Source of the DNA: a virus | Reading direction: 5' to 3' (one strand) | DNA: 64,000 nucleotides | IMG/VR virus record: IMGVR_UViG_3300038406_000196 | Span: 32,001-96,000 of that record | Part shown: positions 1 to 64,000 of the stretch, piece after piece | Numbering within the stretch: position 1 is the stretch's first letter | Layout of the letters: every line of letters begins with the position of its first letter | Position numbers and translations under genes: made by a program | The notes under the pieces: model-generated | What the model saw: the letters and a program-made list of their open reading frames with translations, nothing else | Databases searched by the model: none | What the model was told of the DNA's origin: nothing

Positions 1-41
1 GTCGGCAGGCGGCTCAAAGTCGAAGCTCCACTCGCGGGCGG

Positions 42-314
42 TCACCGGGAACCCCCCGCAACCGGCTCGGCGTCCAGCTTCCGGAGCAGCTTCCGCCGCT
101 GCCGCTCACTCAGACCACCCCAGATACCGGCCGGCTGCCGCGTCTCCAGTGCGAACGCTCTGCATTCCGGCTTCACCTCACAGCGGGAGCAGATCAGCTT
201 CGCGTAGTAGGTGGAGCCACCCTTCTCCGGGAAGAACGCCTCCCCGTCGCTGCCCTGACACCCGGCTCGTTCCATCCACTCCGGCTGGTCGGCGATCGAT
301 AGAACCCAGCTCAC
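42..314 (-). CDS. whiB: WhiB-family Fe-S transcription factor
   Basis: W..RAGC...FFP.KGG...AK.IC.RCEVK.EC..FAL.....GIWGGLSERQR, the 4-Cys/GxWGG signature. Confidence 0.93.
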   Translation of the reverse strand: MSWVLSIADQPEWMERAGCQGSDGEAFFPEKGGSTYYAKLICSRCEVKPECRAFALETRQPAGIWGGLSERQRRKLLRKLDAEPVAGGSR

Positions 315-748
315 CGGGACTCACCTGCCAGCAGCCGGGTAACGGTGGCATCCCAGTCCAGCTGTTCGGTCTCCCGGCCTTGTGGCACCACCACATAGGT
401 GCGGCGCAGGAACCGCACCAGCACGCTGCGCGGCACCTCGAACAGGGCGTTGCCGTCGGGGGACGAGAGCGCGAGCGCGACGGACTCCCCCCGTGGGGTG
501 GCCCACGGCCACACCCGGACATCGCCGATCCCGGCCGGCTCGTCAAGCCCGGTCACGAGCAGCTCCCGCGCGAACGACCAGCCGGACGCCTCACCCCCGG
601 CGGACTCGGCGTGGAACAGCACGTGAACCGCGTACGGGTCAGCTGGGTCGTAGCGGAGGCTGGCCCGCACCGGCAAAGCGGTGGCGTCGGGCTCGATCAG
701 TCGTAGCGACGTCTCCACCTCGACGGTCGTCGGCCGACGCTCACCCAT
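311..748 (-). CDS. ssgB: SsgA-like protein, SsgB type (sporulation cell-division activator)
   Basis: LRYDPADPYAV..LFH...WSFARELL..GL..PAGIGDVRVWP...LSSPDGNALFE...FLRRTY..VP.GRE; ATG 748 overlaps upstream stop. Confidence 0.9.
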   Translation of the reverse strand: MGERRPTTVEVETSLRLIEPDATALPVRASLRYDPADPYAVHVLFHAESAGGEASGWSFARELLVTGLDEPAGIGDVRVWPWATPRGESVALALSSPDGNALFEVPRSVLVRFLRRTYVVVPQGRETEQLDWDATVTRLLAGESR

Positions 749-1055
749 CGGTGCCACCGCCAGCGACGGGCACACCCAACGCTCCGGCGATCAACGCCAG
801 CTCCCGGCACGGGTACGCCACCGTCGTCCCGCTGTTGTCCTCGTCCAGCTGTGAACAGCCGGCACACCGGTACACCGGGTGGTCGTTGCCGAGGTCCACG
901 CAGATCGTGTGGTAGGCGGCGGGCATCGTGTCGCCCTGGTGCCACGGCTCGGGCTGGTGCAGGTCCAGCACCGCCCGCACTGCGGCCACCGCATCGTGGG
1001 CCGGGTCGGACTCGTCCAGCAGGGCCACAATCCGGGTACGTAGGTCAGTCGCCAT
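741..1055 (-). CDS. Phage hypothetical protein (CxxC...YPC motif)
   Basis: Coupled at both ends, GGAGG RBS. Confidence 0.7.
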   Translation of the reverse strand: MATDLRTRIVALLDESDPAHDAVAAVRAVLDLHQPEPWHQGDTMPAAYHTICVDLGNDHPVYRCAGCSQLDEDNSGTTVAYPCRELALIAGALGVPVAGGGTDG

Positions 1056-2502
1056 GGCCATCCTCCTCCGCTAGCCGGTCTTCCGCCCGTGCGATTTCCT
1101 CCGGGGAGTGCTGGACTCCGCGGGTACGGCAGTAGCCGCCCGGCTCAATCAGGTGCTCCCGTTCGATGAAACGTGACGTTTTGTGCCGCTCATCGAGCCA
1201 CCGCCTCGCGGTGATGGCGTTGACCGCTTGCGCGGCCTTCCCGTGGCGGTGCGACTGCCGGACGTACGAGCACGCCGGTCTAACATCGCTTCCATCAGGC
1301 AGCTCCCGGCGCAACTCGCCGGTGTCGGCCGCCAGGGCGGCCAGGTTTCGTGCGGCGTTCTCATCCCTGTCAAGGACGAGGCCACAGGACATGCACACGT
1401 ACATCCGCTCGGCCAGGGACAGCTTGGCTTTCGCTGTGCCGCATCCCGAGCAGGTCTTCGAGCTGGCGAACCAGCGGTCCGCCACGACCAGGCGCGCTCC
1501 GGCGCGCTCAGTCTTGTAGGTGAGCTGACGGCGGATCTCCGCCCAGTTCGCACCGGCGATGTGCCGGGCCAGGCGCCGGTTTCGCAGCATCCCGGCAACG
1601 TGCAGGTCTTCGATCACGATCGTGTCGAAGTCCCGGACGAGGCGCGCCGTCAGTTGGTGGGTGTCGTTGCGGCGCAAGTTCGCCACCCGCGTGTGGATGG
1701 CGGCGGCACGTCTGCGAGCCTTGCGCCAGCGGTTCGACGGCTCAACACGGGTGCGCCGGTCCGGGCCGCGGCGGCGGGCGCACGTGCGCTGGATGCGGCG
1801 CAGGTTGCACAGCTCACGGTCCAGGCGCCGCGTGTTGGGCACGTGCTCGCCGGTGGACAGGGTGGCGAGTTCTTTGATGCCCAGGTCGACGCCGACGACC
1901 CGGCCGCCATCCCGGGGTGTCGGGGCCGGCTCGTTGACCTCGACGGAGAACGCCACGTGCCACCGGCCGCGCTGGTGGGACAGGGTGGCCGAGCGGATGC
2001 GGGCAGCCCCCGACTCGACGCGGCGGGCCAGCTTCCGCGTGGACTCGTGCGTGCGGATGGTCCCGATGACGGGCAGCTTCACGTGGCGGCGGTCAGCGCC
2101 GAGCCCGAACGCGCCAGTGGTGAACCGGCAGGTCGGACGGGCTCGATGCTTCGACTTGAACCGGGGCATCCGGGCACGGCCGGCTTTACGGTTGCGCAGC
2201 GCGGTGGCGAGGTTCGCGCACCCGGTGGCGTATGCCTCTTTGCTGTTCTCCGCCCACCACGGCGCGGCCTCGGTCTTGGCGGCGTTCCACGCCTTCCGCA
2301 GGCTGTAGGCGGAGGTGTTGATCCACGGGGTGAGCTGGTCGCCGGTCAGGCCGTAGGTCTGCTCGGCGACGCGCTGCGCCCAGTTCGCCTTCACCTGGGC
2401 GAGGCACCAGTTGTAGGCGACCCGCGCCGCGCCGCAATGCGACCGCATCACCTCTGCCTGCGGTCCGGTCGGGTCGAGAGCGAACAGGTAGGCGCGGATC
2501 AC
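1045..2502 (-). CDS. tnpB: TnpB RNA-guided endonuclease (IS607/IS200-IS605 type), no tnpA
   Basis: N-terminal AY.F.LDP...HCGAARVAYN; RuvC-I GVDLG, RuvC-II IEDL, Zn finger CSGC..CMSC, RuvC-III DRDENAA; GTG 2502 overlaps upstream TGA. Confidence 0.93.
   Translation of the reverse strand: MIRAYLFALDPTGPQAEVMRSHCGAARVAYNWCLAQVKANWAQRVAEQTYGLTGDQLTPWINTSAYSLRKAWNAAKTEAAPWWAENSKEAYATGCANLATALRNRKAGRARMPRFKSKHRARPTCRFTTGAFGLGADRRHVKLPVIGTIRTHESTRKLARRVESGAARIRSATLSHQRGRWHVAFSVEVNEPAPTPRDGGRVVGVDLGIKELATLSTGEHVPNTRRLDRELCNLRRIQRTCARRRGPDRRTRVEPSNRWRKARRRAAAIHTRVANLRRNDTHQLTARLVRDFDTIVIEDLHVAGMLRNRRLARHIAGANWAEIRRQLTYKTERAGARLVVADRWFASSKTCSGCGTAKAKLSLAERMYVCMSCGLVLDRDENAARNLAALAADTGELRRELPDGSDVRPACSYVRQSHRHGKAAQAVNAITARRWLDERHKTSRFIEREHLIEPGGYCRTRGVQHSPEEIARAEDRLAEEDGHGD
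1139..1320 (-). ncRNA. Putative TnpB omegaRNA (right end ...TTCATCGAACGG at 1159; guide from 1158 GAGCACCTGATTGAGCCGGG)
   Basis: Lies just 3' of RuvC-III codons; terminal hairpin TCGATGAGCG...CGTTTCATCGA then AACGG, resembling IS607-type ends; boundaries inferred. Confidence 0.55.
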
Positions 2503-2810
2503 GACTCCCCCACCGGGGTCAGCCCGGCGTCGGCCTTCGCCTGCGCGACCGCCTCGTCCACCTCGGCCTGCGTGTGCAGCCGGATCGCTTCCGACATGGG
2601 GCACTGGTTCGCCTCGGCGATCTCGCACGACACCGCCCACGTGGCCGAGGCGCCGAGCGTGTTGGGTGTGTGCCACCGCTTCTCCGGATCACCCAGCCAT
2701 GCGGCGAGCTGGTCGTCCCGCAGGATCACTACCGGAAGCTCGCTGTCGTCTCGGGCCGGCCACAGCAGGACGGAATTATCCGGAGGTTCGGGCATCAGGT
2801 GCTCACCCAC
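2499..2810 (-). CDS. Hypothetical protein
   Basis: Coupled to both neighbours. Confidence 0.7.
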   Translation of the reverse strand: MGEHLMPEPPDNSVLLWPARDDSELPVVILRDDQLAAWLGDPEKRWHTPNTLGASATWAVSCEIAEANQCPMSEAIRLHTQAEVDEAVAQAKADAGLTPVGES

Positions 2811-3114
2811 GGCGGTTCACCCCCTTCACGCACTCGCAGCCTGCCTTCATCTGCCGCCAAAACTCGTCGTCGAGGGCGGCGTGTACGGCCAGCCGGACGG
2901 TCACCCCCGTCCGCTGCCGTGCCTGCCGATCGCGGGCACGCGGATACTTCGCCTGCCACGCCTGCTCCTCGGTGGCGACCGGTGGCCGCGATGCGAACCC
3001 AGAGAGGTCAGCCAGTAGCACGGCGAACGGATGCCCGCAGACGTGGGAGAACACCCAGTCGCAGGCCGACAGGGGCACCATCTGGCCGTCCACGCTCACG
3101 TACAAGTCAGCCAC
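2803..3114 (-). CDS. Hypothetical protein
   Basis: GTG 3114 overlaps upstream stop. Confidence 0.7.
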   Translation of the reverse strand: MADLYVSVDGQMVPLSACDWVFSHVCGHPFAVLLADLSGFASRPPVATEEQAWQAKYPRARDRQARQRTGVTVRLAVHAALDDEFWRQMKAGCECVKGVNRRG

Positions 3115-3355
3115 GGCGCACCTTCCGCTCCCGGTACCAGATGCACCAGCGCCACACCCAGCCCACCAGGTAGATGAGCGGCACCGACAGGGCAACACCG
3201 ATCAGTTCCCCGACCACCGACTCTCCGGTCAGCAGCCCGTAGCCAGCGACCAGGACTACACCGAGCGCGGCGCCAGTCAGCCTGCCCGCCAGCACCATCC
3301 GCCAGCCCAGCCGATCCGACTGGTACACGACGACATCCCGTAGCCAGCCGATCAT
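3107..3355 (-). CDS. Small membrane protein
   Basis: Two hydrophobic segments; coupled. Confidence 0.65.
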   Translation of the reverse strand: MIGWLRDVVVYQSDRLGWRMVLAGRLTGAALGVVLVAGYGLLTGESVVGELIGVALSVPLIYLVGWVWRWCIWYRERKVRRG

Positions 3356-3924
3356 CAGCGGTTCACCGCCTTGGTCGCCTGTGATGCCTCAAGCGCCTCG
3401 CGTGCGGCGTAGAACTCCGACAGGTGCCGGGGGGTCCATGTGCAACCGGGCTCGTCCGAGCCGTCGAACCGGTCACCCGGCTTGCCCTCATAGCAGGCCC
3501 ACAGGGTGCCCTCGTGCTCGAACAGGACTGGCGAGATGAGCCGGTGCGTGAACGTCTGGCCCTTGGCGGGGACCGCTGCGTGGCGTGGCAGCCCGTGTTG
3601 CGTCAGTACGTGCCGGACGTCGGGCGGGCGGTGATCCGCCAGCCACTGCCGGGCCGGATCGCCCGGCTTGCCGCGACGTGGCTCCAGCCGGCCGCGGACC
3701 ATCCGCCACCCGTCCGGGATCGCTCCGGAGCCGTCAGGTTCCAGCCCTACGATCTCGTCCGGGCGCCCCCACACGCCATGGTGCACCAGCGGACCCTTGC
3801 TGCCGCCCAGTGCAGCGCAGGCGTCCTGGACACGCTCGCCGTACGCCCGCAGGTCGGCGCGGGCTTGCCGGAACGCCGCCACCGCGGCCGCATCGTTGGT
3901 TGAGTAGGCGTACTGGTCAGCCAT
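3355..3924 (-). CDS. Hypothetical protein
   Basis: ATG 3924 with AAGGAG RBS; coupled. Confidence 0.75.
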   Translation of the reverse strand: MADQYAYSTNDAAAVAAFRQARADLRAYGERVQDACAALGGSKGPLVHHGVWGRPDEIVGLEPDGSGAIPDGWRMVRGRLEPRRGKPGDPARQWLADHRPPDVRHVLTQHGLPRHAAVPAKGQTFTHRLISPVLFEHEGTLWACYEGKPGDRFDGSDEPGCTWTPRHLSEFYAAREALEASQATKAVNR

Positions 3925-4159
3925 TGGTCCGCTCCTTGACCTCGAACCGGATGACGATCTCGTCGTCGCCGGGGAAGAACCGCAGCGCGTCATCACTCAG
4001 CGCGGCACCCTCCGGCAACCGGTGGACCTGCCGGTACTCGCGCGCAGCCGACACCATCGCCTTGTCCACCTCGACCCAGCAGGCACCCCACAGGCCATCG
4101 CTGGGCACCGTGTACTCGATGTGGCGGGTGGTGTATTCCCTCCGGCTGTAGGTCGCCAT
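3917..4159 (-). CDS. Hypothetical protein
   Basis: TGATG coupling. Confidence 0.7.
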   Translation of the reverse strand: MATYSRREYTTRHIEYTVPSDGLWGACWVEVDKAMVSAAREYRQVHRLPEGAALSDDALRFFPGDDEIVIRFEVKERTNG

Positions 4160-4590
4160 CAGCTTCGGCCATCCTGGATCTCGCCGTCGGGCCAGACGAT
4201 GCGGGGCGCGTCCTTGACCACCTCGTACTCCCGACCATTCGCGGCGCTGCGGACGTAGAGGCGCCACAGATCACCGGACTCCTCGCCCTCACCCTCAAGG
4301 CGGCCATGGCACTCCCGGCCACCCGGCGAGCAGTACCGGGATACGACTTCCTGCACCTCGGCCTCGATGTCGTACGCCTTGAACCGGTCCTCCGAGATCG
4401 GCACGATCCCGACGACGGATCGCTTCGTCAGAGTGCCCTCGTCGGTTTCGACTGTCGCCTCCTCGACGTGCAGCCGGATGCACTTGCTGCTCTCGGACCA
4501 GTCCTTGAGGTACTCGTCGTCCTTGACGGCACCCCACGGGATCGGCGGCTCGAACCGGATCTCGCCGGTAACGCGCGTGTAGTAGCCCAT
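4159..4590 (-). CDS. Actinophage hypothetical protein (MGYYTRVTGEI...)
   Basis: TGATG coupling, AAGGAG RBS. Confidence 0.75.
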   Translation of the reverse strand: MGYYTRVTGEIRFEPPIPWGAVKDDEYLKDWSESSKCIRLHVEEATVETDEGTLTKRSVVGIVPISEDRFKAYDIEAEVQEVVSRYCSPGGRECHGRLEGEGEESGDLWRLYVRSAANGREYEVVKDAPRIVWPDGEIQDGRS

Positions 4591-5117
4591 CAGGCAGCTC
4601 CTTCCTCGTATCGGTGCCAGCGGCCGGAGTTGTCCAGCCAGACCGGCTCGGCGTCGTGACGTGTCTGCACCGGCACCTGGGTGGCGTCCTGGTGTTCCCG
4701 GAGCAGCCAGCCCATCCGCTCGGCGATCTTTCGGCGGCGCGGGAGCGCCATGTGGTGGGTGTGGCAGACGCTCAGCAGCCACGCCGGGCCGTTCACCCGC
4801 TCGTGCGCCTCACCGTGCCGACCGCCGCTCTTGCGGTTCAGCCGGTGGTGCCGCTCGGTTGCTGGCTGATGGCAGCCGGGCCACTCGCACCGCTTGCCGG
4901 ACCGCTTGTCGATCAGCTCGATGACGGACTTCTTCGGCCCGGTGTAGCGGGAGCGCGTGCGCGGCGCGGGCGTACGGCTGAGAGCTTTACGGCAGGCCAG
5001 CTCGGCGTCCTTGCTCGGCTTGCGCCGGAACGTCGAAGTCGGGTACATGTCGCCCTCAGCGGCACGCGCGGCGCGCTGCTTGGGCGAGATCGGGTTCAGG
5101 CGGGCGGTGCGGTTCAT
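4590..5117 (-). CDS. HNH endonuclease-like protein
   Basis: CEWPGC...ATERHHR..RKSGG...LLSVCHTHH. Confidence 0.75.
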   Translation of the reverse strand: MNRTARLNPISPKQRAARAAEGDMYPTSTFRRKPSKDAELACRKALSRTPAPRTRSRYTGPKKSVIELIDKRSGKRCEWPGCHQPATERHHRLNRKSGGRHGEAHERVNGPAWLLSVCHTHHMALPRRRKIAERMGWLLREHQDATQVPVQTRHDAEPVWLDNSGRWHRYEEGAA

Positions 5118-5509
5118 CCGTGCGCCCCGCTCGTCGCATACGCTTGTCCTACCGACTTTGCCAGCGTCGCCGCGAGCGTGCCTTGCTGGTACAAGGTCCG
5201 CAGGTGCTCCTCGGCTGCCTTGCGCTTCACCTCGGCCAGCTCGTACGCCTCACGCTCCTCCGAGCACCGGTCCGCCACCCAGGCGTCCCGTTCTGCCGTG
5301 GTGTAGCCGCCGCGGGTCACCTTCGGGCAGTCGCTGGCGAGGATGGTCTGCCGGTATGCCCGCTCGTAGGCGTGCTTGGCCCCAACCTCCTCGTCCCGCG
5401 CCTCGCGCAGGTCGGCCTGAGCCCGAGTCATCTGGTTCTGGACCCAGCGGATCTGCCGCTCCACCTCCACCGGGGTCAGCGGCTCAAACCGGGGCGTCGG
5501 CGCGGTCAT
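5114..5509 (-). CDS. Coiled-coil protein of recombination module
   Basis: Helical composition; coupled to Gp3-like gene. Confidence 0.7.
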   Translation of the reverse strand: MTAPTPRFEPLTPVEVERQIRWVQNQMTRAQADLREARDEEVGAKHAYERAYRQTILASDCPKVTRGGYTTAERDAWVADRCSEEREAYELAEVKRKAAEEHLRTLYQQGTLAATLAKSVGQAYATSGAHG

Positions 5510-6615
5510 GCGGTCTCGCCCGCCTTGGCCTGCTCGATCGCGGCGAGGAACTTCCGCATGTCGTCGGCGCCGGCCTCATCCGACGACCGGCCGACGATCT
5601 CGCAGAAGTTCCGCTCCAGCTCGTCCGCGTCATCCCACGGCGAGGCTTCGAGGATCTGGTGCCACAGCTCCTCCAGGCCGTCACCGGCGGGCTCGGGCTC
5701 GACCGGCTCGCTGACCACCGTGGCGTCCACCACCTCCGGCTGAGGCTGCGCCGCCCGGATCGCTGCCGCCTTGCGCTCGAACGCGCCGGTCAGCTCCGGG
5801 GTGAGTACGTCCTTTGCCTTCCGGTGCAGCTCGTACAGCGCCTCAACCGTCTTCGCCGCCTCGATCAGCGACGGGTAGTCCAGCGGCGCGGCCTCGATCT
5901 CCGCCCGCATCTGCCCCTCGACCGCGGCGGCGCGGCGGGCGGTAATCAGCTCCTGCACCTTGCCGGAGGCGAGCTGTCCGGGGGTGAACTCGGCGATGTC
6001 CAGCACCGGCACGGCGAAGTTCATCGTCTTCGGCTTGCCGTCGACCAGCCGGGTGACGGTGCGCTGGTCGAGGATCAGGCGGCCGGGGATGATGCCCTGC
6101 GCCTGCGACAGGACCATCGCGATGCCGGGCAGCTCCACGGCGGCGTAGTACGAGCCGGTGTCGACCCGCCACACTCCCAGCCCTGGAACGTCTTCGAGCA
6201 TCACCCGCAGCCGGGTGTGCATCGAGCAGTCGCGCTTGCTGGGTTCCGGGTCGCACAGACACGCACCCTTGGAGATCGTCTCTTTCTGCCCGTCGCAGCG
6301 CCGCTGGCATCCGCCGGCCGACCACAGCTCGAACCACTGGGACTGTGACGGGTCCTGCGGCGGCACCATCACCGGGACTTCGGTGGCGTCCGTGATGACC
6401 TGCCACTGCTGGTTGCCCTTCGGTGGCTGCCACGGCTCGACCTTGCCGCCATACAAGTCGGCGATCTTCTCGATCAGCTCACGGCGTGGGGAGGTGAACC
6501 GCAGCCGGTCCAGCTTGACCGGGCGCCCCTTCTTGCCGTTCGCTGGCGGGATGTACACGCCGAGCCGGATGCGACCTGTTTCGGTCTGGGACTGCTGGAT
6601 TCCGATAATCGCCAT
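5506..6615 (-). CDS. Gp3-like (recombination directionality factor-like) protein
   Basis: GRIRLG...RPVKLDRLRFTS...ELWSAGGCQRRCDG...TRLRVML..VPGLGVWR.DTGSYYAA.EL. Confidence 0.75.
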   Translation of the reverse strand: MAIIGIQQSQTETGRIRLGVYIPPANGKKGRPVKLDRLRFTSPRRELIEKIADLYGGKVEPWQPPKGNQQWQVITDATEVPVMVPPQDPSQSQWFELWSAGGCQRRCDGQKETISKGACLCDPEPSKRDCSMHTRLRVMLEDVPGLGVWRVDTGSYYAAVELPGIAMVLSQAQGIIPGRLILDQRTVTRLVDGKPKTMNFAVPVLDIAEFTPGQLASGKVQELITARRAAAVEGQMRAEIEAAPLDYPSLIEAAKTVEALYELHRKAKDVLTPELTGAFERKAAAIRAAQPQPEVVDATVVSEPVEPEPAGDGLEELWHQILEASPWDDADELERNFCEIVGRSSDEAGADDMRKFLAAIEQAKAGETA

Positions 6616-7496
6616 CAGGCCATCGCCTCCTTCGGCAGGTTCGTCGGTCGGGACAGGACAGTGCCCAGCCCGGCGGTGAGCCCTTCCACCACTCGCACCT
6701 CGTGGATGAAGGCGGCATGGTTGGCGTCGCTCAGGTGCACCTCACGCATCTGGATCTTGTCCGGGCGGATGTGCAGGATCAGCCCACCCTCGATCGCGGG
6801 CATGGGCTCCTCCGAGCCGTCGGGCAGCAGCACCACGTCCGCGTGGGCGTAGGCGTTGACCTGCCACCCCTCGGGAATGCCGATGTGCTTGCCGGTCTTC
6901 GTGTCCATCAAGATCGGCAGGCCGGCGAGGTGCTTGAGTTGCTTCGGCAGCGGCGAGTCCTCCGGGAACCGGAGAATCCCGTCGAGGGTGCCGGCGTACC
7001 CCCACTTGCGGGAGATCACCGTCATCTCGGTGGCCTCGAACTCGGGCCGGTAGTAGGCGCGCCACCGCCGGTACCAGTCGACCAGCGGCGCAACATCCTC
7101 GTCCACGGTGGCGCCCTCGCCGAACAGCTCCAGCTCCTCGGCCGCCTCGTGCACACGCGAGCCCCGGTTGCCGGCCTCGTCCCGCACCTCGTTGTGCCGG
7201 TTGGCCAACCAGAACGTCGCGCACTCCCGGCACTGCCCACACGCGTGCTCGGTCGTGGTGGAGTTGCAGGGTGCCACCCGCGAGCAGCGGACCAGCCACG
7301 GCAGCCGGTCCACCGCCGCCTCCGCCGCCAGCCGGGCAGACCAATCCGTCAGCCCGAACTTCGAGATGTAGCCCAACACCGTCGTCACGGAGATGAACCG
7401 CTCCCCGGAGATGGGATGCGGATACCAGCGGCGGCCGGTCGCCTTGTCCGTCTCGGCGTGGACAGGCTCGCGCTTGGCCTTGGTCGGCGCAGTCAC
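6615..7496 (-). CDS. PD-(D/E)XK (Cas4/RecE-like) exonuclease
   Basis: SVTTVL...GSRVH...GYAGTLD...MDTKTG...QVNAY. Confidence 0.85.
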   Translation of the reverse strand: MTAPTKAKREPVHAETDKATGRRWYPHPISGERFISVTTVLGYISKFGLTDWSARLAAEAAVDRLPWLVRCSRVAPCNSTTTEHACGQCRECATFWLANRHNEVRDEAGNRGSRVHEAAEELELFGEGATVDEDVAPLVDWYRRWRAYYRPEFEATEMTVISRKWGYAGTLDGILRFPEDSPLPKQLKHLAGLPILMDTKTGKHIGIPEGWQVNAYAHADVVLLPDGSEEPMPAIEGGLILHIRPDKIQMREVHLSDANHAAFIHEVRVVEGLTAGLGTVLSRPTNLPKEAMA

Positions 7497-7669
7497 TTCG
7501 ACTCCTCACCCATTGCGATCCGGACCGCCACCGCCAGCGAGTGCCCGCCACCGTGGTTCGGGTGCCGCCAGTCGTTGTCGTTGCGTCCCTTGCTCCAGCC
7601 GTTGTCAAGCAGGTACAGGCGGCGCATGGTCGGGTTCATGCCACGAGCGCGAGTCTCCACAGCGTTCAC
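7493..7669 (-). CDS. Small hypothetical protein (58 aa)
   Basis: GTGA overlaps at both ends; below ORF-track cutoff. Confidence 0.55.
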   Translation of the reverse strand: MNAVETRARGMNPTMRRLYLLDNGWSKGRNDNDWRHPNHGGGHSLAVAVRIAMGEESK

Positions 7670-7830
7670 CGGTCATCCCTCCGCTTCTGCGCGGCCTCCA
7701 GCTCGACATCGGCCTGGGTGCAGTCCGGGCAGTCCGGCGAGCCGTCGGAGTACAGCGGGTGGCTGCGGTCCCACCGGTGCTCCGGCAGGTCGCAGCGGAC
7801 ACACCAGCGGAGCAACGTCGGAGTCCTCAC
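7666..7830 (-). CDS. Small Zn-finger-like protein (54 aa)
   Basis: CVRC...CPDC; GTGA overlaps at both ends. Confidence 0.55.
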   Translation of the reverse strand: MRTPTLLRWCVRCDLPEHRWDRSHPLYSDGSPDCPDCTQADVELEAAQKRRDDR

Positions 7831-8090
7831 TGCTGCCTCCCCAGGTCCATCCGGGCCAGCACAGTCCGGCCGTCATCTGTCGGCGACCAGAGCGAGTACC
7901 GCTCGTTGGGCAGACGCTGACCGCGCTCGATCAGGCCGCGCTTGGCCAGCGCCTCCACTGTGGTGGTGCACGCCTCGCCCCGCACGACCCAGCTGCGGCG
8001 GCGCGGGGACAACTCGTCACGCCGCACCTCGCCACGTGCGACCGCCTTGAGTACCAGACGCATCGTGTCGGACAACTTCTGCTCGCTCAC
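7827..8090 (-). CDS. Hypothetical protein, winged-helix-like
   Basis: TVEALAKRGLIE...TDDGR pattern. Confidence 0.65.
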   Translation of the reverse strand: MSEQKLSDTMRLVLKAVARGEVRRDELSPRRRSWVVRGEACTTTVEALAKRGLIERGQRLPNERYSLWSPTDDGRTVLARMDLGRQQ

Positions 8091-8329
8091 CGGTCACCAC
8101 CACCCTCGGTGCTGGCGAGGATCAGGATCTGCGGCAGGGTCCTCGCCCAATGGAGCAGCGTCCGGCGGGCGTGCTCGGAGCGGTCCACCGTGAAACCGTG
8201 GGCGGCGGCGGAGTTGGCCAGCAGCTCCACCAGCGCCTCGGGGTCGATGAACACCTCACGAGGTAGGGTCGGCGACTCGTCCTCGGCGGCGGCGAGACTG
8301 GCGGCCAGAACGCGTGACGACATCCTCAT
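8087..8329 (-). CDS. Hypothetical protein
   Basis: Coupled. Confidence 0.6.
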   Translation of the reverse strand: MRMSSRVLAASLAAAEDESPTLPREVFIDPEALVELLANSAAAHGFTVDRSEHARRTLLHWARTLPQILILASTEGGGDR

Positions 8330-8652
8330 CGGGCACCGCCTGCCCGCCGAGCGGCGACCAGCTCACGCCACGCCTGGGTCAGTTCGCGTCCGTTGGTTCG
8401 GCAGTCAGCCCAGTCCAGCCCGAACCCAAGCGGGATCGCGCGCGCCAGGATTTCACCCCACTTGCCAGCGATGTCGGCGAACAACGGTGCATCCTCGTAG
8501 GCGCCGTGGAGCTGCCCCAAGACGCACCGGCAGTTGTCGTTGACGTCCAGCCGGTCGACGATCCGCTCGGCCCAGCCGGGCTCGTGCTCGTCCAGCCAGG
8601 CAGCACCAGCGGCTACCCGGTCGGCGACGGTGGAAACGGTCGTAGTGATCAT
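8326..8652 (-). CDS. Hypothetical protein
   Basis: ATGA coupling, AGGAGG RBS. Confidence 0.7.
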   Translation of the reverse strand: MITTTVSTVADRVAAGAAWLDEHEPGWAERIVDRLDVNDNCRCVLGQLHGAYEDAPLFADIAGKWGEILARAIPLGFGLDWADCRTNGRELTQAWRELVAARRAGGAR

Positions 8653-8828
8653 CGGAAAGCCTCCTTGGCTTGCTTGTACGGTGCGGCGCCCAAGGCGACA
8701 GCCAGCAGTCCCAGGAAGATGCCGAAGGCGAGGTTGTACCACTGGCCGCTTGAGTCGATGTAGGCCGTGAGGTTGAAGGCCGACGCGCCAGCCCACACCC
8801 CGACCGTTACTGCCCGGCCGAAGGTCAT
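8649..8828 (-). CDS. Small 2-TM membrane protein
   Basis: MTFGRAVTVGVWAG...LAFGIFLGLLAVALG; coupled at both ends. Confidence 0.6.
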   Translation of the reverse strand: MTFGRAVTVGVWAGASAFNLTAYIDSSGQWYNLAFGIFLGLLAVALGAAPYKQAKEAFR

Positions 8829-9076
8829 GCGGACACCTCCGCCCGGCTCGCCAGGTGGCGGTACGCCGACTCGTAGTGCTCGGCCTGCACGTCGGTGCGC
8901 TCAGCGAGGGCGCGTACGTCGGTGAGTACCGCAAACCAGTCGTTCTCACCGATCTCGGGGTAGCTGTCCCAGTCCAGCTCGCCGGACGCGATTGCCATGT
9001 CGACGGCCGCAGCAAGCACGCGGCGCGCAACCGTGCGGATAGCCTTCCGCGTGGCCAGGTCGGTGGTAGTGGTCAT
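8825..9076 (-). CDS. Hypothetical protein
   Basis: Coupled. Confidence 0.7.
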   Translation of the reverse strand: MTTTTDLATRKAIRTVARRVLAAAVDMAIASGELDWDSYPEIGENDWFAVLTDVRALAERTDVQAEHYESAYRHLASRAEVSA

Positions 9077-9408
9077 CGGCCAGCCGCCTCGCGGTCGTTG
9101 GCTTCGAGCACGGGCGAGTAGCCGCCGGAGACCAGGCCGGTGGACGGGTCCACCCAGCCACCGTGCAGCTCGTCGGCCGTGTCGGTGAACGGCTCAGCCG
9201 GAGCGTCTAGGTCCTCGTACTGGGTGGCCTCGGCGACGAGCTGGACCATGCTGTCGCCGAACCGGTTCCACGAGATCACGGCGTGGTCGCTAAGGCCGGC
9301 CTTGTCGCACTCGGCTAGGAACGCTCGCACCGTGCCGAGGTGCATCTCCTCGAAGCACGCCTCGGAACGGACGGTCAGGGTGGTGCGGCGGGTGTGGGTA
9401 GTGGTCAT
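9073..9408 (-). CDS. Hypothetical protein
   Basis: GAGGAG RBS. Confidence 0.7.
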   Translation of the reverse strand: MTTTHTRRTTLTVRSEACFEEMHLGTVRAFLAECDKAGLSDHAVISWNRFGDSMVQLVAEATQYEDLDAPAEPFTDTADELHGGWVDPSTGLVSGGYSPVLEANDREAAGR

Positions 9409-9435
9409 GGGCTCCTCCTCGGGGGTCTTGGGGGG

Positions 9436-9867
9436 TCAGAACTTCAGGGCCGGCTCTGCTGGCCGGTCGATCACGTCGAAGGGGTCGGCGATCCGGTAGG
9501 TCACGCTGTTCGGCTGCTGCCGCTCGGCGACGATCTGTGCGTGCCGGTCCCGCATCTCGGCCTCGAACCCGGCGCGTTCGGCCCGGTCGGCGTCGGTCAT
9601 CAGCGCCTCACGTGCCACCTCCAGCCGGTTGATCCGTGCCTGCGAGAAGGCGTTGCGCTGCGCGGCGGTCTCCTGCATCAGCAACTCGGAGACGAGGAGG
9701 CGCAGGGCTGCCCGGTTCTTGCGGGAGGGTGCGTGCTGGCCGCTCTCCCAGCGGGCGACGGTGCGGGGGTGGCAGCCGATCTCGGCGGCGAGGGTGGCGC
9801 GCGGGTGGCCGAGGATCGCGAGGATCTCGACTGCCTTGGCGGCAACTACGCCGGTCGCGTTTCCCAT
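9436..9867 (-). CDS. XRE-family HTH protein
   Basis: RATLAAEIGCHPRTVARWESGQHAP; GAAGGGAG RBS. Confidence 0.8.
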   Translation of the reverse strand: MGNATGVVAAKAVEILAILGHPRATLAAEIGCHPRTVARWESGQHAPSRKNRAALRLLVSELLMQETAAQRNAFSQARINRLEVAREALMTDADRAERAGFEAEMRDRHAQIVAERQQPNSVTYRIADPFDVIDRPAEPALKF

Positions 9868-9890
9868 GAGCCCGCTCCCTTCACCGTATC

Positions 9891-9960
9891 TCTGTAGGTA
9901 CAGCATACCGACCGTGCCGGTACAGCGCAACCGAGGTGCTAGGATCAGCGCACCTACAGA
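9891..9960. promoter_or_regulatory. Divergent control region with inverted repeat TCTGTAGGT/ACCTACAGA
   Basis: 9-bp perfect IR plus GTACAGC direct repeat between divergent DNA-binding genes. Confidence 0.6.
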
Positions 9961-9973
9961 AGGGCAGACCGCG

Positions 9974-10204
9974 ATGGCCGAACGGACGAGGCGCCGACCC
10001 CCCTCGTCGCCGCTCCAGAACTTCCGCCTTGAGCGGTCGATCTGGCGCCGGTTCGGCCGTGCCGCAGCCAAGAACGGCACGAACCGCACCTCGGCACTGC
10101 GCCAGTTCGTGCTCTGGTACATCGGCGAAGAGGGCACCGCACCGCCTGGCCGGCCCGAGACGCCGACGCCCGAGCTACCGGAAGACCGCGACGAGCCCGA
10201 GTAG
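9974..10204 (+). CDS. Ribbon-helix-helix protein (antisense to operon)
   Basis: QNFRLERSIWRRFGRAAAKNGTNRTSALRQFVLWY. Confidence 0.75.
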   Translation: MAERTRRRPPSSPLQNFRLERSIWRRFGRAAAKNGTNRTSALRQFVLWYIGEEGTAPPGRPETPTPELPEDRDEPE

Positions 10205-10501
10205 CTACGCATCCTGGCTCGCCGCCTTCGCCTCCACGGGCGCGATGTAGGGAGCCAGGTCGGTCTCGCCCAGCCAATGCAGCAGCCGCACCAGCTGATC
10301 GGTCGACGGCCGTACGCCCCGACCGAGGCGGGTCACCGCCGACGGCGTGTGCTCGCCGACCTGCCGGCACACCTCGCGCTTGCTGACCCCCAGCTCCCGG
10401 CGGCGGCGATCCACCGCGCGGTACAGGGCCTCCACGTCGAGCTGGACAGTCCGCGGTGCGGGTGCCCTCTCCTCGGCAACGAACTCCACTCGGGTGGCCA
10501 C
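10205..10501 (-). CDS. XRE-like HTH protein
   Basis: RRRELGVSKREVCRQVG..PSAVTRL..G.RPS.DQLVRL..WL. Confidence 0.75.
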   Translation of the reverse strand: MATRVEFVAEERAPAPRTVQLDVEALYRAVDRRRRELGVSKREVCRQVGEHTPSAVTRLGRGVRPSTDQLVRLLHWLGETDLAPYIAPVEAKAASQDA

Positions 10502-10503
10502 GG

Positions 10504-10743
10504 CTACGCCACCCCTGCCGCAACCGGGCGGCGCCGCGTCTTCGCCGGCCGCGTGGCCAAACACGGCTCGCACTGGCAGCCGCAGTCCCGCGCCGACCGG
10601 GTGCCGTGGTTGAGCCGTCCCGACGCCAGCCGCTCAGCCCGGTTGCGCGCCACCCGCTCCCGCTGGTACGCCACACACCGGTAGCAGCGGCAGCGGGCCT
10701 CGGCGTACGCCTTGTAGGTGCCGTGACGGATCGAGCCGGCCAT
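10504..10743 (-). CDS. Duplicated HGT..CxCxxC Zn-binding protein
   Basis: Two HGT(x)nCxCxxC units. Confidence 0.7.
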   Translation of the reverse strand: MAGSIRHGTYKAYAEARCRCYRCVAYQRERVARNRAERLASGRLNHGTRSARDCGCQCEPCLATRPAKTRRRPVAAGVA

Positions 10744-10953
10744 TCAGCTCACTCCTGCCGTGACCACTCGGGCCGGCCTGCACTCCGGGCAGCACCCCAC
10801 CAGCTCCTCCGGCGTGTGATCCGGCCAGTCCCTCGGAGCCACCGACCAGCCCACGTCCCTGGCAGCCGTGATAAGCCCGCCGCCGGCGTATCCGGCAGGT
10901 GCGTACCGCCGGCCGCAGCCGGGTGTCTGGCACACCACCGCAGGCCGGGTCAC
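10744..10953 (-). CDS. Small Zn-ribbon protein
   Basis: CQTPGC...CPEC; GTGA coupling. Confidence 0.6.
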   Translation of the reverse strand: MTRPAVVCQTPGCGRRYAPAGYAGGGLITAARDVGWSVAPRDWPDHTPEELVGCCPECRPARVVTAGVS

Positions 10954-11396
10954 GACAGCACCACCACGAGCAAGGCCGAGACCCACAGCGCGGCGTAGTG
11001 GAGGCTCTGGTCTGCCAGGTACATGCCGTTCAGCCCGACCTGCACCTGGTCTGGCTGGCCGAGGCGGGCGAACGGCGCCGAGCCGGTGTGCTCCAGCAGC
11101 CACCGCACCGGCCAGCGGCGGTCCAGGAAGGCGTGTGTCACTGCGCTGAACCCCAACCCGGCCAACACCCCTAGCACCGACACCGGAAGCTGCAACACCG
11201 GGGCCACGACCACGAGCATCCCCAGCAGCACCAGGTGGTACTGGGCAACGTGGGCCAGGTTCGCCGACCAGCCGACCCAACCCGGCTGCATCTTGTGCTT
11301 CGCCTGCCGGTCGGTCTGCCCCAGCACGTGATCGGCGAGCTGGTGCCCGGCGTACAGGGTCACAGCAACAGCGGCGAAGGTGGCAGCGTCAGGCAT
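10950..11396 (-). CDS. DUF3307-like membrane protein
   Basis: GHQLADH..QT...H...THAFLD...DQSLH. Confidence 0.8.
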   Translation of the reverse strand: MPDAATFAAVAVTLYAGHQLADHVLGQTDRQAKHKMQPGWVGWSANLAHVAQYHLVLLGMLVVVAPVLQLPVSVLGVLAGLGFSAVTHAFLDRRWPVRWLLEHTGSAPFARLGQPDQVQVGLNGMYLADQSLHYAALWVSALLVVVLS

Positions 11397-11742
11397 CGGT
11401 GCTCACCACCTCGGGTGCGTCGACCAGCCGCAGCGGCACCATGTGCGCCCCGATGCAGGGCCGTCCCCGGCGCGGGTCGTCGTGGTCGCCCAGCGCCCCG
11501 GAGTCGTTCAGCCGGATCGCCCCGGTGCAGGAACCGCATTGCCCGTACCGCACCGGTTCCGGCTCAGGTGCCAGCCGGTAGCCGGCACCGAGCAGAACCC
11601 GAGCCAGCGTCCAGTGGCCGTACCGGATGCCCCGCTCCCAGGCGTCGGTGAGGAGAGCTGCGAGAGCGTCCACCTCGGCCTCGGTGGGCTCGGGAAGGTC
11701 GGCGCGGACGGGCAGCGGTAGCAGGGTTGCCGACTCAGGCAC
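11389..11742 (-). CDS. Hypothetical protein
   Basis: Coupled; CGSC...H..C tail. Confidence 0.65.
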   Translation of the reverse strand: MPESATLLPLPVRADLPEPTEAEVDALAALLTDAWERGIRYGHWTLARVLLGAGYRLAPEPEPVRYGQCGSCTGAIRLNDSGALGDHDDPRRGRPCIGAHMVPLRLVDAPEVVSTDA

Positions 11743-13414
11743 GGGCCACCTCCTCTCCAGTGATTGCCTCGACCACCGCGGCGATCAGGTCCCGGGCGGC
11801 CGGCGGCGTGACGGCGTTGCCGAGCTGCCTCACCCGCTCGCGCTTGTTGCCGAGCACCACGTACGCCGGCTGAAACGCCATGGCGGCCTGGATCTCGTGA
11901 GGCTCCAGCATCCGGAAGGTGCAGTCGTCCACCCTCACCTCCGGGCCGACCAGCGCCTGCCGGTCGACGGTGGTCACCGTCCCGACCGGCTCATCCACGC
12001 GCCGCGCGGTGCTGGTGCCGTAGTAGGGCACCAGTAGGTTGTCCCAGCGGATCAGCGACTGCACCTGCTGGGCCAGGATCGTCCGCAGTGGCTCGGTGAC
12101 CGGGGTGGACATCTGGCCCTGGTCGCCGCGGGCGGTCATGTTGCGCATCACGAGCGCGTGGTGGTTGCCGGCTGCCGCTACGGTCGGAGCTGGCGCCTCC
12201 TCGGCCAGCCGAGCTACGCCGTTGTTGCGCAGGGGCACCACGAGCGCATCCTGTAGCCGGGCGGTCTGGGTACGGGCCGGCTCGGCGGCCGGGCGAGCAG
12301 CGATGCCCTCGCGGCCCTCCACCGGCACAACGAGGGCGTCAGTGTCGCGGGTGAGCCTGGCCGTCATAGGCTCGCTGACCAGCCGGGCGGACGCCTCGTG
12401 GTTGGGCCCGCCGACGGCGAGCATCATCGGCGGGCAGGCGACCGCCTTGCTCGGGGTGGTGTGCAGCGTCTTGAACGGCTGTTCGTCCGCCGGCCACGCC
12501 CGCACGTAGTCCGATCCGGGACGCTCGTACGTGTTGCCGGCGGCCTCCAGGTGGATCGGCCGGGCGTACCGCTTCAGCCCGGCTTCGATCCGGGCGACGG
12601 TCTTCGGCGCCAACGGCCTCGGGCGGTCACCGATCCGCTCGCCCGGCAGGTCCCAGTCGATCGCCACCGCGGCCGGTAGGACGCCGGGGAACACCTCGAC
12701 GTGCTGGCAAGCCTGGTTCGGGCACCGGTAGAGGTATTGCTGCCGGTAGCGGCCCCGTGGCCGGTCGGGACGCTTCCACGCCTGCACCGCCCGCACCTGC
12801 TCGTCGCACTCCGGGCACCATGCCGCTGGCCGGGTCCACCGGTCCAGGTCCGGCCGACGACCGCCCCGGCGCCACGCCACGACGTACAGCCGGTCACGGG
12901 ACTGCGGTGCGGGTGCGCCGACCTGCTGCGCGAACATGCTGTTCAGGTACACCACCGCGTGGTCGTAGCCGAGGTTGTCGAGCCCCATCACCCACGCCGG
13001 CCACAGCACCCAGTCCCGCACGTCGACCACGTTCTCGACGACGACCGCCCGGTACCGGTGCACCTCGGCGAACCGGAGGACATCGAACATGGTCGCCCGG
13101 GACCGCTCCGCAGCCTCGTCGGGCAGGGTCTCGCCGAACAGGTCGGGCTGGGCGCCCTCCTTGCGTCGGCCACGGGCCTGGCTGTGGTTTGTGCACTCCG
13201 GGCTGGCCCAGAGGATGTCGGTGCGCGGGTACCGCCGGGGGTCGACCTGGGAAATGTCGGCCGTGTCGTGGTCGGCGTGCGGGAGGTTCCGGTTGTGGGT
13301 CTCGACCGCCAGCTTCCAGTGGTTCGCGGCCATCCGAATGCGCACCCCGGGCACAAGCTCGGCACCCGAGCTCGAACCCCCGGCCCCACAAAACAGGTCA
13401 GTTACCGTCAGCAT
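11735..13414 (-). CDS. DNA (cytosine-5) methyltransferase
   Basis: DLFCGAGG (I), SPEC (IV), ENV (VI), QSRDR (VIII), QLGNAV (X). Confidence 0.93.
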   Translation of the reverse strand: MLTVTDLFCGAGGSSSGAELVPGVRIRMAANHWKLAVETHNRNLPHADHDTADISQVDPRRYPRTDILWASPECTNHSQARGRRKEGAQPDLFGETLPDEAAERSRATMFDVLRFAEVHRYRAVVVENVVDVRDWVLWPAWVMGLDNLGYDHAVVYLNSMFAQQVGAPAPQSRDRLYVVAWRRGGRRPDLDRWTRPAAWCPECDEQVRAVQAWKRPDRPRGRYRQQYLYRCPNQACQHVEVFPGVLPAAVAIDWDLPGERIGDRPRPLAPKTVARIEAGLKRYARPIHLEAAGNTYERPGSDYVRAWPADEQPFKTLHTTPSKAVACPPMMLAVGGPNHEASARLVSEPMTARLTRDTDALVVPVEGREGIAARPAAEPARTQTARLQDALVVPLRNNGVARLAEEAPAPTVAAAGNHHALVMRNMTARGDQGQMSTPVTEPLRTILAQQVQSLIRWDNLLVPYYGTSTARRVDEPVGTVTTVDRQALVGPEVRVDDCTFRMLEPHEIQAAMAFQPAYVVLGNKRERVRQLGNAVTPPAARDLIAAVVEAITGEEVARA

Positions 13415-13691
13415 TGGAGCCGCCCTCCAGCGCCCGCAGGGCACGCTCGTTTGCGACCGCCGGCAGCAGTGTCAGGTCGGCGAGGATTGCCCGTACCGCG
13501 TCCAGCCGGGCGTCGGCGGTGGCGTGTGCAGCCGTAGCCTTCAACGCGGCGCCCCGGGCCTTGCGTAGCTCCCGCTCCAGCCGTTCGATCTCGGCGGTGA
13601 GTCCGCCGCCGCGCTCAGCGGCGGCGTCCAAGTCGGCGCGCAGGTGCAACACCACCGCCTCATGGCCGCAGGGCTGCCACGGCCACCTCAT
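13398..13691 (-). CDS. Coiled-coil hypothetical protein
   Basis: ATGA coupling. Confidence 0.6.
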   Translation of the reverse strand: MRWPWQPCGHEAVVLHLRADLDAAAERGGGLTAEIERLERELRKARGAALKATAAHATADARLDAVRAILADLTLLPAVANERALRALEGGSNADGN

Positions 13692-14668
13692 GGCGACACC
13701 CGCTGCCCGTCGCTGCCAGCGGCCACACCGACCCGATGCCGGCCACGCCGCTTCCCGCCGGCCCGGTAGTCCACCACGGCAGCCACCGGCTTGTGTCGTG
13801 ACGGGGGGATGGGCAGCGACTGGGGCAGCCGGGGCATCCCCACCGGGTCCGGGTTCTGCCCGGCCTGCCACTGCTCCCACCACCGGTCCATTCCGGTGCG
13901 GAAGTCGGCCAGGCCGGTCCGAAGCCCGGTCACCGTCTCCAATGCGGCAACATGCCGGGCCAGCCGCTGTACTGCGATCGGCGCCTGGAGGTACACCGCA
14001 GCTCCGCGCGCACGGGCGTGCCGGGATGCGCGCAGCATCCACCCGGCCGGCAGGACACCCGGCATCGGCGCACCGGTCAGTGGCGGAGGGGACCCTGGCT
14101 CCCAACTCCACCGGTACGACGGTTTGGGTGGGTCCGTCACCGCCACCACCTCCGCGACAGTCGACGGACCGTCAGGACCGTCCTCGTCGTCGCGCTCCCA
14201 ATCGGGCTCGGGTGCGGCCGGGTCGTCACCCGGAGGTGCTGGCAGGTGGGGACGCTGCGGCGGGTCGTCCACCGTCGGGTACACGTCATGCACGCCAGCC
14301 CAGTCCAGCCCCGGCGGGACCGCCGCCAGGCTGGTCGCGGCCGGCGGCGGATGGTCGGCGGCGAGCAGGGTGGCGTCCATCGCGACCAGCGGCGGCACCA
14401 ACAGCGTCGGCTCGGTGATCCCGGCATCCCGTGGTGGCAGGTCCGAGCCGGCCGCGCCAGCGACCAGCGTCCGGGTCAGGGCGTCGACGGTTGCCGTCTG
14501 CACCCCGGCCCGGCCGGCCGCGAATGCTCCCTCGTGGGCGTCCGCCTCGGCGGCCATCCGCTGGGTCCGCTCGTCGCGCAGCCGGCCCCGGCCAACCCAC
14601 CAGCCCAGCGACAGGCCGAGCAGCAGCCCCACCGCCAGCGTCCAGTACGCAGTCGGGATCATCAGCAC
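13688..14668 (-). CDS. N-terminally membrane-anchored Pro-rich protein
   Basis: TM at N-terminus; coupled. Confidence 0.65.
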   Translation of the reverse strand: MLMIPTAYWTLAVGLLLGLSLGWWVGRGRLRDERTQRMAAEADAHEGAFAAGRAGVQTATVDALTRTLVAGAAGSDLPPRDAGITEPTLLVPPLVAMDATLLAADHPPPAATSLAAVPPGLDWAGVHDVYPTVDDPPQRPHLPAPPGDDPAAPEPDWERDDEDGPDGPSTVAEVVAVTDPPKPSYRWSWEPGSPPPLTGAPMPGVLPAGWMLRASRHARARGAAVYLQAPIAVQRLARHVAALETVTGLRTGLADFRTGMDRWWEQWQAGQNPDPVGMPRLPQSLPIPPSRHKPVAAVVDYRAGGKRRGRHRVGVAAGSDGQRVSP

Positions 14669-14826
14669 TCCTCACGCTGTGGGATCGGGTAGAGGGCATA
14701 CAGCCTCGGGTCGGGCCAGCGCAGCGAATATGGCTGCGCCTCGACCATCCGGGCAAACTCGTCCCGGACGTACTGCGGATCAACCACCACCCGCCCCAGT
14801 CGCGGACGGCGTTTCACTGTGTCCAT
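14662..14826 (-). CDS. Small hypothetical protein
   Basis: AAGGAGG RBS before ATG 14826. Confidence 0.6.
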   Translation of the reverse strand: MDTVKRRPRLGRVVVDPQYVRDEFARMVEAQPYSLRWPDPRLYALYPIPQREEC

Positions 14827-14838
14827 GTGTCCTCCTTC

Positions 14839-14944
14839 TGACCCGGCTCCGAGCCCCACCCGCAGGCCCACGAGGCTTTCGGCCCGAGAGGCTTGCGAGA
14901 TGGTCGCTGCCCCTCACCTGCGGATGAGGCTCACAGCCGGGTCA
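14839..14944 (-). promoter_or_regulatory. Long intergenic RNA hairpin (~28-bp stem)
   Basis: TGACCCGGCTGTGAGCCTCATCCGCAGG ... CCTGCGGGTGGGGCTCGGAGCCGGGTCA; most mismatches are G-U pairs on the transcribed strand. Confidence 0.65.
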
Positions 14945-15388
14945 GGCGGTGAAGCTGATGTGCCGCAGCCGACGTCGCTGCGAGCCGAACCACGCCAGCA
15001 GCCCACCGGCCGCCATCAGCCCCACCGCGGCGGCGGCGATCAGCAGCGGATTCGTGCCGGTGACCGGCAGGCTGGCGTCGTCGTCTTCGCGGTTGCCGCC
15101 GGTGTCGGTCGGGTCGGTGGTCGGCTCGGCGGTCGGGGTCGGGTCCGCCGTGGGTTCGACCGTGGGGGTCGGCGTCGGCTCGGCGCTGGGTGTCGGCGTG
15201 GGTTCCGGCGTGGGCTCAACTGTCGGGGTCGGGGTCGGCTCGATTGTCGGGGTCGGGGCGGCGCAGCCGTAGCCGTAGCCCGGCTTACACGGCAGCTCGG
15301 CTGCTGCCGGGGACCCGAACGCGAGCACCGGGCCGATGCTCAGGGCCAGCACGCCGAACGCGCCGGCCAGTCTACTGTAGATAGTCAT
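14942..15388 (-). CDS. LPXTG cell-wall-anchored surface protein
   Basis: Signal peptide, PT-rich linker, LPVTG, TM, basic tail. Confidence 0.85.
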   Translation of the reverse strand: MTIYSRLAGAFGVLALSIGPVLAFGSPAAAELPCKPGYGYGCAAPTPTIEPTPTPTVEPTPEPTPTPSAEPTPTPTVEPTADPTPTAEPTTDPTDTGGNREDDDASLPVTGTNPLLIAAAAVGLMAAGGLLAWFGSQRRRLRHISFTA

Positions 15389-15400
15389 ACCTCTATCCCT

Positions 15401-15625
15401 TCACCGGCCGGGACCGGCCGGAGTCTCAGTTGGTGGCTGTGCGCCGAGCGCCTGCATCAGCACAGCGAGCAGGTCCCACGCATCCACGGCGGTGCAGGTG
15501 ATGTGCTCCTCGCCGACCGCCACCTGGACCTCGGCGAACGGGTGGCCGGGTACGTACGACGCCGCGGCTTCGCCCGAGGCGCGGAAGATCGGAAGCGGAC
15601 CGGTGGGCATCGGCAGCGGGTTCAC
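15401..15625 (-). CDS. Hypothetical protein
   Basis: GTGA overlap with MTase stop. Confidence 0.55.
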   Translation of the reverse strand: MNPLPMPTGPLPIFRASGEAAASYVPGHPFAEVQVAVGEEHITCTAVDAWDLLAVLMQALGAQPPTETPAGPGR

Positions 15626-17745
15626 TGGGTCATCTCCAGCGGCAGGACGCCCTGGATTGGCTTGGACAGCCGGGCTCGGATCAGGGGGAGGTAGTCGGAC
15701 TCCCGCTCGATCGCAACGCACCGGAACCCCTCGGCGAGACACGCCTCGGCGGTAGTGCCGGATCCGGCGAATGGGTCCAGCACCAGGCCGCCCGCTGGCG
15801 TGACCAGCCGCACGAGCCAGCGCATCAGCGCCAACGGTTTGACCGTCGGGTGGGCCTTCCCGTTGACGCGTGGGCGCTCACTGGCGTCAGCCTTGGCCTC
15901 GTAGCGGAAGGCTGGGAAGAACCGGGATGCACCGCCAGCGTCGGCGTACTCGGTGCCGGTCGCAGTCATACGCCAGCCGTTGCCGCTGCCAGCTCCGCGT
16001 GGTTTCCCGGCGCGGGAGACCGTTGCCCCGCTCTGCTCATCTAGTTCGGCAACCGGGCAGCCGGGCACACACCCGTCGGCACAGGCGTCGCCCACCGGCC
16101 GGCCTGCCTCGTCAAGCAGCGGCGGGTGGGACAGCACCATATTGGTCGGCCACCGGCCGGCGTCGCTGCCGCTGGTCCAGGGATCCGGCGCGTACTGCTG
16201 GCCATTGGCGTAGCCGTCGCCAGTGAAGCGCGGGGCGGTGTTGTGTCGACGGGTGCTCTCGCTCGTCGCTACGCGGCAGCCGTCGATGTTCAGCGCCCCG
16301 GTGCCGTGCGCGAGCACATTGCCGGCGACTGTGCCGGCTAGGGGCTTACGCGCCACGACGATCGGCTCCCAGCCCGGTTTCAGCGCCGTACCCCAGCCCT
16401 GCCAGCGGTGGGCGTCGTCGGTGGCGGGGGCGGTGACGGTGGGCACGAACTCGCGGCCGTTGTCTTTGATCCACGAGCCGGTGCGGTTCTGGTCGGCGCC
16501 GGGGATCATCCGCTTCGCCGCCGGGCCTTCGGCGAGCACCTGCCGCTGCGCGCCGGCGGCCTTGTCGATCGCCTTGGACACGTTCAGCGACTTGGGGAAC
16601 CCGCTGCTGTACAGCCAACTGATCGTGTCGCGGATCTCGAACCCGGCGTCCTCGATCGCGCACACCAGCCGGTGCCAGGTGCGGGTACCACCGAAGGCGA
16701 CCAGATGCCCGCCTGGCTTCAACACCCGCAGACACTCCGCCGCCCAGGCGCCGCACCATCGCTGGAACGACGCAGGAGACTCCCAGCCGTCCCACGTCTT
16801 ACCCATGAACCCCCGAGAGCGTTTAGTACAATTGATCGTGTGCCAAGGAAGGTGGAGCGAGAGTGTCCCGCGTGTGGGCTGATCTATCACGCGGACGAGA
16901 CCCGGCTCCGAAACGGTCGCCAGACCACCTGCTCCCGCCGCTGTTCCTATCGGCTTAGGGGCGAGAACCAACAGCGGCGGGTTCGTATCCGGTGTGCCAC
17001 CTGCGGCGTAGAGATCACCCGTTCGCCGCGCCAGGTCAAGGCGAAGCATGGCGCCTCGTACTGCTCCCGGCGGTGCCACTACACCGGCCGCACCCTCGGC
17101 CTGACCGGGCGCGTCGTCACCAACCCGTACGTCCGCGTCGCCCCGCTGAATCCCGAGGCTCACGCCCGGACCGTCGCCACCCGCAAGGCTCGGGACAACT
17201 ACCGGCACAGCGATGACACCCGGCTCCGGCTCCGTGAAGCAACTGCACGTGCCATCGCAGAAGGTCGGGTCGCCAGTGTCAGCCGGTGCGAGGACGTAGT
17301 CGCCGAAGTGCTGGACCGCCTTGGCGTCGGCTACCGTCGCCAGGTGGCTATCCGGGGTGAGCGCGGACGCTACGTGGCCGCTGTCGACTTCCTGCTCGGC
17401 GACGGCCGAGCCGTCGAGGTGAACGGCACGTTCTGGCACGCCGACCCGCGCGTCTACCCGAACGGACCAGCCTTCCCCGCCCAGCGGCGGACGGCCGCAT
17501 GCTGGGACCGCAAGGTGAACGCTCTCGCTACGCTCGGGATCCCCGTCGTGATCATCTGGGAGATCGACCTCGCGGAGGATCCGACGCAAGCAGTCAGCGT
17601 CGCGCTTGCCGCTGTCTGACAGGTTGTACGGCGGGTCGGTCACTACCGCGTCGACGCTGCCCGCTCCAAGCTGGGGGAGCACCTGCAATGCGTCACCGTG
17701 GTGGAGGTCGACCTGGTCGTCTTGGTAGTACGGCTGGAGGCTCAC
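15622..17745 (-). CDS. Beta-class N6A/N4C DNA methyltransferase with a 269-codon in-frame insertion
   Basis: GDAL...SVDAVVTDPPY; FMGKTWD; RVLKPGG; HPTVKP.ALM; DPFAGSGTT; insertion 16813-17619 between DPPYNL and GFMGK. Confidence 0.88.
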   Translation of the reverse strand: MSLQPYYQDDQVDLHHGDALQVLPQLGAGSVDAVVTDPPYNLSDSGKRDADCLRRILREVDLPDDHDGDPERSESVHLAVPACGRPPLGGEGWSVRVDARVGVPERAVHLDGSAVAEQEVDSGHVASALTPDSHLATVADAKAVQHFGDYVLAPADTGDPTFCDGTCSCFTEPEPGVIAVPVVVPSLAGGDGPGVSLGIQRGDADVRVGDDAPGQAEGAAGVVAPPGAVRGAMLRLDLARRTGDLYAAGGTPDTNPPLLVLAPKPIGTAAGAGGLATVSEPGLVRVIDQPTRGTLSLHLPWHTINCTKRSRGFMGKTWDGWESPASFQRWCGAWAAECLRVLKPGGHLVAFGGTRTWHRLVCAIEDAGFEIRDTISWLYSSGFPKSLNVSKAIDKAAGAQRQVLAEGPAAKRMIPGADQNRTGSWIKDNGREFVPTVTAPATDDAHRWQGWGTALKPGWEPIVVARKPLAGTVAGNVLAHGTGALNIDGCRVATSESTRRHNTAPRFTGDGYANGQQYAPDPWTSGSDAGRWPTNMVLSHPPLLDEAGRPVGDACADGCVPGCPVAELDEQSGATVSRAGKPRGAGSGNGWRMTATGTEYADAGGASRFFPAFRYEAKADASERPRVNGKAHPTVKPLALMRWLVRLVTPAGGLVLDPFAGSGTTAEACLAEGFRCVAIERESDYLPLIRARLSKPIQGVLPLEMTQ
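16827..16832 (+). promoter_or_regulatory. -10 element (TACAAT) for leaderless nested endonuclease gene
   Basis: AT-rich island in 70% GC DNA, 7 nt upstream of GTG 16840. Confidence 0.65.
16840..17619 (+). CDS. Zn-finger + Vsr/DUF559-like (homing-type) endonuclease nested antisense in MTase
   Basis: CPAC..CSRRC and CATC..CSRRC units, NUMOD3-like HSDDTRLRLRE, S.CE...VDF...VEVNGTFWH...RK...G.PVVIIWE.D. Confidence 0.85.
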   Translation: MPRKVERECPACGLIYHADETRLRNGRQTTCSRRCSYRLRGENQQRRVRIRCATCGVEITRSPRQVKAKHGASYCSRRCHYTGRTLGLTGRVVTNPYVRVAPLNPEAHARTVATRKARDNYRHSDDTRLRLREATARAIAEGRVASVSRCEDVVAEVLDRLGVGYRRQVAIRGERGRYVAAVDFLLGDGRAVEVNGTFWHADPRVYPNGPAFPAQRRTAACWDRKVNALATLGIPVVIIWEIDLAEDPTQAVSVALAAV

Positions 17746-17912
17746 CGCGTCCGCCCTCCCCTCGGCGCAGCCAACGCCGCCCGACGGGCAGCCGACGATG
17801 CGGCCAGGGCACGCCCACGCCACCGACGGCGAGCGTGGGCCATCTCGCACGCGGCCACGGCAGCGTCGTGGCGCATCAGCCGCACGGTCGGGGACAGGTC
17901 ACGGGCGGTCAT
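17742..17912 (-). CDS. Small basic protein (56 aa)
   Basis: ATGA and GTGA overlaps. Confidence 0.55.
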   Translation of the reverse strand: MTARDLSPTVRLMRHDAAVAACEMAHARRRWRGRALAASSAARRAALAAPRGGRTR

Positions 17913-17930
17913 GCCGGCCACCGCCCGGAC

Positions 17931-17976
17931 TTGACGGGTGTAATTACACCCGCTACTGTTGAGGTGTAACTACACC
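17931..17976 (+). promoter_or_regulatory. Sigma70-type promoter with two palindromic operators
   Basis: TTGACG-17-TACTGT; perfect palindrome CGGGTGTAATTACACCCG (17935-17952) and GGTGTAACTACACC (17963-17976). Confidence 0.85.
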
Positions 17977-17989
17977 CCCGGAGGACACG

Positions 17990-18217
17990 ATGTACTACCG
18001 CAAGCTCATCGCCGGCCAGATCGGCACCAGCGACACCGCCACTGTCGGCCTCGTCGAAGAACTGATGCGCGCCGAACACGGCACCCTCGACCACCTCACC
18101 CCCGCCGAGTTCACCGACGCCATCACCGCCGCGCTCGTCGAAGCCCGCGACCTTGCAGCCACAGGCCAGCTGGGCGCCTGGTGCACTGCACTCGACATCC
18201 CGGTACCGGTCCGCTGA
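17990..18217 (+). CDS. Hypothetical protein of antisense cassette
   Basis: GGAGG RBS; downstream of consensus-like promoter. Confidence 0.8.
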   Translation: MYYRKLIAGQIGTSDTATVGLVEELMRAEHGTLDHLTPAEFTDAITAALVEARDLAATGQLGAWCTALDIPVPVR

Positions 18218-18218
18218 C

Positions 18219-18407
18219 ATGCCCGGCCAACGCGCCGCAGGCATCCGGCTCCGGGGAATCCCGATCGACGGCTCGCTGTGGAAGGCAGCCCAGGCCGCCG
18301 CTGCCATCCGCGGCGAGAGCGTGTCCGAGGTGATCCGGCGGGGGCTGCGGCAGTACGTGGACGAGGTCATGCCTGGCAGCTCGCCGAAGGAGCGCCAGAG
18401 CGCGTGA
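18219..18407 (+). CDS. Ribbon-helix-helix protein
   Basis: RGIPIDGSLWKAAQAAAAIRGESVSEVIRRGLRQYV. Confidence 0.8.
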   Translation: MPGQRAAGIRLRGIPIDGSLWKAAQAAAAIRGESVSEVIRRGLRQYVDEVMPGSSPKERQSA

Positions 18408-18435
18408 GCGTCGACCTGCCACCGCGGCCGGGCAA

Positions 18436-18765
18436 TCACCGGAACCGCCTCGGCCCCATCGCAGCCGACCCGACCGCGAAATCGTGCTCGCACCGTTCCG
18501 AGCGACCGCCCACCACGCACCCGCACGGGCGGACGTACACCTGCCGTCCCAGCGTCTCCGGGGTGCAGCACTCCGGGCTACCAGCGGCGGCCATGCACCG
18601 GGGGCAGGCCGGCCGGCGGCACGGCCCGCAGGTGGCGCTGTAGGTGTACTCGCCGCACTTGCACACCCGCAGCTGCCGGGGCTGGTGCTCGCAGGCGTGG
18701 GGCCGGGAGGCGACCTCCCCGCACCGACACAGGCCGGGCAGGGTCGCAAGGTTCACGGCGCTCAT
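18436..18765 (-). CDS. Cysteine-rich hypothetical protein
   Basis: Many Cys pairs; ATGA coupling. Confidence 0.6.
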   Translation of the reverse strand: MSAVNLATLPGLCRCGEVASRPHACEHQPRQLRVCKCGEYTYSATCGPCRRPACPRCMAAAGSPECCTPETLGRQVYVRPCGCVVGGRSERCEHDFAVGSAAMGPRRFR

Positions 18766-18998
18766 TCCGGCCGCCTTCCCGGCTGCTGCCCGTTGAGCAT
18801 CGCCCGCACTGCCGACTCGGGATAGCGGCGGTGACCACCCGCCGTGTACACGCACTCGATCCACCCGGCCGCCGCCCAGCGCGCCAGAGTCTTGACGTCG
18901 ACCCTCACCCGCTCGGCGACCTCTGCCGGCATGAGCAATCTCTCCTGGCCGTTGAGCACCGCCGATACCAGCGCCTGGTGTTCCATCCGCTTGCTCAC
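18762..18998 (-). CDS. bldC: BldC-like (MerR/Xis-type HTH) protein
   Basis: LLMPAEVA..RVDVKTL.RWA.AG.....TAGGHRRY.E..VRA.L matches the BldC pattern. Confidence 0.8.
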   Translation of the reverse strand: MSKRMEHQALVSAVLNGQERLLMPAEVAERVRVDVKTLARWAAAGWIECVYTAGGHRRYPESAVRAMLNGQQPGRRPE

Positions 18999-19270
18999 CG
19001 CTGGCTCCTCTCGGTGGCCGGCACAGTCCGGGCCAACGTGTCCAGGTCCCGCCGCACCCTGGCCCGGTGGCCGACCGCCGCCGGAACACCGGCGCGGGCG
19101 TACCAGCCCGGCGCCCACTCGGCGTCCGGCTCCACCTCGTCCATCACGTCCATCAGCCGCCGGGTGCAGCCGGGGCAGGCATCCTGCGGGATCTTGTATC
19201 CGGCCATCCAAGACGCCAGGCAGGTGTGGCCCAAGGTCCGCTTGGTGCAGGTGGTGTCCCAGGTGCTCAT
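18995..19270 (-). CDS. Hypothetical protein
   Basis: Coupled at both ends. Confidence 0.6.
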   Translation of the reverse strand: MSTWDTTCTKRTLGHTCLASWMAGYKIPQDACPGCTRRLMDVMDEVEPDAEWAPGWYARAGVPAAVGHRARVRRDLDTLARTVPATERSQR

Positions 19271-19449
19271 CGGGCACCGCCCCGCTGGAACCGGCGCAGC
19301 GCCTGCTTCGCCAGCTGCTCCGTGGGGAAGACCTCCGCCACCACCGCCACCGAGCCGGGCACCCGGCCGGGAAGGTGGATCTGCCACCCGCCGTCCACCG
19401 GCACCACCTGCGGTTCCGGCTCGGCGAGTGTTGGCCGCCGGGCGCTCAC
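19267..19449 (-). CDS. Hypothetical protein
   Basis: Coupled at both ends. Confidence 0.55.
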   Translation of the reverse strand: MSARRPTLAEPEPQVVPVDGGWQIHLPGRVPGSVAVVAEVFPTEQLAKQALRRFQRGGAR

Positions 19450-19652
19450 CCGGACCTCCCCGCCAGCACCACGATGGTGGCCAAGACGGCGACCCCGAAC
19501 GCCACCGCCACGGCGAGTGCGACCCACTCCCAGGCCCGGCCCCGCGACCGACCGCTGTCCTCCTCGGCGTTGCACGGGGGCAGGTACGGCAGGTCCCCGC
19601 TGAGGCTGCGCCTAGTGCCGTGGTGGTCCGGGTCGTACCAGTGGCCACTCAT
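19446..19652 (-). CDS. Small membrane protein
   Basis: C-terminal TM. Confidence 0.55.
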   Translation of the reverse strand: MSGHWYDPDHHGTRRSLSGDLPYLPPCNAEEDSGRSRGRAWEWVALAVAVAFGVAVLATIVVLAGRSG

Positions 19653-19905
19653 GCCGGCCCGCCAAACTCCAGCCGCAGCATGACGTAGCAGCCAGCGGAA
19701 GCCAGCATCACGGCGATAGCGCCGATCACGACAGCCACCAGGCGAGCAGCGGCGGGTGGACCAGCACGGCGACCAGGGCCCCGCCGACGGCCATCAGCAC
19801 GGCGGTGCCGATGGCGGACAGCAGGTGCAGGTTCAGGCGCCGGTTCAAGTGCCGGTCATGGGAGCGGGACCGGTAAACGGTGCCCGTCCGGGTACCCTTC
19901 GTCAT
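19649..19905 (-). pseudogene. Membrane protein apparently frameshifted near 19735 (or two tiny coupled ORFs)
   Basis: Hydrophobic sequence continues in another frame (..PPLLAW / VAVVIGAIAVML..) to a TGA coupled with the next ATG. Confidence 0.4.
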
Positions 19906-19921
19906 TGAGATCGCCTCGCCT

Positions 19922-20626
19922 TCAGTGGTTGATCTCTCCTTGCGGCCCGCCGTTCACAGCGGCGGGCCGCGCCCATGTCTGTAGGTCCCGCCCTGGCGCA
20001 CGCCCGGACACTGAGTTGCGAGCCGCAGATGCCGCATGCGTGGCCAGGGCGGGAGTTGGGGGCCGGGCGGCAGGCTCCCGACCGCCGCCCGGCGGGGCAA
20101 CCGGCTCCGACCCCCTGCCAGAGCCGGTCGCCTTCCGTCGACGCGCACCCCGAGTGACGCGGCGACGGAGTTTGCCGGGCCGGCCAGTGTCCGGGGGGAC
20201 GACCCGGCCGGCCCGGTTGCTGCCCGCGGTCACCGGGGTCGCAGGCAGCGAGAGGAGAGCAGTGTCTTCGGAACCCACCGCCGGGATGACGGCAGTGGTG
20301 GAGGTGGTGGAGGTGGTGGCGGCCCCGGCACCCCCGTTGGTGCCTCTTGACGGGACCGCCACCTCACCGCGGGTGCCGTCACGCCCGGCACCACGCGGAG
20401 TCCTGCTCTGCCGGCGATGCCGGCCACCGCGCCGCGCGAAGCCGACGACCAGCCCGACCCCGAGGGCCACCACCGCGGCGCCACCAATCAAGAGGTCGCG
20501 GGTGAAGGGCGTCGAAACCGGTAGGTGAACCTTCGGCGGGCCGAGCACCGCGACCAGCCCGGTGGCGGCGGCAACCAGCAGCAGCGCGCCGACTACGACT
20601 GCGGCCACGGCCCAGCGGGGGGTCAT
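19922..20626 (-). CDS. Membrane protein with low-complexity tail
   Basis: Two N-terminal TMs; C-terminal extent uncertain. Confidence 0.5.
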   Translation of the reverse strand: MTPRWAVAAVVVGALLLVAAATGLVAVLGPPKVHLPVSTPFTRDLLIGGAAVVALGVGLVVGFARRGGRHRRQSRTPRGAGRDGTRGEVAVPSRGTNGGAGAATTSTTSTTAVIPAVGSEDTALLSLPATPVTAGSNRAGRVVPPDTGRPGKLRRRVTRGARRRKATGSGRGSEPVAPPGGGREPAARPPTPALATHAASAARNSVSGRAPGRDLQTWARPAAVNGGPQGEINH

Positions 20627-20760
20627 CGGAGATCACCCGCCTGTACGGTCGGGCACGGCTCCGGCTTCTCGTCGGCGGACGTGAGCCCGGCCACCCAGTA
20701 GACGCCGCCGGCCAGCAGCACAACCGCGGCGAGGGCGACAACCAGGCGTAGGAAGCTCAC
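20623..20760 (-). CDS. Small membrane protein
   Basis: Coupled at both ends; TM. Confidence 0.55.
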   Translation of the reverse strand: MSFLRLVVALAAVVLLAGGVYWVAGLTSADEKPEPCPTVQAGDLR

Positions 20761-20951
20761 GTCGACCGCCTCCCGGCCCCGCTCAGCGCCGAGCCGACCA
20801 ACGCCGTCGCGCCCAGGGCCGGCGCTAGCAGGTCGTCGCCTTCGGCAGCTACCAGGCTGGCAATGAAGAGGATCACCGCGGCCACCACGAGGGAGACGAT
20901 GGCGGTTGCGGTGGCAGGGTGGGCGACTGCGACGGCAACGTGACGGATCAT
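20757..20951 (-). CDS. Small membrane protein
   Basis: ATGA coupling; hydrophobic. Confidence 0.55.
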   Translation of the reverse strand: MIRHVAVAVAHPATATAIVSLVVAAVILFIASLVAAEGDDLLAPALGATALVGSALSGAGRRST

Positions 20952-21715
20952 GCCGGCACCACCGAATCGGCCGGAGCCATCTCCACCAGCGTCGCCAGGT
21001 TCAGTGCACCGCTGGCGGTCAGAGTCTCGATCGCCTGCGCGTGGCGGGCCGCGTTCACGGCGTTCGCCATCGCGTTCCTGGCGAGCATGTCGTGGCGGAG
21101 CTGGTGCTGCTCGACCGTCGCCAGACCCCACGTTGTCCGGGAGCCGTCGGGCATGGCGATCTCGGCGGAAAGCAGCTCCTCGGTCCACTCGACGAACAGC
21201 TCCTTCCGGAGGTTCGCCTCGTACTTGTCGTAGATCTCCTGGAGTCGCTGGTGGTGCGCCGCCTCCAGCTCTACCTCTTCGGCCCAGGTCTCCCGGCAGC
21301 GCTTGCAGTCGCCGCAGGGGTTGTCCTGGCTCCAGGAACCCGGCTGCTTTGGCCCGATGTGCCCGCGGGTCTCGTCCTCGTTGGAGAGTCTGATCTCGCG
21401 CCAGTGGGCGGCCTCTTTGCGGGCAGCCTCGCGCTGGGGCTCCGTCATGTACTCCCAGCGGTCAACGTAGCGGTCCGGGAGATCAGGTATCTCGGCCAGG
21501 AGTCGGGTTCGTGTTGCCTCGCGCTCCGCTACGGCGACCTTGGCGCGCGCAAGTTCCCGCGCCTCCTCGATGACAAACTGAACGGCGATCGTCCGGAGGT
21601 CCCGGCCGTTGAAGGCTGTGTCGATCGCGGCCTCGGCACGCCCCCGCACCCCCCGGCCGAGGTCCTTAGCAAGGTCGCGGGCGATGTCGTACAGGGTGAT
21701 CGTGAAGCCGTTCAT
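20948..21715 (-). CDS. Hypothetical protein (255 aa)
   Basis: GGAGG RBS, ATGA coupling. Confidence 0.75.
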   Translation of the reverse strand: MNGFTITLYDIARDLAKDLGRGVRGRAEAAIDTAFNGRDLRTIAVQFVIEEARELARAKVAVAEREATRTRLLAEIPDLPDRYVDRWEYMTEPQREAARKEAAHWREIRLSNEDETRGHIGPKQPGSWSQDNPCGDCKRCRETWAEEVELEAAHHQRLQEIYDKYEANLRKELFVEWTEELLSAEIAMPDGSRTTWGLATVEQHQLRHDMLARNAMANAVNAARHAQAIETLTASGALNLATLVEMAPADSVVPA

Positions 21716-21918
21716 GCAGCCCTCCGTGGGGAGGTGCTGGTCGACCGGGCTTCCGCTGGCTGAAGATCCGCGAGCGTCAGCCCTTGCCGGTGGAGTGCAG
21801 CTCGGACGATCCGAGCTGCACGCGCTAGCCGGACAGGGTCCGTGAAGGGGTCACGGTCGGCGGCATGCCCGTTGGGCATCGGCGGTTGCTGCTGGAGTTC
21901 GGTCTGTGGGGCCGTCAT
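21712..21918 (-). CDS. Hypothetical protein
   Basis: Coupled to Cro-like gene. Confidence 0.6.
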   Translation of the reverse strand: MTAPQTELQQQPPMPNGHAADRDPFTDPVRLARAARIVRAALHRQGLTLADLQPAEARSTSTSPRRAA

Positions 21919-22169
21919 GCCGCCTCGCCGCCTCGGGTGGAGTCCGCGTCGCGGAGCAGCACGGTGCGGTCGGAGAGGCGTAACGCCTTGCAGATGCGGG
22001 CGTACAGGCCCGGCGAGCAGGCCCGATCGGGGTCCGTCTCAAGCTGGCTGAGGTACTGGAATGAGCAGCCGATCTTCCCTGCGAGGGCGGTGATGCTGTA
22101 GCCCGACAGCTTCCGCAGCTCGCGGAGTGCTGCGCCGTCGATCTCGACATTCGCGTTGGCTGTCTTCAC
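21915..22169 (-). CDS. Cro-like XRE HTH protein
   Basis: LRELRKLSGYSITALAGKIGCSFQYLSQLE; first gene divergent from repressor. Confidence 0.85.
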   Translation of the reverse strand: MKTANANVEIDGAALRELRKLSGYSITALAGKIGCSFQYLSQLETDPDRACSPGLYARICKALRLSDRTVLLRDADSTRGGEAA

Positions 22170-22321
22170 ATGCGTAGTTAAGCAGACTTCCGCTATGTTC
22201 GGCTACCTCTAGGGCTCACCTGTTCGGATGAAAGCCGTCATCAACCGAACATCGTGACAATCAGCCGACCATCGCTCAGCTAAGCTGGACTCCGCAGAGG
22301 TTGGCTGCCATGATTGGCGCC
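22170..22321. promoter_or_regulatory. Lysis/lysogeny switch region
   Basis: TGTTCGG x2 and inverted CCGAACA; CATGAT 7 nt before repressor ATG. Confidence 0.6.
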
Positions 22322-22765
22322 ATGGCGGAGGATGCGTCGCGCCCCCACGCGCGCCTAGGTGCGGTGGTTCGCCGCCGTCGCGAGAAGTTGGGCATGAGCG
22401 TCCCAGTCGCCGCCCAGGCGGCCAAGATCGACCGCGAGACCTGGCGGAACCTCGAAGCCGGCAAGCGCATGCCGCGTGGCTACAACCGCACGCGCATCGA
22501 GCGCACGCTCGGCTGGGCCCACGGCGGAATCGAAGCGATCCTGGACGGTGGAGAGCCTGCCCTCCTCCCGCAGGAGGCCGAGACCGAGGCCGGACCTGAT
22601 GACGGGTACCTAGACCCGGTGACCGGCGAGTTATACGCCGAAGACTGGGAGCGGGAACTGTGGGACTTGAACCACATAGCCATGGACGAGCGGCGCAAGC
22701 TGATCTACTTCACCCGCGCCGACCGTGCCCGGACGCAGGCCGAGCAACGCCGAGCCGCTGGGTGA
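22322..22765 (+). CDS. Immunity repressor (XRE HTH)
   Basis: RRREKLGMS...AA..AKIDRETWRNLEAG; divergent from cro-like gene, near integrase. Confidence 0.8.
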   Translation: MAEDASRPHARLGAVVRRRREKLGMSVPVAAQAAKIDRETWRNLEAGKRMPRGYNRTRIERTLGWAHGGIEAILDGGEPALLPQEAETEAGPDDGYLDPVTGELYAEDWERELWDLNHIAMDERRKLIYFTRADRARTQAEQRRAAG

Positions 22766-22864
22766 ACTGCTGTCGGATCACGGACACCACGCCCTCACGC
22801 CACCGTGGGCTGCCTCATACTTCTCCGAGTCGCACGGGGGTCGCGATCACGGTGGAGTGCGCCC

Positions 22865-23395
22865 ATGTCCTACCCCGGCCAGCCTGACCCGTACCAGCAG
22901 CCGCAGCCGCCGACCCACTACCGGCCGGCGTACGGGCCGCCCGCACCTCCGCCACGCCGGCAGCCCAGCAGAGGCGTGCCGGTGCTCGCCACCGTCGCCA
23001 TTGCCGCCGGCGCGCTGCTCTTCGGCGTGATCGTCGGGCTCGGGCTGGCCGGGCTGGACCCGCAGGACGACACCGATCCCCTGGCTGCCGAGACCAGCGC
23101 ACCAACCGCCCCGGCAACCGAGACCGAGCGGGAGCGGTCAGCGGCCGAGGAGCCCACAGACGCGCCGGAGCCCGAGACGCTGGAGATCCCCGACGACTTG
23201 ACCGGCATGAATGCGGCGGTTGCTGAGGATCAGTTGCGCGAGTTGGGGTTCACGCGTATCGAGTTCGGCTCGGTCGACGCCGCCGACACGGTGGTAATCG
23301 TGCCGAGTAACTGGACGGTGGTGTCGGTGGAGCCCGAGCCCGGCAGCGAGATCAGCGCAGACTCACTCGTGGTGCTGACCTGCACAAAGCAGTAG
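22865..23395 (+). CDS. Single-TM PASTA-domain protein
   Basis: IPDDLTGMNAAVAEDQLRELGF...WTVVSVEPEPGSEI. Confidence 0.8.
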   Translation: MSYPGQPDPYQQPQPPTHYRPAYGPPAPPPRRQPSRGVPVLATVAIAAGALLFGVIVGLGLAGLDPQDDTDPLAAETSAPTAPATETERERSAAEEPTDAPEPETLEIPDDLTGMNAAVAEDQLRELGFTRIEFGSVDAADTVVIVPSNWTVVSVEPEPGSEISADSLVVLTCTKQ

Positions 23396-23401
23396 GCGGC
23401 G

Positions 23402-24847
23402 TTACCGCCCGCGCCACTCGATGGCGATCCGGTTGTCCACGGTGCCGTCGTAGGGTGGCTTGGCCCGGTGGACCACCACCTGCTTGACGAACATCCCCAC
23501 GAACTCCCGCCGCTCGCCGAGGTCCATCGCCGAGACCACCCGCGCGTCTGTGAGCACAGCCGGGTCGACATCCCCGACCGGCTGCGGTACCTCCGCCAGC
23601 TCACCCCGGAGCCGGGCGTCGTCGGCGGCCAGGCTGTCGCGGGCGGTACGCCACTCGTCGTCGGTCAGGTCCCGGCGCCCCCACGCACCGGCCAGGGCTG
23701 TCCGGCGCCGCTCGATCTCCGCCAGGTCGACGTTGATCTGGTCGCGCTGCTCCGCGTGGTCGTCGGAGGTGAACTGGGCCAGGAACTGCGGGTTCGCCAG
23801 CGCGGCCATCAGCACGGCGAGGACGTGCCGTTCCGCCGGGCCGGCCATGATGCCGACGCAGCCGCGACCGCCGTACTTCACCCCGCAGACGTAGTACGGC
23901 ACCTTCGACCCGTCGCGGGCGGTCGGCCGCAGCGTGCCGACCATCCGGGCGCCACACACCCCGCATACCGAGAGCCCGCCGGTGAGGAGGTGCCGGCGGG
24001 CACTGCGCCGGCCGGGCGCCGGCACCGGGTAGGCGCCGGCGAGACCGTTGACCACCCGGGCAGCGCCGAGCTTGGCGCAGACCGCCTTCCACGTCGCCTC
24101 GTCCAAGATCCCGGACCAGTTGCCGGCTCCGACCACTGCGCCCTGATGCAGCCGCAGCCCGGCCACCGCCGGAGTGGTGACCATGTCCTTGATCGAGGTG
24201 CTGGTGAGTGCGCCGCCCCGGCTGCCGGTGACGCCGCGGCGGGCCAGGTCCCGCGCAACGTTGGTCAGCGACCAGCCGGCGAGCACGCGGTCGGCGACCT
24301 CGCAGACCACGGCGGCCTGCTCAGGGTCGTGCGCGTAGGTCTTGACGCCGTCGACCACCACTCGGCGGAACCCGTACGGGCAGGTGGGCGGCGGGATGCC
24401 GGCGGCGGCGTTGCCGTCGAGCTTGTCGTGGACGCGCCTTTTCAGCTTCCGCACCTCCGCGGCCGCGATCACGGCCTTGATTCCGGCTACCTCGTCGACG
24501 ACCCGCACGATCCCGTCACGGTTGGTGTGGACCTCCTCGATGCCAGCGGCGTCCAGCTCGGCGGCGAGCGCGAACCAGCCGACCTCGGTACGCTCCAAGC
24601 GGGTCTGCTCAACGGTCCACAGCTGGGCGACGTGGCCGGCCCGGATCTGCTCGCGCAGCGCGTCGAACTGCGGCCGGGGTCCTCCGTTGGCGGCGGACAG
24701 TCCGGGGTCGGCGAACACGCGCACGGGCAGCCCTGGCCACCTGGCGGCGGCGTACTCGCGCCCCCATCGCTGCTGGCTGTCGACGCCCTCGTAGTTGCCG
24801 TCGGGCCGTGGGGACAGCCGGCAGTAGAGTGCTACGCACCTGGTCAT
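23402..24847 (-). CDS. Large serine recombinase (integrase)
   Basis: YCRLS catalytic motif, D.GLSA...RPQF, recombinase domain PYGF, Zn ribbon CGVC...YYVC, coiled coil. Confidence 0.93.
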   Translation of the reverse strand: MTRCVALYCRLSPRPDGNYEGVDSQQRWGREYAAARWPGLPVRVFADPGLSAANGGPRPQFDALREQIRAGHVAQLWTVEQTRLERTEVGWFALAAELDAAGIEEVHTNRDGIVRVVDEVAGIKAVIAAAEVRKLKRRVHDKLDGNAAAGIPPPTCPYGFRRVVVDGVKTYAHDPEQAAVVCEVADRVLAGWSLTNVARDLARRGVTGSRGGALTSTSIKDMVTTPAVAGLRLHQGAVVGAGNWSGILDEATWKAVCAKLGAARVVNGLAGAYPVPAPGRRSARRHLLTGGLSVCGVCGARMVGTLRPTARDGSKVPYYVCGVKYGGRGCVGIMAGPAERHVLAVLMAALANPQFLAQFTSDDHAEQRDQINVDLAEIERRRTALAGAWGRRDLTDDEWRTARDSLAADDARLRGELAEVPQPVGDVDPAVLTDARVVSAMDLGERREFVGMFVKQVVVHRAKPPYDGTVDNRIAIEWRGR

Positions 24848-24864
24848 CCGGGCAGCGTATCGGG

Positions 24865-24920
24865 CCGCTTATCACTTTACAAGGAGCGTCGGTCCATGCG
24901 CCGTGCCAAGTGACAAGCGG
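24865..24920. other. Candidate attP site
   Basis: IR CCGCTTATCACTT/AAGTGACAAGCGG spanning 56 bp with partial inner symmetry, directly upstream of integrase. Confidence 0.6.
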
Positions 24921-24931
24921 TCGGACTATCT

Positions 24932-25543
24932 CTACCGCGGCCGGAGCTGGTGGACCTGCCCGCCGCGATGCCCGGTCGCTCGGGCCACGATCGCCTCGGC
25001 AGTAGCCGTCTGGTCCACCTTCTCCTGCAGGTCGTCAACTCGCTGCTCCATGCGGTCGAGCCGGTCGACCGCCACCTGCCCCACCAGGCCGGTCCGGGCT
25101 GACAGCTGCTCCAACAGCACGCCAACGCGACCGATCTCCTGCCGGAGGGTGGCATGTTCCTCCCGTATCGCGGCGACGACTTCAGCGGTGGCGAGCCGCA
25201 GCCGGCGGCCGGATGCCCGGTACCGCCAGGCGAACAGCCCAGTGACCGCGGCGGTGGCCAGCGAGGCGCTGGACGAACCGATCAGCAGCCCCCGGTCCCC
25301 GCCGGTCAACAGGTAGCCGCCAGCGAGCACCACGGCGGCGACAGCGAGGGCGACGGCGGTGGCGGTCATGACTCCGGCGCTGACCCGCCGGGGGCTGGGC
25401 GGCGGGTCGGGTTGCCGGGGCTTGTCGGGGGGGTGCTGCGGTGGGACGTGGATGGTCCGGAGCTGGATGGTCGGCCAGTCGTGGCTCCACACGGACGCTC
25501 GGCCGACAGCTGGCCGTGTGGCGGTGGTGCGGTAGTGATGCAT
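24932..25543 (-). CDS. 2-TM coiled-coil membrane protein (start uncertain)
   Basis: Two hydrophobic helices then heptad repeats. Confidence 0.6.
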   Translation of the reverse strand: MHHYRTTATRPAVGRASVWSHDWPTIQLRTIHVPPQHPPDKPRQPDPPPSPRRVSAGVMTATAVALAVAAVVLAGGYLLTGGDRGLLIGSSSASLATAAVTGLFAWRYRASGRRLRLATAEVVAAIREEHATLRQEIGRVGVLLEQLSARTGLVGQVAVDRLDRMEQRVDDLQEKVDQTATAEAIVARATGHRGGQVHQLRPR

Positions 25544-26035
25544 GGCGAAGCAGGCCCCCCACTGCTCGTGGTGATCTGGTCGCCGCCTCATGCTCATCCG
25601 CATCCGGGTTTCTCCCCCGAGACCCGGGTTGCTCGTGATTGCCCCATGCAGGGCGGTATCGCCGCATGCTACCCAGAGTTAGCTACATCACGCAATAGGA
25701 GCGATTGTCACCCGATCGGGTCATATCCGGACAGCCTGTGGTGGCCGTTGTACAGGCAGTAGCCGTATTGGCCGTTCGGTCGATGCCGGGCCACCGAACC
25801 AGCGGCCAAGAGTAGGGCCCACCCCCGGCAAAGCCCCAGACCCAGGGGGCAAACCAGAGCCGGGGTGGCCCGGGGGTGGGCCGCCTGTGCTCCGGCGCCG
25901 GAACCGGAGTCATCACGATCAACGACCCGCCGCCGCATCGGGCTATGGGTCTCCCGTCACACAACGGCTCGCCCGTGAAGATCAGCTTTGGGTGCGCCCG
26001 ATTGCGATCTTGACGGTCGCTCGTACCGTCCATAC

Positions 26036-26440
26036 GTGATCGACTCCGGCGACGACCCCGCCTACGTGCGGGTTGCTCGCATGCTGGAGTCGTGGATACG
26101 CGCCCGAGAACCCGGCTACGGACCCGGCTGGGTGCTGCCCACCGAAGACCGGCTCGCCCGGGAGCTTGGCCTCGGCCGCCGCACCGTAGGCGCCGCGTAC
26201 CGGCTGCTGGCCAACATGGGCGTCCTGACGATCCGCTCCGGCTACGGTGCCACAGTGCGAGCGGAGCCCCAGCGGGAGATCATCACCGTGCCACCTGGCA
26301 CTGTGGTCCACGCGCGGATGCCCACATTCGCCGAGTTGGACGAGTGGCAGCTTGATCCGGGCACTCCGGTGCTGGTCGTCGGCGAGGCGGTGTACCCGGC
26401 GGACAGGTTCGAGATCCGGTCGGACGACCCCGAGGGTTGA
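26036..26440 (+). CDS. GntR-family wHTH regulator
   Basis: PAYVRVA...LPTEDRLARELGLGRRTV..AY..L...G......GYG; TACCGT -10 just before GTG. Confidence 0.85.
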   Translation: MIDSGDDPAYVRVARMLESWIRAREPGYGPGWVLPTEDRLARELGLGRRTVGAAYRLLANMGVLTIRSGYGATVRAEPQREIITVPPGTVVHARMPTFAELDEWQLDPGTPVLVVGEAVYPADRFEIRSDDPEG

Positions 26441-26499
26441 CAGCTCCGTAACTCTGTCCCATGATGCGGGAGGTATCCGCGCAGCGTCCAACGGAAAGG

Positions 26500-26715
26500 A
26501 TGGACGTGGCGACACACCTCATGTGGCAACCAGGCCAGTTCAACGGACCCGCACCCCACACGCGGGGCCGGCTGGACCTCCAGGTGACGGCAGTCGGCGA
26601 CCCGGTCAACGGCTGGGCGCCGGTGGAGGGCTGGTGGCATCCCGCAGACGAACCCGAGCCGATCCGGGCCACCGGGGTCTGGGTACGGGCCGAACTGCTG
26701 GACGAGGCGGGCTGA
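26500..26715 (+). CDS. Hypothetical protein
   Basis: GGAAAGG RBS. Confidence 0.6.
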   Translation: MDVATHLMWQPGQFNGPAPHTRGRLDLQVTAVGDPVNGWAPVEGWWHPADEPEPIRATGVWVRAELLDEAG

Positions 26716-27076
26716 TCCGGGGAGTCAGCTCACGGGGCCGGGCTCGGCTGCGTGAGCTGGCACTCGATCTCCCGGCGCACCTGCCGTGCCTCGACGCGCC
26801 TGGCCTGCCGGCGGTTGCGGCCCTTGTCCGGGCAGTCCGGCCCCGGAGGGAGCTTGCACACCGGGCAGTGGGGCAGCCGAGCATGCGGGCCATGAGCCGG
26901 ACGCTACCCGGCGGGTACGACAGAGGCCGGGCGTACCTACACGCCGGACAGGCAGCGTGCAACGTCGGCTGATCGGACAATACCGGCGACGTGACCCGTG
27001 AGCGTACTGTCCGGAGGTTCCTGCACGCCAGGGGCGTCACGGGGGATCAAGGTCAACTCAATCAAGGAGCGAGTTA

Positions 27077-27535
27077 GTGATCACCCGGAAATGGGGAGCC
27101 GCTGTCGTCCTGGGCCTCGCCGTTGGCGCGCTGGCGCTGGTGGCACCGGCCAACGCTGACCACAACCCGGCCGTCGGTGGCCAGTTCTGCGGCAACAGCC
27201 ACGAAGGCGACGTCCACCAGTCCGAAGACGGCGACTGGTACGTGTGCGAGGAGCAGGGCGACGACACCCAGCCACGCTGGTACCCGACCTCCGAACCGGA
27301 GCCTGAGCCCACCGTCACCGCCGAACCCACGGAGGACCCGACCGAAGCACCGACGGAGGATCCCACCACGGCACCACCGGCCGACGACGAGGACCCGGCG
27401 GACGGCGACGCAGCCGGCCTGCCCGAAACCGGGGCGTCCACCGGTCTGATCGTCGGCGGCGCCGTGGCCCTGCTCGCGCTCGGTGGCGGCCTGTTCCTGG
27501 TGGCCCGCAAGCGGAGGCTCCGCTTCACCGCATAG
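27077..27535 (+). CDS. LPXTG cell-wall-anchored surface protein
   Basis: AAGGAG RBS, signal peptide, P/T/E linker, LPETG, TM, RKRR tail. Confidence 0.88.
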   Translation: MITRKWGAAVVLGLAVGALALVAPANADHNPAVGGQFCGNSHEGDVHQSEDGDWYVCEEQGDDTQPRWYPTSEPEPEPTVTAEPTEDPTEAPTEDPTTAPPADDEDPADGDAAGLPETGASTGLIVGGAVALLALGGGLFLVARKRRLRFTA

Positions 27536-27548
27536 CCCCGATACGACG

Positions 27549-27588
27549 ACAGCGGCCCCGGACTCGCTATGGAGTCCGGGGCCGCTGT
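27549..27588. terminator. Bidirectional terminator hairpin
   Basis: ACAGCGGCCCCGGACTC-gctatg-GAGTCCGGGGCCGCTGT between convergent genes. Confidence 0.85.
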
Positions 27589-27601
27589 GTTGTTGCTGCG
27601 G

Positions 27602-27826
27602 TCAGGCGACGGGCGTGGCGATGTCCACCCGCTGCCGCAGCTCGGCGTTGACTTGCTCCAGCAGGATCGTCATCAGCCACCCGGACGCCGCCGGCGGGGT
27701 ATGTGCCCCGTCGGCGATGACGTGGAGGGTGCCAGCGGCGGCGTGCGGGGCGAGCTGGTCGAGCCCGTGGAGCAGGTTGCCGCGGATCGCGAGCAGGTCC
27801 TCCCGGTCGGCGTCAGCGAACCCCAT
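27602..27826 (-). CDS. Hypothetical protein
   Basis: Overlaps nucleotidyltransferase end. Confidence 0.5.
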   Translation of the reverse strand: MGFADADREDLLAIRGNLLHGLDQLAPHAAAGTLHVIADGAHTPPAASGWLMTILLEQVNAELRQRVDIATPVA

Positions 27827-28517
27827 CCAGCACCACCTCGCGCGGCAGGTGGGCGCGACGTACGGCCAGCAGCCACCGCTCCACGGCCGCCTCGTCCGGC
27901 CGGTCCGGCAGGACGCCCGGCTCGCGGTCGAACGCATCCTCGGCGTCCGCGAGCAGTGACCGAGCCACCTCAACGTCTCCACCGGCGACCCGCTGCCCGA
28001 AGTCGTGGTACCACCGCGGATCGTTGAGACACACTGTGAGTCGGCCGGTGCGGTGCAGCTCCAGCCCTTGATGGATCAACCTGGCAAGGTGTCTCGCGTG
28101 TTTTGCCGTCCGCTTCCGGGTGTCCGCGCTGAACGACCCGTCGCCGCGAGCCTCTAGCTTCCGGAACTGCTGTGTTGCGTACCCGAGGTGCGCGTCCTTC
28201 GTGCGGCCGGCCGAGTAGAACGCGGTACGGATCCTGATCAGCTCCTCGCCCCACTCGGTGCGCACCTCGTAGAGGGCTTCGGGAAGCCATAGGACCTCCG
28301 TGACCGTTGGGTTTCCGCCGAGCATGAGTGTGCACGCCTTGCGAGCCTCGTGGTAGGTCACATCGGGTTTGGTCGTCACGTGCGACTCGGCCGGGAAGTT
28401 CAGCCCGTGGAACGCCTCAGTGGGCGCGGCGAAGATTCCTAGCCTGTCCACGTCCGAGTCCGGGCCGGCCAGCCCGTAAGCGGTCGACCCGACGACACCC
28501 GACAGCAGCACGTGCAC
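27813..28517 (-). CDS. Pol-beta superfamily nucleotidyltransferase (RlaP/YcgL-like)
   Basis: GSTAYGL..PDSDVD..GIF...GNPT..E.L...GYA..Q...KHARHL.RL. Confidence 0.88.
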   Translation of the reverse strand: MHVLLSGVVGSTAYGLAGPDSDVDRLGIFAAPTEAFHGLNFPAESHVTTKPDVTYHEARKACTLMLGGNPTVTEVLWLPEALYEVRTEWGEELIRIRTAFYSAGRTKDAHLGYATQQFRKLEARGDGSFSADTRKRTAKHARHLARLIHQGLELHRTGRLTVCLNDPRWYHDFGQRVAGGDVEVARSLLADAEDAFDREPGVLPDRPDEAAVERWLLAVRRAHLPREVVLDGVR

Positions 28518-28964
28518 CTAGAAAGCCCCCTCCGCGACTTGCAAGACGGTCAGGCCAAGCTCCCGCCTCCACATCGACACGACCTGATCCCGGTCGTCCA
28601 AGATCCATGCGACGGCGTACCGGCCAGCGACGTGAGCCTCGTACAGCTCCCGCTTCACGATCGAGTCCTTCCGGTTGTCCCGCTCCGCCCGCATCCACAG
28701 CTCGTCGTACGGAACCTTGTGCTCGGCCAGCCACGCCTCCGTCTCCGGGCGGCACACCCCGTCGCGGCCGGACATGAGCACGATCCGGTGCCGGCCGGCG
28801 TCGGCGACCAGCCGCACCAGCTCCACCACCGGCGGGTTCGGGGCGTCCTCCCCTACCCGTTGCCAGTCGTAGAACCGGCGCACACCCGGTCCGTCACCTC
28901 GGAGGGCCAGAGTGCCGTCGATGTCTACAAGGATGGCGCGGGGTAGGTCGGTCACGTCGTCCAT
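28518..28964 (-). CDS. HAD phosphatase (PNKP 3'-phosphatase-like)
   Basis: DIDGTLA, SGR, L.MR...D.RKD..VK, DDRDQVV.MWR. Confidence 0.9.
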   Translation of the reverse strand: MDDVTDLPRAILVDIDGTLALRGDGPGVRRFYDWQRVGEDAPNPPVVELVRLVADAGRHRIVLMSGRDGVCRPETEAWLAEHKVPYDELWMRAERDNRKDSIVKRELYEAHVAGRYAVAWILDDRDQVVSMWRRELGLTVLQVAEGAF

Positions 28965-29018
28965 GATGCGCTGGCGGTGCGACAGCCGGGTTGGTGATCC
29001 CCCCGCCCAGCCCCGCGC

Positions 29019-29219
29019 TCACTCCTCACCCCCGTTGGCTAGCCACTTGTCCAGGGTCGAACGCTTCCACACCGGCAGGGCGTGACCGCTGGCGAACTCC
29101 CGGCGGTCTGGCTCGGGTGCGCTGCCTCGGTAGGCGCGGGACCGCCACGTGTTGGGGTTCATGCCTACGTAGGCGGCGGCGGCATCGTTGCCCACGATCT
29201 CCTCGTCGTCGTCTGTCAC
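29019..29219 (-). CDS. AlpA/Xis-like HTH protein (leaderless)
   Basis: AAAYVGM..NTWRS...G.APEPD...PVW..ST...W; TATGCT 6 nt before GTG. Confidence 0.75.
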   Translation of the reverse strand: MTDDDEEIVGNDAAAAYVGMNPNTWRSRAYRGSAPEPDRREFASGHALPVWKRSTLDKWLANGGEE

Positions 29220-29228
29220 GCCGACAGC

Positions 29229-29321
29229 ATAGCAACACGTGTCGCACCCATGCAACGCGCGTTGTGGCGTCGGTCACATTCCCAATTCCAGCTTGCGCGA
29301 TGCAACGCGCGTTGCTATCGT
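29229..29321. promoter_or_regulatory. Divergent promoters with three related palindromic operators
   Basis: ATGCAACGCGCGTTG at 29250 and 29300, variant at 29229; TTGCGC-17-TATCGT. Confidence 0.8.
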
Positions 29322-29343
29322 TGGTCTCACAAGCAGCACCGTA

Positions 29344-29357
29344 CCTTGAGAACTCCA
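29344..29357 (+). promoter_or_regulatory. boxA-like antitermination motif
   Basis: CCTTGAGAACTCCA resembles actinobacterial rrn boxA (TTTGAGAACTCAA), just after inferred start site. Confidence 0.55.
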
Positions 29358-29668
29358 AAGAGGGATCCAGGGGAGCCAGAGATCAGCCCCGGCCACCCCC
29401 CAGATCCAGCACCACCAACCCCGCCTCAACGGCGGGACAGAGATCCTGCAACCACGAAGTTGGCCGGACGGCCAGGCACTGGAGAAACGCGGCAGAGATG
29501 CCGCCGCACACGCCACCCATTGCGGTGGCCACCTGACGAGGGTAGTGCCGAGTAACCCGTCCGTCACGAGACCAGTACCCACCCGGGCCGCCGGGCAGGG
29601 CCTGCTCGGGAAGCGAGCGCCTCGCCGGCCAGCTACGTGGATGCAGGATCAACGACAGGGAGCACGAC

Positions 29669-29890
29669 ATGAACGAGATCATCCCGACAGCCAACGTGCA
29701 CGGCCTGGTCAGCCTGATGCGTGACGCAGGCGACGACGGCTCGCACACCCACCAGCCGGACCCGGCGGTCGCCAAGTGGAACCCGGACGCCCAGCCCTGC
29801 ACACACCCCGGCTGCCGGTGCCTGGTGCGGTGGCTGACTCGCGACGGCCAGGAATCCTGGCTGGCGGTAGCCACCCAGCGCAAAGCCTGA
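29669..29890 (+). CDS. Hypothetical protein
   Basis: AGGGAG RBS. Confidence 0.65.
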   Translation: MNEIIPTANVHGLVSLMRDAGDDGSHTHQPDPAVAKWNPDAQPCTHPGCRCLVRWLTRDGQESWLAVATQRKA

Positions 29891-30035
29891 CCAGCCCGGT
29901 GATGCTTCGGAACCCCCGGAGCTTTGCCGAGTCGGCCAGTAACTGACACAGATTCGCCCCGACCCTCAGCCGACCACAGACGCGGCAGGGGGTCGGGTGC
30001 ACAACCCCAGCAACGACAAGGGAACGGAGATCGAG

Positions 30036-30155
30036 ATGGACGAGTGCATCAAGCATGACCCGGTGGAGATCGACCGGGACGAGGACTCCGTTCACTGGCG
30101 GTGCGACGAATGCGGCGCCGAGGACTGGGACGCCGTCGAGGATTGGGGCGCCTGA
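30036..30155 (+). CDS. Small acidic Zn-ribbon peptide
   Basis: GGAG RBS; C..H...CDEC. Confidence 0.5.
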   Translation: MDECIKHDPVEIDRDEDSVHWRCDECGAEDWDAVEDWGA

Positions 30156-30202
30156 CCGGGCAGGCTACCCCGGCCTACCCGAACCCTACCGAAGGGACAG
30201 AC

Positions 30203-30316
30203 ATGAAACTCAAGCCGTTCGAGGACCGGACCGTGCGTATGCGGAAGCTCCGCAACCGGGTGCTCGTGATCGTGCTGGTGGCGGTCATCGTGCTGCTGGT
30301 GGTGGCCAACCGCTGA
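30203..30316 (+). CDS. Small membrane peptide
   Basis: GAAGGGA RBS; TM. Confidence 0.55.
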   Translation: MKLKPFEDRTVRMRKLRNRVLVIVLVAVIVLLVVANR

Positions 30317-30402
30317 CCGGACGACCACCGTCCGACCGAGTGACCGCCAGCCAGGCGGCGGTCCGGGCGGCGGCCGTCTGGCCCACGAGAGGAGATCACG
30401 AA

Positions 30403-30645
30403 ATGCTGGTCACCATCAGCACCACCCCCGACGGACGAATCACGGTCCACCGACGCGGCTGCGCGGACCTTGCACGCGAGCCGTTCGTGGCGCGGTGGGA
30501 GGCGGATGTCTCAAGCCAGAGGGAGGCCGCGCTGAGCGTCTACCCACCCGCAGGCGACGACTACGACCCTGCGGGGCAGTGGGAGCAGTACGACGACCTT
30601 GACTTCAAGCCGTGCGTGAGGAGCCTTCCCCGCCAGGAGCCCTGA
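30403..30645 (+). CDS. Hypothetical protein
   Basis: GAGGAG RBS. Confidence 0.7.
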   Translation: MLVTISTTPDGRITVHRRGCADLAREPFVARWEADVSSQREAALSVYPPAGDDYDPAGQWEQYDDLDFKPCVRSLPRQEP

Positions 30646-30782
30646 CGGGGACTCGGCGGGACGGGTCTTGTACCTGTCCTGGCCGTGGCCAATCAAGGGC
30701 CAACGCAAGAAGCCGGGGAGCGGGATTGCACCCCACTCCCCGGCCTGCATACCGATCGCCGTGATCGAGAAGGAGTCTACAG

Positions 30783-30941
30783 ATGTACGCGAGCACCAGC
30801 TACCAGCCGATGCGCACCGGCGTCCTGATCCCCCGGCAGCGGCCGGGCAAGCCCCGCGAGCTTGGGTGTGTCCACCCGCAGCGTCCCGGCCGCAGCAACG
30901 ACCGGCGCAAGGCGATCGCCGAGTCCGCGGGCACCCGCTGA
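30783..30941 (+). CDS. Small basic protein
   Basis: AAGGAG RBS. Confidence 0.55.
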   Translation: MYASTSYQPMRTGVLIPRQRPGKPRELGCVHPQRPGRSNDRRKAIAESAGTR

Positions 30942-31023
30942 TCCGGGCCGCTTCCGCGAGGGCCGAGCACACACGCTCGGTCTTGGCGGTGGCCACCCGG
31001 CCAAATCGAGAACGGAGACGAGC

Positions 31024-31272
31024 ATGAGCGACACCAAGGACCGTGCCGTGCGGGCACTGATCGCCGACGCATGGCTCGGCGAGTGGGAACGGCCGGTAGA
31101 CGGCCACGACCTGAGCAACGCCGTGGCGCTGGTGCTGCGGACCATCCGCGACGACCTGGTGATGGCCGAGCAGCGCGGCGAGATCCGGCGCCTGTCCGAC
31201 GTGGAAGAGGCGCTGAACGAGCGGATCTTCAACCTGACCGGCCGGCAGACCGTCACCGGCGACACGACCTGA
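31024..31272 (+). CDS. Hypothetical protein
   Basis: GGAG RBS. Confidence 0.7.
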   Translation: MSDTKDRAVRALIADAWLGEWERPVDGHDLSNAVALVLRTIRDDLVMAEQRGEIRRLSDVEEALNERIFNLTGRQTVTGDTT

Positions 31273-31366
31273 CCGGACCGCTTCCGTCGAGACCGAGCCA
31301 CCCTTGGTCGGTCCCGGCGGAAGATGCCCGGCAACCAACATCAACGATCTTGGAAGGACGGTCGTC

Positions 31367-31525
31367 ATGACCCAGATCTTGCGCGACCAGGGTCCACGTG
31401 CGGCCCTCGCCGCCATCCAGGCCCTGATCGGCGCGTTGGTCCCACCGTGGGAGCGGCCTGCCGTGGACCCGTGGTCGGACGGCGTGACGCTGATGTTCGG
31501 GGCGGTGCCGGCATGGCTGGCCTGA
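31367..31525 (+). CDS. Hypothetical protein
   Basis: GAAGGA RBS. Confidence 0.5.
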   Translation: MTQILRDQGPRAALAAIQALIGALVPPWERPAVDPWSDGVTLMFGAVPAWLA

Positions 31526-31737
31526 TCGCGGACCCGTGCCGGGACCATGTGGCCGGCACGGACCCGCTGCCCTGCGACACCCCGGGCGGGTTCCGGGTGG
31601 TGCACCTTGACGAGGCCGGCGAGGTGGAGCAGGTGGTGGAGCCGTACTGCGGCCACCACGCCAAGATGGCAGTCCAACAGGCGGAGCACGGCGGCGCGAC
31701 CGCCGTTGACTACGAGCCGATCCCAACCGAGGAGTGA
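31513..31737 (+). CDS. Hypothetical protein
   Basis: Coupled. Confidence 0.6.
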   Translation: MAGLIADPCRDHVAGTDPLPCDTPGGFRVVHLDEAGEVEQVVEPYCGHHAKMAVQQAEHGGATAVDYEPIPTEE

Positions 31738-32231
31738 TGACCATGGCATTCGACCTGAGCAGGTACCTGGCCGACCAGCACCACACCGGCTCCACCTGGT
31801 GGCTGTACCGGTTCCCATCCGGCCGGTCCGCCTCGGTGGAACCTGACGCACGTCCGGAGCACCCGTTCCGGTTCGAGGTGCAGGTCGACGACCAGCAGCC
31901 CATGTCGGGGCTGACCTCCGATCAGGTGGAGGCGAAGCTGGCCGAGGTGTACGCCCTACCGAAGCCGGAGTTGATCGTGGCTTGGGTGAACGTGGACGAG
32001 CGGGGCCACCTGATCCCGTGGGGCGAGCGCATGAACGGCTCCACGGTCACGGTCGGCGACGACACGTGGTCGGTGCCGAACAAGGTGGAGCACGGCGGGG
32101 TGCTGTGGATGTCCCGTGTCAGCTACGCCCTGCGGGAGTTCGGCTGGCGGCCGGCGAACGGAGCAGACCATGACTTCACCCGGCCCGGCGTCATCGGGGT
32201 GCCGGTCGAGCGGATCGACACCAAGGAGTGA
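31734..32231 (+). CDS. Hypothetical protein
   Basis: GAGGAG RBS, coupled. Confidence 0.7.
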   Translation: MMTMAFDLSRYLADQHHTGSTWWLYRFPSGRSASVEPDARPEHPFRFEVQVDDQQPMSGLTSDQVEAKLAEVYALPKPELIVAWVNVDERGHLIPWGERMNGSTVTVGDDTWSVPNKVEHGGVLWMSRVSYALREFGWRPANGADHDFTRPGVIGVPVERIDTKE

Positions 32232-32241
32232 CCGAACAGGT

Positions 32242-32271
32242 ATAGCCGGTACCGGCAGTACCGGCTATGCT
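32242..32271 (+). promoter_or_regulatory. Operator IR overlapping leaderless -10
   Basis: ATAGCCGGTAC-5-GTACCGGCTAT; TATGCT 6 nt before ATG 32278. Confidence 0.7.
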
Positions 32272-32277
32272 CAGGTC

Positions 32278-32610
32278 ATGAGCACACCGCTAGGCGATCT
32301 GATCCGCCATAAGCGCAAGGACAAGGGCTGGACCCAAACCCAGCTCGCCGAACGCCTCCGCGTCCAACAGGTCACCGTCTCCGAGTGGGAGACCGGCAAA
32401 AACCAGCCGAGGGACATCACCGCCGTGATGAAGATCCTCGGCATCACCCACGACGAGTTCATGGCCGCAGTGGCGGCGATGGTCTACGACGACCCGGTGG
32501 TCATCCACCTGTCGGCGACCACCGCGGTCAGCGCCGAGGTACGGGACGCACTGCTCACCCTGTACCGGGAAGCCGTCCAGGCGCACCGGACCAAGAACGA
32601 CAAGGAGTGA
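32278..32610 (+). CDS. XRE HTH regulator
   Basis: RKDKGWTQTQLAERLRVQQVTVSEWETGKNQP. Confidence 0.88.
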   Translation: MSTPLGDLIRHKRKDKGWTQTQLAERLRVQQVTVSEWETGKNQPRDITAVMKILGITHDEFMAAVAAMVYDDPVVIHLSATTAVSAEVRDALLTLYREAVQAHRTKNDKE

Positions 32611-33089
32611 TGACCATGACCACCACGCACGACCAGCCGCCGTTCATGAGCGAGAGCCTGCCCGGCACCAAGCCCGACCTGGAGGGCCTGGCCGTGGGCT
32701 CGGATGTCCTGGTGGTCCAGGCCAGCTACCACCGCCGAGCGATCAAGGGCGACGTGCAGCCGATCCGGGCCACGGTGACCAGCAAGGCCCGGGTGTGGAT
32801 CGAGGCCCAGCAGGTCGACGGCGACCAGCGCTACCGGCGGTCCTGGCGGTTCCGGATGGACAACCAGACGGACGGCTCGGACAGCCACTACGCCGACCGG
32901 TTCTACACCCCCGACCAGTACCGGTTCCGCCAGGCATCGATCAGTGCCAGCGACTACCTGGCCGGCCAGGGTATCCGGATCGACTGGGACTCGCCCTGGA
33001 AAGACGAGGCCCGCACCATCGAGCTGGCCCGGATGATCTGGACCGCCGCCGCCATCGAGGCCAACGAACAGCAGGAAGGGAGGCGCTAA
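32610..33089 (+). CDS. Hypothetical protein
   Basis: AAGGAG RBS, coupled. Confidence 0.7.
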   Translation: MTMTTTHDQPPFMSESLPGTKPDLEGLAVGSDVLVVQASYHRRAIKGDVQPIRATVTSKARVWIEAQQVDGDQRYRRSWRFRMDNQTDGSDSHYADRFYTPDQYRFRQASISASDYLAGQGIRIDWDSPWKDEARTIELARMIWTAAAIEANEQQEGRR

Positions 33090-33091
33090 CC

Positions 33092-33379
33092 ATGGCGCAG
33101 AACGAGGAGACAGTGGAACTGGTGCGGCGGGCGCTGTCCAGGTGCGCCACCTCCCGCGGCTACCGGCTGCGGGACGAACGCGACCCGCTGGCCCGGGCAG
33201 TGGTGGGCGCGCTAGGCGAGACCGGCAAGCTTCGGCCCGAACCGGACCCGCTGCGGGAGCTGGCCGAATGGCTGGTGTCCCTCGACGACTGCCGGGATCT
33301 CGGCACCGTCGAGAAGCGCACCGCCGCCATGGGCGAGGCGATTGCCCGTGCCCGGCAGGCACTGGGGAAGGAGGACTGA
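33092..33379 (+). CDS. Hypothetical protein
   Basis: GGAGG RBS. Confidence 0.65.
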   Translation: MAQNEETVELVRRALSRCATSRGYRLRDERDPLARAVVGALGETGKLRPEPDPLRELAEWLVSLDDCRDLGTVEKRTAAMGEAIARARQALGKED

Positions 33380-33382
33380 CCG

Positions 33383-33574
33383 GTGGCGTGGGAGGACCGA
33401 ACCCCAGCGCAGAAGCGTCAGGCCCGCCGCGAGGCGCGCGAGTACGCCCGCACCGACGACGACGTGAACTACATCGTCGTCACCGAGAAGGGCACCCGTA
33501 TCCGGGTGCATGGCCGGAACAGCGCCAAGGCTGTAGCCGGCAAGCACGGAACGTACAAGCCCGAGGAGGACTGA
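33383..33574 (+). CDS. Hypothetical protein
   Basis: GGAGG RBS. Confidence 0.65.
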   Translation: MAWEDRTPAQKRQARREAREYARTDDDVNYIVVTEKGTRIRVHGRNSAKAVAGKHGTYKPEED

Positions 33575-33577
33575 GGG

Positions 33578-33832
33578 ATGCCCCAGAGCGACAAGGTACA
33601 GATCAACGTCCAGGTGGAGACCAAGTCCACCACCGAGTACTGTGCTGCTGACCTTCCCGAGGGCAGCGTGGTGGCCACCGAGGGCAAGGCGTATGTACGG
33701 GCCACGGACGGCGCCCCGGAAGGTGCCCCGTGGCGCGGCACCAACGGCGGCTACTTCGGCGACTGGAAGGTAGACGAGGAGCTGGCCAACGGCGCGCAGG
33801 TGCTCAGGGTGGGCACCGGAGCGGGGGGCTGA
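33578..33832 (+). CDS. Hypothetical protein
   Basis: Operonic spacing. Confidence 0.65.
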   Translation: MPQSDKVQINVQVETKSTTEYCAADLPEGSVVATEGKAYVRATDGAPEGAPWRGTNGGYFGDWKVDEELANGAQVLRVGTGAGG

Positions 33833-33835
33833 GGG

Positions 33836-33991
33836 ATGAAGCGACAGAAGCGCCAGGACCCAGAGCGGTCGCTGGTGGCCGCAGTTGGAGAGCAGGTTGT
33901 CACGGTCCTGGTCTACGCAGTTGTGACTGGAGTGGCTGTGCTGGTGGTCGTGTACGTGGGGTCCGCCCTGGTGTCGCTGGTGGGGGGCTGA
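33836..33991 (+). CDS. Small membrane protein
   Basis: Val-rich TM; 3-nt spacing at both ends. Confidence 0.55.
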   Translation: MKRQKRQDPERSLVAAVGEQVVTVLVYAVVTGVAVLVVVYVGSALVSLVGG

Positions 33992-33994
33992 GCG

Positions 33995-34297
33995 GTGGAG
34001 ATGACCACCGACCAGGTTCGGCTCCGGGTGGCGATCCGGGGGGACCTGCTACGCACCCTCGAACGCGCCGCCAGCCAGCGCAATCAGCGGGAGGACCTGG
34101 TAGACGGCCAACCCGGCTGGGTCGGCCACGAGCGGCGGGCGATGCACGAGGCGGTGAACCGGTGGCGGCACAGGCTGGCGCTGCCGCCGGTGCCGCTGGT
34201 CGAGATCGAGCGTGTCGAGCGCGCCGCGGAGGGTCACATCGACTACGCGTGGAAGTCCGCGCTCCGCTGCGCCGACCTTGCCGCCGGGGAGGGCTGA
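33995..34297 (+). CDS. Hypothetical protein
   Basis: Operonic spacing. Confidence 0.7.
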   Translation: MEMTTDQVRLRVAIRGDLLRTLERAASQRNQREDLVDGQPGWVGHERRAMHEAVNRWRHRLALPPVPLVEIERVERAAEGHIDYAWKSALRCADLAAGEG

Positions 34298-34300
34298 GGG

Positions 34301-34585
34301 GTGGTCCTGACCAAGCGTCACATGTCCGTGCTGGAGTTGGTGGCCAGGGGTGCGATCACCCAACGGTTCCTGGCCATCTCGCTACGGCTACGTCCGGAAG
34401 GGCGCGGCTACGAGCAAGCCGTGGCGGCGAGGGAGCTTGCCGAGGCGGGCTATCTTCGACCGCCGGTGCGGTTCGCCCGACTGCTGCACCGCCGCTGCCC
34501 GGCTGTGTTCACCGCGCGCGGCTGGCACGCGTTCAACGACGCCAAGCTCCGCGAGGGCCAGGCGCTACCGCAGCGGGAGGGCTGA
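34301..34585 (+). CDS. Hypothetical protein, wHTH-like
   Basis: Operonic spacing. Confidence 0.6.
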   Translation: MVLTKRHMSVLELVARGAITQRFLAISLRLRPEGRGYEQAVAARELAEAGYLRPPVRFARLLHRRCPAVFTARGWHAFNDAKLREGQALPQREG

Positions 34586-34588
34586 ACT

Positions 34589-34804
34589 GTGCTCGGGCGA
34601 CTGATCGAGACGGTGGCGTACTACGCGCACCCAGCGAGGCTGGCATGCCGGATCTCGGGCACCGAGTGGTCCGAGAACTGGCGTTCGTGGCCCCACTGCA
34701 ACACCCAGGGCGGCTGCTGGATGCACGTCTCGGCGAGGTGGTGCCGCTGCGCGTGTCGCTGGTGTCGGTTGGCGAGGAAGATCCGGCGGCATCTGCCGTG
34801 CTAG
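34589..34804 (+). CDS. Cys/Trp-rich small protein
   Basis: GGAGG RBS. Confidence 0.5.
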   Translation: MLGRLIETVAYYAHPARLACRISGTEWSENWRSWPHCNTQGGCWMHVSARWCRCACRWCRLARKIRRHLPC

Positions 34805-35533
34805 CCCGCGGTCATGCGATCTCCGGTGCGGCGGGCGGCTGGGCCTCGTTGCCCAGCCGGCCCGCTGCTCGGTTTCGACCCGACACCGTTGCAGATCGTG
34901 GCCGGGACGGTCGTAGCCACCGGGGCGAGCCTGGTACCCGACATCGACCATCCCAGCTCGACGGCGGCCCGGTCGCTGGGCCCGGTGACCCGCATCGCCG
35001 CGCGCTTCGTGTCCTACCTCAGCGATGCGGTGCGGGATGGCACCTGCGGATGCTGCGACACCCCCGGAACCCACGGACATCGCACGTTGACCCACACCGC
35101 GCTGTTCGCAGTCGCTGCCGGTGCCGGCATCTCGGCCGCCGGCTGGCGTTGGGGCACCACCGCCGCCGCGATCGTCGTCGGAGTGGCGGCCGGTTTGGCG
35201 GTGCTCGGGCTGTTGGCCCGGCGCGGGGTGTGGCTCACCGCCGCCCTCGCCGGGACCGCGGCCGGCCTGTCCGTCCACTGGCTGGGCGGGGACGGCTGGT
35301 GGTGGCTCGGCGTGCCGGCGGGCTGGGGTGTGCTCTGCCATGCGGTGGGCGACGGGCTGACCGAGAGCGGTGTCCCGCTGTGGTGGCCGCTGCGGATCTC
35401 CGGCTGCCGGTGGAAGCGGGTGGGCTCCCCCAAGTGGCTCCGGTTCAAGACCGGCGGCTGGTTCGAGAGGCTGCTGTCGGTGGCGATGGTGGCCGGTGGC
35501 GGGTTCGCCGGCTGGGTGCTGTTGACCGGCTGA
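34798..35533 (+). pseudogene. YdjM-like membrane metal-dependent hydrolase, frameshift near 34835-34850
   Basis: N-terminal GHAISG motif is in a different frame from PDIDHP, HRTLTH and H..GD.LT..GVP. Confidence 0.7.
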
Positions 35534-35573
35534 GCACTGCGGGCCGGGCTGTCGGCGGTGCAATTGCCTCCTA

Positions 35574-35636
35574 AAACCTGTCTAGAACCCTTGCGCATTT
35601 CCGTGGACTATGGTTTCATTGGTTGTAGACAGGTTT
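35574..35636 (+). promoter_or_regulatory. Promoter region bracketed by 16-bp IR
   Basis: AAACCTGTCTAGAACC / GGTTGTAGACAGGTTT (15/16), AT-rich. Confidence 0.7.
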
Positions 35637-35647
35637 CAGGAGGAGCG

Positions 35648-36004
35648 ATGACCACCACCACCGAAATCCCCCCGGCGATCCGCCACTGGCTCGACAAGCG
35701 CACCATCTGCACCGTCCACTGGATCACCCAGGACGGCCAGGAACACCACGTACTCGCCCCCACCAAAGGCTGGGGACGCACCCCCAACGGCACGCCGATG
35801 CTGGTCCTCGGCACCAAGCCGAAGCCGACCCACGTCCCCGCCGCCGCACTGCAGCGGTGGCTTGACCGCCAGACCGTCGCCACCCGGCCCGCGCTCCCGG
35901 CGACCGAGCGGTGCCAGGACTGCGGCAAGCCGCTGGGCACCGGCCCGAACGGCCACATGGACGAGCATGCGAGCGCTCCCGGCTACTGCTACGACTGCGT
36001 GTGA
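35648..36004 (+). CDS. Hypothetical protein with C-terminal Zn finger
   Basis: AGGAGGAG RBS; CQDC...CYDC. Confidence 0.7.
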   Translation: MTTTTEIPPAIRHWLDKRTICTVHWITQDGQEHHVLAPTKGWGRTPNGTPMLVLGTKPKPTHVPAAALQRWLDRQTVATRPALPATERCQDCGKPLGTGPNGHMDEHASAPGYCYDCV

Positions 36005-36012
36005 GGGGGACC

Positions 36013-36543
36013 ATGACGATCAAGGAGTACCTGAGCATGGCCGACATCGCCGAGGCGGAGGGTGTGGACGTGGCCACGGTGTCGAAGTGGCGCGACCGGT
36101 TCGCCGACTTTCCGGCTCCGGACATCCGCCTCGGCAGGCGGGGCCAGTGGCCCGGCTGGGACGAGTCCCGGCTGCCCGAGATCTCCGCCTGGCGGGAGAA
36201 CCGCCACGGGCAGGGCGGCCGGCCCCGGCACATCACCGTGGACGAAGCCCACGCCATCGGCCTGCCGCTGGCCGAGTGGATCGCCGCGGGCTCGACCCCC
36301 ACCGAGCGGACCCGCCGCCTCGAACGGCTCCACCAGGCGACCGACCAACCGGCGGCACTGGCCGCCATCCTGGACGCCGCCAAGGTGCAGCCGCCGAACC
36401 AGCACGTGGCACTCGTGCTGACCAAGCCCGCCGGCAACCAGGCCGGTGACTACGCCCGTGGTCTCGTCCTGACCGCCACGCTGGAGCACATCGCGCAGTT
36501 TCGTCCCTACCCGCAGTTCGCCGTACCCACCACCGAGGAGTGA
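36013..36543 (+). CDS. AlpA-like HTH protein
   Basis: LSMADIAEAEGV..ATVSKWRDRFADFPAP. Confidence 0.75.
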   Translation: MTIKEYLSMADIAEAEGVDVATVSKWRDRFADFPAPDIRLGRRGQWPGWDESRLPEISAWRENRHGQGGRPRHITVDEAHAIGLPLAEWIAAGSTPTERTRRLERLHQATDQPAALAAILDAAKVQPPNQHVALVLTKPAGNQAGDYARGLVLTATLEHIAQFRPYPQFAVPTTEE

Positions 36544-36989
36544 TTTTGATGGTACGAAGCCCCGAGTCCGCCAGCACGCCGATCAGCGGCTGGAAGTACC
36601 AGCACGGCAACCCGCAAGACCGTAACGACTTTCAGGACTACACCGCTGGCGAGCTGCGAGAGCTGGAGCGCGAGGGCGACCTCGACTTCGCCGACCACCC
36701 GGCGCTGCAGCCGGCCCGTCCACCGACAGCCAAGCTGCGCGAGCTGGCCCGCCTTGCCCTGGTCTACGACGACGACGAGGGGCCGTACCGCGGGTACCTC
36801 CACGCCACGTACCCCCGGCTGCACGGCCTCTACAACGCCGCACGCTGGCTTGGCCAGGCGTGGCGGACGCCGGAGACGGAGGACCTGGACGACCTGCACC
36901 TGGACAAGGTCGAGCCCGCGGATCTGCTGATGGACGAGTGGCGCAAGGCGGTGCAGCGGATCGCCGACGGCCAGCTGCCGGAGGGGTGA
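36540..36989 (+). CDS. Hypothetical protein
   Basis: GAGGAG RBS, coupled. Confidence 0.7.
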   Translation: MILMVRSPESASTPISGWKYQHGNPQDRNDFQDYTAGELRELEREGDLDFADHPALQPARPPTAKLRELARLALVYDDDEGPYRGYLHATYPRLHGLYNAARWLGQAWRTPETEDLDDLHLDKVEPADLLMDEWRKAVQRIADGQLPEG

Positions 36990-37020
36990 CACTGCCTGAC
37001 TGCTCAACTCTGCTGGCCCC

Positions 37021-37055
37021 GCGCCCCGTCTGGGTTGTTCACCCAGGCGGGGCGC
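37021..37055. terminator. Terminator hairpin between convergent genes
   Basis: GCGCCCCGTCTGGGT-tgttc-ACCCAGGCGGGGCGC. Confidence 0.7.
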
Positions 37056-37079
37056 TCCCGTCTCCGATGCCGTTGTGTC

Positions 37080-37265
37080 TTACCGCTGCCCCTGGGGACG
37101 CTCGACCAGCGCCGCATCAGCCACCGGCACGGGAACGACTGCGGCCACTCGACGACCGCGATGAGTCACGTAGGTGGTCCGCCCGTACACCGCTGCCTCG
37201 TTGATTACATCGGCCAGGCTGGCGCGTATCTCTCGGGTGCTCATCTCGGCGGGAGGCTGGGGCAT
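37080..37265 (-). CDS. Phd/YefM-family antitoxin (orphan)
   Basis: MSTREIRASLADVINEA...TYVTHRGRRVAAVVP. Confidence 0.85.
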   Translation of the reverse strand: MPQPPAEMSTREIRASLADVINEAAVYGRTTYVTHRGRRVAAVVPVPVADAALVERPQGQR

Positions 37266-37297
37266 GACACCAAGGGTACTACGTGTACACTGGTGTC

Positions 37298-37630
37298 ATG
37301 CCTTGCGACGCCGTCCAGCCGATGACCGTCTACGTGTTCAGGGTTGGCTGCTACGCGAAGATCGGGCGAACCAACGACATACGGCGCCGCCTCGCCGAGG
37401 TGAGCGCACGCACGCCGGGGTGCCTATACCCATCTGACCTTGACGCTGGCGACGCCACGCTCGAAGGCTTCATGTACGGCGACGAAGAGGTCGAACGCGC
37501 CATCCAGGACGCTTTCAGCGATCTGCACGTCATGGGTGAGTGGTTCCGTTACGACGAACGTCTCGGGAAGTGGGCTCAACGGCGGAGGCAGACTCTCCCG
37601 CCGTTACCGGGGCAACCGATCCGATTCTGA
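37298..37630 (+). CDS. GIY-YIG-like (T5orf172/MUG113) protein
   Basis: VYVF...KIGRT.D.RRRL...E...F...GEWF; TACACT 6 nt before ATG. Confidence 0.8.
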   Translation: MPCDAVQPMTVYVFRVGCYAKIGRTNDIRRRLAEVSARTPGCLYPSDLDAGDATLEGFMYGDEEVERAIQDAFSDLHVMGEWFRYDERLGKWAQRRRQTLPPLPGQPIRF

Positions 37631-37643
37631 GAGAGGTTCTTTC

Positions 37644-37823
37644 ATGCCACGCACTGGACCGCGGAAGCCACTGGTCGCCTTCCGCATGAGCGATGAGGGG
37701 CGTGCGTGGGCGGATCACCGAGCCCGCGAGGAGGGCGTGGACCGGTCGGAGTTGGTGCGGATCGCGATCGAGTACGCACAGCGAAACATGCCGGCCGGCT
37801 GGCGCCCTGATGGCGATCAGTGA
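37644..37823 (+). CDS. Ribbon-helix-helix protein
   Basis: VAFRMSDE...D.RA.EEGV.RSELVR.AI. Confidence 0.8.
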   Translation: MPRTGPRKPLVAFRMSDEGRAWADHRAREEGVDRSELVRIAIEYAQRNMPAGWRPDGDQ

Positions 37824-37902
37824 GCCCAACCGGTCGGAGATGATCCGGATCGCGCTGGCCTACGCCGCCCGGCACATGCCGAAGGGATGGCGACCAGAGT
37901 GA
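37810..37902 (+). pseudogene. Duplicated C-terminal half of RHH gene
   Basis: NRSEMIRIALAYAARHMPKGWRPE vs DRSELVRIAIEYAQRNMPAGWRPD. Confidence 0.6.
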
Positions 37903-38603
37903 CGACAACATCCGGTGATTCCATCGCGGATCTGATCCACCGAGACATTGAGGCCGTCATCAGGCCAGTGATCAACCACGCCCTGCGGAAGCAGCAGCGG
38001 TGGAACGAACTGCTGCCCGATCCTGCATTCCACACTTACGCTCGGGTCAAGTGGTGGAGTCTCGGCTGCCTGATCGGTTGCGCCGTATTGCTACTCGTTG
38101 GCCTCGTGGCCGACCTGTGGTTGGCGGTAGTCCTCGCCGCCGGAACCGGCGTTGTTGTGGCCGCGGCCGTCTTCCTCCTCTCGGCTGGCTGCCTGTGGGG
38201 CTATATACGTGGTTTCAAGGAACGCGAACTGATCGAGTCGAGGAGCCGCATAGAGGCGGACCTACGGACGTGGCTCGACCTGCCTAGGGCGCCCGACGGC
38301 CACGGTCACCTGTACGTGATCCAGTTCTCCAACTACGTGATCAAGGTTGGGCAGACCAACCACATCGCCCGGCGCCTACCCGAGCACCGCCACGACGCCC
38401 GGACCTTCGACCTGACGATCACCAAGGTCTGGACCTCGCCGGCCCATGCGGACTACCTCGGCAATGAGACTCGCCTGCTTGTAGCGGTTGCGAAGATGCA
38501 CGACGCAGGCAGGGCCAAGCGCGAGTACTTCCACGACGCGGAGTTCGACAAGGTAGTCACGCTGGCCGAGTCTCTAGTCGGTGCCGCGGTTCCGGCGACG
38601 TAG
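37899..38603 (+). CDS. Membrane-anchored GIY-YIG-like (T5orf172) protein
   Basis: Two TMs then LYVIQF...IKVGQT...RRL..H...E..L...EYF. Confidence 0.75.
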   Translation: MTTTSGDSIADLIHRDIEAVIRPVINHALRKQQRWNELLPDPAFHTYARVKWWSLGCLIGCAVLLLVGLVADLWLAVVLAAGTGVVVAAAVFLLSAGCLWGYIRGFKERELIESRSRIEADLRTWLDLPRAPDGHGHLYVIQFSNYVIKVGQTNHIARRLPEHRHDARTFDLTITKVWTSPAHADYLGNETRLLVAVAKMHDAGRAKREYFHDAEFDKVVTLAESLVGAAVPAT

Positions 38604-38822
38604 CTCCTCCAGCGCGGCTTCTCTCGCATCGCCGGCCGGCATGGCCAGCACGGCGGCTAGGGCTTGCACGGAGTCCTCGGCAACCCGCCGATGCCCTTTG
38701 GCCATCCGGTATGAGCGGAGCAGGCCCTCGTCGGCGTAACGGCGGACCGTCTCTGTGTGGACGCCGCCGAGGATGCGGGCGGCAGCCCCGACCGTGAGCC
38801 ACCTCGTGCCGCCGTCGCTCAC
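38574..38822 (-). CDS. BldC/MerR-like HTH protein
   Basis: LTVGAAARILG.VHTETVRRYADEGLL..YR...GHRRV; GAGGAGG RBS. Confidence 0.8.
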   Translation of the reverse strand: MSDGGTRWLTVGAAARILGGVHTETVRRYADEGLLRSYRMAKGHRRVAEDSVQALAAVLAMPAGDAREAALEELRRRNRGTD

Positions 38823-38839
38823 CACCCGACGTGATCCTC

Positions 38840-38975
38840 CTCGCAGGTCTCGCGAGTCTCGCGAGTTGCCCAATGATCGCAGACCTCGCTCTCCTGCGCG
38901 AGCACCGGCATGTCCAACCGAGCTGGAATCCTCACACGCCTCGCGGCTCTCACTAGACTCGCAATCCTCACTATC
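38840..38975. repeat. Two arrays of 9-bp phased CTC(A/G)C repeats
   Basis: CTCGCAGGT-CTCGCGAGT-CTCGCGAGT (38840) and CTCACACGC-CTCGCGGCT-CTCACTAGA-CTCGCAATC-CTCACTATC (38931). Confidence 0.7.
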
Positions 38976-38994
38976 TTCTGCCATGATGGTCAAC

Positions 38995-40032
38995 GTGACT
39001 GACCCCCGACCGGATACCCGAACCGGACACCCGACCGCCGCCGCCCCGGATAGCCGGCCCGGTGTCCGGATGCTGCGCTTCACCCCACCCGGCGCCGCAC
39101 TCGCCGTGGCGTTCGTCCTCCAGGTCGTCCTCATCACAGACCTGGTCGGCACCCAGCTGGCGGATAGGCAGGCGGATACCGGGCCGCCGTGGATCTGGTA
39201 CACGCTCGCCGGGACGCTCGGGGTGGCCGTCGCGACCTCCATCGAGATGGCCGCCGCCTATCTGATGTGGCTGTACGACCAGCACCTGCGCAAGCGCGAC
39301 AGCGTGTGGCAGCTGCGCCTCGGGATGGTCGGCTACGTGGCCGTATCCGCCATGGCCATCCACTGGTGGCTCGGATACCGCGGCCTGCCGGAACTGATCG
39401 CCTGGGTCCTGGCCGGCATGTCCGGCTCGTCGCTGTGGCTGTGGTCTCGCGGGTCTCGCTGGTCGCAGCGGCAGGAGATGCTTTCCGCAGGTCAGATCGA
39501 CCCCGCCCTACCCCGGCTCCCCACCGCGGCGAAGCTGCTGCACCCTATCCGGTCGGTCATCACCACGTTCCTGATCTCGTGGGAGCCGGTATCCACCGTT
39601 GATGAGGCTCGGGCGCGGTACGAGTCGTGGCGGATAGGGCCGCACTGGTGGCTCCGGACACCCGCCGTACCCACCGAGGCGGATAGGCAAGCCCAGCGCA
39701 ACGGTGATGCGGTCACCGTCCGGCCGGATACCGACGCCGGACAGGAGCCGGACTCCCCCCTGGCTCCTGTCCGGAGCATCAACAGCCGGACAGGCCGGAA
39801 CCGGCCGCGCCGGGCGGCCCGTGAGGTATCCGACGAGGAGCTGGCGCGCGAGCTGGATAGGAGTTTCCCGGACAGGGTGCCCGGTGTGCCGACGGCTATG
39901 CCGCATCTCCGGAAGGTCTTCGGTTCGTGTTCCCGTGACCGGGCATCGGCGGCTGTCCGGCGGCTATCCGGTTGGCGTGACAGCGGACAGGTCGACACAG
40001 ACGACGAGGAGCCTGAGGTGGTAGCGGCATGA
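38995..40032 (+). CDS. Multi-TM Spd/DUF2637-like protein with putative C-terminal HTH
   Basis: About 4 TM helices, flexible linker, helical tail (...SRDRASAAVRRL); upstream of FtsK; CATGAT 7 nt before GTG. Confidence 0.65.
   Translation: MTDPRPDTRTGHPTAAAPDSRPGVRMLRFTPPGAALAVAFVLQVVLITDLVGTQLADRQADTGPPWIWYTLAGTLGVAVATSIEMAAAYLMWLYDQHLRKRDSVWQLRLGMVGYVAVSAMAIHWWLGYRGLPELIAWVLAGMSGSSLWLWSRGSRWSQRQEMLSAGQIDPALPRLPTAAKLLHPIRSVITTFLISWEPVSTVDEARARYESWRIGPHWWLRTPAVPTEADRQAQRNGDAVTVRPDTDAGQEPDSPLAPVRSINSRTGRNRPRRAAREVSDEELARELDRSFPDRVPGVPTAMPHLRKVFGSCSRDRASAAVRRLSGWRDSGQVDTDDEEPEVVAA
39010..39990. repeat. Dispersed CGGAYA motif array within coding sequence
   Basis: About 22 exact copies by hand count, both orientations. 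Confidence 0.8.
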
Positions 40033-40142
40033 ACATCTGGCGATCCCGCAAGTCCAAGGAGCCTGTCAACCGGCGGCTCCAGTGGCTGGGCACTGCCCTG
40101 CTGGTGGCCGGGGTCATCGGCCTGCTGGCGGAGTTGACGTGA
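40029..40142 (+). CDS. Small membrane peptide
   Basis: ATGA and GTGA overlaps; one TM. Confidence 0.55.
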   Translation: MNIWRSRKSKEPVNRRLQWLGTALLVAGVIGLLAELT

Positions 40143-43100
40143 GCGAGTACGAGGTGCAGCCTCCGCGCGAGGACTTTGACGCCAAGCCACTGCCGGCGTG
40201 GAGGCGCAGCGGGTTGGCGGTTGGGCGGACGCTGGTGTGGCTGAGGCTGGTCCGGCCGGCTGGCGAGCCTGTGACCAGGGGAAACGGCCGCGGGTTGGTG
40301 CGGCGGGCCGGTCGGTGGCTGGTTGTGCGGGGGCTGGCGAGTGCGGCGTTCCGGCCGGGCCGGTGGGCTGCCGGGGGAGCCGCTCTGCTGCTGATTTCGC
40401 CTCTGCCGTGGCAGTCAATCCTGATTACTCTCAGTGCCTACGGCCTAACTCCTGTTGCGGCGACCTGTGATCGCTACGCGTCAAGGTCGACAACTATCCT
40501 ATCGGCCGTGTCAAGGCGGGTCAAGAGCCTCAGGCTCGCCCGTCGACTCAAGAACGGCTGGCTGCCGGAGATGGGGCGGCTCGGTCTGACGCAACGCCGG
40601 GAGCGACGGAACGAGACCATCACCATCGCCCCGAACCTCGGCACCATCACTCTCACCGACTGGGGCGTGCGGTGCGACCGCATCAGCCTCCAGGATCTCG
40701 GCCTGCCGGTGTCCGAACTCGCGAAGTACCGCGGGCACCTCGCGTCCCGGTTCCGGGTGCCGTGGTGCGCCATCGAGGAGGTCACCTCCGGCGTAGCCCA
40801 GATGGAGATGCGCCACTCCGACCCGCTGGCCGAGCCCGTCCGGGTGGAAGACCTGCCCGCGCCCAAGCGGCAGCTGCACGTGGTGACCCGAGTGACCGAG
40901 GAAGGCGACGGGCTGGAGCAGGAAGTGGTGCTCCCCCACTTGGTGATAGGCGGGCAAGGCTCGGGCAAGGCGCTGGCCCTGGATACTCCGATCCCCACCC
41001 CCAACGGCTGGACGACGATGGGGGCGCTACAGACCGGCGACCGCGTGTTCGACGAGCGCGGCCAGGCGTGCAAGGTCACCAAGGCGTACCCCGTCCTGCA
41101 CGGCCGCCCCTGCTACGAGGTGGAGTTCTCCGACGGCACCGTGATCGTTGCCGACGCTGACCACCAGTGGATCACCGAGACCCGAGCCGAACGGGTACGT
41201 GCCGGGCGAGGCGGCTACAGCGGTCGTGCGCCGTACTCCGACGAACAGCTCGCGCTAGTGAGGTCCCGCGCTGCGGCTGCGATGGTCGAGCCGGACCGGC
41301 TGGTAACCCTGCCCGAGATAGCGGCAGAGGTCGGGCTGCATCCCACCTCTGGGGTGCTTCACCGAGTAGGTCGGCAGATCGGCGTCGCGGGCGTGGTGCT
41401 GCGGCCGAACACGACACCCCGGGGGAAGCCCTGCCAGTCACCCAAGCAGGGCTACCCCCGCCAACTGCTGTTCAAAGCACTCCTTGAGGCGATGTCGACG
41501 CCGAAGAACTCGCATCGAATTGCGAGGCACGGCGGGACCGTGACCACAGCTGAGATCGCAAGCACCCTGCGTGAGGTCGGTGGCGCGGCAAGGCATGCCG
41601 TTCTGGTGGCTGGGCCTCTTGACTACCCGGAAGCCGAACTCCCGGTTCCCCCGTACGTGCTCGGGGCGTGGCTTGGGGACGGTACCTCGGCGTCGGCAAC
41701 GTTCACCACGGCCGATCCGGAGATCATCGACCACATCAGGGCCGAAGGCGTGGTGGCCAAGCACTACGGTCGCTATCTCTACGGGCTTTCGCTGCCCTTT
41801 GTCGTTGACGAGCGGCAGCGGCGGTGCCCCTGCGGGAATTGGGCGCTGCCGCGGCTGGACCGTTGTGGGCTATGCGCTTCACGAAACGCAGCCACCTGCG
41901 TCGTGTGTGGCGCACGTTGCCGGGGTGTTCGGTGTGGTTCCTGCGTGAACGCCACCCGTACCCTGACCGGGACTCTCCGCACGCTCGGCGTTCTGCCTGG
42001 CAAGCACATTCCCCGGGCGTACCTGCAAGCATCCGTCCAGCAACGCCGTGCCCTCCTGGCCGGGCTACTGGACACCGACGGCAGCTGCACGGTTCGCGGT
42101 ACCGTGGAGTTCTATTCCACGAACGAACGCCTAGCCCGCGGCGTTCTTGAGCTGTCCATCGGCCTTGGCTACAAGGCAACGCTGAGGAGTAAGACGGCCA
42201 GGCTTGAGGGTCGAGACTGCGGCGTCGCCTGGACCGTAGCTTTCACCGCGCACGAGCCGGTGTTCCGTCTGGCGAGAAAGGCGGAACGACAGCGCTTCGT
42301 GACCCAGCGTTCGCGGAGCCGGCGGCGGTACATCATCTCCGCCGGTCCGGTGCCGTCCGTCCCGGTGCGGTGCATCCAGGTCGACAGCCCGAGTCACCTC
42401 TACCTGGCCAGCGAGGGCTGCGTAGCTACTCATAACAGCACGGACCTGTGGACATACTTCCACCAGCTCCAGGAAGCCGAGATCCCGTTCCGGGCCCGGG
42501 TGTTCGACCCGAAGGGCGGCATGGAGCTGGGCGAGCTGCGTCACGCCGCGTACGTCTACGAGTCGAAGGCGACCGCGTGGCCGGACTTCCTCGGGAAGGG
42601 GTTGACGGCGCTGGAGGGCCGCCAGAGGAGCCTGGCTCGGCGTGGTTGGCAGAAGCTGTACCGCTTCACCGAGCACGACCCGCTGGACGTGATGGTGATC
42701 GACGAACTGCTCGCGGTGCTGGCGATGCGGAACAAGGACGTGCAGATCGGCAAGACCGGCACGCTGAAGGCGGGTGACGCGTTCGACCTGTACCTGAGCC
42801 AGGCCCGCGCGGCCGGGTTCACCGTCATCGCCCTGTCCCAGCTCGGGCAGAAGGAGCTGATCGGTCATGCGCGGGGCCTGTTCCCGCACCTCACCGTGCT
42901 GCGGGTTCCCCAGTCGGAGAAGGAGATCGTGGACCGGCTGCTCGGGTCGGCCGACCGGTATCCGGCGCACCTGATCCCGGCTACGCGGTGGAGCGCCGGT
43001 ATCGGCTACTCGCGCATGGAGTCAGGTCGGATCGTCCGTACCCGCGGAGCGCGGCTGTCCGAGGACCAGCGGGAGCTAGTGGTCGAGCGGATGGAGTCCG

Positions 43101-43156
43101 CGAAGCGGGGCCGGGCGAAAGACCAAGACCATGAGATGGCGGAGGCGGCAGCATGA
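40139..43156 (+). CDS. FtsK/SpoIIIE (TraB-like) ATPase containing an intein
   Basis: N-terminal hydrophobic region, Walker A GGQGSGK|S, DPKGGMEL, Walker B VMVIDE, ARAAG...SQ. Confidence 0.88.
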   Translation: MSEYEVQPPREDFDAKPLPAWRRSGLAVGRTLVWLRLVRPAGEPVTRGNGRGLVRRAGRWLVVRGLASAAFRPGRWAAGGAALLLISPLPWQSILITLSAYGLTPVAATCDRYASRSTTILSAVSRRVKSLRLARRLKNGWLPEMGRLGLTQRRERRNETITIAPNLGTITLTDWGVRCDRISLQDLGLPVSELAKYRGHLASRFRVPWCAIEEVTSGVAQMEMRHSDPLAEPVRVEDLPAPKRQLHVVTRVTEEGDGLEQEVVLPHLVIGGQGSGKALALDTPIPTPNGWTTMGALQTGDRVFDERGQACKVTKAYPVLHGRPCYEVEFSDGTVIVADADHQWITETRAERVRAGRGGYSGRAPYSDEQLALVRSRAAAAMVEPDRLVTLPEIAAEVGLHPTSGVLHRVGRQIGVAGVVLRPNTTPRGKPCQSPKQGYPRQLLFKALLEAMSTPKNSHRIARHGGTVTTAEIASTLREVGGAARHAVLVAGPLDYPEAELPVPPYVLGAWLGDGTSASATFTTADPEIIDHIRAEGVVAKHYGRYLYGLSLPFVVDERQRRCPCGNWALPRLDRCGLCASRNAATCVVCGARCRGVRCGSCVNATRTLTGTLRTLGVLPGKHIPRAYLQASVQQRRALLAGLLDTDGSCTVRGTVEFYSTNERLARGVLELSIGLGYKATLRSKTARLEGRDCGVAWTVAFTAHEPVFRLARKAERQRFVTQRSRSRRRYIISAGPVPSVPVRCIQVDSPSHLYLASEGCVATHNSTDLWTYFHQLQEAEIPFRARVFDPKGGMELGELRHAAYVYESKATAWPDFLGKGLTALEGRQRSLARRGWQKLYRFTEHDPLDVMVIDELLAVLAMRNKDVQIGKTGTLKAGDAFDLYLSQARAAGFTVIALSQLGQKELIGHARGLFPHLTVLRVPQSEKEIVDRLLGSADRYPAHLIPATRWSAGIGYSRMESGRIVRTRGARLSEDQRELVVERMESAKRGRAKDQDHEMAEAAA
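40970..42436 (+). mobile_element. Class 3-type intein with LAGLIDADG endonuclease in the P-loop
   Basis: Starts ALALDTPIPTP, ends ATHN/S; HQW, VRCIQVD and THN (W-C-T triad); LGAWLGDG and LLAGLLDTDG. Confidence 0.92.
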
Positions 43157-43530
43157 CCACCGCGGGCCGACGCAACCTCGGCGGTGGACTGATGCTGACC
43201 GCGGTAGGCGATGCGGACCTGGCGCCGCTCGGCGTGATCGAGGGTGTCGAGCTGGACGAGTGCGTCTTCGTGATCGACAACGGGCGCCTGGACGTGGCCG
43301 GCGAGCGGATGGTCCGGACCAGCGCCGAGCGCGCCGCCGTTTGGGTGGTGTTCACCCGTCATCGACTCACGTGCCCCGGCGGGGTCGATCCGGTGCTGTG
43401 TGGCTGCACGCCCGACCCGGAGGACTTCCACGTCTACGAAGCCGAGCCCGGCGCGGAGGGCGCGATACCGGTTCGGCCAGACGAGCCAGCCGGCCCGCGG
43501 CGGCGCGAGAAGGCGGGAGCGGCGGCATGA
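43153..43530 (+). CDS. Hypothetical protein
   Basis: ATGA coupling. Confidence 0.65.
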   Translation: MTTAGRRNLGGGLMLTAVGDADLAPLGVIEGVELDECVFVIDNGRLDVAGERMVRTSAERAAVWVVFTRHRLTCPGGVDPVLCGCTPDPEDFHVYEAEPGAEGAIPVRPDEPAGPRRREKAGAAA

Positions 43531-44072
43531 CCGAGCGGGAACACTACGAGTTCCTGACCGGCCCACCCGAGTGGGTGCAGCGGCAGGTCGAGCAGCGGTG
43601 GCGCACCGGGAAACTGCTCGGCGTCACCCAGGCCAGGCCGGACCCTGAGGGCTGCCGGGTTCGGCTGCGGCTGGCCGGCCCCGCACCGGTCCAGCCTGCC
43701 CGGCAGACGACACCTGCCCGACGCTCCGCTGCGGATCCGGCCGCGGTGTGGCCTCGGACGACCCTGCTGGGACAGACCCGGCCGGTGGCGGCGAGGGACT
43801 GGAGCCCCGCAGTGCGGCCGGTGCTACTGGCCGTAGGCGGGCTGGCCCTGCTGGTTGGGGTGCTGTGGCTGGTCGTGGCCGCGGTGACCGGTGCCGTCCG
43901 GGCTGCCACGCAGAACGTGCCGGTGTTGCTGCTGGCCCTGATCGCTGCGGGCATCGCCGGCCGGCTGTGGCTGCGGTGGTGGCTGCGGAACCGGGGCCGC
44001 TCCAGTGGCGGCAGTGGCGGGGCGTGCTCCGGGCTGGTGCAGCACTGCAACGGCTGCTCGGAGCACCGCTGA
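43527..44072 (+). CDS. Membrane protein with C-terminal C..HC.GC motif
   Basis: Two TMs; coupled. Confidence 0.65.
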   Translation: MTEREHYEFLTGPPEWVQRQVEQRWRTGKLLGVTQARPDPEGCRVRLRLAGPAPVQPARQTTPARRSAADPAAVWPRTTLLGQTRPVAARDWSPAVRPVLLAVGGLALLVGVLWLVVAAVTGAVRAATQNVPVLLLALIAAGIAGRLWLRWWLRNRGRSSGGSGGACSGLVQHCNGCSEHR

Positions 44073-44140
44073 TGGCGTTCATGTTCGTACCCGCGCTGAT
44101 GGCGGCACTGACCCCGGACTGCCCGATAGAGGAGCTGTTG

Positions 44141-44245
44141 ATGGACCTTTGGATCTTGGTAGCCGGCGGGGTGGTCGCCGTCCTTGTGTTCTACGGCTTC
44201 GTGGCGCTGCACCTCAAGCGGCAATACCAGCGGCGGAGGAGGTGA
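44141..44245 (+). CDS. Small membrane peptide
   Basis: GAGGAG RBS; TM plus basic tail. Confidence 0.5.
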   Translation: MDLWILVAGGVVAVLVFYGFVALHLKRQYQRRRR

Positions 44246-44361
44246 CGGTGGTGAGCCGTGCCAGGACGAGAGCCAGGACACGACGACGCCGAGCCACGCG
44301 TCGCGACCGTCACGACCGGCGCACCCGCCGGCCCATGACCCGCAGAAAGGGGGTGAGAAAC

Positions 44362-44547
44362 ATGAAGGAGACCTTCTGGGTTTTCGTCTCTTGGGTTGCA
44401 GCAACCGGCGGCCTGGCCTACGTGACCATGAACGCCGTTCCCGAGTCTGACCCGATGCTGATGGTGGGTGGCAGCGCCGCCCTGTCGGGGCTCGTGGTCG
44501 GCGTTGTCGCCCACATGGTGGTGCCGAAGCGGAAGAAGCGGGCGTGA
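44362..44547 (+). CDS. Small 2-TM protein
   Basis: RBS; hydrophobic. Confidence 0.6.
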   Translation: MKETFWVFVSWVAATGGLAYVTMNAVPESDPMLMVGGSAALSGLVVGVVAHMVVPKRKKRA

Positions 44548-44765
44548 ACTTCGTCCCGGTCCAGCCGCGCCGCCAGCCACGCAGGTCCGGCTGGCGGCTG
44601 TGGCTGCTGTTCGCCTGGCGGTGGGCGGTCGTCGGCTTCCTGGCCTCAGCCACCGTCTGGGCGACGGTGCAGTGGGCCACCGAACCCGACGTGCCCGCCT
44701 CTGCTGTTCCGGTGGTGGCCGGGCTGTACGTGCTGATGGTGTTCGCTGCGGCGGCACCCCGATGA
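44544..44765 (+). CDS. Small 2-TM protein
   Basis: GTGA coupling. Confidence 0.6.
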   Translation: MNFVPVQPRRQPRRSGWRLWLLFAWRWAVVGFLASATVWATVQWATEPDVPASAVPVVAGLYVLMVFAAAAPR

Positions 44766-44837
44766 CCGGGAGGGAGGTGAGGACATGACGACTGCGGCAC
44801 AGGGCCTGCGTAAGCGCTGACCGGTAGGAGGAGCGAC

Positions 44838-44933
44838 ATGGCACGGGACAACACGCCGCGGTGCCCCCACTGCGGTGCTCGCAACCCGCACGGCACCGCC
44901 TGCCAGGCCAAGCCGCGCGACAACAGCAAGTAG
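44838..44933 (+). CDS. Micro-protein with CPHC..H..C motif
   Basis: AGGAGGAG RBS. Confidence 0.5.
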   Translation: MARDNTPRCPHCGARNPHGTACQAKPRDNSK

Positions 44934-45029
44934 CGCCGGGCGGTGAACGCCTGTCCGGCGCGCGTCCCCGTCCCGGACAGGTCTTGACCGGCCGGAACCG
45001 GCACCAACGATGGAGAGAGGCAGACAGCA

Positions 45030-45305
45030 GTGGACCACGAGTGGTTCGGCGCGCTGGTCGACCAGTATCCGATCGCCCTCATCATCTGGGGCGCGATCGG
45101 GCTGATCCTGGGCGGCTTCTTTCCGGGCTGGCCCGGTAAACGCTCGTACCCGACGATCGCGATCGTGATGTTGGCGGGCTCTGTTGCCGTGCTGGCCGGG
45201 TGGGCTGGCTGGCCGTTCGATCTCGCGTTCATCGCCGGCTGGCTCGTCCTGACCGGCTGGTGCGTGATCGGCGCCCTGCTCGCGCCGGCCGGCGGGCGCC
45301 GATGA
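45030..45305 (+). CDS. 3-TM membrane protein
   Basis: Hydrophobic; coupled to next gene. Confidence 0.65.
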   Translation: MDHEWFGALVDQYPIALIIWGAIGLILGGFFPGWPGKRSYPTIAIVMLAGSVAVLAGWAGWPFDLAFIAGWLVLTGWCVIGALLAPAGGRR

Positions 45306-45835
45306 GCGGGCGGGTGCTGGGCCCGGCGATCCTGGTGGTCTGCCTGGTCGCTGGCGTGTATGTGATGGAAAACCGCGCCGAGCAGGCGGGCGCCGACCCT
45401 GCGGGTTCGAGCTCGAACCGGGGCTGCCCGGCGGAGGTGGCCGGCTGGGACCGGAAGCAGACCGCCAACGCCAAGGTCATCGTCCGGGTGGCCGGCGAGC
45501 TGGACATGCCCGACCGGGCCGTGGTGGTGGCTCTGGCAACGGCGATGCAGGAGTCCAACGTGCGCAACGTTGACCACGGCCCACCCGGTGAGGACTCGGC
45601 GGGCGTGTTCCAGCAGCGGCCGAGCCAGGGGTGGGGGAGCCGTGCCCAGGTGATGGACGTCGAGCACGCCGCGACGTCGTTCTTCCTGTCGCTGCGGAAG
45701 GTTGACGGCTGGGAGGACATGCGGGTCACCGACGCCGCCCAGCGGGTACAGCGGTCAGCGTTCCCGGAGGCGTACCAGAAGCATGTCCCAGCGGCGCGGA
45801 AGCTGGCGAAGAAGCTGCGGGGCTGCCGGCGCTGA
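45302..45835 (+). CDS. Exported lysozyme-like cell-wall hydrolase domain protein
   Basis: ALATAMQES..RN..HG..DS.GVFQQRPSQGWG...VQRSAFP.AY; N-terminal anchor. Confidence 0.75.
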   Translation: MSGRVLGPAILVVCLVAGVYVMENRAEQAGADPAGSSSNRGCPAEVAGWDRKQTANAKVIVRVAGELDMPDRAVVVALATAMQESNVRNVDHGPPGEDSAGVFQQRPSQGWGSRAQVMDVEHAATSFFLSLRKVDGWEDMRVTDAAQRVQRSAFPEAYQKHVPAARKLAKKLRGCRR

Positions 45836-45872
45836 TCGCCCCGTGACCCGCAGCCTGAGCGCTGGGGCCTGC

Positions 45873-46361
45873 TCACGGGATGCGGTCAAGTGCATCGACT
45901 GGCCAGCGGGCCTTAGCCCACTGTGCGGCGTCGGCGATCATCGCGGGAAGCTCCGCCGGCGTGTCCAGGGCGGACACTTCGCCGAGTGATACCCAGCGAG
46001 CGGCGCCGACTTCATCGAGCTGTGCGGAGAGGTCTCCCGAGGACGCCCGCAGCACGTAGACAAGGTCGATGTGGCGGTGGAACCCGACCTTGGTGTCGGT
46101 GACGTCCATCTCGACGATCGCGTAGGGCGGGGCGTGGGTGGTGACTGCGGGGTGGGTGAACAGCGGGTCGCTGATGACCTGCGTCTGCAGGCTTGTCTCC
46201 TCCAGCACTTCACGCTGGGCGGCCTGGGCCGGGTCTTCGTTGGGGTCGATGTGCCCGCCGGGGTAGAGCCATTGGCCGAGCTTGTTGTGGTGCACCAGCA
46301 GCACCTGCCCGTGGTCGTCGAAGACGATCGCTGAGGCGGTGAAGTGGCGGATGCCGGTCAT
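45873..46361 (-). CDS. NUDIX hydrolase
   Basis: PGGHIDPNEDPAQAAQREVLEETSL. Confidence 0.9.
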   Translation of the reverse strand: MTGIRHFTASAIVFDDHGQVLLVHHNKLGQWLYPGGHIDPNEDPAQAAQREVLEETSLQTQVISDPLFTHPAVTTHAPPYAIVEMDVTDTKVGFHRHIDLVYVLRASSGDLSAQLDEVGAARWVSLGEVSALDTPAELPAMIADAAQWAKARWPVDALDRIP

Positions 46362-46421
46362 GGTGTAGTTCCTCCGCGGGCGATAGAGGCAACGCGTGGC
46401 GCCGCCGACCAGTTGGGATCG

Positions 46422-46982
46422 CTAGAACAACGACGGGGCTTCCTGACCCTGCAGTGCCTCGACGGTCCCCGCAGACGTGGCGAGGTGCACGAACAGCCGA
46501 GCGGTGACCAGAGCGTCGTACGTCGCCCGGTGGGGCTTCAGGTTAGGCGCGAGGTCGGCGTCCAGGTTCAGGTCGGCGACCAGTGCGCCGAGCCGGTAGC
46601 TGGGCCGGCCCGGCATCAGCCGGCGAGCAAGCTTCAGGGTGTCGAGCACCGTCGGTGGCTGCCAATCGGTGAGCTTGCTCCGTAGGACGCCGACGTCGAC
46701 GTGGGCTGCGTGGGCTACAAGGACGTCCACCGCGAGGGCGTCGCGTACCTCGCTCTCGACGGCGGCGAAGTCGGGAGCGTCTGCCACGTCCTGGTTGGTG
46801 ATCCCGTGGACCTTGGTCGCCATGTAGGCGATCTTCGACGCGGGGCGCAACAGCCACGACGACGGATCTCCGACGTTCCCGCCGACGATGGGGGCCACGG
46901 CCAACTCGACCAGGTCGGGTGGCTGCTGGCCGTTGCCCTCCACGTCAACCACTGCGTATCGGCAGCCCGTCAAGTCGATCAT
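46422..46982 (-). CDS. DEDDh 3'-5' exonuclease
   Basis: DVEGNG, HGIT, VAH...D, DTLKLAR, HRA.YD. Confidence 0.9.
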   Translation of the reverse strand: MIDLTGCRYAVVDVEGNGQQPPDLVELAVAPIVGGNVGDPSSWLLRPASKIAYMATKVHGITNQDVADAPDFAAVESEVRDALAVDVLVAHAAHVDVGVLRSKLTDWQPPTVLDTLKLARRLMPGRPSYRLGALVADLNLDADLAPNLKPHRATYDALVTARLFVHLATSAGTVEALQGQEAPSLF

Positions 46983-47122
46983 CCGATGCAGCCTATGTCA
47001 GCGCGGCCGTGCCTCGGGGCATGATGCGGGTGGCTGATGCTAGGGCGGCGGGAACCCAGTAGCGCCCGCGCGCGGACGCGTTGTGCACCTGCCTGACCAG
47101 CGCCTCTCGAACGTTGGTGCCG

Positions 47123-47299
47123 CTAGTCGCCCTGCGGGTCGTGACGAGGGCAGCCCGGGACGCCGCACCGGCTCCGGTGGCCGGGCCGGCACAGCTGTTC
47201 CAGTTCCTCGCGGCTCATGTCCCGCAGGTCGGCGGTGGCCTCCATGATCCGCTGCTCCCGGTCCGGGTCATCCGGTGGCATCTGGCGTGGGCGGGTCAT
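47123..47299 (-). CDS. Small hypothetical protein
   Basis: ATGA coupling to XRE gene. Confidence 0.55.
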   Translation of the reverse strand: MTRPRQMPPDDPDREQRIMEATADLRDMSREELEQLCRPGHRSRCGVPGCPRHDPQGD

Positions 47300-48498
47300 A
47301 CCGCCAGTGTCTCCCACGGATGCGGACCGGGAGCGGCGTACCCCCGCAGCTCGTCCAGCTCGTCGGAGCGGTGGCCGGCGGGGACCACTGCGAGCAGGTC
47401 GGCAACGCCGAGGCCGACGATCCGTACGTCGCCGGGAAGGGTCCGGGCCGCCAGAAGGGCGTAGCGGATGCCGTCGGCAACGTCGCCTGCCCGGACCATC
47501 GCCAACCCGTAGTAGATCTTGGCGTCGGCGTGCCACACCGGCAAGCCACGCAGCAGCGGCTCGGCGTCGGCCCACACCCGCTGCACCGCAGGCCACGGGC
47601 CGGTGCGGCACTCCAGGTAGTGGGCGAACTGCATGGTCCGCTGCACCGCCCCGCCGGGGGTTTCGGCGTCGGGGAGGTGCTCGGCGAGGTCACGCATCCC
47701 ACCGACCGCCTGCCGGCCGGCGGCAAGGTCGCCGGTGAGGGCGTGGACGTGCACCAGCGCCGAGTACGCCTCCACCGCGCCCAAGCTGGCGAGTCGGCTG
47801 AGTGTCAGCGCCTCGTCGGCGCGGGTCACCGTCTCGGTCACCGTGGCACCTTCGTACAGGCTGCGGGATGCGGTCCGGCCGCGGGTCCACACCTGCACCG
47901 GCTTGTCTCCAGCCCGGTCGGCCAGCGCAGTGGCGGTGCGGTACCAGCCCCATGCGTCGGGGATGTCGCCGGCGTTGCCGCGCCACAGCCCGTACAGCTG
48001 CCCCAGCTGGGCTGCGGCGCGGGTGATCTCGGGGGTGGGCTTGTCGGCGAGCTGCTGGCGGGCGACCATCAGCTGCCCGACGAGCGACTGGCCGTAGGCG
48101 GGCGACGGGTCGACGGCGAGCCGGCGGGCATAGTCGCCGACCACCGCGTCCCAGTCGGTTGGCTGGTCGGCGTTGTCGAGTAGCCCGTTGCGGACGATGC
48201 CTGCCAGCGCTTCCAGGCCGGGGAGTCCAGCTCCACCTGCGGTGGTGATCCCGGCCAGTAGTGTCCTGCGCCTCATGACGTCTCCCTCCATCTCCAGCCC
48301 CACCAGCGTGGTCAGCAGCGGGGTAGTACCGAGCGCGCGGTCACACGCTGCGGCGAGTTCGGGTGTGGCTCGTCGCTTCCCGGTCTCCACGTAGCTGATC
48401 AACTGCTTGGTCGTGTATGCGCGTGCTGCCAGGGCTGCCGTGCTGAGTCGCGCGGCAACCCGAATTGATCTCAACACGTCGCCGACGGATTCCGCCAT
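47296..48498 (-). CDS. XRE HTH regulator with helical-repeat C-terminus
   Basis: N-terminal HTH (ISYVETGKRR..PELA.ACDRAL), MRRRTLL linker. Confidence 0.85.
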   Translation of the reverse strand: MAESVGDVLRSIRVAARLSTAALAARAYTTKQLISYVETGKRRATPELAAACDRALGTTPLLTTLVGLEMEGDVMRRRTLLAGITTAGGAGLPGLEALAGIVRNGLLDNADQPTDWDAVVGDYARRLAVDPSPAYGQSLVGQLMVARQQLADKPTPEITRAAAQLGQLYGLWRGNAGDIPDAWGWYRTATALADRAGDKPVQVWTRGRTASRSLYEGATVTETVTRADEALTLSRLASLGAVEAYSALVHVHALTGDLAAGRQAVGGMRDLAEHLPDAETPGGAVQRTMQFAHYLECRTGPWPAVQRVWADAEPLLRGLPVWHADAKIYYGLAMVRAGDVADGIRYALLAARTLPGDVRIVGLGVADLLAVVPAGHRSDELDELRGYAAPGPHPWETLAV

Positions 48499-48804
48499 GA
48501 TCGGACCTCTTTGTTGACCGCTGTTGACGGTTGGGGTCTTTGTCCCACGATAGGTGAGCGGCAGGCTACCAGGTAGAGGTGATGGCCGTCACGAACGGCG
48601 TCCGTAGGGCTCCGGCCCGGCCATCACCTCGGGGCCTGGACCTTCCCGCCCGCGCCGGCTGCCTCCCCCAGGGGCCGGAGCGACAGCGGCCTCACAAGCT
48701 GCGGGGTTCAGTCCTCCGCCAGAGACGGGGGTGCGGGCGATCCGGCCGGATTGTCCCCGCACCCCCGTCCCCAGACGCGAGAGGTGGAACCGTTGAGCGC
48801 GAAG

Positions 48805-49137
48805 CTATCTCACGACGTGCACGTATGCCCTCACGAAGAACGACTCCACCATCGCCGCGTGCAGATGACCGGCCACGGCGACATCGCCCTCGATCCCACA
48901 CACCACGTGCACGTGGACCTGGCCGTCCACGACCTCCCCGGTGCCGGTCAGCTCGCCCGGCTGGTCGTAGACGGTCACGATGTCCCGGGTGGCGTCGTGC
49001 GCGGCCATGGTGGAGATCACGAACGAGTCGACACCGCCGACCAGCTGCATGCCCGCGTTGCGGATCCCGCGTTCGGCGACCGCCTTCCGCAGCTCCTCCA
49101 CCACATCACCTTCGCGGATGTCAATCAGAATCGTCAC
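48805..49137 (-). CDS. PPC (DUF296) domain protein
   Basis: GE...G.VHVHVV......AGHL. Confidence 0.8.
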   Translation of the reverse strand: MTILIDIREGDVVEELRKAVAERGIRNAGMQLVGGVDSFVISTMAAHDATRDIVTVYDQPGELTGTGEVVDGQVHVHVVCGIEGDVAVAGHLHAAMVESFFVRAYVHVVR

Positions 49138-49855
49138 GTAGCGCTCCCGTCACGGCTAGGGCCATGGCTCTGATGTTCTCCTTGGACTGCTCCACACGCA
49201 TCGCCTCGACGATCGCGGCCGAGTGCTCGGTGCCTGACATCAGCCACGCCGCGCACCAGCGGGCCCCGGAGTCGGCCGGGTTGGTCAGCTCGGCCACCAG
49301 GTGCAGCGGGTCGACCCCGACCCGCTGGCGGACCGCAGCCAGGTACAGCCGCCGCGTGTCCGCGTCGCGTAGCAGGGCAAGGGCCACCTCGTCGGCCAGC
49401 TCCGGCGAGCCCGTCTTCGCCAAGATCCCGGCAGCGTTCACCCGCAGCACCGCGCTGGAACCGTCGTGGAGCCAGGACAGCAACTGGGCGACCGACTTGG
49501 TTTCCCGGACGGCGAGCCGCTGGATCGCGTGGTCGACCGCGTGTGTCGTCTGGACGGTCGCCAACGGTCCGTCGTCACCGGCGGCGACCGTCGAATACAT
49601 GTCACGGGCGGTGGATGCCTCGTCGGCGCCGACGGCGATAGAGCCGACGAGGGAGACAGCGGCGAACTGGAACAGGTGGCGTCGATGCATGGACAGAGCC
49701 CTCTCGTATGCCTGGATCACGGCGGGTGATGCGGTGCGCCTGCCGGCTTCCACGTTGTGGAGGTGCCCCTTGGAGATGTGGCCGATCGCAGCCACGTCGC
49801 CGAGGGACATACCGGCAGCATCGCGAGCCTGCCTCAGTAGGTCGCCTACGGCCAT
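49121..49855 (-). CDS. XRE HTH regulator with HEAT-like C-terminus
   Basis: LRQARDAAGMSL..VA...ISKGHLHNVEAGRR. Confidence 0.85.
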   Translation of the reverse strand: MAVGDLLRQARDAAGMSLGDVAAIGHISKGHLHNVEAGRRTASPAVIQAYERALSMHRRHLFQFAAVSLVGSIAVGADEASTARDMYSTVAAGDDGPLATVQTTHAVDHAIQRLAVRETKSVAQLLSWLHDGSSAVLRVNAAGILAKTGSPELADEVALALLRDADTRRLYLAAVRQRVGVDPLHLVAELTNPADSGARWCAAWLMSGTEHSAAIVEAMRVEQSKENIRAMALAVTGALRDDSD

Positions 49856-50053
49856 GATCCGCTCCGATCTGAATACGCCTGAATACGCCGAGAGTCTTCA
49901 GGTCTTGAGAGCTGCGTCACAGACTACCGGCATGGCCGGTACGGCGCCGGGACGTTCCTTACGGCGAGGAAGTCCGTACCGGCCAACCCCAGACCGGGGG
50001 TGCGGCACCCGCCCGATGCCGCACCCCCACCCCCCCCGGACGGAAGGTGGACC

Positions 50054-50419
50054 GTGAGCGCGAAGCGCCCCCGTGGCGAGACATACATCGCATCCGGTGC
50101 CGACATCACCCTGCTCCAGCACAGCGCCCTGCAACATGCACCAGAGGAGCTGGTGTCCATGGTGCTCCGGGAGGCTAACCGGGTGCCGCTGTACGCGATG
50201 GGCATCAGGGGTCAGCAGCTCGGCGGCAAGATCGTCACCCATTCGATCGTGGCGGACGGACGCAGCCTCGGCTTCCTGGTCGGGCTCATCGACGCCCGCA
50301 TCCACGAGGCGGAGGCCCGCAGGTCCGGTGAGCTAGCCCGCTACATCTCCGGCAAGGACCAGGCCAGCGGAGCGGTCCGGATGGTGCCCGGCGCTGCCAC
50401 GGTGGAGTGGACGCAGTGA
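50054..50419 (+). CDS. Hypothetical protein
   Basis: GAAGG RBS. Confidence 0.65.
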   Translation: MSAKRPRGETYIASGADITLLQHSALQHAPEELVSMVLREANRVPLYAMGIRGQQLGGKIVTHSIVADGRSLGFLVGLIDARIHEAEARRSGELARYISGKDQASGAVRMVPGAATVEWTQ

Positions 50420-50706
50420 GCGCGATAGGCCCTTACCCGAAGGTCACCGAGGTCTGGAAGATCCCCGAGTTCGACCCCCGTAGCGGCAACCACTTCTGGC
50501 TCACCTATGCCGGCTATGCGGTCGATCCCTCCACTTGGGCACACGGGGAGCAGGCGGTCCTCAGTGAGGAGACCCTCGTCATGCTGTCCGGCCCTGCCTG
50601 CTGGTACTGCAACGCCCCCTACGACCGCCGCCACCCCACCAGACGCTGCAAAGGCAAGCCACAGCACCCAGATCCCCTGACCCCCACCACCGGAGCACGG
50701 CCATGA
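50416..50706 (+). CDS. Hypothetical protein
   Basis: Coupled; CWYC. Confidence 0.65.
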   Translation: MSAIGPYPKVTEVWKIPEFDPRSGNHFWLTYAGYAVDPSTWAHGEQAVLSEETLVMLSGPACWYCNAPYDRRHPTRRCKGKPQHPDPLTPTTGARP

Positions 50707-50930
50707 CAATCCGCACGATTACCTGGTGGTGGCCGTGGAGGCGTGCCGAGCCGCTGCGGGAGACCAACCACGTCGCCCGGATCCCCGACGGGGACCGGGT
50801 GCTCGCACCGGGCCAGCGGCCGTGGGCGGATCTGCTGTGGCCGTCCGCGCTCACCGAAGCCACCCAGCCGCTGCCGGTGATCGCACCGCCGATGACGCCG
50901 CTTGCCCGGTGGCGAGGAGGTCTGCGTTGA
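50703..50930 (+). CDS. Hypothetical protein
   Basis: Coupled. Confidence 0.55.
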   Translation: MTIRTITWWWPWRRAEPLRETNHVARIPDGDRVLAPGQRPWADLLWPSALTEATQPLPVIAPPMTPLARWRGGLR

Positions 50931-51832
50931 GCGACCAGGAGCAGGCAGGCGACGCCCGCCGGGAGCGCGACACGCCACGGCCGCGGACCATCGACGGGGC
51001 GACGCTGCGGTCCGTGCGGACCAGCCAGCGCGTGTCCCTGCGGCGCATCGCCCGCGCGACGGGCATGTCTCACGGCCATCTGTCCGCAGTCGAACGCGGC
51101 GTGTACGGCCGGCTGGTCACCCCGGCGATCATCAACGCCTACGAGAAGACTCTCGGGGTGAAGCTGGCCGAGGTCGCAGCCGGTGAGATCCAGCCAGCTG
51201 CCGGCAAACCGAGACGGCTGCCGTGGCAGTCCGGCCAGATGACCCACGCCGAGCGGCGGCAGCTGATGGTGGAGATCGCGGCCACCTCAGCCGGCGCCGG
51301 GGATGGTACCGCGGCAACACGCCGCCGCCTGGCCCACGCCGGTGCGATGCCGGTCGACCTTGACAATCCGGGGGGCCTTGACGTCCTGGAGCGGGTCGTG
51401 GACACGCTGGACCAGCTTGCCGAGCCGGCTGGTGCGGTGGCGCACCTCCTGCTGAACTGGGCGCTGACACTGCCCGACCTGCTGGTAAACGATCGGCTGC
51501 ACGGTGTCGTGTTCCCCCCGGAGGTGCAGGCTCGGGTGCAGGCGGTGATCTCCCGGCTTGCCAGACGCGCCGCGCACGGGGCGCAGGCCGGCGGCCGGCA
51601 GGAGGCTGCCCGCAGCCTCTACCTGCTCGCGCTGGCGGCGGCGGCCGACGACCCGGACCTGCGCGGCGAGGCACTGGCAGACCTGGCCCAGCAGCACGTG
51701 ACAGTGGGCTACCCGGAGGATGCTCTGGGCGTGATCCGCCTGGCCGAAGGTGACGAGCGGATCGGCGAGACGACCCGAGCCCGGCTGAAGGCGGTCAGGT
51801 CCGAGGCTGAGGGGACGGAGGAGCCCAGCTGA
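50927..51832 (+). CDS. XRE HTH regulator
   Basis: LRSVR..QRVSLRRIARATGMSHGHLSAVERG. Confidence 0.85.
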   Translation: MSDQEQAGDARRERDTPRPRTIDGATLRSVRTSQRVSLRRIARATGMSHGHLSAVERGVYGRLVTPAIINAYEKTLGVKLAEVAAGEIQPAAGKPRRLPWQSGQMTHAERRQLMVEIAATSAGAGDGTAATRRRLAHAGAMPVDLDNPGGLDVLERVVDTLDQLAEPAGAVAHLLLNWALTLPDLLVNDRLHGVVFPPEVQARVQAVISRLARRAAHGAQAGGRQEAARSLYLLALAAAADDPDLRGEALADLAQQHVTVGYPEDALGVIRLAEGDERIGETTRARLKAVRSEAEGTEEPS

Positions 51833-52164
51833 TGGCGATCTACATGGGTAGCGACGGAACTATGGTCATCTCCTCTGGTGGCCAGGTGATCGTCAGCGAC
51901 GAGAGCAGGCCGCACCCGGCCGTCCGCCACGCCGAGGCCCGTCCGGACTGGACCTGCATCGGCTGTGGTGAGCCGTACCCGTGCGAGCAGGGTCGGACTC
52001 AGCTGATCGCCGCCTACGGCGGGTTCACCGATGCGCTGGCGGTCCGGGGTGTGGAGCTGATGGAGCAGGCGATCGTGGACTTGGACGAGGTGCCGCCAGA
52101 CGAGTTGTGGCGTCGGTTCCTGGCGTGGACCGCGCCGCTCAACGCCCCGGTGGTGCCGGGGTGA
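51832..52164 (+). CDS. Small Zn-binding protein (H..RP.W.C..CG..YPC)
   Basis: Motif recalled as common in Micromonosporaceae; coupled. Confidence 0.7.
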   Translation: MAIYMGSDGTMVISSGGQVIVSDESRPHPAVRHAEARPDWTCIGCGEPYPCEQGRTQLIAAYGGFTDALAVRGVELMEQAIVDLDEVPPDELWRRFLAWTAPLNAPVVPG

Positions 52165-52457
52165 GCGCGCCAACGGTGGACCCGCACAAGCGTGTCGACG
52201 TGGCCGCCCCGGACTCGTACCGGCTGGACGAGCCCGTGTGGGTGTGGCGGCCGGATCCTGACCCGTCACGGCCGGGCCGGTCGCGGACGGGCCGATGGCG
52301 CGAGGGGACCGTGCGGGACAGCGGCTGGCTTGCGGTGCAGGTGGACTTCTGCCCGGCGGGCGGCGGCACCGCAACGGACGCGGTGCGGGCCGAGTACGTG
52401 ATGCGCCGGGAGCCGGCCGAGAGCAGTGCATCAAGCGATGCGGATCAGGCGGGGTGA
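52161..52457 (+). CDS. Hypothetical SH3-like protein
   Basis: GTGA coupling. Confidence 0.6.
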   Translation: MSAPTVDPHKRVDVAAPDSYRLDEPVWVWRPDPDPSRPGRSRTGRWREGTVRDSGWLAVQVDFCPAGGGTATDAVRAEYVMRREPAESSASSDADQAG

Positions 52458-52684
52458 TCCTCGCGAACCCGCACACCGACGCCCTGCTCGCCGTCGTGAA
52501 TCCAGCCCTCGGCGCGGAGTTGCCGCATGGCGGCCAGCACGGTGCCGTAGCTGACATCATGCTGGTCGCCGAGTTTCGCGTAAGACGGCAGCCAGCGGCT
52601 CCCGTCTTTCTCGACCCGCAGCCCTTTCCCGGTACGGATCTGATCGCGGATGGCCTCGGCCACCCGCTCCCACCTGGTAGCCAT
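52445..52684 (-). CDS. GntR-family wHTH regulator
   Basis: WERVAEAIRDQI...LPSY.KL...HDVSYGTV..A...L..EGWI...QGVGV.V. Confidence 0.85.
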   Translation of the reverse strand: MATRWERVAEAIRDQIRTGKGLRVEKDGSRWLPSYAKLGDQHDVSYGTVLAAMRQLRAEGWIHDGEQGVGVRVREDHPA

Positions 52685-53065
52685 CGTTGTCTCCCTGCGT
52701 CGCAACAGGGATTTGACCATGCGCACCGCCTCTGTGTCTACCGGGTCGATCGTGTCAGCCATGCACGCAGGATTGACTATGTTGACATAGTAGCTGTGAC
52801 GGCGGTAACGTCCCGCGTGTCCCCTTGCGTCGCAGCTTGGGAGACACGCGGGCCGCCGCGGTGGGGAACGACTGCGGCGGCCGGCCCAACACCACACACA
52901 GACCCCGACCCGGGGTGTCTAGCGCCCTCCCCGCCCCATGGGGAGTGCTGTGCGGCCCCGGGTCGGGCCCATCCCGACAAGCGCCTGGCCGCTGCGGCGG
53001 ACCGCGAGAGCCGGAGTTCTCTGCAGGTCACCGCAGCGGCCAGGCCCCTCACCCCCGGAGGGACC

Positions 53066-53335
53066 GTGGCCGAGCAGCTGACGATCAGCCTGGAAGACGC
53101 GCAGGAGACCTGCGATCGGGTGTACGCGACCGAGGCGCTGGCTGCGGTAGCCGGTGAGCGGCTACGCCGGGCTGGTTACCGCGTCAACCGGATCGTCGCC
53201 CAGCGGCTCCGCGAGGACGGCATGCGGCGGGTTGCTGTGGTGCTGCACCCCGACGGTAGCCCGCTTGGTGAGCTGGTTGCGGTGCCGAAGCCGGTCCCGC
53301 CGCAGCGGCGGGCCGACCCTGGCGAGCCACGGTGA
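53066..53335 (+). CDS. Hypothetical protein
   Basis: GGAGG RBS. Confidence 0.65.
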   Translation: MAEQLTISLEDAQETCDRVYATEALAAVAGERLRRAGYRVNRIVAQRLREDGMRRVAVVLHPDGSPLGELVAVPKPVPPQRRADPGEPR

Positions 53336-53556
53336 CCCCCGCCGCCGACGCTCCCCGTCGGTACCGGGCCTACGTCGTCGGGTACGCCGAACACGACGGT
53401 GGGCCCCGCGTCTACCGGGTGGACATCACCGACACCGACGGCACGCCGACGGAGATCGCAAGCCTGACGCCGGACGAGGCGCGGGCGTTGGCGGCGGAGC
53501 TGGTCGACGAGGCGGCCCGCGCCGATCGGCTGCAGGCCGGCGATCCCAGCGAGTAA
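53332..53556 (+). CDS. Hypothetical protein
   Basis: GTGA coupling. Confidence 0.65.
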   Translation: MTPAADAPRRYRAYVVGYAEHDGGPRVYRVDITDTDGTPTEIASLTPDEARALAAELVDEAARADRLQAGDPSE

Positions 53557-53645
53557 CCCCCTTGAGCCCCCCGGCCGGTGCGCACAGTCCCCGCGAAAGG
53601 CAGCACACCGGTCGGGGATCCACCCCCTACTAGGAGGTAACCCCG

Positions 53646-54716
53646 ATGATCTCACCTGATGTCCGGCTGCACCGCCGGACCCTGCTCGGCGCGGCTGCGG
53701 CAGCCCCAGCGGCCATCGCCCTAGCCGCGTGCTCCGACGACGAGCCCGCCACCGCCAGCGGACCACCGGACAAGGTCACGTACACCACCAACTTCGGGCA
53801 GCTCGGCCGCGACGCCTACGCCTATGTGGCCCTGGACAAGGGGTTCTTCGCCGAGGCCAACCTGGACGTGACCATCGAACCCGGCGCCGGGACGAACCCG
53901 AACCTGGTCGCGCTCCTGTCCGGCCGCGCGCAGTTCACCGTGATCGACATGGCGGGTGCGATCATCTCCCACGGCAACACGGTCGAAGACCGTGAGGGCG
54001 GGTCGGCGGAGGCCGAAGGCTATGCGGCCCTGGCGGCAATCCAGCAGCTACCGCTGGCGGCGGTCATGGCCTACGACGACTCGGGGATCGCCTCTGTGCA
54101 CGATCTGCCGGGCCGCCGCGTCGGGTTCCCGGCAGGGGCGGTGACGGAGCTGCTGTTCCCGGCGTACGTGCAGATCGCCGGGGTCGACCTCGGCGAGGTG
54201 GAGTTGGTGTCGTTGGACCCGCCGCAGCTGGTGCCGGCGCTGGCGGCCGGGCGGGTCGACGCGATCGGCCAGTTCGTGGTGGGTGAGTCGCTGGTCGCCG
54301 CCGCTGGGGACGGCCGCGAGGTGGTGGTGCTGCCGTACAGCGAGTACGTGACCGACCTGTATGGAGTGACCCTGTTCACCACCACCGCACTGGCCGAACA
54401 GGAACCGGACCTGTGTGTCCGGTTCCGCACGGCGCTGCTGCGCGGGCTGGAGTACGCGATGGCCAACCCGTCCGAGGCCGGGCAAATTCTCGCCGAGCAC
54501 AACCCCGAGGCCGACCCCGAGGTAGCCGCCAGCGAGGTGGCCGCCATGATCCCCTACGCGCAGGTGCTGGAGCCCAACCGGCAGCTGGGCGACCTGGATG
54601 AGGTCCGGATGGTGCTCAGTCTGGGCATCATGCAGGGGGCTGGGCTGTCCCGGCCAGGCATGCACCCGGACGACCTGGTCGCGTGGGAGCTGACCCTACG
54701 TCCCGACCAGGACTGA
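53646..54716 (+). CDS. ABC transporter substrate-binding lipoprotein (NMT1/THI5, NitT/TauT class)
   Basis: RR + LAAC lipobox; YVALDKGFF..ANLDV.I.PG.G; AGGAGG RBS. Confidence 0.9.
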   Translation: MISPDVRLHRRTLLGAAAAAPAAIALAACSDDEPATASGPPDKVTYTTNFGQLGRDAYAYVALDKGFFAEANLDVTIEPGAGTNPNLVALLSGRAQFTVIDMAGAIISHGNTVEDREGGSAEAEGYAALAAIQQLPLAAVMAYDDSGIASVHDLPGRRVGFPAGAVTELLFPAYVQIAGVDLGEVELVSLDPPQLVPALAAGRVDAIGQFVVGESLVAAAGDGREVVVLPYSEYVTDLYGVTLFTTTALAEQEPDLCVRFRTALLRGLEYAMANPSEAGQILAEHNPEADPEVAASEVAAMIPYAQVLEPNRQLGDLDEVRMVLSLGIMQGAGLSRPGMHPDDLVAWELTLRPDQD

Positions 54717-54837
54717 CCTTGCTCCCATGTGGGACGTGCCGCGACCGGGGTCCGGGTCAGCGACAGCCGCACGACCCACGGCTCCACCCCGGCCGGACAC
54801 GTCCGGCCGGGTGGAGCCGTGACCCGGAGGTGCTTCG

Positions 54838-55635
54838 ATGGACGTAACCGCTGTCTCGCGCCGCCGGCCGCGACGCCGGCAGGTGATGCCGCGCCCGCTG
54901 CGGCCAGTGGTCGCCGCCGCCGTGGCCCTCGGCGCCTGGCAGGCATACGTGGTCGGCAGGGACATTCCGGCGTTCTTCCTTCCCGGCCCGCTCGCCGTTG
55001 GCGGTGCCCTGGGTGACCGGCTGCCCTATCTGGCGCAGCAGTCCGCCGTCACCGCCGGTCACACCCTCGCCGGACTCGCCATAGCTGCCGCGGCGGGCAT
55101 CGCCGTAGCGGTCCCGCTTGCCGCGACGGAGTGGCTGAGGGACGCTATCCTGCCGCTGCTCGTCGCCGTCCAAGCCGTCCCGAAGGTGGCGCTGGCGCCC
55201 CTGCTGCTGATCTGGATCGGCTACGGCCACACCCCCAAGGTCGCGCTTACGGCGATGATGTGCTTCTTCCCGATCGTCATCGCCACCCTGACCGGGCTCA
55301 CCTCCACCCCAGCCGATCTGGTCGAGATGGCCAAGGCGAACACCGCCCCCCGCTGGCGGATCTTCCTGCAGGTGCGGGCACCGTGGGCGTTGCCGCAGAT
55401 GTTCTCCGGGTTCAAGGTGGCCGCCTCGCTGGCGCTGATCGGGGCGGTGGTGGCGCAGATGTCCCAGCCGGATGTGGGACTCGGGGCGGTGGTGGCGCGG
55501 TCCGCGCAGATCGGCAACACCACCGCCGCGTTCGCCGCGATCTGGTGTCTGTCCGCCATCGGCGTCACCCTGTTCGCCGCCCTGGTTGTGGCGGAGCGGC
55601 TGCTGCTGCCCTGGGCTCGGGTGGTGACCGCATGA
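54838..55635 (+). CDS. ABC transporter permease (TauC/SsuC type)
   Basis: QAVPKVALAPLLLIW.GYG..PK, FFPIV, PWALPQMFSGFKVA. Confidence 0.9.
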   Translation: MDVTAVSRRRPRRRQVMPRPLRPVVAAAVALGAWQAYVVGRDIPAFFLPGPLAVGGALGDRLPYLAQQSAVTAGHTLAGLAIAAAAGIAVAVPLAATEWLRDAILPLLVAVQAVPKVALAPLLLIWIGYGHTPKVALTAMMCFFPIVIATLTGLTSTPADLVEMAKANTAPRWRIFLQVRAPWALPQMFSGFKVAASLALIGAVVAQMSQPDVGLGAVVARSAQIGNTTAAFAAIWCLSAIGVTLFAALVVAERLLLPWARVVTA

Positions 55636-55826
55636 CCGGACGCGAACGGCTTCAGTGGACGCTCGCCGTCGGGGCGCTGCTGGCCGCGCTCGCCGCCGTG
55701 GTCGCATACGAGTATCACGGCAACCAGCGGCCCGACCATCCGCAAGACTGCACCCCTCACACGGGGCCGCCGGGTCCGAGCCACCCGGCGGCCCCCCTAC
55801 CCCCAGAGGAGGACCCGCGTGGATGA
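55632..55826 (+). CDS. Small membrane protein
   Basis: ATGA coupling. Confidence 0.55.
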   Translation: MTGRERLQWTLAVGALLAALAAVVAYEYHGNQRPDHPQDCTPHTGPPGPSHPAAPLPPEEDPRG

Positions 55827-56094
55827 TGGCAGTCGACCGGCGCCGGCAGGTGTCGCGGTCGCCGCTGCGGCAGTGCACCTGGCACGGGCCCACCGAGTGC
55901 TCCTGGCCGCCGAGCCCGACCCGGCGACCAGTGCCGAACTGGCCCGAGGGATGGTGGCCGTGCTGCGCTGGGTGGCTGCGGTTGGGTTCATGCTGAGCGA
56001 AGATCATCCGACCGGATCAACGGCGTACGGGGCCTGGTTTGAGGTGGCCGCCAAGGCGGCCGAGGCGGGCCAGCAGTTGGAACAGCTGCCGTGA
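55819..56094 (+). CDS. Hypothetical protein
   Basis: GGAGG RBS. Confidence 0.6.
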   Translation: MDDGSRPAPAGVAVAAAAVHLARAHRVLLAAEPDPATSAELARGMVAVLRWVAAVGFMLSEDHPTGSTAYGAWFEVAAKAAEAGQQLEQLP

Positions 56095-56504
56095 CCGTCG
56101 AACCGGAAACCCACGAAGCCCAGGACGTGGATGATCCCGACCCGGGCGTGGCAGGGCTCGCGGGCCTGTACGGGGTGGGTGTCACCATCCGAGACCTGGC
56201 CGCAGCCACTGGCCGTAGCTACGGGTGGGTGCGGCAGCGGCTGGACGATGCGGGTGTGACGTTGCGGGAGCGGGGTTGGCCCCAGGGCCCCCTCGACCCG
56301 CCGCCGGAGCTGCCGCCTGCAGGCAAGCGGCTACGCGGCGCCGCGCGGACAAGGGTGGCCAAGCAGATGCTGGAGTACCGCGAGATGGGCTACACGGTGC
56401 GTCGGATCGCAGCCGGTTATGGCCTCAACCGCGCGACAGTCGACAGGCTGCTGGGCGAGGCGTCAGTCCTCGACCAGCTGAACGACAACGAGAGGAAGGT
56501 ATGA
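56091..56504 (+). CDS. Tandem HTH protein
   Basis: Y..G.TIRDLAAATGRSYGWV..L..AGVTLR and a second HTH. Confidence 0.75.
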   Translation: MTVEPETHEAQDVDDPDPGVAGLAGLYGVGVTIRDLAAATGRSYGWVRQRLDDAGVTLRERGWPQGPLDPPPELPPAGKRLRGAARTRVAKQMLEYREMGYTVRRIAAGYGLNRATVDRLLGEASVLDQLNDNERKV

Positions 56505-57166
56505 CCAGCAACATGACGACCCCCCAGAGAGGATTGAGGTTGAGGACCAGACTTGCGGCCATCGGTGTGACGGTTGGACTGCTAGCCGGTGCGTGTGGTG
56601 CCGACGAGCCCGACAGCAACATCCCGCAGGCCGACGGTGGCGGAGGCGGCTGCGAGGAGTCGGGTAGCGACGACAACGCCCGGTCGGGCGACCACCAGCC
56701 GGACAGCGGCGCCTGGGAGGCAGTGGCGCAGACCGGCGGCTGGGAACCCGCGACAGAGCCGTACGCCGTCGGCGAGCAGTTCACCGTCGGCGACTGGGAG
56801 CTTTCGGTGATCCGGATCGACTACGACGCGACGGAACTGATCGCCTCCACCGGCGCGGTGGGAGACAGCTACAACGGCAAGCCGGTTGAAGCCTGGCAGT
56901 GGGTGCTGGTTGAGGCGGTAATGACCTACGGCGGGCCGGAAGAGTCGTCGGCACCGACCGTCGACCTTGAAAGCGGCTTCGTCGACCGCAACGGCGAGCT
57001 GCATCCCGGCTATCAGTGCCCCACCGAAAGCCACACCGAGATGCCCCGTGGCGAGAGCGCTGCCGGGATCTCGCTCGTACCGGTGCCGCCTGAGCAGGTC
57101 GTCGGCGGCCTTTGGGGGGTTGGCCCAGCCGACCCCGCAATCGATGACCTGATCTTCGTCCGCTAG
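56501..57166 (+). CDS. Lipoprotein (DUF4352-like)
   Basis: LAGAC lipobox; beta-rich domain. Confidence 0.7.
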   Translation: MTSNMTTPQRGLRLRTRLAAIGVTVGLLAGACGADEPDSNIPQADGGGGGCEESGSDDNARSGDHQPDSGAWEAVAQTGGWEPATEPYAVGEQFTVGDWELSVIRIDYDATELIASTGAVGDSYNGKPVEAWQWVLVEAVMTYGGPEESSAPTVDLESGFVDRNGELHPGYQCPTESHTEMPRGESAAGISLVPVPPEQVVGGLWGVGPADPAIDDLIFVR

Positions 57167-57205
57167 GCATCACTGACGAGCACCTGAGCCACTGAGGAGG
57201 AGACC

Positions 57206-57856
57206 TTGACCGACAACACTGCGCCATTCGACTACTCGCCCTACCGCGACGTACTCAAACCCGAGTTCGCCGACTACCTGAAGCACGAGCCCGACGCCTC
57301 TCGGGTGTGGAGTTTCTCCCCGGCCGTGGTCGCCGGCTGGCTGCAAACCGACGACTACATGCTGGCGCTCAACCGTGGCACCGGCGACCCGGAGACACCC
57401 GACGAGGTCCGCGCCCGGCGCGTGAAGGTCCGACAGGCCCGGCGTCGGCTGCTGGAAACCGCCACCGAGGTGCGCATCGTGATGGCCGAGATGGTGTTCT
57501 GGCGGCAGGTCGCCCCGGACTGCCCGAGTGACGCGATCATGCGGGAGCAGCTGGACCGGATCAGGCAGGCCGACACCGCGCCGAACGTGACCGTGCAGGT
57601 GCTGCCGATGGGTCGCAGCCTGCTCCGGGGCGCGTCCGCCACCTTCACCGTGCTCGGGTTCCCGGACCGGGGCGGGCTGGCGGGTGGGCTGGTGTACCGG
57701 GAAGGGTTCGACTCGGAGGCGCTGTCCTTCGACCCGGAGCGGGTTGAGCTGTACGAGGACCACTTCCAGCGGCTCAGTGCCGCATCGGTCGACATCGAAA
57801 CCTACCTAGCAATGGCAGCCGAGCGCACGCCGCCGTCTTGGCTCAGGGGCGCCTGA
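57206..57856 (+). CDS. Stand-alone DUF5753 domain protein
   Basis: V.G.LQT.DY...R..RQ...E....RQV...MREQL.R......PNVTVQVLP...F.VL.F...VY.E; no HTH. Confidence 0.8.
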   Translation: MTDNTAPFDYSPYRDVLKPEFADYLKHEPDASRVWSFSPAVVAGWLQTDDYMLALNRGTGDPETPDEVRARRVKVRQARRRLLETATEVRIVMAEMVFWRQVAPDCPSDAIMREQLDRIRQADTAPNVTVQVLPMGRSLLRGASATFTVLGFPDRGGLAGGLVYREGFDSEALSFDPERVELYEDHFQRLSAASVDIETYLAMAAERTPPSWLRGA

Positions 57857-57873
57857 CCCTGGAGACGACGAAG

Positions 57874-57922
57874 GACGCCGCCCGCACCCCGGCCCCGGAG
57901 GGCAAGAGGTGCGGGCGGCGTC
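57874..57922. terminator. Bidirectional terminator at convergence of accessory and late operons
   Basis: GACGCCGCCCGCACC...GGTGCGGGCGGCGTC. Confidence 0.8.
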
Positions 57923-57954
57923 AGGGTGGGAGGAATGAAGCTGCGGGGGTGCTG

Positions 57955-58293
57955 CTACTGGCGCTGCCGGACCACCATCGGCTGGTTCGGGATGGCCCAG
58001 ACGAACACCACGGCGCCGACGGCAAGCGCGAAGTTGATCCACTCGGCGTTGGTCATCCCGTCGGTGACCGCACCGGCGAGGAAGTTCAGCCCGGCGAGCA
58101 GCGCAGCGATGATCGTCTTGGCGTGCCGGTAGCCGGCCACGTTCGCCGTGATCCACACGGCGGCGGCGGTCAGCCCCGCGATCCCGACCTCGATCCACTC
58201 CACGTCGGTGATGATGTTGTCGGTCAGCGCCGACGCAAGGAACGTAGCGGCTGCGAACAGGAACGCGACGATCGCCTTCGCATACTGAGACAC
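57955..58293 (-). CDS. Holin-like 4-TM protein (internally duplicated)
   Basis: AKAIVA...ITDVEWI / AKTIIA...MTNAEWI...PN; AAGGAGG RBS. Confidence 0.75.
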   Translation of the reverse strand: MSQYAKAIVAFLFAAATFLASALTDNIITDVEWIEVGIAGLTAAAVWITANVAGYRHAKTIIAALLAGLNFLAGAVTDGMTNAEWINFALAVGAVVFVWAIPNQPMVVRQRQ

Positions 58294-58355
58294 GGTGCCC
58301 CTCCTTGGGCCTGTTCCCGACCACCATGGCCGGGGGTTCTCGCGGCGGTGGGCCA

Positions 58356-58646
58356 TCAGACCCGCGGCGGCCAGCACCAGGAGCCGGGTGGGATTTCGCC
58401 GTCGCCCGGCAGCCCCTGCGGCACGTTGAACTCGGGGAACCCGCCGGTGCCGGCGTTGATGCCGGAGGCGGCCGGGGTGAACACCCACAGGTGGACGTGG
58501 GACTCATCGGTGAGCGCGGGAACCTGCCCGGCTTCGACGCCGCGCGGGTCGAGCGTGTCGACCGTGGCGGTGACGATGGCGGCGCGCATGGTGTGCAGTC
58601 CCTGCCTGCCCCGGTAGTGGATGATCCTTCCGAGCGTCGGCTTCAC
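58356..58646 (-). CDS. Phage hypothetical protein (KPT.GRI.HY...W.WPPRV)
   Basis: AAAGGAG RBS. Confidence 0.75.
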   Translation of the reverse strand: MKPTLGRIIHYRGRQGLHTMRAAIVTATVDTLDPRGVEAGQVPALTDESHVHLWVFTPAASGINAGTGGFPEFNVPQGLPGDGEIPPGSWCWPPRV

Positions 58647-58774
58647 CCTGGCTCCTTTCGTACGGCTGTGCTAGGTTGACGCGTACAGCGTCGACTGGGA
58701 CCATGGACTGCGACGGCGCGCAGATCCTCGGCAAGGGATACCCGAGGTACACCACCACCGGGTGGTGAACTCGG

Positions 58775-59023
58775 CTAGCCGCCGTCCTTGCCCGGCGTGG
58801 GTGGCACGTCTGTGTCCGACCCGCGCAGCGCCTGCTCCAGCTGCTCGATCCTCGCGGTCATCACGTCACGCTGCCGGTTGACCATCACGTGCACTTCCTG
58901 TACCTGGACCTGCGTCTGCTGCACCTGGGCCTGCGCCTGTTGCACCTGCCGGCGGGTGCGCCACGTCGTCACCGCGGTGACCAGCACCACCACTGCGGTC
59001 ACGAACGCCAACACCTCGGTCAC
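58775..59023 (-). CDS. TM + coiled-coil lysis-region protein
   Basis: Coupled. Confidence 0.65.
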   Translation of the reverse strand: MTEVLAFVTAVVVLVTAVTTWRTRRQVQQAQAQVQQTQVQVQEVHVMVNRQRDVMTARIEQLEQALRGSDTDVPPTPGKDGG

Positions 59024-59340
59024 GATCCACCACCTCGGTCAGCAGTCGAAGCCCTCGACCCTCCGGAGACGCCGTGGCGGGCACGCCACAGCAGCAGCAG
59101 CCACCCCACCACCACCGCATCCATCGCCCCATACACCAGCGCGTACATCCACAGCGGCGGCGTATGCCCGGTGCCCAACAAAACCAGCCCCACCGCCTCC
59201 AACATGGACACCACGGTCATGGCGAGCAGCTGCCAGCTCACCGCGTTGCGGCGCCGCAACATGCCCCGCACGTGCGCCGCCAAGAACACACCCAACAGGA
59301 CGAACAGCGCCACGATCTCGCCGACGATCAGCCCCACCAT
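59020..59340 (-). CDS. 3-TM holin-like protein
   Basis: Hydrophobic; lysis cassette. Confidence 0.65.
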   Translation of the reverse strand: MVGLIVGEIVALFVLLGVFLAAHVRGMLRRRNAVSWQLLAMTVVSMLEAVGLVLLGTGHTPPLWMYALVYGAMDAVVVGWLLLLWRARHGVSGGSRASTADRGGGS

Positions 59341-59528
59341 CAGGCACCGCCCCTCAGCGCCGCCTCAATCCACGCCGACAGCACATCCCGTGCCTGGTTG
59401 ACCTCGGGCCAGTCGCTGCGGGCCTCATGCAGCCGCCGCTCCTGCTCCCGGCGGGCCCGCACGGCAGCCTCCCGCCCCGCCGCCACGTAGTCGGCCCGCC
59501 TGCGGCGCCGCCGCCACGGCCACCTCAT
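59340..59528 (-). CDS. Small basic lysis-region protein
   Basis: MRWPW...; coupled at both ends. Confidence 0.6.
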   Translation of the reverse strand: MRWPWRRRRRRADYVAAGREAAVRARREQERRLHEARSDWPEVNQARDVLSAWIEAALRGGA

Positions 59529-59809
59529 GGCGTACCAGCCGAACCCTTGACCGCGGACAGCACAGTCCACAGCTGCCGGTCCCGCTCGTCTGCGCGGGCG
59601 TTGGCCAGCTCGGCGGAAACCCGCCAGTCGTCGGCCCGCCGCCGCTCCGCCGCCACCGCCTCCGCCTTGGCACGTTCAGCTGCCCGGTGCAAGATCCCGA
59701 ACACGGCGGCGATGCCACCGACCAGCCCGCTTTGCACCACCCACAGCACCAGCGTTGGGGGACCGTCGGCGAGGGCCTGCTGCGCGATCAGCAGATGGTA
59801 TCCGGTCAC
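59525..59809 (-). CDS. TM + coiled-coil lysis-region protein
   Basis: Downstream of endolysin. Confidence 0.65.
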   Translation of the reverse strand: MTGYHLLIAQQALADGPPTLVLWVVQSGLVGGIAAVFGILHRAAERAKAEAVAAERRRADDWRVSAELANARADERDRQLWTVLSAVKGSAGTP

Positions 59810-59815
59810 CGCAGG

Positions 59816-60820
59816 TCAACCCTCGGTGTCGCCCGCATCTGTGGCCGTGCCGAGCCGGCGGCCGATCTCGTCCACCACCTCGGTCGCATTCAGCTCCCCG
59901 GACTGGGCCCGCCCGACCAGCTCCGCCAGCTCGGCACGCTCCCGTGACGCCTCCGCGAGCAGGTCCTGCAGCTCACCCAGCTCGGCGCGGCGTTCGGCCC
60001 GCTCCCGCTGCGCGGCCTTGTCCAGCTCGGCACGCACCGCAGCCGTCACGTCCTGGCCGCCGAGCTTGGCCAGGATAGCCGCCTGCCCGGCGAGGATTTC
60101 CTTGCCGTACTTGGTGATCCGGTCCTTGCCGAGCCGGCTGTGGCCGTAGCCGGACGCCCACGCGGTCTCGGCGGTCATCGTGCCACGGTTGCTACCACCG
60201 ATCTCCGGGTACTCCTCCATGACCCACGCCGGCACCTTCAGTCGATCTTTCGGGTCCACGTCGTCGTCCTCACTTCCGTCTGCGATCTGCTTGGCACGCT
60301 TGACAATGGCGGCCTTAGCGCCAATGACTCCCGAGCCGGGGCATTCGTCGTGGCCCCAGTTCTCGCCCAGCCACTCGCGGTCCATTGCGTGATGCCCCAG
60401 ACCGCGTTCGCCCGGATGGTCAGCGATGGCGATCGGATGCCCGTAGACACGCGCCGACCAGGCCAGCAGCTGCGCGCACGCCTCCACCTGCCATGCGGTC
60501 GGCTTCGCCGGGGCGAAACCGGCCAACTCGATCGACAGCCAGGTACGGGAGCCGTCCCGTTGCGTCCAGGCGACCGCGTCGGTGTCGACCATCTGCGCCC
60601 ACTCGCCCGGCTCCTTGCCCACCACCCACGTCGAGGAGGTGGTGACCCTCGTGCCGTCGGCGTACCGCTGGTTCGGGTTCATCTGCCACCCGATCGTGCC
60701 CCGGTAGCTGCCCTGGGCGATGTGCAGCACGACACCCCGGTGAGCGGACATCGTCCCGCCGTGGTTGGGTGAGGTGTGCTGCTCGATCACCCGCCCGGCA
60801 AGCTGTTTCACGCGCGCCAT
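59816..60820 (-). CDS. Endolysin, N-acetylmuramoyl-L-alanine amidase
   Basis: VVLHIA.G...Q.VDT...AW...SIE..G...GHH...H..CPG. Confidence 0.88.
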   Translation of the reverse strand: MARVKQLAGRVIEQHTSPNHGGTMSAHRGVVLHIAQGSYRGTIGWQMNPNQRYADGTRVTTSSTWVVGKEPGEWAQMVDTDAVAWTQRDGSRTWLSIELAGFAPAKPTAWQVEACAQLLAWSARVYGHPIAIADHPGERGLGHHAMDREWLGENWGHDECPGSGVIGAKAAIVKRAKQIADGSEDDDVDPKDRLKVPAWVMEEYPEIGGSNRGTMTAETAWASGYGHSRLGKDRITKYGKEILAGQAAILAKLGGQDVTAAVRAELDKAAQRERAERRAELGELQDLLAEASRERAELAELVGRAQSGELNATEVVDEIGRRLGTATDAGDTEG

Positions 60821-60865
60821 CGGACCCTCCCTCGGGTGAGTGGCTGTACCCGGCGCACACCGGGA

Positions 60866-61396
60866 CTACGGCGGCCCGACGTATTTGATCCCCACGCTTG
60901 ACCGCAGTGAGGCCGTGGTGGCGGTGTTCAGCGCTCCGCCGCTGCTCTGCCAACCACCCAGCTCCACATAGTCTGTGGTGCCGTTCAGCAGCACCGACAC
61001 GGTCCGCATCGGGATGGTCGGCTGGGCACTGACCACCGTCGAGTTGGTGACGACGACAGTGCGCCCGGATGCCAGTAGGCTGCCGTTGAGCCACCACGCC
61101 CCGCCGCGGCGGGTGCCGCCGGAACTGGACGCGTAGCCGACGGCGCCGGACAGCTCGTACCAGCCGGCTGCGGTGGGCGTGTACCGGCTGGGGTTGACGC
61201 CGGAGTTCCAGCCGCCGAGCAGGTCGAGGTCGGCCGTGTCCCACACCAGCGCGTCGGCGACGACCGGGGTGGTGGTCTGCTGGGAGATGGACTGGGCCAC
61301 CGTCTGGTGCAGTTGCAGTACCAGCCGGCCGATCATCTGCCCGGTGTTGAGACGTTCCTCAGTGAGCCGGTTGCCCGGCAGAAACGGTGTGGTCAT
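60866..61396 (-). CDS. Minor tail/fiber protein (C1q-like beta fold)
   Basis: SRYT...AGWY....V...LNGTTDYVEL. Confidence 0.7.
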   Translation of the reverse strand: MTTPFLPGNRLTEERLNTGQMIGRLVLQLHQTVAQSISQQTTTPVVADALVWDTADLDLLGGWNSGVNPSRYTPTAAGWYELSGAVGYASSSGGTRRGGAWWLNGSLLASGRTVVVTNSTVVSAQPTIPMRTVSVLLNGTTDYVELGGWQSSGGALNTATTASLRSSVGIKYVGPP

Positions 61397-63978
61397 CAGA
61401 GTCCCACTCTCGCCGGGTGTGCAACGTGGACTGCCGAGCCCGCGTCGTGGGCGCGGACGATCCCGTTGGCGGCACGGACGACGGTGAACGTCTGCGGCGA
61501 CGACGCGCCGGTGATGTCAGTGACTTGCATCCACTCTCCGTTGATGTCAATCACCAGCGGCCCGCCGTGCAGGTCGTCGTCCCAGTCGTCCGGGTCGACA
61601 GTCCACAACCCCCGCAGCGGGCTGCTGGTGTCGGTGGCCACCGACAGAGTGGTGTCATCAGAGTCGATCCCCGAGGCGAGGGTGGACCAGTCGGTGTCGA
61701 CAGCCTGCCCGCGTGCATCCTCGGAGCCGTCTGCGGCTGCCACCTGGCCGATCTCGTACGGCCCGTACGGGGAGCAGTTGACCTCTGTCTCCCAGGCGGT
61801 GGGGCGGATCGTCTCCGCATAGCCCTGCAGGATCAGTGTCACGTCGTTTGGTGGGTGCTGGGGTGGCAGGTTGGTGACGTCGATGCGGTCGCCCGCATCC
61901 AGCGGCAGCCAGCCGGTTATCAGCCCCGGCCTCGCGTTCAGCGCAGGTGTGACGGCCGGGTAGCGCATCCCCGGCCAGGTGCCAAGGTGCAGCCGCCACG
62001 TGGCCTGGCCGGGCAGCTGGTCGTCGGAGGCGACGTTCAGCTCCACCTCGACGTTCCGCAGCCCCCGCCGGTCGATGTCGGACGGGTCGGTGGCGCGGGC
62101 AGATGATCCGTCGGTGCGGGTGACGGTCACGTCGTTGGTCGCGGCCTGGTCGTCCAGCACGGGCGCGAACGGGTTGACGATGTCGCCCTGGTTGTCCGCA
62201 TCCGCGTCCAGGGTGAGCGCCGGGTCCTGGTTGTACAGACTCACCAACGGCCGGTAGGACAGGCCCAGCGCGTCACGGGACTCGAACAGGATCCCGCCGT
62301 CGGCGTCGGCGGCGACCTGCAAAATCTCCACGAGGGTGGCGATCTGCTGCGGGCCAAGCGCCGCGCTCGCCGGGACTGCCTGCACGGCGAAGTCGTCGAA
62401 GTCGATCGGGTTGACGGTGGTGTCGAAGGAGAACCCAGCACAGCCTGCCAGTGCGGTTTCGGTGTGGGAGTGGTCGAACGCCTCGGCCATCCACTCCGAC
62501 GGCTCCTCGGTCCCGGCCGGCCACACCTTGGCCCGAAGCCGGGTGCCCGCAACCTGGCCGACCAGCTGGTACCGGTCGTTGGCCGCGAAAGCCAGGTCGA
62601 GGCGGGTCGAGGTCAGCAGTTCATACACGGTGGCGACGCGCCGCCACACGTCCAGGTGCATGACCTGGCTCCCGTCGCCGGTCGTCACGTTGATCGCGAA
62701 CTCGTAGTAGTTCCCGGTGTCGGTGTACCGGGCGAGGAGGCTGGCGTCGTACTCGCCGTCCTCGTCCGGAGCTGCGGTAAACGCCACCGACGCCGCGACC
62801 TCCACGTCCGGCTCGTCGACGGGCAGGGTGATCCACCGTCCGGAGTCGAGGCCGTCGATCACCCCGACACCGCCGGCCACGGTGAAGTCGGCCGCATCGT
62901 CGTCCGGGGTCCAGGTTTGGCCGCTGTCGGCTGTCCCCCAGCCGCCGGTGACGCTGCGGGTGAACGTGTCGGCGGCCAGCTCAGGTCGGGCCACCTGGAG
63001 AGGCAGCCGCACCTCCAGGGCCAGCCGGCGGAACCGGTCCAGCGTGCTCTCGCCGGCGAAGCCAGTGACCGCAGGCCATGTCGGCAGCGGCTGGACGAGG
63101 GCGTTGTCGTAGGCGGCCACGTGCCCCACCCGCAGCTCGTTGCCCAGGATCGCGATCGACCGTGGCCAGTCGGTCTGTGGGGCGAACGACTGGGTACCGT
63201 CGTCCACCTCCACACCGTCGACGTCGAGGGTCCAGGCCACGCCGCTTGGCGCTGGTGCCGCGTACAGGCGCACCTGGTGGTATGTGCCTCGGTCGACCGC
63301 CTCGGTCGTCAGGCTGGTGGGTGAAGTTTCGTCGTCCGGCGCCCACGTGAGTTCGATGGTGAGGGTTTCACCAGCCAGCGTGGCGTCGACGATCCACACA
63401 GCACCCTCGCCGTCGGTTACGGTCATACTCCAGACAGCCCCGCCGGGGGTGTCATCCTCTACCGCGAACACGCTCTCCACAACCCAGGACGATGACCCGG
63501 ACAGCGGCAGCGTGCACCGCAGCTCCCCGGCAGAGGTCACGCCAGCGGTGAGCCGGATGCTTGGACCTGAGCCGGGCGAGACGGGTTCCTGCCCAAGGTC
63601 CACCAGCGCCGTGCCGGTCAGCCGTGCCGGCTTCACTCCCGGTATCGGGGAGGCCACGAATGAGGCATCTTCGGCGTCCTCCAGCGGCCAGTAGGCCACC
63701 ACGCTGGGGCGGGACATCGTGGCCCGGAAGATCGCTGATTGCAGTGGCGCGGAGGTGGTTTGGAGGCGTTGCAGGATGCCAGCGCATCGGATGGTCACCA
63801 GGGCGTGGCCGCGTAGCGCCTCCTCGTCCTCCAACTGGGACAGGTCGGCGAGGTCCGACAGGTCCCCTTCGGGCCACACCGGCTCCCACGATGCGACCTG
63901 GCCGACGAACCGGACCGAACCCTGCACGGTGATCCGCACCGGTATACCGGTGACCACATCCGGGTAGTGCGATGACAT
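61396..63978 (-). CDS. Minor tail protein (start may lie beyond window)
   Basis: AYWPLED, DTFTRSV.GGWGTADSGQ.W, QTFTVVRA.NG..RAH.AG..V. Confidence 0.8.
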   Translation of the reverse strand: MSSHYPDVVTGIPVRITVQGSVRFVGQVASWEPVWPEGDLSDLADLSQLEDEEALRGHALVTIRCAGILQRLQTTSAPLQSAIFRATMSRPSVVAYWPLEDAEDASFVASPIPGVKPARLTGTALVDLGQEPVSPGSGPSIRLTAGVTSAGELRCTLPLSGSSSWVVESVFAVEDDTPGGAVWSMTVTDGEGAVWIVDATLAGETLTIELTWAPDDETSPTSLTTEAVDRGTYHQVRLYAAPAPSGVAWTLDVDGVEVDDGTQSFAPQTDWPRSIAILGNELRVGHVAAYDNALVQPLPTWPAVTGFAGESTLDRFRRLALEVRLPLQVARPELAADTFTRSVTGGWGTADSGQTWTPDDDAADFTVAGGVGVIDGLDSGRWITLPVDEPDVEVAASVAFTAAPDEDGEYDASLLARYTDTGNYYEFAINVTTGDGSQVMHLDVWRRVATVYELLTSTRLDLAFAANDRYQLVGQVAGTRLRAKVWPAGTEEPSEWMAEAFDHSHTETALAGCAGFSFDTTVNPIDFDDFAVQAVPASAALGPQQIATLVEILQVAADADGGILFESRDALGLSYRPLVSLYNQDPALTLDADADNQGDIVNPFAPVLDDQAATNDVTVTRTDGSSARATDPSDIDRRGLRNVEVELNVASDDQLPGQATWRLHLGTWPGMRYPAVTPALNARPGLITGWLPLDAGDRIDVTNLPPQHPPNDVTLILQGYAETIRPTAWETEVNCSPYGPYEIGQVAAADGSEDARGQAVDTDWSTLASGIDSDDTTLSVATDTSSPLRGLWTVDPDDWDDDLHGGPLVIDINGEWMQVTDITGASSPQTFTVVRAANGIVRAHDAGSAVHVAHPARVGL

Positions 63979-64000
63979 CGGATGGTCTGGGGTGTAGGCA

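Follow-up and report, generated by a model that had tools for sequence, protein, structure and literature searches.

The methylase locus and its insert

The window, the whole 64,000-nt stretch of viral DNA that was analysed, carries a long methyltransferase frame on its minus strand, within which a gene of the opposite strand is enclosed. The features are as follows.

15622..17745, minus strand: read-through methyltransferase ORF of 707 codons with an open frame, from GTG (17743-17745) to the stop (15622-15624, included in the coordinates)
17620..17745, minus strand: N-terminal "exon" of the methyltransferase, 42 codons, delimited by homologue alignment; its 3' end is motif IV, DPPYNL (17620-17637)
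16813..17619, no strand assigned: mobile insert of 807 nt (269 codons), stop-free when read as methylase, its codons lining up antisense with those of the endonuclease
16840..17619, plus strand: homing-type endonuclease gene, 259 aa (P0002), GTG start, assigned from homologues, an AF2 model, Foldseek and omega
16813..16839, plus strand: spacer of 27 nt upstream of the endonuclease start, holding a -10-like TACAAT; the methylase frame reads it as TINCTKRSR
15622..16812, minus strand: C-terminal "exon" of the methyltransferase, 396 codons plus stop, starting GFMGKTWD, with motif I DPFAGSGTT near its end

Read from 17742, the methylase is a protein of 706 aa (P0001) without an internal stop, and the other four frames of the insert contain 6-10 stops each. 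The PF01555 (N6_N4_Mtase) profile of Pfam matched the methylase with 116.5 bits, its cut-off being 26.7, and the motifs stood in beta-class order, with DPPYNL at residues 36-41 and DPFAGSGTT close to the C terminus. The protein runs ...VDAVVTDPPYNL, then 269 codons, then GFMGKTWDGW..., and when it was aligned with mycobacteriophage methylases, the uninterrupted Xeno gp59 read DPPYGLEFMGKEWD at the same place. Because of this alignment with uninterrupted mycobacteriophage methylases, exactly 16813-17619 is counted as extra sequence. The gap from DPPY to FMGK was at most four residues in 101 of the 120 best database homologues. Thus, the in-frame antisense-endonuclease insert after DPPY of a beta-class methyltransferase, as described in the first-pass annotation, was confirmed, with exactly 807 nt between DPPYNL and GFMGK of a PF01555 gene. 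The methylases of PopTart, Xeno and Bobi were among the BLAST matches. The nearest methylase homologue was 62-65% identical; a near-identical insert-free sister allele was absent from the database searched, and the contigs of X1-X3, of which X1 is probably the source sample, showed no joint skipping 16813-17619. The public gene call on the record begins at the Met of FMGK (394 aa, P0123).

The AF2 model of the methylase superposed on CcrM (6pbd_B) with Z 27.1 and rmsd 2.5 over 226 aligned residues, drawn from model residues 8..702. Its pLDDT was 66-94 in the exons (88-93 for residues 11-39 of the N-terminal one) and 23-39 in the insert read in the methylase frame.

The endonuclease ORF occupies the whole insert except 27 nt, and its TGA (17617-17619), the reverse complement of the Ser codon right after DPPYNL, lies at the junction, as had been claimed. 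Two CxxC...CxxxC zinc ribbons and a helical linker precede a Vsr-like (EDxHD-type) nuclease domain at the C terminus of the protein. A total of 124 homologues was found; in an alignment of 32 sequences the Cys columns and EVNGTFWHxDP were conserved, and, among putative catalytic residues, E151, E193, H200 and E241 were invariant and D183 and D202 nearly so. The AF2 model reached a pLDDT of 87.2, and its top Foldseek matches, all of probability 1.00, were Vsr (1cw0_A, E 1.9e-4; 1vsr, 1.8e-3) and I-Bth0305I (3r3p_A, 2.2e-3). The Pfam Vsr family PF03852 scored 13.5 bits on the window endonuclease, below the gathering score of 27, and a precomputed PF03852 match exists in a few of its homologues. 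The zinc ribbons and the fold match to Vsr and I-Bth0305I uphold the Zn-finger/Vsr-like identity first read from the letters. A tblastn search of 50,697 phage records with the window endonuclease gave no match at E<=1e-5. A diverged mycobacteriophage relative surfaced only via the Willsammy locus.

In the spacer of about 27 nt, the TACAAT ascribed earlier to the element as its own -10 was present at 16827-16832, 7 nt 5' of the endonuclease GTG. The position of a TAnnnT hexamer was conserved among junctions: one lay inside the first 30 nt of the insert at 49 of 61 non-identical junctions (background 18.5%), clustering at fixed offsets, with offset 14 common to the window, L008, L100, L102, L103 and L105. 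A two-hexamer sigma-70 and terminator scan found 0 sites at the spacer, so the putative -10 is proposed from this comparative position. With TACAAT only 7 nt from the GTG, the endonuclease transcript is likely leaderless.

Open frame and protein constraint on the two strands

Since endonuclease and methylase codons occupy the same triplets on opposite strands, only TTA, CTA and TCA in the endonuclease would stop the methylase. For the window alone, the expected probability of having none of them was 0.046, and an equally long open codon-aligned antisense run occurred in 8 of 26 long control ORFs of the window, the control "genes" for codon use and open runs being uncurated longest-ORF picks. 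The caution that had been attached to the open frame, namely that it is weak evidence by itself, was thus justified. Homologous inserts were then compared. When both methylase exon parts were searched by tblastn against 92 loci, both lay on the minus strand in 34, and 31 of these 34 had inserts of 765-852 nt. All 31, from viral and genome contigs, were 3n and stop-free, as were four further inserts (L026-L028 and L051), so the question of whether homologous inserts are always so is answered yes. Codon alignment with the endonuclease frame was found in 29 of 29 non-identical inserts, the endonuclease stop stood at offset 0 or +3 from the junction in 23 of them, and the insertion point fell between DPPYxL and GFMGK in all nested loci. 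A nested antisense endonuclease occupied the same site in about 60 non-identical metagenomic phage loci with GC down to 38%. These loci are not near-clonal, the endonuclease identity reaching down to 36% and the median terminal branches being 0.45.

Codon use in flanking ORFs gave probabilities of zero stops as low as 4.5e-7 (L029, 38% GC). Among pooled Leu and Ser codons, TTA, CTA and TCA made up 0 of 957 in the endonucleases against 982 of 8201 (12%) in flanking ORFs (Fisher 1e-50, phylogeny uncorrected), and the non-methylase frames of the pooled inserts contained 1-40 stops. A census of 96 non-identical endonuclease copies (at least 36% identity, 190-aa threshold), automatically classed as nested or outside, found a methylase-frame stop in 1 of 61 nested copies versus 13 of 29 copies outside a methylase frame, related sequences being pooled. 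Below 55% GC, the respective counts were 0 of 29 and 10 of 12 (Fisher 6e-8, related sequences likewise pooled). The one nested copy with a stop, L128, is a different cassette with a second copy of the N-terminal exon. Of the other automatic calls, L089 was classed "outside_other" yet is nested by insert comparison, L163 was classed outside on a contig that stops 152 nt beyond the endonuclease, and L171, "one side cut" with 5 stops, retains a 10-aa remnant of the C-terminal exon followed by unrelated sequence. The census thresholds dropped L035, L037, L041, L044, L045, L051, L055, L056, L064 and L075, among which L037, L041 and L051 are nested and stop-free. By these comparisons, stop avoidance in nested endonucleases exceeds chance.

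Substitution patterns assigned protein constraint to the endonuclease strand of the insert. Endonuclease-frame omega was 0.15-0.38 in all diverged pairs and 0.26-0.66 in near-identical pairs, the latter with very few substitutions. The same DNA read in the methylase frame gave 0.70-1.17 (nine diverged pairs), and the methylase exons gave 0.12-0.44, with 0.25 for the C-terminal exon of the window versus L008. In this last pair dS was 0.83 for the element and 1.20 for the exon; L026 and L028 are near-identical, which makes their dN/dS unusable. Third-position entropy at conserved four-fold codons came to 1.60 bits for the endonuclease and 1.69 for the methylase exons (p 0.83). Judged from these sequence data, the endonuclease is under purifying selection and the insert evolves neutrally in the methylase frame. 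A dual-coding, functional antisense domain was rejected by the entropy and omega tests.

DPPY was among the invariant columns of 20 insert-bearing methylases of 30-57% identity. This alignment took 20 of 22 sequences of simple architecture (L014 and L086 were omitted as near-duplicates) and left aside loci having extra inserts or cut ends. Two nested loci have a degenerate motif IV, DSPY in L120 and DPSY in L151. The intact exons could partly come from recent invasion of functional alleles, and not from long-term selection with the insert in place.

Homing and tolerance of the insert

Near-identical elements were found in diverged methylases. Between L011 and L012, dS was 0.015 for the element and 1.02 for the exon, and the two loci were 95-100% identical over the insert and for a further 190 nt or so in one direction and 60-100 nt in the other, beyond which identity fell to 35-45%. 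Such elements with short co-conversion tracts indicate active homing, in support of the homing-type selfish element that had been proposed for this DNA.

The insertion site also accommodates other extra sequence. Some uninterrupted homologues contain 5, 14, 30 or 31 additional in-frame residues at this point, L045 has 27 aa, and in CcrM DPPYNL and WD are about 22 aa apart. Judging from these alignments, beta-class methyltransferases appear to tolerate insertions just after motif IV. A 269-aa loop beside the catalytic motif IV and the base-binding pocket could well impair catalysis.

We consider it probable that a selfish antisense endonuclease spares its host here by means of a stop-free, read-through methylase frame, with neither intron nor intein; the full-length product and its methylase activity are predicted. 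The element would consist of little beyond the endonuclease gene and its own short promoter region, placed in reverse between the DPPYNL and GFMGK codons. The endonuclease would be transcribed against the direction of the methylase, by means of a -10 element of its own. We infer cleavage and target specificity for this enzyme, which would cut insert-free methylase alleles of co-infecting phages at the DPPY/FMGK coding sequence; recombinational repair would then transfer the element to the cut allele, together with flanking exon sequence from a few dozen to about 200 nt long. The element's own allele would be immune because the insert splits the target. TTA, CTA and TCA are all synonymously replaceable, and the comparison of loci shows that selection has purged every one. 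The methylase would apparently be translated straight through the antisense endonuclease gene, ribosomes passing 42 N-terminal codons, about 269 meaningless codons and then 396 C-terminal codons. The intervening peptide, predicted to be disordered, would form a loop at the naturally length-variable position after motif IV, and the two methylase parts are modelled as still assembling into a methyltransferase fold, without RNA or protein splicing. Of the two routes suggested in the first-pass annotation, reading the insert as a loop fits these data; bypass is not needed in the window, because its methylase frame has no stop.

Read-through may alternatively be selected against polarity: ribosomes on the message would prevent Rho-type termination or decay from silencing downstream genes, and the methylase would be dead weight. 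This accounts equally well for the 3n length and the stop-free frame, and it fits L120 and L151, where motif IV is degenerate and the frames are still open. In Willsammy-type mycobacteriophages, moreover, the antisense frame of the related endonuclease is annotated as an ORF overlapping the stops and starts of its neighbours (gp52, gp53, gp54), an arrangement that resembles translational coupling across a broken methylase. We nevertheless regard selection against polarity as unlikely, given that motifs IV and I and numerous further columns do not vary among the 20 insert-bearing methylases (30-57% identity), that exon omega stays at 0.12-0.44 even where element and exon have diverged to a similar extent (window and L008), and that in-frame stubs of 14-31 aa stay in full-length methylases after endonuclease loss.

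It is quite improbable that the methylase is split, with an N-terminal peptide bearing a junk tail and a C-terminal protein begun at the Met of FMGK assembling non-covalently. A split gene would need neither 3n length nor about 270 stop-free codons, two features that about 60 nested loci possess and that are no longer kept outside them. The internal ATG has a G-rich stretch on its 5' side, but the GGGGG is just 3 nt from the ATG, a poor spacing for a ribosome-binding site. What agrees with a split is that the public gene calls P0123 (394 aa) and P0173 begin at this Met, that a stop directly follows DPPYx in a sister clade (see below) and in L057, and that second-site mycobacteriophage methylases are annotated in pieces around an antisense Vsr gene. 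Such a state would resemble the homing-endonuclease-split genes of other phages.

Cryptic splicing, whether by an overlooked intron of the methylase strand or by an unusual intein antisense to the endonuclease, is very improbable. Introns and inteins typically occupy highly conserved catalytic motifs, as this insert does, and inteins with antisense VSR-like or LAGLIDADG endonucleases exist, according to the accessible part of a preprint (bioRxiv 10.1101/2025.01.02.630785). In the window, L008 and L009 the insert also ends in H-x-x-N, followed by C or S. This H..N|C/S pattern, however, is missing from most loci, and its His is the antisense of the ATG or GTG start codon; at every locus the insert is followed by G or F, and its own final residues show no conservation. 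Pfam returned no Hint or intein family at E<=0.1, and Rfam gave no match at E<=1 on either strand of 15400-18100, uncatalogued ribozymes lying beyond such a search. RNA removal would require no open frame, the methylase-frame peptide is neutral (omega 0.7-1.2) and without a confident fold, and only 0-57 nt of insert lie outside the endonuclease ORF and leader. The absence of intron and intein features noted at the outset is thus supported by Pfam, Rfam, the junction residues and the neutral methylase frame. An intein was rejected on junction residues and Pfam.

Least probable is that the frame is open by chance, in a methylase pseudogene that was disrupted recently and is decaying in a GC-rich phage. 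In favour are the window probability of about 0.046, the 8 of 26 equally open control ORFs and the failure to recover an insert-free sister allele (database searched; contigs of X1-X3). Against it, the same state recurs in about 60 non-identical loci down to 38% GC with no true nested exceptions, and both methylase exons are intact with all motifs present.

Related elements and known systems

A sister clade of the same endonuclease has gaps of 5-17 nt, a stop right after DPPYx and matching codons at either end. In cultured mycobacteriophages (Seagreen gp73, Fishburne, Willsammy, KilKor and others), a "DNA endonuclease (vsr)" homologous to that of the window (hhalign probability 98.9%, E 1.5e-17) also lies antisense in this methylase family, at a second site; 18 phage records contain it and a further 69 retain remnants. 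Unlike the window element, it sits near HPTVKP, and the methylase frame ends in a stop, the gene being annotated piecewise. Because this second-site Vsr-like element splits its methylase with a stop, read-through is not the sole tolerated outcome.

A wider reading, taken as one joint proposal, is possible but on balance doubtful. Codon-aligned antisense nesting would be a third general harmless mode beside introns and inteins, and the sister clade would continue a series from read-through to hopping or splitting with a borrowed -35. Any reverse-oriented 3n insertion into a tolerant loop may persist, with three codons to purge. A clade nested within the in-frame forms would have gained a spare copy of the methylase N-terminal exon and replaced the 270-codon read-through with a 5-17-nt spacer starting with a stop; the spacer, mostly flanked by synonymous codons, would be an antisense remnant of the element's -10 box, and the -35 hexamer of many members would be the antisense of the conserved G-K codons of FMGK.

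The closest known case is the ShiLan domain, an HNH endonuclease hidden in a stop-free, non-splicing insertion of actinobacteriophage PF01555 methylases, as far as the accessible parts of two reports describe it (PMC9957025, 2023; PMC11855218, 2025). In those parts it shares with the window element the PF01555 host family, the stop-free in-frame insert, a patchy distribution that reflects horizontal transfer, the lack of any detectable sign of an intron or intein and an in-frame product of low-confidence structure, and it is likewise proposed to be a retained loop that does not block the methylase. ShiLan is, however, an HNH enzyme encoded on the same strand in the +3 frame at another site (PMC11855218, same parts). 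The window endonuclease, in contrast, is Vsr-like, on the opposite strand, codon-aligned and directly after motif IV; set against what those parts relate, its stop avoidance costs synonymous choice only and is shown across a GC range with an outside-frame control. Inteins with antisense LAGLIDADG or VSR-like endonucleases are described, in the available part of a preprint, in DNA polymerase, minor capsid, terminase and thymidylate synthase hosts (bioRxiv 10.1101/2025.01.02.630785). As in the window, the endonuclease there, on the same partial account, is antisense to a region translated in the host frame, and one type is VSR-like; flanking Hint domains excise the junk, whereas the window element is essentially an endonuclease alone.

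Two further systems are instructive in part. The window endonuclease shares its catalytic-domain fold, and its standing as a phage homing enzyme on a conserved gene, with I-Bth0305I, reportedly a Vsr-like (EDxHD) homing endonuclease of Bacillus phage 0305phi8-36 residing in a self-splicing group I intron of recA, but it has two N-terminal zinc ribbons and no intron. T4 gene 60/mobA is said to be a homing-endonuclease cassette with translational bypass of a 50-nt gap. Its short stop-bearing gap and matched codons on both sides find a likeness in the sister clade only, where the gaps are 5-17 nt against 50 nt in gene 60 and bypass is putative; the window methylase frame, in contrast, has no stop and no gap to hop.

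To our knowledge, homing endonuclease genes have been thought to persist in essential or useful genes only via self-splicing introns or inteins, and ShiLan is the single published non-splicing, read-through endonuclease insert. Gene callers misannotate loci of the present kind: they start the window methylase at an internal Met, and the meaningless antisense translation of a related mycobacteriophage element has been entered as a "hypothetical protein". The nuclease may be a long-target enzyme, and empty alleles would reveal the sequence that it cuts. The window element would ride neither an intron nor an intein, and it would extend the ShiLan principle to the other strand, to a second nuclease family, to a different site and to a broad range of uncultured phages. 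With the copies outside a methylase frame as a built-in control, it shows that a selfish gene can hold the host frame on the opposite strand open through selection on its synonymous codons.

The interrupted methylase gene and its antisense endonuclease

The minus strand of the window carries a long open frame that matches the Pfam family N6_N4_Mtase (116.5 bits, cut-off 26.7) and reads ...VDAVVTDPPYNL, then 269 codons without a family match, then GFMGKTWDGW... and on to motif I (DPFAGSGTT). In uninterrupted mycobacteriophage methylases, taken from blastn matches and aligned, this site has the form DPPY-x-L-x-FMGK; in Xeno gp59, for example, it reads DPPYGLEFMGKEWD. Alignment with these homologues placed the surplus at exactly 807 nt, and an ORF on the opposite strand, whose TGA, read on the methylase strand, is the Ser codon after DPPYNL, occupies all of it except 27 nt. 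The features are as follows.

15622-17745, minus strand: methylase ORF, from GTG (17743-17745) to stop (15622-15624)
16813-17619: 807-nt insert, between the N exon (ending DPPYNL) and the C exon (starting GFMGK)
16840-17619, plus strand: endonuclease ORF, 259 aa
15622-16803: public gene call P0123, 394 aa, starting at the internal Met of FMGK

The first-pass annotation had described the ORF, the 807-nt insert, the antisense 259-aa ORF and the TGA at the junction, and all of these elements were confirmed. Because P0123 was called from the FMGK Met, protein databases lack both the N-terminal exon and the read-through frame.

The endonuclease has 124 homologues at E ≤ 1e-3, mostly of 255-270 aa; 32 of them, when aligned, shared two zinc ribbons of the form CxxC...CxxxC and a C-terminal motif of the EVNGTFWHxDP type. 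Its AlphaFold model (mean pLDDT 87.2) found its best PDB matches in E. coli Vsr (1cw0_A, E 1.9e-4; 1vsr) and in a homing endonuclease, I-Bth0305I, represented by its catalytic domain (3r3p_A, E 2.2e-3). As the window endonuclease scored 13.5 bits against the Pfam Vsr threshold of 27, the Vsr-like assignment is based on the fold and the motif rather than on a profile match. The gene is genuine and conserved. Its product would cleave the empty methylase allele.

Of 61 non-identical junctions, 49 have a TAnnnT hexamer within the first 30 nt of the insert, against a background of 18.5%. Its positions cluster: it lies at offset 9 in 25 junctions, 17 nt after a TTGCCC-like hexamer antisense to the G-K codons of FMGK; at offset 24 in nine, with TTGCG/TTGAC at the insert edge; and at offset 14 in six, the window among them. 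An upstream TG was present at 22 junctions. Many loci have a Shine-Dalgarno sequence before the endonuclease start; none was seen in the window, L008 and L009, where the start follows the -10 hexamer by 7-9 nt, suggesting a leaderless message in these three. The endonuclease would be transcribed, antisense to the methylase, from this -10 element, with a predicted start in the window at about 16839-16840; a simple two-hexamer scan of the window returned no promoter.

Absence of stop codons from the methylase frame

In the window by itself the open frame is weak evidence, as the first-pass annotation had rightly cautioned: given the codon use of the 45 long ORFs of the window, the probability of 269 codons without TTA, CTA or TCA was 0.046, and an equally long open codon-aligned antisense run occurred in 8 of 26 long control ORFs. 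A first set of 78 viral-contig and 14 genome-contig loci, retrieved with the endonuclease alignment, was searched by tblastn with the window's two methylase parts as queries. In 34 loci both parts flanked the endonuclease on the opposite strand. In 31 of these the insert measured 765-852 nt, and in all 31 its length was divisible by three and its methylase frame free of stops; the remaining three were L020 and L039, with short gaps, and L045, with a 27-aa in-frame extra and no nested endonuclease. The inserts of L026-L028 (846 nt, 47% GC) and L051 (744 nt), though missed by tblastn, were likewise 3n and stop-free. Whether homologous inserts always have these two properties, a question raised by the first-pass annotation, was thus answered in the affirmative.

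The codon-aligned antisense arrangement was present in 29 of 29 non-identical inserts, in 23 of which the endonuclease stop is antisense to the Ser after DPPYxL (offset 0) or to the Leu of DPPYxL (offset +3). Because the endonuclease's own frame forces indels to be multiples of three and does not force the absence of stops, the stop test, rather than length, is the strong one. GC of these inserts ranged from 0.38 to 0.68; with the expectation for each locus taken from flanking-ORF codon use, the probability of zero antisense stops was 4.5e-7 for L029, 6e-6 for L021, 1.6e-5 for L025, 2.7e-5 for L023 and 3.2e-5 for L041. In the pooled inserts TTA, CTA and TCA made up 0 of 957 Leu/Ser codons, whereas flanking ORFs used them for 982 of 8201 (12%; Fisher 1e-50, computed over related sequences as if they were independent). 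The other four frames of the inserts held 1-40 stops each.

A scan of metagenome contigs gave 315 relatives, and the best 80 of the 315 were taken. All non-identical copies of the endonuclease that reached 190 aa and 36% identity were classed by exon motifs; because the motifs were accepted in any frame, class assignment is independent of stops.

Antisense stops in endonuclease copies, by position relative to the methylase exons
Nested between both exon motifs: 61 copies; antisense stop in 1
One side cut by contig end: 6 copies; antisense stop in 1
Outside the methylase frame: 29 copies; antisense stop in 13 (up to 22 stops)

Below 55% GC, antisense stops occurred in 0 of 29 nested copies versus 10 of 12 outside ones (Fisher 6e-8). 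Stops being common outside and purged inside, avoidance is a property of lying in the methylase frame, not of the endonuclease family. Neither of the two apparent exceptions stands. In L128, the sole nested copy with a stop, the endonuclease has a truncated old N exon on its right and another, complete one on its left, so that the methylase is not read through the endonuclease; in L171, the cut-class copy with stops, the C exon is reduced to a 10-aa remnant. By comparison of these sequences, selection is shown to keep the methylase frame open.

Individual loci had further peculiarities. In L120 and L151, both nested and stop-free, DPPY is replaced by DSPYGL and DPSYGL, respectively, and their methylases may be catalytically impaired although their frames are open. 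In L149 the element is flanked by two copies of the target region (DPPYGLEFMNLKFDAPWK ... IEFMGKEWDAPWK). L155 (34% GC, 0 antisense stops) and L171 retain only a short FM..WD remnant adjoining the endonuclease, as would be expected of a cassette that took part of the exon along when it moved.

The methylase-frame peptide and the mobility of the element

The omega (dN/dS) of the endonuclease frame was 0.15-0.38 in all diverged pairs and 0.26-0.66 in near-identical pairs; the same DNA read in the methylase frame gave 0.70-1.17 (nine diverged pairs), and the methylase C exon 0.12-0.44 in pairwise comparisons. Third-position variation at conserved four-fold-degenerate codons was 1.60 bits in the endonuclease (n=13) and 1.69 bits in the methylase exons (n=10; p 0.83). 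Such comparison shows purifying selection on the endonuclease and neutral evolution of the insert's in-frame peptide. An AlphaFold model of the read-through methylase, built from a 20-sequence alignment, had pLDDT values of 88-93 at residues 11-39, 66-94 over much of the C part and 23-39 at residues 40-319; it superposed on the CcrM-DNA structure 6pbd_B over residues 8..702 (Z 27.1, rmsd 2.5, 226 aligned). With neutral omega and low pLDDT, the insert behaves as meaningless sequence that needs only to stay stop-free, and its peptide is probably disordered. Nothing at the junctions of nested loci pointed to an intein: the insert is always followed by G, then F. H-x-x-N followed by C/S in the window, L008 and L009 was considered as an intein sign and rejected, since it mirrors the ATG/GTG start on the opposite strand and does not occur in the other loci.

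The site itself varies in length. Among the best 120 homologues of the C part, 101 have at most 4 residues between DPPY and FMGK; two (P0142, P0235) have a homologous 273-aa insert called as a single ORF; six (P0170, P0233, P0238, P0127, P0137, P0225) have in-frame extras of 5, 14, 30 or 31 aa between DPPYxL and GFMGK; and 11 fell outside the search patterns, two of them, P0123 (394 aa) and P0173, starting at the FMGK Met. Two further loci, L045 and L166, likewise have an in-frame extra at this point, the extras of the whole group ranging over 5-31 aa. The P0170 stub, TSGKKGG...RSRITTGG, resembles insert ends (compare TSGRPP...DKRSRG in L011), suggesting that some stubs are in-frame deletion remnants of the element. 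In CcrM, about 22 residues separate DPPYNL from WD. Such spacing supports a loop after motif IV that tolerates length variation, short of proof for 269 residues.

Between L011 and L012, element dS was 0.015 and methylase exon dS 1.02, and L012/L014, L030/L031 and L038/L040 gave a similar pattern. In a sliding window, L011 and L012 were 95-100% identical over the insert; this level reached about 190 nt into the C exon and 60-100 nt into the N exon, and beyond this tract identity dropped to 35-45%. Homing with co-conversion classically leaves such a profile. A maximum-likelihood tree built on 42 endonucleases placed the 31 nested and the 4 sister-clade copies in one group (94/98), apart from other free-standing relatives. 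The median terminal branch was 0.45, so the open frame survived extensive divergence. Horizontal transfer of the element is likewise shown by comparison. Contigs of 151 nt from X3, a soil metagenome of a different study, were identical to window 16953-17103 and 17186-17336, and a second sediment sample, X2, contained pieces identical to the methylase exon; the phage or its element is thus present in more than one sample.

Stop avoidance, the neutral peptide and horizontal transfer support the interpretation originally proposed, namely a homing-type element that spares its host gene without splicing; of the two routes proposed there, reading through the insert as a tolerated loop fits, and bypass is not needed in a frame that has no stop. 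The 707-aa read-through methylase would then be active. The strongest competing explanation is that what selection favours in read-through is the avoidance of polarity, not the upkeep of methylation.

Related elements in phages and published cases

A sister clade (100/99 support) has the same endonuclease just upstream of the methylase gene in divergent orientation. Loci of this type are L020, L022, L032, L039, L057, L118, L124, L128, L134, L135, L136, L144, L147, L148, L153, L160 and L174. Their methylase has a stop codon directly after DPPYx, followed by a spacer of 5-17 nt, which in most cases contains ..TACC.., the antisense of the element's -10 box. After the spacer, a synonymous "landing" codon (Gly-Gly, Glu-Glu, Asp-Asp or Tyr-Tyr pairs) stands immediately 5' of (L/I)xFMGK, often in another frame, in 14 of 16 complete clade junctions, L136 and L147 lacking it, and also in L057. 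Ribosome hopping, splitting of the gene or death of the gene could each account for this junction.

A homologous zinc-ribbon/Vsr-like endonuclease (hhalign probability 98.9%, E 1.5e-17) occurs in cultured mycobacteriophages, among them Willsammy (L005:1138-1935, plus strand), Seagreen (gp73, L181) and KilKor (L180). It too lies antisense in the same methylase family, but at a second site near the HPTVKP motif. The full gene was found in 18 phage records, and 69 retain only its last 48 codons as a remnant. It is annotated "DNA endonuclease (vsr)" in Seagreen; in Willsammy, Fishburne and others the codon-aligned antisense frame is a 262-aa "hypothetical protein" (gp53), and the methylase annotation is broken into pieces whose stops and starts overlap. 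In StevieRay (gp58-60, L001) and Bobi (gp73-75, L002) the methylase is annotated as split near its C terminus: the N part ends in ...ERPSVVTTKLRLRADLTPEQVD... and a stop, a 30-aa ORF regains ...VAHPT before its own stop, and a frameshift leads into VKPL.... The tail appears to be an antisense remnant of the Willsammy-type endonuclease.

A canonical intein (WLYG/CL...N/SGFPKSL) interrupts the methylases of Bobi (L002), StAnnes (L003), Akhila (L004) and Willsammy (L005), and in that of Akhila a lone LAGLIDADG domain also stands in frame behind FMAKTWD; the intein and the lone domain have both been described for this family of methylases (PMC9957025). Gaps in tblastn matches at the WLY/SGFPK position suggest inteins in some metagenomic loci too (L010, L032, L039).

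The ShiLan domain (PMC11855218, PMC9957025) is a 202-aa stop-free, non-splicing insertion in the same actinophage methylase family; a same-strand, frame-3 HNH endonuclease is hidden within it, and its in-frame product is low-confidence and loop-like. Of the published cases it is the closest; the window element, by contrast, lies antisense, encodes a Vsr-like enzyme and sits at motif IV. Inteins of other phage genes are reported to contain LAGLIDADG or VSR-like endonucleases encoded antisense (bioRxiv 10.1101/2025.01.02.630785). A literature search, with subscription journals mostly outside its reach, returned no description of an intein-less antisense Vsr-like endonuclease at DPPY/FMGK. A non-splicing, stop-free endonuclease insert was thus already known from ShiLan; new here are the antisense orientation, the Vsr-like nuclease and the motif IV site.
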